Source: Catajapyx aquilonaris
Taxonomy: Eukaryota
DNA length: 20,000 nt
Assembly: GCA_000934665.2 (NCBI GenBank)
Contig: KZ538508.1
Location: 45,479-65,478 of the forward strand
Direction of reading: 5' to 3'
The notes beneath the pieces are model-generated. The model was not told the DNA's origin and searched no databases. It saw only the letters and a program-made list of their open reading frames with translations. Shown piece after piece: positions 1 through 20,000 of the stretch. Positions within the stretch are counted from its first letter, which is position 1. Every line of letters starts with the position of its first letter. A program made the position numbers and the translations under genes.

Positions 1-464
1 AATGAAAGTGTAATACAGGTACTGGTATACAGGGTGTTCCAAATATGTGGGTCATTTTAGTTATAAGAAAGGACATGGTGGGGTCCTTGTATGGAAAAGT
101 TGGGCCAGATGGATTTTGATGAAAGCAGGTTAGTTGATAGATCTTGACCTTAGGATCAATATATTGTTCTAAAGCCCAAAGAAAATTTACCGTGCCGTTT
201 GGCTTCTAGAAGCGCTCAGAGTCGGACTTTCAGGTGGATCCTATCAAGCTCATTTCATATATGTTGTAGAGTTTCACGAGCTGAGTCAAATGAGCCATGT
301 GGCACTGTGACAAACCATTTGGGTGCTAGATGTGCAACTGACAAGGGGGGGACATGAAGTGGGCTCTGTCAGATTTGCATGAACCTTGCGCAGTAGGTGT
401 ATCACAGGCCTACAATTTCACTGGTATGGGCCATTTTCTGCTATGGCCAGCCGTTGTCGATCTA

Positions 465-1043
465 CAGGGTGGGCGAAAAGTCCCAGGACACCTGGCTTTT
501 TTTGCCTGCAAAACAAATCTGTGCATGGAAAATGTGTCGGAGCTGTCGGTGTGACATAGTCTGGACACTGACGGAACTGTTTGATGAGGGGAGACATCTG
601 GGGACCCCCAACAACACCCACAGTAAGTTAACACTGTTAACAGTGCAAGATGGCGGATACGAGCGGGTTCACTGTGGAGGACAGACTTGTGGCTACTGTG
701 TGGGTCCACGGGAGGCCTCATACGGGAAAGTACATAATGCACATCATGCAGGATATCAGGGCTCCCTTTGGTAAGGTGCCACCGAGAAGAAGTAACTTGT
801 TCAAGTGGGAGAAAAAAGCATTCAGCATGGGAAATGTGAAAGACGGGAAGCGTGAAAGACACTTCCCTTGCTAAATGCTTTTTATGGGTGTTGTTGGGGG
901 TCCTCAGATGTCTCCCCTCATCAAACAGTTCCATCAGTGTCCAGAAGATGTTACACCAGCATTTCCGACACATTTTCCATGCACAGATTTGTTTTGCAGG
1001 CAAAAAAAAAAGCCAGGTGTCCTGGGACTTTTCGCCCACCCTG
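465..1043 (+). mobile_element. Tc1/mariner-superfamily deletion derivative with long (~155 bp) TIRs, inserted in the left arm of element A
   Basis: TA|CAGGGTGGGCGAAAAGTCCCAGGACACCTGGC ... GCCAGGTGTCCTGGGACTTTTCGCCCACCCTG|TA. The empty site is visible in the right arm of A (about 2422-2436, reverse complement GTCGATATATGAGGG). Confidence 0.92.
650..874 (+). pseudogene. Truncated N-terminal helix-turn-helix (DUF4817-like) portion of a Tc1/mariner transposase, 74-aa open frame
   Basis: MADTSGFTVEDRLVATVWVH...FGKVPPRRSNLFKWEKKAFSMGNVKD resembles the N-terminus of long-TIR Tc1/mariner (rosa/DD41D-like) transposases as recalled. It sits between the TIRs of 465-1043, and no DDE domain is present. 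Confidence 0.7.
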
Positions 1044-1744
1044 TATGAGGGACAATAGATCCGCATGGGTGCGTTCAGGAGAGTATGGTGGGGGGACGGG
1101 AAGCATTAGGAAAGCGGGCTGTTCAGTTTCCAGGGGCACGCAGCTAGTAAACAACAAGGTAACCAACAGCGCAATTCTCCATGGAGGGTTCGAATCATCT
1201 TCAGGACCAATTTTCTATGTTTGCTTTTTTTCCGTCTCGCATTACCTTTACCCTGTACCCATAATGCTAATGCATGGTTCCCTTCATTTATGTGACCCAT
1301 GTTGCAGGCATCTTATCGACGTGAAACAATAACCACAACTTTCAAAGCAAATCAGGAACAAAACAGGGGGGAGCTGCTTCGAGAAACTGGTGTACACTTT
1401 CGTGCAGACATCTTCCGAAACCATCACCCAGAAAACCACTCGAAACCTTCTCGGATTCGACAGAAGCCAACCAAAACCAGAGGTTTCAGGAAACCAGCAT
1501 ACACTTTCACCCCCTCACCCTTTGAAATTAGGAATACTCTTTTGCCAATACATCAACACTTGTGGAGAAAATTTCAAAAGATACCACTCACCAGCTAGGC
1601 CACGAGCTAGGTGATATTGGGCAGATGAACGCGTGACTCTCAAAATAAAAATGCGTGAAACATTGTCGCATTGTATTGGAAAGGGCTCTCCATTGTGAAA
1701 TACAAATCAACGATTGAAGGAAAACAAGTCAAAAATAATATTAA

Positions 1745-2214
1745 CCCTTAACGTACTTAGGTGGGGCCTGAGCGGTACCAACCACTATTTAATTAAACGT
1801 ATGTAACTTTCTAATTCATTTTTCCCCCATGTCCTTCCGTGAATTTGTGACAAAAACATTCCTAAGCATGACAAGGAGGGGAAAAATTTTTTAGTCGCTA
1901 TTCTTTGGCTGAAAAAAATTCGTAAGGAGTAATAGGTCCACCTGGAGCCGCTCAGTGCTGCGGCGAGTGGCTGACAAGAGTGAGCCCACCCGTGACTGTT
2001 AACAAGTCATAAACAATACCCATTTTTCTGTTGGAATATGCTGACTCAGTGTGTGATTTTTACGTTTTCGGAAGCTTAATGATCTGAACTGAACTTTCTG
2101 TATGTGAAAAATCCACTGCTTTAGCTGATAAGCAAAGAGTTAAATGTACCGTTGGGGCCGCTCAGGCCCCACATAAGTAGTTGAAGGTGTTTGGGCCACC
2201 TAAGAAGTTAAGGG
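1745..2214. mobile_element. piggyBac-like MITE nested in element A
   Basis: TTAA|CCCTTAACGTACTTAGGTGG ... CCACCTAAGAAGTTAAGGG|TTAA, plus a subterminal inverted repeat (GTGGGGCCTGAGCGG at about 1761 versus CCGCTCAGGCCCCAC at about 2158). Confidence 0.88.
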
Positions 2215-2689
2215 TTAAAGCAGGCCTCACTTGCAAAGCAGCTTGCCAAGGGAACAACAACTGAAGATGATTCTAACGTGATTTGAACCCTCCCTGGATA
2301 ATTGCGCTGTTGGTTACCTTGTTTACTAGCTGCGTGCCCCTGGAAACTGAACAGCCCGCTTTCCTAACGCTTCCCGTCCCCCCACCTTACTCTCCTGAAC
2401 ACACCCATGCGGATCTATTGTCCCTCATATATCGACAATGGCTGGCCGTAGCAGAAAATGGCCCATACCAGTGAAATTATAGGCCTGTAATACACCTACT
2501 GCGCAAGGTTCATGCAAATCTGACATACTCCACTTCATGTCCCCCCCCTTGTGAGTTCAACATTGGACCTTATACTGGGATTATTATTACGACATAATAA
2601 CTGCAAATGATGTGTCAAGAGAAAATTGCCATATGGTGCAGTAGTTAATTTTTAATTTTTAATAATAAAATAAAAGATTTGAAACTTTT

Positions 2690-2757
2690 TGGGGGGCCTC
2701 CTTGGCAGGAGGGCCCAGGGCGCTCGCACCCTGCGCACCCCTATAAATCCGGCACTG
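2690..2757. mobile_element. Single end of a hAT-like MITE
   Basis: GC-rich GGGCCC-containing subterminal region ending ...TAAATCCGGCACTG (reverse complement CAGTGCCGGATTTA, a typical hAT MITE end). No partner end was found in the window. Confidence 0.5.
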
Positions 2758-2944
2758 CATACGGCAGGCAGAGAACTTGGTGTATTTGTTGCAAAAGTGG
2801 GGATTAGGCTATAACAGACCTCGGTTATAGTAGACTGATTTTCATGGTCCCTTGAAGGTATATCCGGTGTCTTCTATATTTACAATTTTGCTTCGTTCCA
2901 GAATATTCTAGTGCAGGATGCTATAGTAATGTACACTTCTCTTA

Positions 2945-3897
2945 CAAGGAAACATCGCCACGTGAAAATAACCCGGATTTGGCCAAAAATTGCTCAGTGG
3001 GTAAATCACATGCATAGAATTCATTGATGAGCGCAAAAAGACCCACTTCACAGCAATTTTCGAGATATGAGTTACGACACATCCGGTGCGCTCAATGCTG
3101 TTTAGATCAGCCGCCTCGTAATCTACCAGTTCCACTTTTTGTTTTTTGTTGTNNCCCCCCCCCCCCCCCCTCCCTCCCTCCCCTCGTTTTCTAGTGACGT
3201 TCTTCACCAGTTTTTGTTTTCGGCTGCACATACTGATGAATTTCAGTCTCCTTTGGCACCTGTTTTAATCTAATTACTGCAATTATCTCAACATAAGAGA
3301 TGGGCAACAAAATAATACTGGATCCTTTTTGCTACATGATGTGTTTTTCTTGTCAATGATTTGGCCTCTTACGGACTGGCACAAATGAGTCTACCTGAAA
3401 ACTTGTACCTTCCCCTGCACATGAAAAACTGCATAACTTGGAAAGCAGGAAATGTTTTTAAACATATATAGCGATTTCTTGATTTTAACCAATGTCGAAT
3501 GTTATATTTGCGTATGTATGTCGTCTGTTAATTGTGATTAAATTTGTACAAGATGGGCCCTAACACTAGTCTACCTCCCTCATGTACTTTTACCTCTCAA
3601 ACAGATGGAGATGATTTTGGATTTGGGTTCAATGCAAAATCATCTCTATTTTTTTGAGCGATCCAGTCTAGGGGAGGGGAAGGAGCAAAAAAAAAAAAAA
3701 AAGAGCAAGCGGGACCGGTGGATTACGAAGCGGCTAGGCTGCTCTAAACAGCACTGAGCGGATCTGTCGGCACTCATATCTCGAAAATGGCTGTGAAATG
3801 GGTATTTTTGCGCTCACCAGTGAATTCTACACATGTGATTTACCCACTGAGCGATTTTTTGCCAAATCCGTTATTCTCACGTCGTGATGTTCCCTTG
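2945..3897. mobile_element. Long-TIR non-autonomous element, family 'B' copy 1 (CAAGG termini, TTA TSD)
   Basis: TTA|CAAGGAAACATCGCCACGTG ... CACGTCGTGATGTTCCCTTG|TTA with about 200-bp TIRs. The interior is homologous (inverted) to 11121-11300 plus 12597-12840. Confidence 0.88.
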
Positions 3898-3903
3898 TTA
3901 GTA

Positions 3904-4063
3904 CAGTAAAACCTCAATATAATGCTTTTCAAGGGACTGACTTAAAATAGTTTTGTAAGTGGGAATTCATTACATGTGGGAAATGCTCCTTAAGGTATAC
4001 TCATCAAGGGACCAGAAAAAGGGGTATTATATGCCGGATTGTTATATCTGATAAGTTTCACTG
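3904..4063. mobile_element. Degenerate pogo/Tigger-like MITE
   Basis: TA|CAGTAAAACCTCAATATAA ... TTATATCTGATAAGTTTCACTG, with internal AAGGGAC repeats typical of Tigger-type MITEs. The right-hand TA is not preserved. Confidence 0.6.
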
Positions 4064-4175
4064 TGTATTAAAAATGAAATTAATGGGTGCAGTTTGTGTG
4101 GGTTTCCTCATTCCAAATCCTTCATATCGCAAAGTTGGGTAGGTTAACCCCCTGTCATGTTCAGGGCAGTCATAC

Positions 4176-4250
4176 AGTGTGTGTGCTGTGGGGTCTAGGG
4201 CCTATCGGCCAGGTCGACCCTTGAAGTCCCTATCTAAGTGTGTGTGCTGT
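4176..4250. repeat. 14-bp direct repeat AGTGTGTGTGCTGT flanking a 47-bp insert
   Basis: Identical copies at 4176-4189 and 4237-4250. Confidence 0.7.
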
Positions 4251-4555
4251 CACCAGCTGTATAACCAACATGTAGTAGCCCTTGGTAAAATATTGTGCTG
4301 CATCACACTAGACTTGATTTTTCTGCCTAGATGGGAGGTAAGTGAGGTCGAGACATAATGACCATCCATTATAACCACCCCCACCAAGCTCATTGTGTCA
4401 CATTTTATTCCCAGAAGGCAGAAAAAATAGACATCTCCAATATGATGCCTTTTACCAGGGACCACTGCATGTAGGTTGGATAGTACTTAGGATCAGGGGA
4501 GGATTTTAGTGTACTTTAGCGGTGCTGATACTAAGTTGATAAACATTGTTTTCAG

Positions 4556-6217
4556 ACACATTGAAGGAGCTGTTCTTGTATGACCTACTCCTCCAACGCA
4601 AGTTGCTTCGGTTTGAAGATCGCCCTTTAACTATGCTTGACCAACTCTCAGCTGGAAGTCGTGATGCTCGTGATCGCTGCCTGGTCCTCTGGTATTTTGA
4701 AGACCAGCTAAAGTCATTGTATACATTATTTCTCTCCAATTTGGATTTTTTGTCTCGTGACACTGTCGAGAAGACCAAAGTGAAAGCAGTAAGTGCCACA
4801 TATGAACTCCTGTGTGGAAACCCTGAGATGGAATTTACACTCCTTCCACGTCTGGTCAACAAGATAGGAGACCCTTTGAAGTCAGTTGGTGCCAGAGCCT
4901 TACATTGCCTGCACTGCTTGTTGAGAAAGCATCCAAGCATGAAAAATGTGGTAGTTCTGGAAGCAGAACGATTGCTATTTAGGCCTAATGTTGGTAAGCG
5001 TGCACAATATTATGGATTGTGCTTTATGAATCAAGTTGTGTTGGATCAAGAGGATACACAATTGGCCTCGAAGCTGATTGGTATATACTTCGGGTTCTTC
5101 AAAGCATGTGTCAAGACTGGTGATGTTGACTCCAAAATGATGTCAGGGCTGTTGACTGGGGTGAACCGTGCATTTCCTTATGCGGAACAGAAGTCAGACC
5201 AGATTCGGCAACATGTAGATACAATGCATAAGATTATTCACTTGGTTAGTTTCAATACAGGTGTCCAGGCATTAATGCTTTTGTATCAAATAACTGATGC
5301 AAAGGACGCACTATCTGACCGATATTATGCTGCACTCTACCGGAAGCTCCTAGACCCACGTTTGGAAAGCACATCAAGGCCTGCCATGTTGTTCAACTTA
5401 CTGTACAAATCAATTAAGAATGATGTCTCAGAACGACGGGTGAAGGCATTTGTAAAGCGTCTTCTTCAGATTGCCCAGTACCTGCCATCAACTCTGGTGT
5501 GTGGGATATTATTCCTTGTGTCAGAAGTGGTTTCTAGCCGACCCAACATTTTAGGTTTGAAAGATATTATGCCTGATGATGATAATGATGATGATGAGCA
5601 TTATAGAGATGTTGATTATGGTGATGAACCTTCACACACACCTGAACCATGCACAGAGTTGTCAACAACTTCATCGTGGAATTTTGCCAAAGGTTCTGCT
5701 ACATACGACCCATCTCAACGTAATCCATTGTATGCTGGTGCTGAGCACAGCCTAGTGTGGGAACTACAGGCCTTATCAATGCATTTTCATCCATCGGTTT
5801 CTTTAATGGCTGCCAACCTGCTACAGTCAAAGTCAGTGAAGTGCACTGGAGACCCATTGCATGACTACACCCTCATGAGATTTTTAGATCGCTTTGTATT
5901 CCGCAACCCCAAGAAAAGTTTGTCAGAGGGAAAGAAGCAAATTTTTGCTCCCAAGGCTGGACAAGCAACTGGTACTAAGGCAGTGGCAGTGACAAGTGAT
6001 GAATTTCTGGAGCAGGAGGAGGATAATGTGGCAGAAGATGATATCTTTTTCTACAGATATTTCAAGCAGAGGCAGAGATCAAGTAAAGAACAGGAAGAGA
6101 GTGATGATGAAAGTGTTGGTGATGATGAGTTTGAGAGATACTTAGACCAGATGGGTGGGAGTGGACAGCATGATGATCTAGATTTTGCATCAGATGTGAA
6201 GGAAGGAAAAAGGAGAG
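4556..6217 (+). CDS. CEBPZ: CCAAT/enhancer-binding protein zeta (CBF/NOC1/Mak21), large internal exon
   Basis: Acceptor TTTTCAG|AC and donor AG|GTAAGT. The 550+ aa open frame has CEBPZ motifs (DTLKEL, LWYFEDQLK, LVNKIGDP, LLTGVNRAFPY, RVKAFVKRLLQ, YDPSQRNPLYAGA, HFHPSV, GDPLHDYTLMRFLDRFVFRNPK). The 5' exons lie upstream of the window. Confidence 0.96.
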
Positions 6218-6508
6218 GTAAGTTTTTATACTTGCCTCTGAACTCAAACTTGCATTTGTGGTGAGAAAATCTGGGTCTGACGGGCTTGCATTTAACATGA
6301 CTGGTGACGTTTTGAACAGGAGTCAATGTAATGCAGATACATAATAACACTGAGTAACACAAAAAGTGTTTATGTTAATTTTTTAATGTTTTTTATGCAG
6401 TTCAAGTATGATGATTCCAATGTTGATTTTAGTTAATGTACAATCACAACTCTTTTTTAGTTACCTTAAATTCTTCTTATTAATGGGTCGTTCCATTTCA
6501 GATCAGTC

Positions 6509-6872
6509 CATGGTCTTAAACTACTTCGGTCTGGACACTCCCCCCCTTATTACGTAAAGGGGCTGATGGGTGGTAATGCAGTGGGGGTCACGGCAGCGCT
6601 GTTAAGGCGTCGCGACTGCCGCGAAACTGACAGGCTCCTCTGCACTTAGGTAGAAGCACATGTGTGGTGTAGGGGTATAATATTTACATATAGTTTATAG
6701 ATAAATTTACAGATAGTAATGGCTTCTACCTAAGTGCAGAGGAGCCTGTCAGTTTCGTGGCCGTCGAGGCGCCTTAACAGCGCTGCCCTGGCCCCACACT
6801 GCATTACCACCCTGTCGGACCCTTTACGCGATAAGATGGGGAGTGTCCAGACCTTAGTATTTGAAGACCATG
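6509..6872. mobile_element. Foldback MITE with CATGG termini and 8-bp TSD (P-element-like or hAT), in a CEBPZ intron
   Basis: About 150-bp inverted arms (6509-6657 versus 6722-6872). Flanks GATCAGTC and GATAAGTC (7/8 match). Confidence 0.85.
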
Positions 6873-7070
6873 GATAAGTCAATAGGTGTTGAGTCATTGT
6901 CTTCAATTGTTTTAGAGAAAAAAATATGAAACTCTCGTCCAATTTTACTCTTATGATGCAGAAGTTTTTCAAGATGAAATTTAGTTATTGAGATACTAAT
7001 ATTTATTTCAAAGTGAACCAAAATAATATTTAAGAGAAGTTGCACTTTTTCTCTTGCTTTACATGTATGT

Positions 7071-7220
7071 AGGCCTCATATCTGGAATCATTCTGGAAAC
7101 TGAAATGAAAGTTTACATACTTGTTTTTGGAATTAAGTGTTATGCAGCAATGTATGACAGTGTTTGATATCCATCCCACCTGGAATAGAGTCAGGCCAGA
7201 AACTTTTGGCACCGACCTCA
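7071..7220 (-). mobile_element. Single mariner-like end fragment
   Basis: The reverse complement reads TA|TGAGGTCGGTGCCAAAAGTTTCTGGCCTGA, resembling the TIR of the mariner at 11303. No ORF and no second end. Confidence 0.45.
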
Positions 7221-7413
7221 TATAGTGTACACTAATATTAGGGCAGTAAGATTAATTGGCCCTGGCAATTGCTAATCTGGAGTTTTAGTAGCACTTAACA
7301 CCATAAAGGATGGCTTTTGACTTCCATATTGGGAATGGCATTTCAAAATGAAAATACTGAGTCTGAAATTATTTATGACTATGGCAGTTATGATATTTTT
7401 CTGCTATTTTTAG

Positions 7414-7605
7414 GAAAGCAGAAAGATGAGGATGAAGAGGATGATGGTGATAGTGATGAGGATGCTGAAATGGGTGAGGAAGGAGATGATGGGGACCTGC
7501 CTGATGAAGGGCAGTTTGATGATGCTGATTTTGGCCCAGACAAGTTTGGTGAGGATGATTTCAAGGATGACCTGAGTTTTGATGAAGCTGAAGATGATTC
7601 AGATG
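7414..7605 (+). CDS. CEBPZ: CEBPZ acidic (D/E-rich) exon
   Basis: Acceptor TTTTTAG|GA and donor G|GTGAGG; phase 1/1, compatible with both neighbours. The D/E-rich tract is as expected in the CEBPZ C-terminus. Confidence 0.88.
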
Positions 7606-7745
7606 GTGAGGCTTTTACTTTCTGAAGTGTACTTTTGTAAATGGAATATACGGTATATATTTTACTAGCTAAATTACGATTTTAATTGTGCAAGTTTGTT
7701 GCACTGGTACTGGATATGTACAGTTAATGGCAAAATTGGTTCAAG

Positions 7746-7949
7746 GTGAAACATTAGAACCTGGATCATCGAAACGGAAGAAGAGAATGGACAAAATGAG
7801 CATCATGAAGAAGATGAAACTTGGAGGGAAGGAAACGCTGGACAATCTATTTGTGTCGGCAGAGGAATTTTCCCACACCCTGGAAGAGAACAGTGGGAGT
7901 GGAATTGACACTACAGGAATAAATGCTTTGGCCAACAAAGACAGAGCAG
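7746..7949 (+). CDS. CEBPZ: CEBPZ penultimate exon
   Basis: Encodes LFVSAEEFSHTLEEN...NALANKDRA, a conserved C-terminal motif. Donor G|GTTGGT. The acceptor is either 7746 (AAG) or 7758 (TAG); both are in phase. Confidence 0.88.
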
Positions 7950-8007
7950 GTTGGTGTATTTAGTTGTAGGTTTATTTAAATTTTACTGACCTGCATTTTT
8001 TTTCCAG

Positions 8008-8147
8008 CTGTGAAACAGCTTAACTGGGAATATACTAGGGATCAGTGGATAAGAGGAAAAGACTGGAAGTCAAGAAAACCAAACAAAACACGAAAGAGGA
8101 ACGTTCAGCCTCAAAAGAAAGGGAAGCAGGTGGCAAGAAGGAAGTGA
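8008..8147 (+). CDS. CEBPZ: CEBPZ terminal coding exon
   Basis: Acceptor TTTTTTTCCAG|CT. Encodes VKQLNWEYTRDQWI (compare the recalled KQLRWEAERDDW motif) and a basic tail; TGA at 8145-8147. Confidence 0.92.
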
Positions 8148-8700
8148 AGTAAAACTTGGTTGAGAGTAACACATTAATACAGGATTATTACAGATTTCAA
8201 ACATTTGTAGTTGTCCTGCAGAGTTTATTTTAAAAAGTGGCATTTCTCTCCATTTTACCATGAAGTTTATGAACAACAAGTTCAAGTTCTTGTGTAGTGT
8301 TGTACATGTGAACAGACATCAAATGGAAGTAGAATTTTGGATTTGTGTAGTTTAAAAAAAAAAAACTTTTGGAATCTGAACATGATGTACCGGTATGTGA
8401 TTTAGAAATAACTACTGTAAATCTAATATATGACTTTGAGTGATACAAAATAAGGGCATGCTTAATGAGTTCACACAGGAGCAAATCAGTACCGTCAAGC
8501 GGGGTTACTTAAGCCACTTTTCAATTTCAGACATCTGCCAATTCAAGAGCATTGACTTTAGAGATTAACTTATTGTTGTAAAACATGGGTCTACAGTTAC
8601 GGTCAACGTATACATGGATGAAAGTTTCCTACAACATGTATGATTTAAAAAAAAAAAAAAGGGGGTGGCTTAAGTTACCCCCTGACATGGGGTAACTTAA

Positions 8701-9207
8701 AGGGACACTCCACTCAAAATGCAAGTTGGGCTCTAAAAATCGGGCAAGAAATCCTGATTCCGAGTGTATCAGCAGTTTTTTTGAGAGACGAACGGTAAGG
8801 CCAGAGCGAGCCGTCAAAGTTAGGCAATTCGAATCTGGCGCAAAACAGCAGCGCCTCCTCCGGGACTGCCCGGGACTGGGCAGAAATTTGGATATTCTTG
8901 CGCCATCTTGATCCACGCCATGGTCCGCGCCATCTTTGGTCCGTCCCACAGGTTTATCCCGCCACCTCTTGACCCGACCCGACTTTCAGCACTGTATCAC
9001 TTTCGCCTAGTGCCCGGTGGCGGCGCTCACGGCGGTGGCGGACTGGGCTGGCGGGGCAGCTCATTAGCAGATGACGCAAATTCTGAGTCTTTAACGCCTC
9101 GTCCTGGCTTTTCTGTTCCGCGTAGAAAAAAACCGATTGCACCTTCGGAATCAGGATTTTTTGCCCGATTTTTAGAGCCCAACTTGCATTTTGAGTGGAG
9201 TGTCCCT
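8701..9207. mobile_element. Kolobok-like MITE (TTAA TSD, AGGGACAC termini)
   Basis: TTAA|AGGGACACTCCACTCAAAATGCAAGTTGGGCTCTAAAAATCGGGC ... GCCCGATTTTTAGAGCCCAACTTGCATTTTGAGTGGAGTGTCCCT|TTAA. Removing it restores the host motif GGGGTAACTTAAGCC. Confidence 0.85.
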
Positions 9208-9452
9208 TTAAGCCAGCAGGAAGAATTCAGTGTTTCGCTTATGTTAGACGGTGACACGGTAACAAAGTCCGTTCACAGGGCGAAAATAAACATTTGCATA
9301 TTGCTCCAGAAATTTATTGTTCAAAACTTAAGTTCATATAAGGGAAAGTATGGCGGCCTCTCTTTATGCTCACCGGCTGTACAGAACAAACAATATTTCT
9401 GATATGTGAACATACATTTCATCATCAACAATGCTCCCAACTAGGCAACTAC

Positions 9453-9705
9453 TAGGGCTGTGCGATATCCGAAAACATATCGAATCGAAGTCGATATATC
9501 GAAAATCGAAAAACCGACATCGCAAAATATCGCAAACCGACATCGAAAAATATCGCAAATCGACATCGAACCGACATCGAAAAATATCGCAAACTGACAT
9601 CGCGATATTCGATACATCGCACATGCCAAGCGTCGGATATCGCAACTTCGATATTAGGAAAATATCGTATCGACAGTCGATGTATCGAAATATCGCACAG
9701 CCCTA
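9453..9705. mobile_element. hAT-family MITE with internal ATCG-rich tandem repeats
   Basis: TAGGGCTGTGCGATAT ... ATATCGCACAGCCCTA. 8-bp flanks GCAACTAC and GCAACTAT. The interior is built of roughly 23-bp CCGACATCGCAAAATATCGCAAA-like units. Confidence 0.9.
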
Positions 9706-10161
9706 GCAACTATACTCTCCTGACCTCCAGAAGCTAATCCCCGCACTTCTTGCCAGGCTTGGAACAAGTGGCCTATGTTACCCCGTACATGACGCAACAA
9801 TTACTTTTTAAGAATATATTGACACCAAAATGAAAATTTATGCTATGCAGTATAACTACCTTAAAAGGACTGTTGCAGGTTATGTTTCATCATCTTTACA
9901 GCGAATTAAATTCAAACAGATGATGTTGGCGATGAAAGTTACGTAGGGTATAAATTTATGATGCAAATGATCCTAAACATAATTAAGATTTTACAAAGTT
10001 ACCTTTGACACAAACACAATTTTCAAATATGCAGTCCAAAACTGCAATAAAATATGGAACTTAACATTTCAACTCAAAACAGTGTTGCCAAAATCAGTGT
10101 CCGAAATTTACGCAGCAAAATGGCGTAAGTTACCCGGCTTAAGTAACCCCATTTGACGGTA

Positions 10162-10365
10162 AGTAATGCAAAATAATTTTTTTCGAGCCAAGTTTATTGT
10201 CAATGACAAATATTATGTATGTGACAACAAGGGACCATTTTTGGCAAATTTTCAACATATGAACTGTTTCCGTTGATGCATTGGTCCCATTGTGGCACAA
10301 GGTTAAAGATGCCGTGTTCATAGAACTATGTTTTTTGCCTATACAACCATCCGCGTGCTGCACTT
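10162..10365 (-). mobile_element. 3' remnant of a second, older mariner transposon
   Basis: The minus frame WLYRQKT*FYEHGIFNLVPQWDQCINGNSSYVEN matches the mariner transposase C-terminus. Its TIR appears to be split by the 8492-10159 element, with the remainder at about 8474-8491. Confidence 0.7.
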
Positions 10366-11302
10366 TCCAGGCAGCCGGGACAATGCTGATTAGGTGATGT
10401 CTTCTTGGCCCTCTGAAAACAGCATACACCAGTCCCCTACAACTCCCACCCCAGTTTTATGGAGACTTCCATGAGCTTAAAGAGTCTCTGCCAACCCAGA
10501 TTGGCGCTTCTATCACTGCATGGTCACCAAGACAGATTTGGGCGGACGACTTATGAACCAACCCAGACTGTTCTTTCCGCTGCAGCTGGATTCATAGCAC
10601 ATTTGCAGACTTGCCCGCCCAAGTGAGAGCCCTGGAGCGACAGAAGTGCCAATCTGAAAAATTCTACCCTCCCCAGGTAAGACACACTTCCAGCTCATTC
10701 ATGACTTGAAGATTGATGAAGAGCTGGCAGTAACAATGGGAGGGGAGTAGCAAATGGACCTTTCCACCATCATTTGGTATTTTGGTACATGTAGGGTGAA
10801 ATTCCAATGTTGTAGTGGTTTCTCACCTCTGACAAGGGAAGACCGTGACGTGTCACTAACAGATTTGGACAAAAATCGCTCTGTGGGTAACTCACATGTG
10901 TAGAATTCACTGGTGAACGTAAAAACCCACACTTCGCAGCCATTTTCGAGATATGAGTGACATCAGATCTGGCACGCTCAATATAGTGCATCCTCTTGCT
11001 CCCTTTTTAGACTTTTTATCATCATCGAAAGTGATGACCTGCCCAAGCTCACCGACTTATTCAGCCTGATGATGGTGAGTATAGGCGTTGTAATAAATAA
11101 GAGGCCCCATATAAGTGTAACGTACTGCATCGCTCAAAAAAATTAAGATGATTTTGTGTTAAATCCAAAGCAAAATCGTCTCCATCTTCTTGAGCGATAG
11201 AAGTACATAAGGAAGGTGATGTCACGTATCGTTAGTGCCCTTCTTGTACGAATTTTAGTCATACTTAATTGACGACATACCAGTCACAAACATGATGTTT
11301 TA

Positions 11303-12594
11303 CGAGGGGAGATCAAAATGTTTTGGGCCTGAGGTAGAAGGAATCAACGCACTGGGATGTACTGCCACCCAGACAAGGTGTCACTCACCATGATGACCCA
11401 TGCAAAGTTGCATCAAGATTGCTTCATCCATTCCCGACCTACAGGCCTGAGAGTGCAGTCATGTGTGAGGCCACCAGCAAAATCGAGAAATTGGAGGTGC
11501 GCGCCGTCATCAAATACCTGTGCAAGAAAGGTATGACACCGAAGCAGATTTTCCAAGACATGCAGGCGACACTGGCTGATGGTGCCCCACCTTATACAAC
11601 CATTAAGAACTGGGTTCAGCAATTTCGCTTGGGGAGAGAAGACATCGAAGACAACCCCCGCGAAGATCGTCCTGCCACTGCAACCACCCTAGAAAAAGTT
11701 GACAAATTACACGACATGGTTCTTGAAAATCGACGATTGACTGTCCATGAGATAGCTTTGTCGATGGGCATATCTTACGATACCGTACAATCAATATTGA
11801 CCGGTACCTAGGCGTTCCATAACGTCTGCACCCAATGGGTACCGAGAATGTTGATGCCAGATCAGAAGAGGACTCGAGCGCTGATTTCTAAGACGTCCCT
11901 GGCCCGGTACAAAGCTGATCCTGACAAGTTTTTGGCACAGTATGTCACCCAAGACGAAACGTGGTTACACCATTATGATCTTGAGAGCAAAGCACAAAGC
12001 AAAGAGTGGCGGCATTCAGTTCCCCTCCCCCCCCGCAAGTTCCGAGTGCGACCATGGGGGGGTAAGGTGTTAGCAAGTGTTTTTTGGGATTCGGAAGGGG
12101 TGTTGCTTGTGGGACCTGGAACATGGGAAGACGATCACAGGCACCTAATATGCTGACCTTTTGAAGAAGCTGAGGGAAGCCATCAAGGAGAAAAGGCGAG
12201 GAAAGTTGCTGCGCGGAGTGCTGCTGCATCAAGATGATGCACCTGCACATTCTTCACGTGTTGCACAGTGCGCAGCTCATGATTGTGGCTTCGAGGTGCT
12301 TCACCATAACCCCTATTCACCAGACTTGGCCCCCTCCGATTTTTTTGGGGTTTCAAAGTTGAAGGAACACCTTCGTGGGAGGAAATATGGAGGAGACAAA
12401 GAGCTGGTAGCTGCAGTTGATGAGTGGTTGGGGGGGCAGGAGCAAAACTTTTTTTTGCTCGACATCCAAGGACTAGAACACAGATGGGAAAAGTGTTTTG
12501 AGCTAGGAGGGGACTACGTAGAAATGTGACCAAATTTGGTGATTGTCATGTGAATAAAAATATCTCAGGCCCAAGACTTTTTGATCCACCCTCG
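11303..12594 (+). mobile_element. Full-length (1292 bp) but decayed mariner transposon, DD34D, irritans-like
   Basis: TA|CGAGGGGAGATCAAAATGTTTTGGGCCTGAG ... CTCAGGCCCAAGACTTTTTGATCCACCCTCG|TA, enclosing a transposase relic. Confidence 0.96.
11482..12529 (+). pseudogene. Mariner transposase pseudogene
   Basis: IEKLEVRAVIKYL (start probably mutated to ATC), WVPRML, TQDETW, LHQDDAPAH and YSPDLAPSD, with 34 residues between the second and third catalytic Asp. Frame breaks near 11810 and 12115. Confidence 0.95.
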
Positions 12595-13490
12595 TACATT
12601 TTTGAGCATCAAGAAATTGCTATGTAATTATTTTCATTCCGGCTTTCCACTTTATGTAGTTCTTCCTATGCAGGGGAAGGTATCATCATTCCAAGCCTCT
12701 ACAGGTAATGTGTCAGTGTTTAACGGAGTCCGTAAGGCGCCCATACTCGGCGAGAAACACACATGTGCCACATGACATTGAGCAGTATGTGCAGCCAAAA
12801 ATAAAACCATGTTAAGAACCTGACTAGAAAAAGGCGGGAGGGAGAAGGTGACAAAACAAGATTGGCAAATCATGTGAGTGTGATTAGAATAGACTTTTTC
12901 TCATTCTTTCAAGTATGAAACTTTATGGGTAATTTTTCCCCAAAGAAAGTAACATTGACGATGAAGTAGCCTAATTCAAGTTTAATAGTAGGCCTACTAA
13001 ATTTACAAATTGTTACAAAAGATTACAGTAGAACCCCTATTATCCGTCACGGGACTGAGGAATTGGTCTCAAACTCTGAAGTAGATTTGTGCAAATAGAG
13101 TGAACCCGGAAAACTGGAAGTGGCGGGTCACCGGAAGTTGGCCATGACACCTATTTAGGTCACATTTAATCCGAATCCGAAAACCGTATGCCACTATCTG
13201 TTGCAGTTGAGGCCCTGACACCTGTCAACAGACGGACAGACAGAGCCGTTCTAAGAGACTTTTTTTCGATGATGATAAAAAGTCTAAAAAGGGAGCAAGA
13301 GGATGCACTATATTGAGCGCGCCGTATCTGACGTCACTCATATATCGAAAATGGCTGCGAAGTGTGAGTTTTTACGTTCACCAATGAATTCTGCGCATGT
13401 GATTTACCCACTGAGCGATTTTTGTCCAAATCCGTTAGTGACACGTCATGGTCCCTTGTCTTCCCTTGTGAGTACAACCTTATAGTGTGT

Positions 13491-13844
13491 TCAATACAAA
13501 TTCGTTAGCAAACATGCTTGGATAAAATGGCCAATCTCATCCTGCTCGTAGCCATTGGTCCTCTTGCATGCTTGCAGGACAGTGTTGGCCAGGCATGTCA
13601 CACTCAAGCATCTCAAACTTTGGGTCTGTTTTCTTTGGGGCATGAAACATCTGGATAAGAGTGAAGCTGGCAGGTGAGACACGCTTTATTTTATTTTGAT
13701 TGATTGGGAAGAAGGCTTTCTCTGCATCTGTCACATTTCTTATGCTAATCACTCAACCGTGCAATGGAACACAGAGTTCTTCACCTTTGCTGTCATACAG
13801 ACCTCTGAAGGACTTGAACTCCACCAGTTGGACATTGAAGATGC
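13491..13844 (-). CDS. Two candidate terminal exons of an unidentified gene (13844-13758 and 13666-13491)
   Basis: Acceptors CCTTTTAG|GC and CTCACCTGCCAG|CT, a weak donor G|GTTGAG, and a 91-nt AT-rich intron. The phase-consistent join gives IFNVQLVEFKSFRGLYDSKGEELCVPLHASLLSRCF...HFIQACLLTNLY*. No family recognised. Confidence 0.35.
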
Positions 13845-13903
13845 CTAAAAGGACTTATGACTAGAGCAAATGTATTATGGTATATTACCATAGTTGTACT
13901 GTA

Positions 13904-13999
13904 TGTACTATGGGCGCCAAAAGAATTGACTGGAGTTGATGGGTATATAGCGCCATATACCCATCAAATCCGGTCAATTCTTTTGTCGCCCTTAGTACA
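13904..13999. mobile_element. 96-bp hairpin MITE (TGTACTATGGG...CCCTTAGTACA)
   Basis: Near-perfect palindrome with about 44-bp arms around a TAGCGCCA centre. It is flanked by TGTA/TGTA, or alternatively by an AT/AT TSD around GTAC ends. Confidence 0.8.
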
Positions 14000-14003
14000 T
14001 GTA

Positions 14004-14069
14004 TGGACATAATAGCAGTCCTCGGGCTGCCCATGCCGGAAAATTTTTAAAGGACTGCTATTATGTCCA
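14004..14069. repeat. Short foldback with perfect 19-bp inverted repeat
   Basis: TGGACATAATAGCAGTCCT (14004-14022) and AGGACTGCTATTATGTCCA (14051-14069). Confidence 0.75.
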
Positions 14070-14183
14070 GCTGTGAACAACACTAACCTTTCTTCTGATA
14101 GGCTCATTCTTTCCGTCGGATGTGTGTCTGACCTGATAGTATTGCTTTCTCTCGCACTACCTGAGTGTGGCGGGAGTGTACAA

Positions 14184-14402
14184 TGTACACCCGCGAGCAT
14201 AAAAATGGAGACGGCAGGCCCTCACCTTCGGCAGGCTGCTCTGCCAATTGCAGCTATTACGGTAGCAAATATACTGTCATAAATACACGAACACACGCAT
14301 GATGCAGCTAACTTGGTCCCAAAAGAGTTCATTAATTTGAGTCGGATAAAGAAAGGTCAAAAAAGGGCCTGCCGTCTCCATCTTTATGCTCGCGGGGGTA
14401 CA
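14184..14402. mobile_element. MITE with ~38-bp TIRs (TGTAC...GTACA)
   Basis: TGTACACCCGCGAGCATAAAAATGGAGACGGCAGGCCC ... GGGCCTGCCGTCTCCATCTTTATGCTCGCGGGGGTACA. Confidence 0.82.
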
Positions 14403-15210
14403 TAGTATGAAGTATGTGCCATCTATGCATGAAGATTAGTACTATGTGGTAAATTGGCGGGCCATCTCATTAAAGTCTTTTAATTGTCACTGTAATACTG
14501 ATTAATTATAGGTTTTGCCCAATTTTGGCAATTGCTTCACTAGTTAATAATATTTACACAGTATGCAACACCCTCCTTGCACGGCTGTGGACGTAGTACC
14601 AGATCTCTCACCTATATGTCACGTGCTGCACACTACTGATGATCCCCGCGGTCAAATAGAGGCACAAACACAAATCAATTAGATGTCCTGATTAGGCAGT
14701 TTGAAGCGATATATTCGCTGACCTCCATGTCAAACATAATTGTGGCGGTTATGTAAGCTGAGCAAAGGTCAGGATATTTCGATAGCATATTGTACTGCAG
14801 TTTCTAAATCATAGCATTAATGAATTGAATGAATTCAATATAGAGATACACTTAAAATTCAGTCAGTGTGCATCTTGTTTTATTCTCACACACAATGCTA
14901 ATCAGGTACATGATAATTTCAATGTCAAAAGCTAAAAAAAAGTTTCTAACTCCAGCATCAGGAACAAAATCATGAACACAAAAAATCTAACTTAAAACAT
15001 GTCGTACTTTTTTTTAAACTACTTTGTACTTCAGGCATAATAATTGTAAACTGTTAAACTGCATGCTTGCAAAGCAATGACTGGTCGACTGGTTGTGCCT
15101 CCACTTCTGACGGGTCATGCTGGGTCACGTCCTTGGTGTAAACATGGCTCACGAGACAATCTCCTGCCTGCAAGCAGTTCAGTTAATAAAAGCACAATGT
15201 TGTCATACCT

Positions 15211-15343
15211 GTGCCCGATTGCACCAACCAAAATTACAGATCCGATAGCTCCTAATGGATCGTTAGGAGCCCTAGCTTTTAACGTGTCCTATCTATCTGT
15301 TAGGAGCTATCGAATCGGTAATTTCGTTGGTGCAATCAGGCCC
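15211..15343. mobile_element. PIF/Harbinger-like MITE in the last SMC1-like intron
   Basis: GTGCCCGATTGCACCAAC...GATAGCTCCTAA versus TTAGGAGCTATCG...GTTGGTGCAATCAGGCCC. The TSD is not clean. Confidence 0.7.
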
Positions 15344-15503
15344 TAGTGTCCTTACATATGGCGCTATCCCGATAAGAGAGTCTGCATGGCTGTACAACTC
15401 GCTCTTCAGAGAGTTGATGATCACCTGAACTGACTTGCTGTTATCGCAGATGTAGTTGGCCATCTTACTTATATTGGGATTGTCAAGAGACACGTCAATC
15501 TCA

Positions 15504-15733
15504 GGAAAGACTAACCCTTACTGGCGTGCGGAACGCGGCATGGGGAGTGGTGGCAGCTTGGCTATGTCGCAAAGGCAGATTGATTTTTTGGATTTTGGAA
15601 GGGGTATGCTGTACCAACCTAACCTAACCTTCCTTCCTTGCGGATATACAGACCTATCTTAGCGACACAGCCCGCTGCCCCCACCAACTACTACCCTCCT
15701 GCCTCCCGCACGCCAGTAAGAGCAAGTACAGCC
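15504..15733. mobile_element. 230-bp TIR element (MULE-like) with perfect 8-bp TSD, inserted in the SMC1 Walker B codons
   Basis: CAATCTCA at 15496-15503 and at 15734-15741. GG...CC ends, imperfect TIRs sharing CTTACTGGCGTGCGG, and internal AACCTAACCTAACC. Confidence 0.9.
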
Positions 15734-16639
15734 CAATCTCATCCATCAGCAGCAATGGGGTAGTTGGGTTGTCATACTTGGACAATTGAAAAGGCTACGT
15801 ACACTAGGCAACTAGCATGTCGTATAACTGACTTGTGTATGGCGAACATAAGTGCGAGAGCAGTAAGTGTCTTCTCACCTCCGGACATGTCGCTCACAGA
15901 GAAGAACCGCTTACCTGGAGGGATGCAGGTGACCTCAATCCCATTCAGGTATGGCTCTTCTGGGTTTTGTGGAGCCAAAAGAACCTGGGCTGAATCGTTC
16001 CTACACAACACCTTAAAAAGTGTCTTGTACTGAATCATTGCCATAAAATGTCAAGTGTAAGTGCAGCTGCTTCAGCCAAGTATCAAGTGCAGCTTTGTAT
16101 TTTACAGAACAAGAGCACACCTTGTATATCTTGTCAAGCTCTGAAATAGTGTGGTCGAAACATTGCATGAAGAGGTGATGTCGTCTCCTTGACTTTTTCA
16201 AAGTCCTCCTTGGCCTTACGGACTGCCCTACAAGTGTCCTTAAATTCCCCCATGGCCGTGTTCATCCTTGCTTGGGCCATGCGCACCATTTCCTCCGCCT
16301 GAAAAATATGAAACAATTCAAACATGTCCTCCTATGGTATGCAATGATTGACTAACCCGCATGTTCGGAACGTATGAGTTGTTGAATAGTCGTTTCAGTT
16401 CTGTGATCTCGTAGGAAAGCATGTATCTGACCTCTCTGAACTCGTCTTTTCCAAGAAGTTTGTTCTCATCTAGCAATGTCGAGTAGTCTATCACTATCCT
16501 GTAACAAAATTCAAGTTGGCTGAACCAAGAGCTGATAATAGCAAGTAGAAACTAGGGAGGTTCCTTGTGGATACCCTTTACGTTAGGCCTATAAAATTAT
16601 TCTAGCTTTTTTATTTTCTCTAACATTATCCTCCATCCT

Positions 16640-16980
16640 CCCGAAAAAGTAAAAATAAGCCAAAGTTTGTCACTATCTGTGATAGATTACCTGCTTCGGT
16701 AATAGCATAGTCGATGCAGATATGCTGATTGGATGTGTAAAAAGAGGAATGTGGATAGAGTTTGCCCAGGAAAAGACTGCACAGCCATGTGTTTTGCTGA
16801 AATATACGTACCGCTACCTTTACCAGCACCCCAACATACCTGGACAACGCCGGGTAAACCCACGGTTGTTTGTAAGTTTGTAAGTAATATACCACTGCCA
16901 TAAAGAATAAAGCCAATTTCTGCACAATGTCAGTTGAAGTTACCAGATCGTAAAATTTTGCCCCCAAAGAGTGTGAGACT
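16640..16980 (-). mobile_element. Possible heavily decayed non-LTR retrotransposon APE endonuclease fragment
   Basis: Across different minus frames, KILRSGNFN*H (GDFN-like) and SFYTSNQHICIDYAIT (TF..S.IDY-like) occur in the expected order. Weak motif-only evidence. Confidence 0.3.
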
Positions 16981-17235
16981 TGTCCTTAATTGTCAAATTA
17001 ATTAGTGTGAATATGTGGTCAGGTAGCCTGGTCAAACAAACAAAGCAGATTTGAATTGACAGTTAGGAGCAGCTTTGAGTGTCTGCCACCAGGATCACTA
17101 GTGTGACAGGAAGTGGAAGTGGTGGGCTGCATTACACCCATTGCATTGGACCCATCCAATTTTCTCCAACCTTACCCCATTGTGCTGTGTTGGATAAGCC
17201 CAACCGTGTGGAAGATAACCGGTGAAGAGATCAAG

Positions 17236-18818
17236 ATGGAGGCGCAGACCATGTATAACTTGATACAGGCTATGAATGCATTCATGGATGGACTATCGGC
17301 ATTCATGGATGGACTGTCGCCCCTCATGTGGTTCGGACAACCTTCCCGATGTCTAGTCCAGCAGATGACTATGCGGACTCAGATTTTGGAATCCATGAGT
17401 GCCATGCTTGCAGGGATTGAGAGAGACATGGCTGCCATGGCCAGAATCGTGGTATGAATCTAAACCTTCTACTCTCTTATGTCTTAAGGCCTGTGAAGCA
17501 TTTAGCTTAAACCCAGTTTAAAGTAGCATTGCAACATATGGCACAAATTATGTTTACCACGGATTCTTTATTTCGCAGCTGGAGAAAAGACGTTCACGTA
17601 ATGCAGGGGCAGGCCCTGCAAATGTGGGTGAAGGCGGTAGTGTTGGGCAGCAACCTTTGATGAAATCCGTTGGCACTCAGACCGATGTAGTTAATGATGG
17701 CGAAGAGCCAATGATGGTTTCAAGCAGTACCCAAACTTGTTATACTGATGTTCCCAAGCCACCAGATGCTGAGGTTAGAACCGAAAAAAATTCATTTGTT
17801 GTGTAACTTTGAATCACCTGCAGATGATTATTCCTTGTGAGGAGGGGAACTTTAGGCTGCATTTAAGCTGCGTTTACATGTTAGCGATTTATCAGCGATA
17901 TTGCAGCAATGTTCTATCGGGTTCAAATACTTTTGGCCACTTGATCCTGGTCTTGAAGCAACCCTTCGCACAGACCCCACGTTAAGGAGGTGTGTGTGTG
18001 TGTGTGGACGCGTATTGCTATCCTTGTGAGGAATTTTTGACGCGTTTTTCCTATCCTTGTGAGGAATTTTGTCATTACGAGGTAGTTTTCCTGTACCTCA
18101 TAGTGAACACATGCCTCACAAGGATAGGGAAAAATCGAAAAATACCTCATAAAGACAGTAAAAATATATTTCACCAAAATTTCGTGTTTCCTTGTAGGTT
18201 AGGTTAGTTTTAAATTTTGGAAAAACCTCTCAAGGATAGGAATGTGTGTGTGTGTGTGTGTGTAAGGGTTGCTTCAAGACCAGGATAAAGTGGCCAAAAG
18301 TATTTGAACCCCATAGTACATCGCTAAGCAAAAGTAATAATGGTGGTAACTATTTATTTTTGCTCCAAGCAATTGGTCCCATCGCTCATTGATGTATATT
18401 GCTGATAAATTGCTCGCATGTAAACGAGGCTTTACATGTGAGTGATTGGCTCAGCCATGAGCATCACTGGGCGATGAAACCAATTGTTTGAGGCAAAAGT
18501 AACAATCAGTTTTTGCCCCCAAACCAAGTGAATCACTCACATGTAAACACAGCCTTAACCTGCTTCTACCACATTCAATGACCATGTTCCTTGAGTTGTG
18601 AAAATGAGCTCTTGCTCTTTATTAAGATGAAGTTGGGTTTAGGGTACTGTGGGGGAAGTGTTTGGCATCCATAGTATTGACTACTGTTTCTTGTTGTTAA
18701 GGGTGAAATGCAAGAGAACATGGAAACGGAGGAAGCCATCGCATCCCCTAAAGATGGACCCGGCATGAATGGAGATCATGTTAAGGGAGCAGTTGGTGGG
18801 CAACCACAGCTTAATTGA
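17236..18818 (+). CDS. Candidate spliced orphan gene (exons 17236-17451, 17579-17773, 18702-18818; about 175 aa) with two TQT motifs
   Basis: AAGATGG start; junctions GTG|GTATGA, TTTATTTCGCAG|CTG, GAG|GTTAGA and TTGTTGTTAAG|GGT, all phase 0 and stop-free to TGA 18816-18818. An alternative acceptor exists at 17824. No family recognised. Confidence 0.5.
17911..18319. mobile_element. Foldback MITE with AT-flanked GT(A/T)C ends (third layer)
   Basis: AT|GTTCTATCGGGTTCAAATACTTTTGGCCACTTGATCCTGGTCTTGAAGCAACCCTT ... AAGGGTTGCTTCAAGACCAGGATAAAGTGGCCAAAAGTATTTGAACCCCATAGTAC|AT. Confidence 0.8.
18007..18242. mobile_element. (TG)n-flanked element with repeated CTATCCTTGTGAGG motifs (innermost layer)
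   Basis: TG runs at 17991-18006 and 18243-18263. The motif is direct at 18018 and 18051 and inverted at 18114 and 18226; internal AGGTTAGGTTAG. Confidence 0.7.
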
Positions 18819-18979
18819 TTCTGGATCTCACAAGGTATCCTTTGGAAATTATCTAAAGTAACTGGTTGTCAGTCATCTGGCTAGTGGATAATATTCAGAC
18901 AATTTAACTGCTGATATATTCAAAGTTTAATCAATACCTTGAAATGACATTAATGCATCTCTTTGCCTCTCGGGTGCTG

Positions 18980-19255
18980 GGTTCAGTTCAGTGGGGCTTA
19001 ACATCAGCCTATTTCTGCCTCTAAGGCTCAACACCGACGCCAGGGGGTGGTCCTCCTCCTGGAAATTTGGCCACTCTGGGGATCTTTAACATGCACTCGC
19101 GCAATGTCACAAGCACACGGCTTTACTTCCCCTCCGAACTTCCCCCCTCTCACTTTTCTACCACCCGAAGAAAAGTCACCGACCTTGGCCGGGTTCGAGC
19201 CCACAACCTTGGGACCAGAGGCGAGCGCGCTAACCACTAGTCCACCAAGGCCGGC
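18980..19255 (-). mobile_element. Full-length tRNA-derived SINE with 16-bp TSD
   Basis: Minus strand: A box TGGACTAGTGG, B box GGCTCGAACCC, a central GGAGGGGAAGTAAAGCCG...CATGTTAAAGATCCC (Nin/Deu-domain-like) and a (CTGAA)n tail. TSD TGCCTCTCGGG(T/C)GCTG at 18964-18979 and 19256-19271. Confidence 0.93.
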
Positions 19256-19905
19256 TGCCTCTCGGGCGCTGCAAACGCACAGAAAGTGTGGGCCATGTTG
19301 ACCTTGCAATTTATTAACTTATTTTTTTCAAATTCCATGCTCTCATTGAGTATTTTCTGTCAATAATGTTGTAATTCGTACTATCCCCTCTAATTTCATC
19401 TAACTTCATGGACGTACTTCGTCAACAAGGGGTCAAGTTACTGCTTGTGACATAGGTCTTTTTTGGCAAAACCTACCTGGGACGTATTAGTGTATCAGTG
19501 CAACCAAAAAGATGATGCTTAATCACAAAAATATCAAAGAGTTCCCTGGAATCTATGCCTGAATATATCGGTAGCAGAACTCCAAGTACTGCAAGTCACA
19601 TCTGAAAACCAGTTACTAGACCTTGTCTTGAGTTGCCTCCACTCCTGTAATTAATAACCAAACCTGCAGCATATTTTTGTTCAGGATATACTCGTACATT
19701 CAGCAAGCTTGTAGCATGTAGTTTTATATGCTGGCTGCTGCAGAAGTACCTGTCATGATTGCTAGTGAAGGTTTCTCATGCTAATTATTGTGCCAAGGAG
19801 GGCACTGCTTCTGAGACATAAAATTGTGTCGGAATCAGTTTCATGAGGTGTCCCTTCACTCAAAGGTTTTACCAAATATCATTAGAATGAATTAAGAGGA
19901 CTATA

Positions 19906-20000
19906 CAGGGTGATCCAACTCTGTGGCACCAACAGTTATTGGAAAAATCAACAAGCTGCTTGTTTATAAGCAGGTCGTTGCTAAGAGATCAATAAGAGTT
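19906..20000 (+). mobile_element. Probable left end of a Tc1/mariner-type element running off the window
   Basis: TA|CAGGGTGATCCAAC, the same terminal heptamer as the element at 465. Confidence 0.45.

Follow-up and report, generated by a model that had tools for sequence, protein, structure and literature searches.

Broken 3′ end of an extra SMC1 copy, interrupted by a MITE, in an arthropod genome

Introduction

SMC1 is a cohesin ATPase subunit whose role is essential, and in vertebrates it is accompanied by a second, meiotic SMC1, SMC1B. SMC1 duplicates and truncated, dispersed copies of the gene are already known from Daphnia pulex, for which two duplicates, SMC1A and SMC1B, and nine truncated copies, SMC1C to SMC1K, are reported (Schurko et al. 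2009, PMC2680839). The truncated pieces are described there as 50–306 residues long, dispersed, mostly not transcribed, and are termed pseudogenes or truncated proteins (PMC2680839). In sawflies SMC1 duplicates are reported to be sporadic and lineage-specific and to sit on long branches, and in the authors' view they are left over from ancient duplications and on their way to becoming pseudogenes (PMC13239252).

The locus described here lies on the minus strand, from 16498 to 15054, of a 20,000-nucleotide stretch of DNA (the window), and is the broken 3′ end of an extra copy of SMC1. Like the D. pulex copies, as far as these are described, it represents extra SMC1 material in an arthropod with an origin independent of the vertebrate duplication (PMC2680839). 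Unlike the coiled-coil pieces of that set, which is known by description, it includes the C-terminal ATPase head, with 264 codons over five exons, and it is set apart from the D. pulex copies by being very divergent and by carrying two frame breaks and a MITE (PMC2680839). With the sawfly duplicates, as these are reported, it shares a lineage-specific occurrence and a long branch, but they are annotated full gene models, whereas this is a broken 3′ piece (PMC13239252). It resembles the vertebrate meiotic SMC1B in being a second SMC1 and in the string LCRNDSAQ, common to the relic and to SMC1B rows of the alignment, and differs from it in being broken, not orthologous, and placed with arthropod-type rows. 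A comparable load of changes at conserved columns is also carried by P0194 (1052 aa), P0297 (1118 aa), P0241 (1220 aa), P0235 and P0268, the states common to the relic and such divergent SMC1-like proteins being CI.PGKR, S.S before SGGEK, GGEKTL and SLK.EL; these proteins, however, are open reading frames and the relic is broken.

Results

Read through its lesions, the minus strand gives 264 codons without a single stop over five exons separated by short introns, and the resulting peptide is colinear with the final ~260 residues of SMC1. In an SMC1 profile search six pieces of the relic fall colinearly on profile positions 973–1221. The best solved relatives of exon C are human SMC1A chains (E 5.6e-20 to 3.8e-19), as against 1e-7 or worse for SMC4 and ~1e-10 for fission-yeast-type SMC1 and prokaryotic SMC, and in protein searches with this exon every strong match is of SMC1 or SMC1B type. 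Pfam SMC_N (PF02463) is hit by exon C with 25 bits and by the second part of exon D with 37.6 bits, both being single-exon fragments of a domain with a gathering cut-off of 40 bits. The sequence-only reading of this DNA had recognised an SMC1-type C-terminal head in an intron-containing gene without in-frame stop, and the Pfam, SMC1A and profile matches uphold the former as the 264 open codons and GT-AG introns do the latter.

MSGGEK, LLLMDE and D-V-S-L-D represent the signature (C) motif, Walker B and the D-loop, all of them present, with normally fixed places altered and with Walker B separated from the D-loop by the MITE. Direct reading gives DMSGGEK, PLLLMDEI/DVSLD, VIINSLK and TCIPPGKRF, in which all four motif substitutions named earlier are found. 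The relic shows 37–43 % identity to each SMC1 compared, those sharing 47–62 % among themselves, and its earlier description as highly diverged is thus accurate. Two frame lesions and the 230-bp insert leave it without an uninterrupted reading frame.

All exons are on the minus strand. Exon A (16357–16498; acceptor AG 16500–16499, donor GT 16356–55) codes for the last stretch of the coiled coil (IVIDYSTLLDE...YVPNMR), occupies profile positions 973–1029, and is matched by P0207 in tblastn at E 2.5e-4. Exon B (16121–16298), assigned by direct reading, carries one extra base at 16184 and changes frame between ...FEKVKE and RHHLFMQCFDHTISELDKIYK, its two frames falling on profile positions 1021–1060 and 1058–1082. 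Exon C (15832–16011) comprises 60 codons from VLCRNDSAQ onwards, including the signature motif, and its donor is damaged, the sole GT being at 15832–31. Exon D is in two parts: the first (15734–15776) contains Walker B and has the right-hand target duplication (15734–15741) as its last bases, and the second (15356–15503; donor GT 15355–54), reading (EI)DVSLDNPNISKMANYICDNSKSVQVIINSLKSELYSHADSLIGIAPY, contains the D-loop and the H-loop region. Exon E (15054–15167) reads AGDCLVSHVYTKDVTQHD...KHAV, followed by the stop TAA at 15056–15054, with profile positions 1201–1221.

The GT-AG introns measure 58 nt (A/B), 109 nt (B/C) and 188 nt (D/E, 15168–15355), and intron C/D (15777–15831) 55–56 nt. The position of intron C/D coincides with the point, after ..AIH+R, where 58 of the 129 SMC1 gene models compared stop or turn to junk, and it is therefore taken as a conserved SMC1 intron site. 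GC3 is 0.595 in the relic exons and the corresponding value in its introns is 0.384. A processed (retro-) pseudogene is ruled out by the four introns, one of them at the conserved site; since the relic keeps its introns, the duplication that produced it took place at the DNA level, and it is no retrocopy.

The first of three lesions is the extra base at 16184, between GAG (16187–85) and CGA (16183–81), exactly where a frameshift had been placed earlier. The second is a base missing at the exon C/D splice junction (15833/15776): the sole GT (15832–31) leaves two codon bases and the sole usable AG (15778–77) lies directly before TAT, which leaves a base too few in the spliced frame. A probable second frameshift had been put at 15760–15776; it is real, but its site is this junction. 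The third is the 230-bp insert at 15504–15733, inside the codons of Walker B and the D-loop, whose removal rejoins ATG GAT GAG ATT GAC GTG. No GT-AG pair takes out the exonic MITE and restores the frame, since with the sole in-frame pair there the Walker B glutamate would be separated from the D-loop by 23 added residues, and a micro-intron at 16184 is rejected, as the only GT..AG pairs at that place span 6–9 nt.

Read support came from contigs of the Logan assemblies of three DNA runs from one sample. They equal 15709–16604 with 0 differences and 0 gaps, a span that takes in lesions 1 and 2 as well as the right-hand junction between MITE and exon; of the lesions, which it had been proposed to confirm in reads, both frame lesions and one transposon edge are thus carried by independent contigs. 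Depth over the SMC1 part is about 21–28, against 31–37 at unique flanks, and over 15388–15448 it was nil in every run. Because independent contigs reproduce the span exactly, the relic is a pseudogene and not an assembly error.

The insert, earlier noted as a transposon insertion, is non-coding and bounded by imperfect terminal inverted repeats of 28 nt (20 of 28 positions matching) and by a perfect 8-bp target duplication, CAATCTCA, at 15496–15503 and 15734–15741. Its depth runs into thousands, where unique flanks have about 20–35, which marks it as high-copy in the genome. Shortness, absence of coding capacity, inverted repeats, target duplication and high copy number together identify it as a MITE. 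Target duplications of 8 bp are characteristic of hAT and certain other elements. A second MITE, of 129 bp (15213–15341), with 20-nt terminal inverted repeats and an inner palindrome, lies in intron D/E, which would be ~59 nt long otherwise; it too is high-copy, as its depth also reaches thousands, and read contigs have loose ends at 15212 and 15341. A further high-copy repeat begins ~50 bp upstream of exon A (16547–16700; depth 4,000–16,000). The window as a whole is full of MITEs and inverted repeats. Rfam, tRNA and tandem-repeat scans of the window gave nothing bearing on the SMC1-like relic.

In phylogenies the relic has a branch of 1.4–1.7 against a median of 0.5. The vertebrate SMC1B clade (support 100/99) leaves it out in the careful tree, and the quick trees do the same; orthology to vertebrate SMC1B is ruled out by its position outside that clade in all trees. 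The careful tree puts it in a clade (89/89) with rows carrying RFQxMSNLSGGEKT, with which it also has YSHAD.LIGI in common, and makes it sister to the divergent rows P0194, P0235 and P0268 (88/79). Residues exclusive to the relic and these three number 4, and in three control groups 1, 3 and 5; as they are no commoner than in the controls, the kinship may be due to long-branch attraction. The neighbouring gene CEBPZ, which lies tail to tail with the relic, falls inside the arthropods (99), in a set with copepods and insects (95), on a branch of 0.58 that is not unusually long against the median of 0.37. By this one neighbouring gene the host belongs among the mandibulate arthropods, outside the sampled insects and copepods, and the invertebrate source suspected earlier is thereby supported.

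No SMC1 exon was found on the minus strand in the 3.5 kb upstream (16500–20000) by SMC1 profile or tblastn, the coiled-coil exons being weakly conserved, and the same outcome had been reached by eye. Neither the N-terminal head (Walker A) nor the hinge nor the bulk of the coiled coil was accordingly found within the window, though a distant exon may have escaped detection or lie beyond it. Weak tblastn matches of P0235, P0297 and P0219 at 19.4–19.8 kb were considered as a second SMC1 copy and rejected as noise, because neither the relic's own peptide nor its DNA matches there. In a search for an intact orthologue among 5.8 billion proteins the best match to exon C had 67 % identity, and among 1.84 billion representative proteins the best was again 67 %, with 118 matches at E 1e-10 or better; the second part of exon D drew 13 candidates, none of which scored, and metagenome contigs yielded 384 pattern matches and 1 weak locus (23 residues, 52 %). 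No close relative, parent gene or orthologue was thus found in these protein and metagenome collections, which are thin for invertebrate genomes. P0171 (4622 aa, 13 stretches) and P0291, the top multi-stretch matches to exon C, are unrelated repeat proteins.

As to constraint before inactivation, the probability of meeting no stop over 264 codons under neutral drift is 0.165 at 15 %, 0.068 at 23 % and 0.015 at 30 % amino-acid change. For the relic's 18 changes at conserved columns the mean BLOSUM62 score is 0.28, where random single-base changes would score -0.26 (P 0.077), and small frame-breaking indels number only two; the higher GC3 of the exons relative to the introns likewise favours some constraint. 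New residues occupy 18 of 84 conserved columns (0.21) and 48 of 159 variable ones (0.30), a ratio of 0.71, which compares with 0–0.46 in ordinary SMC1 rows and 0.45–0.57 in divergent intact rows, and which is the expectation for a uniform neutral layer of roughly 17–20 % on an ordinary SMC1. Across classes of conservation they make up 22, 21, 29 and 33 % in the relic, as against about 3, 5, 13 and 16 % in ordinary rows, where 0–8 % of conserved columns are changed and the relic has 21 %. Divergent SMC1-like proteins (1052–1220 residues) carry loads of 0.12–0.19 at conserved and 0.24–0.38 at variable columns, and the relic lies just about where the spread of the intact ones stops. None of the constraint tests singly reaches P 0.05; weak as they are, all lean towards constraint (no stop, two frame-breaking indels, conservative bias).

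Discussion

No product is possible from this relic now, any transcript running into a premature stop, and a read-through product would, to judge from the window, also be without hinge, N-terminal head and the greater part of the coiled coil. Since SMC1 is essential, a working SMC1 of this animal presumably lies elsewhere in its genome. How the relic came about is less clear-cut. We favour, at about an even chance, the view that it is what remains of a second SMC1 copy that spent part of its history under relaxed constraint before three lesions put it out of action. The source would have been an SMC1 gene of arthropod type, with introns, duplicated at the DNA level; the copy may have been held open for a time under relaxed constraint, and its divergence could by then have reached roughly that of intact divergent SMC1-like proteins in other animals. 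The inactivation that followed is there to be read, in a one-base insertion in exon B, a base lost at the C/D junction and the 230-bp MITE. An earlier proposal of a second SMC1 that was long under selection and was then lost stands in part: the loss is borne out by the two frame lesions and the transposon, and the preceding selection is not demonstrated, with an open frame at P 0.165–0.068, a conservative bias at P 0.077 and conserved and variable columns changed almost evenly.

A serious contender, to which we give somewhat better than one-third credence, is a partial duplicate dead on arrival, for which nothing but the 3′ end of canonical SMC1 was copied and which has drifted neutrally ever since, by about 17–23 % amino-acid change (about 10 % of bases), the frame staying open by luck. 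The chance of such luck is not small at 15–23 % neutral change, and the surplus of new residues over ordinary rows is about equal across conservation classes, while the changes at invariant columns are mostly single transitions (A>V, M>V, A>T, V>I). The known introns are only 56–109 nt, so that the lack of an exon in 3.5 kb upstream, with a high-copy repeat beginning 50 bp above exon A, fits a copy partial from the outset. In D. pulex, moreover, 6 of the 9 truncated SMC1 copies are, by the description available, C-terminal coiled-coil pieces (PMC2680839). The one-way lean of open frame, indel count and conservative bias speaks against it, however, as does the fact that the divergence profile of the relic is also seen in divergent SMC1-like proteins that are complete or nearly complete in length.

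It is improbable that the relic is a dead copy of recent date whose parent, the canonical SMC1, is itself unusually divergent in this lineage and passed on the odd motifs. MSGGEK or CIPPGKR do occur in some SMC1-like proteins (P0241, P0272, P0282 and P0268), but the branch of the neighbouring CEBPZ is ordinary, and ordinary SMC1 rows change far fewer conserved columns than the relic does. Capture of an SMC1 fragment by a transposon, which then moved it as a passenger between flanking repeats, would suit a window so rich in MITEs and inverted repeats, with high-copy repeats both inside the fragment and near its upstream end; we consider it very unlikely, as the SMC1 part is single-copy by depth, no terminal repeats surround 15054–16500 and there is no second copy in the window. 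That this is a working gene or the sole SMC1 of the genome, with lesions due to assembly or sequencing errors, is scarcely credible, given that only the open read-through frame speaks for it, whilst another assembler working from three DNA runs gives 15709–16604 identically at unique-flank depth and no in-frame GT-AG splice takes out the insert after the Walker B glutamate.

Taken alone the relic carries little weight, being a further gene copy in decay in a genome rich in transposons. Its proper annotation is pseudogene, which will keep it from being miscounted as a second cohesin subunit, and it offers a clear small case of a MITE with a perfect target duplication that landed in the catalytic codons of an ATPase. 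A bolder suggestion, doubtful at present, is that it is the dead representative of a second SMC1 lineage, old and confined to arthropods, which would be independent of SMC1B and still intact elsewhere in proteins of the P0194, P0297 and P0241 type. On that suggestion, invertebrates would repeatedly have gained and lost extra, possibly germline-specific, SMC1 subunits. Were whole-genome data to show it to be part of such a conserved lineage, it would bear on how often meiosis-type cohesins evolved outside vertebrates.

Results

Five exons with short introns can be read directly from the sequence on the minus strand, from 16498 to 15054. Exon A (16498-16357) encodes IVIDYSTLLDE...YVPNMR; exon B (16298-16121) encodes AEEMVRMAQ...FEKVKE and then, in another frame, RHHLFMQCFDHTISELDKIYK; exon C (16011-15832) encodes 60 protein letters; exon D (15776-15734 and 15503-15356) encodes 14 protein letters, then DVSLDNPNISKMANYICDNSKSVQVIINSLKSELYSHADSLIGIAPY; and exon E (15167-15057) encodes AGDCLVSH...KHAV, with the stop at 15056-15054. 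For exon C, E values are 5.6e-20 to 3.8e-19 with human SMC1A chains, near 1e-10 with prokaryotic SMC and 1e-7 or worse with SMC4, and the pieces are colinear along positions 973-1221 of a ten-protein SMC1 profile. This bears out the SMC1 tail proposed by the sequence-only reading, whose four motif changes are all found in the sequence. With Pfam SMC_N, exon C scores 25 bits and the second part of exon D 37.6 bits, as domain fragments under the 40-bit cut-off. Third codon positions have a GC content of 0.595, versus 0.384 in the copy's own introns.

The introns measure 58, 109, 56 and 188 nt, the last about 59 nt without the MITE (a short non-coding transposon with terminal inverted repeats) that lies harmlessly at 15213-15341 between exons D and E; their retention rules out a retrocopy. 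At the site of intron C/D, after ..AIH+R, 58 of the 129 SMC1 gene models in the library end or turn to junk, which marks the intron as widely conserved.

Three lesions interrupt the frame. The first, a frameshift previously put at about 16184, is a single surplus base at exactly that position, between GAG (16187-85) and CGA (16183-81), without which ...KVKE-RHHLFMQCF matches ...VKK(E/R)RY.LF..CF of other SMC1 proteins residue for residue. The second, formerly only a probable frameshift, can be placed more exactly at the C/D splice junction: no GT follows the last codon of exon C, the sole GT (15832-31) leaves two codon bases and the sole AG (15778-77) is followed immediately by TAT GAC, so that the spliced frame is short by one base. 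The third is the transposon insertion already suspected, a 230-bp MITE at 15504-15733, between ATG GAT GAG ATT G and AC GTG TCT. It has 28-nt terminal inverted repeats (20/28 positions matching), and its target duplication of 8 bp is perfect (CAATCTCA; 15496-15503 and 15734-15741). M-D-E-I-D-V-S-L-D is regained on removal of the insert and one target duplicate, and no GT-AG pair could splice the insert out in frame.

The lesions were sought in Logan contigs assembled from three DNA runs of one sample, which may underlie the assembly itself, over 14900-16700. Record 8 of the first run reproduces 15709-16604 without a single difference or gap, as do records 15-16 of the second and 19-24 of the third; lesions 1 and 2 lie in this span, as does the right-hand junction of MITE and exon, so assembly error is excluded for the covered part. 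Depth there (about 21-28) is similar to that of unique flanks (about 31-37) and reaches thousands at both MITEs and at the repeat starting near 16547; the contig pieces listed left out 15388-15448 and the left MITE junction. The third run also carries a minor haplotype (depth 5.5 vs 14.3) with four differences in 52 bp (16001, 16014, 16036 and 16052), one making the conserved Arg codon of ..CRN.. Met and one changing the acceptor context from ttaag to ttcag.

In line with what was stated earlier from the sequence, neither the profile nor a tblastn search using twelve SMC1 proteins detected a further SMC1 exon in 16500-20000 on the minus strand, which is not proof, because coiled-coil exons are weakly conserved and could escape. 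Nor did the copy's own peptide or DNA find a second copy in the window. Since the introns are so short, a partial copy, or an upstream intron bloated by a transposon, is likely. Exon A is preceded, about 50 bp upstream, by the start of a high-copy repeat (16547-16700 and beyond; read-contig depth 4,000-16,000).

The read-through peptide (264 residues, breaks written as X) shares 33-43 % identity with each of the 21 SMC1 rows in the comparison, while ordinary rows are mutually mostly 47-62 % identical, and its end branch has a length of 1.4-1.7, the medians being 0.44-0.5. In the careful tree (25 rows) it lies outside the vertebrate SMC1B clade (100/99*). It falls instead in a nine-row clade (89/89) with rows carrying RFQxMSNLSGGEKT, three divergent library proteins (P0194, P0235 and P0268) being its sister (88/79), a join that may be long-branch attraction; the residues exclusive to the copy and the divergent group number 4, versus 1, 3 and 5 for three equally large control groups. 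None of the protein or metagenome-contig collections searched yielded a closer relative. The divergent SMC1-like library proteins P0194, P0235, P0241, P0268 and P0297, of which three have lengths of 1052-1220 residues, have CI.PGKR, SLK.EL and, ahead of the signature motif, S.S in common, and may represent a second SMC1 lineage of some invertebrates. P0171 (4622 aa, 13 matched stretches, top-ranked in the exhaustive search) and P0291 are unrelated repeat proteins, false positives owing to the likeness of their repeat to a 30-residue stretch around the signature motif.

The copy's tail-to-tail neighbour is a CEBPZ/Mak21 gene, with an apparently intact exon of 573 codons at 4543-6264 (+) (CBF domain E 1.3e-42; 40-50 % identity to animal CEBPZ proteins) and a probable continuation at 7299-7963 (+). 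A quick tree of 38 rows puts it inside arthropods (99*), on its own branch in a 14-row set with copepods and insects (95*). The host would accordingly sit among mandibulate arthropods, only a broad placement, given a single gene and a brief tree search.

Elsewhere in the window, a mariner/Mos1-type transposon (10841-13453) has 190-nt terminal inverted repeats (10841-11030 and 13264-13453; 93 %) and transposase ORFs split over three frames (11338-12529) that match HTH_48 and Transposase_1. Long inverted repeats nested in 345-2547 (131 nt, 91 %; 120 nt, 93 %; 111 nt, 97 %; 41 nt, 100 %) are probably stacked MITE or foldback elements, and the ORFs there match no Pfam family. A perfect-centre palindrome occupies 13903-14000 (49-nt arms, 90 % complementary, without spacer). 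XX in the translation of ORF 2908-3264 reflects a short N run near 3150. At 17107-17806 (+) there are two open frames (116 and 94 codons), possibly a transposon remnant; neither has a Pfam match, and the longer contains a 21-bp tandem duplication (17278-17328).

Discussion

Whether the copy was ever selected was approached by three indirect tests: the open frame, the kind of change and the distribution of changes. For 264 randomly mutated codons, the probability of no stop is 0.30, 0.165, 0.068 and 0.015 at 10, 15, 23 and 30 % neutral amino-acid change, respectively, and the 18 conserved-column changes have a mean BLOSUM62 of 0.28, compared to -0.26 (sd 0.36) when single bases are changed at random (P 0.077). 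Both tests lean towards some past constraint, and that the copy was once constrained and then killed has, in our judgement, about an even chance.

The alternative, that it was dead on arrival, is somewhat less likely. The distribution of changes and the missing upstream exons lean towards drift of a partial copy. New residues occupy 18/84 conserved columns (0.21) and 48/159 variable ones (0.30), versus 0-0.14 (0-0.08 without the fungal row) and 0.06-0.20 in 17 ordinary rows, and 0.12-0.19 and 0.24-0.38 in six divergent rows from the library, of which three have 1052-1220 residues; the copy's profile lies only slightly beyond theirs. Its excess over ordinary rows is about equal in every conservation class, the pattern expected from a uniform layer of neutral change. 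The copy may, as first proposed, have evolved for long under selection as a second, perhaps germline, SMC1.

In either case, 15054-16498 is a real pseudogene with well-defined limits, derived from an SMC1 duplicate in the genome of an arthropod, and the sequence-only reading described it accurately. Such duplicates and truncated copies are already known in Daphnia pulex, where Schurko et al. (2009; PMC2680839) describe a duplication of SMC1 that arose independently of that in vertebrates, and nine truncated copies of 50-306 residues, mostly untranscribed, 6/9 of them C-terminal coiled-coil pieces; in sawflies, a 2026 study (PMC13239252) describes sporadic long-branch SMC1 duplicates, interpreted there as remnants nearing pseudogenisation.
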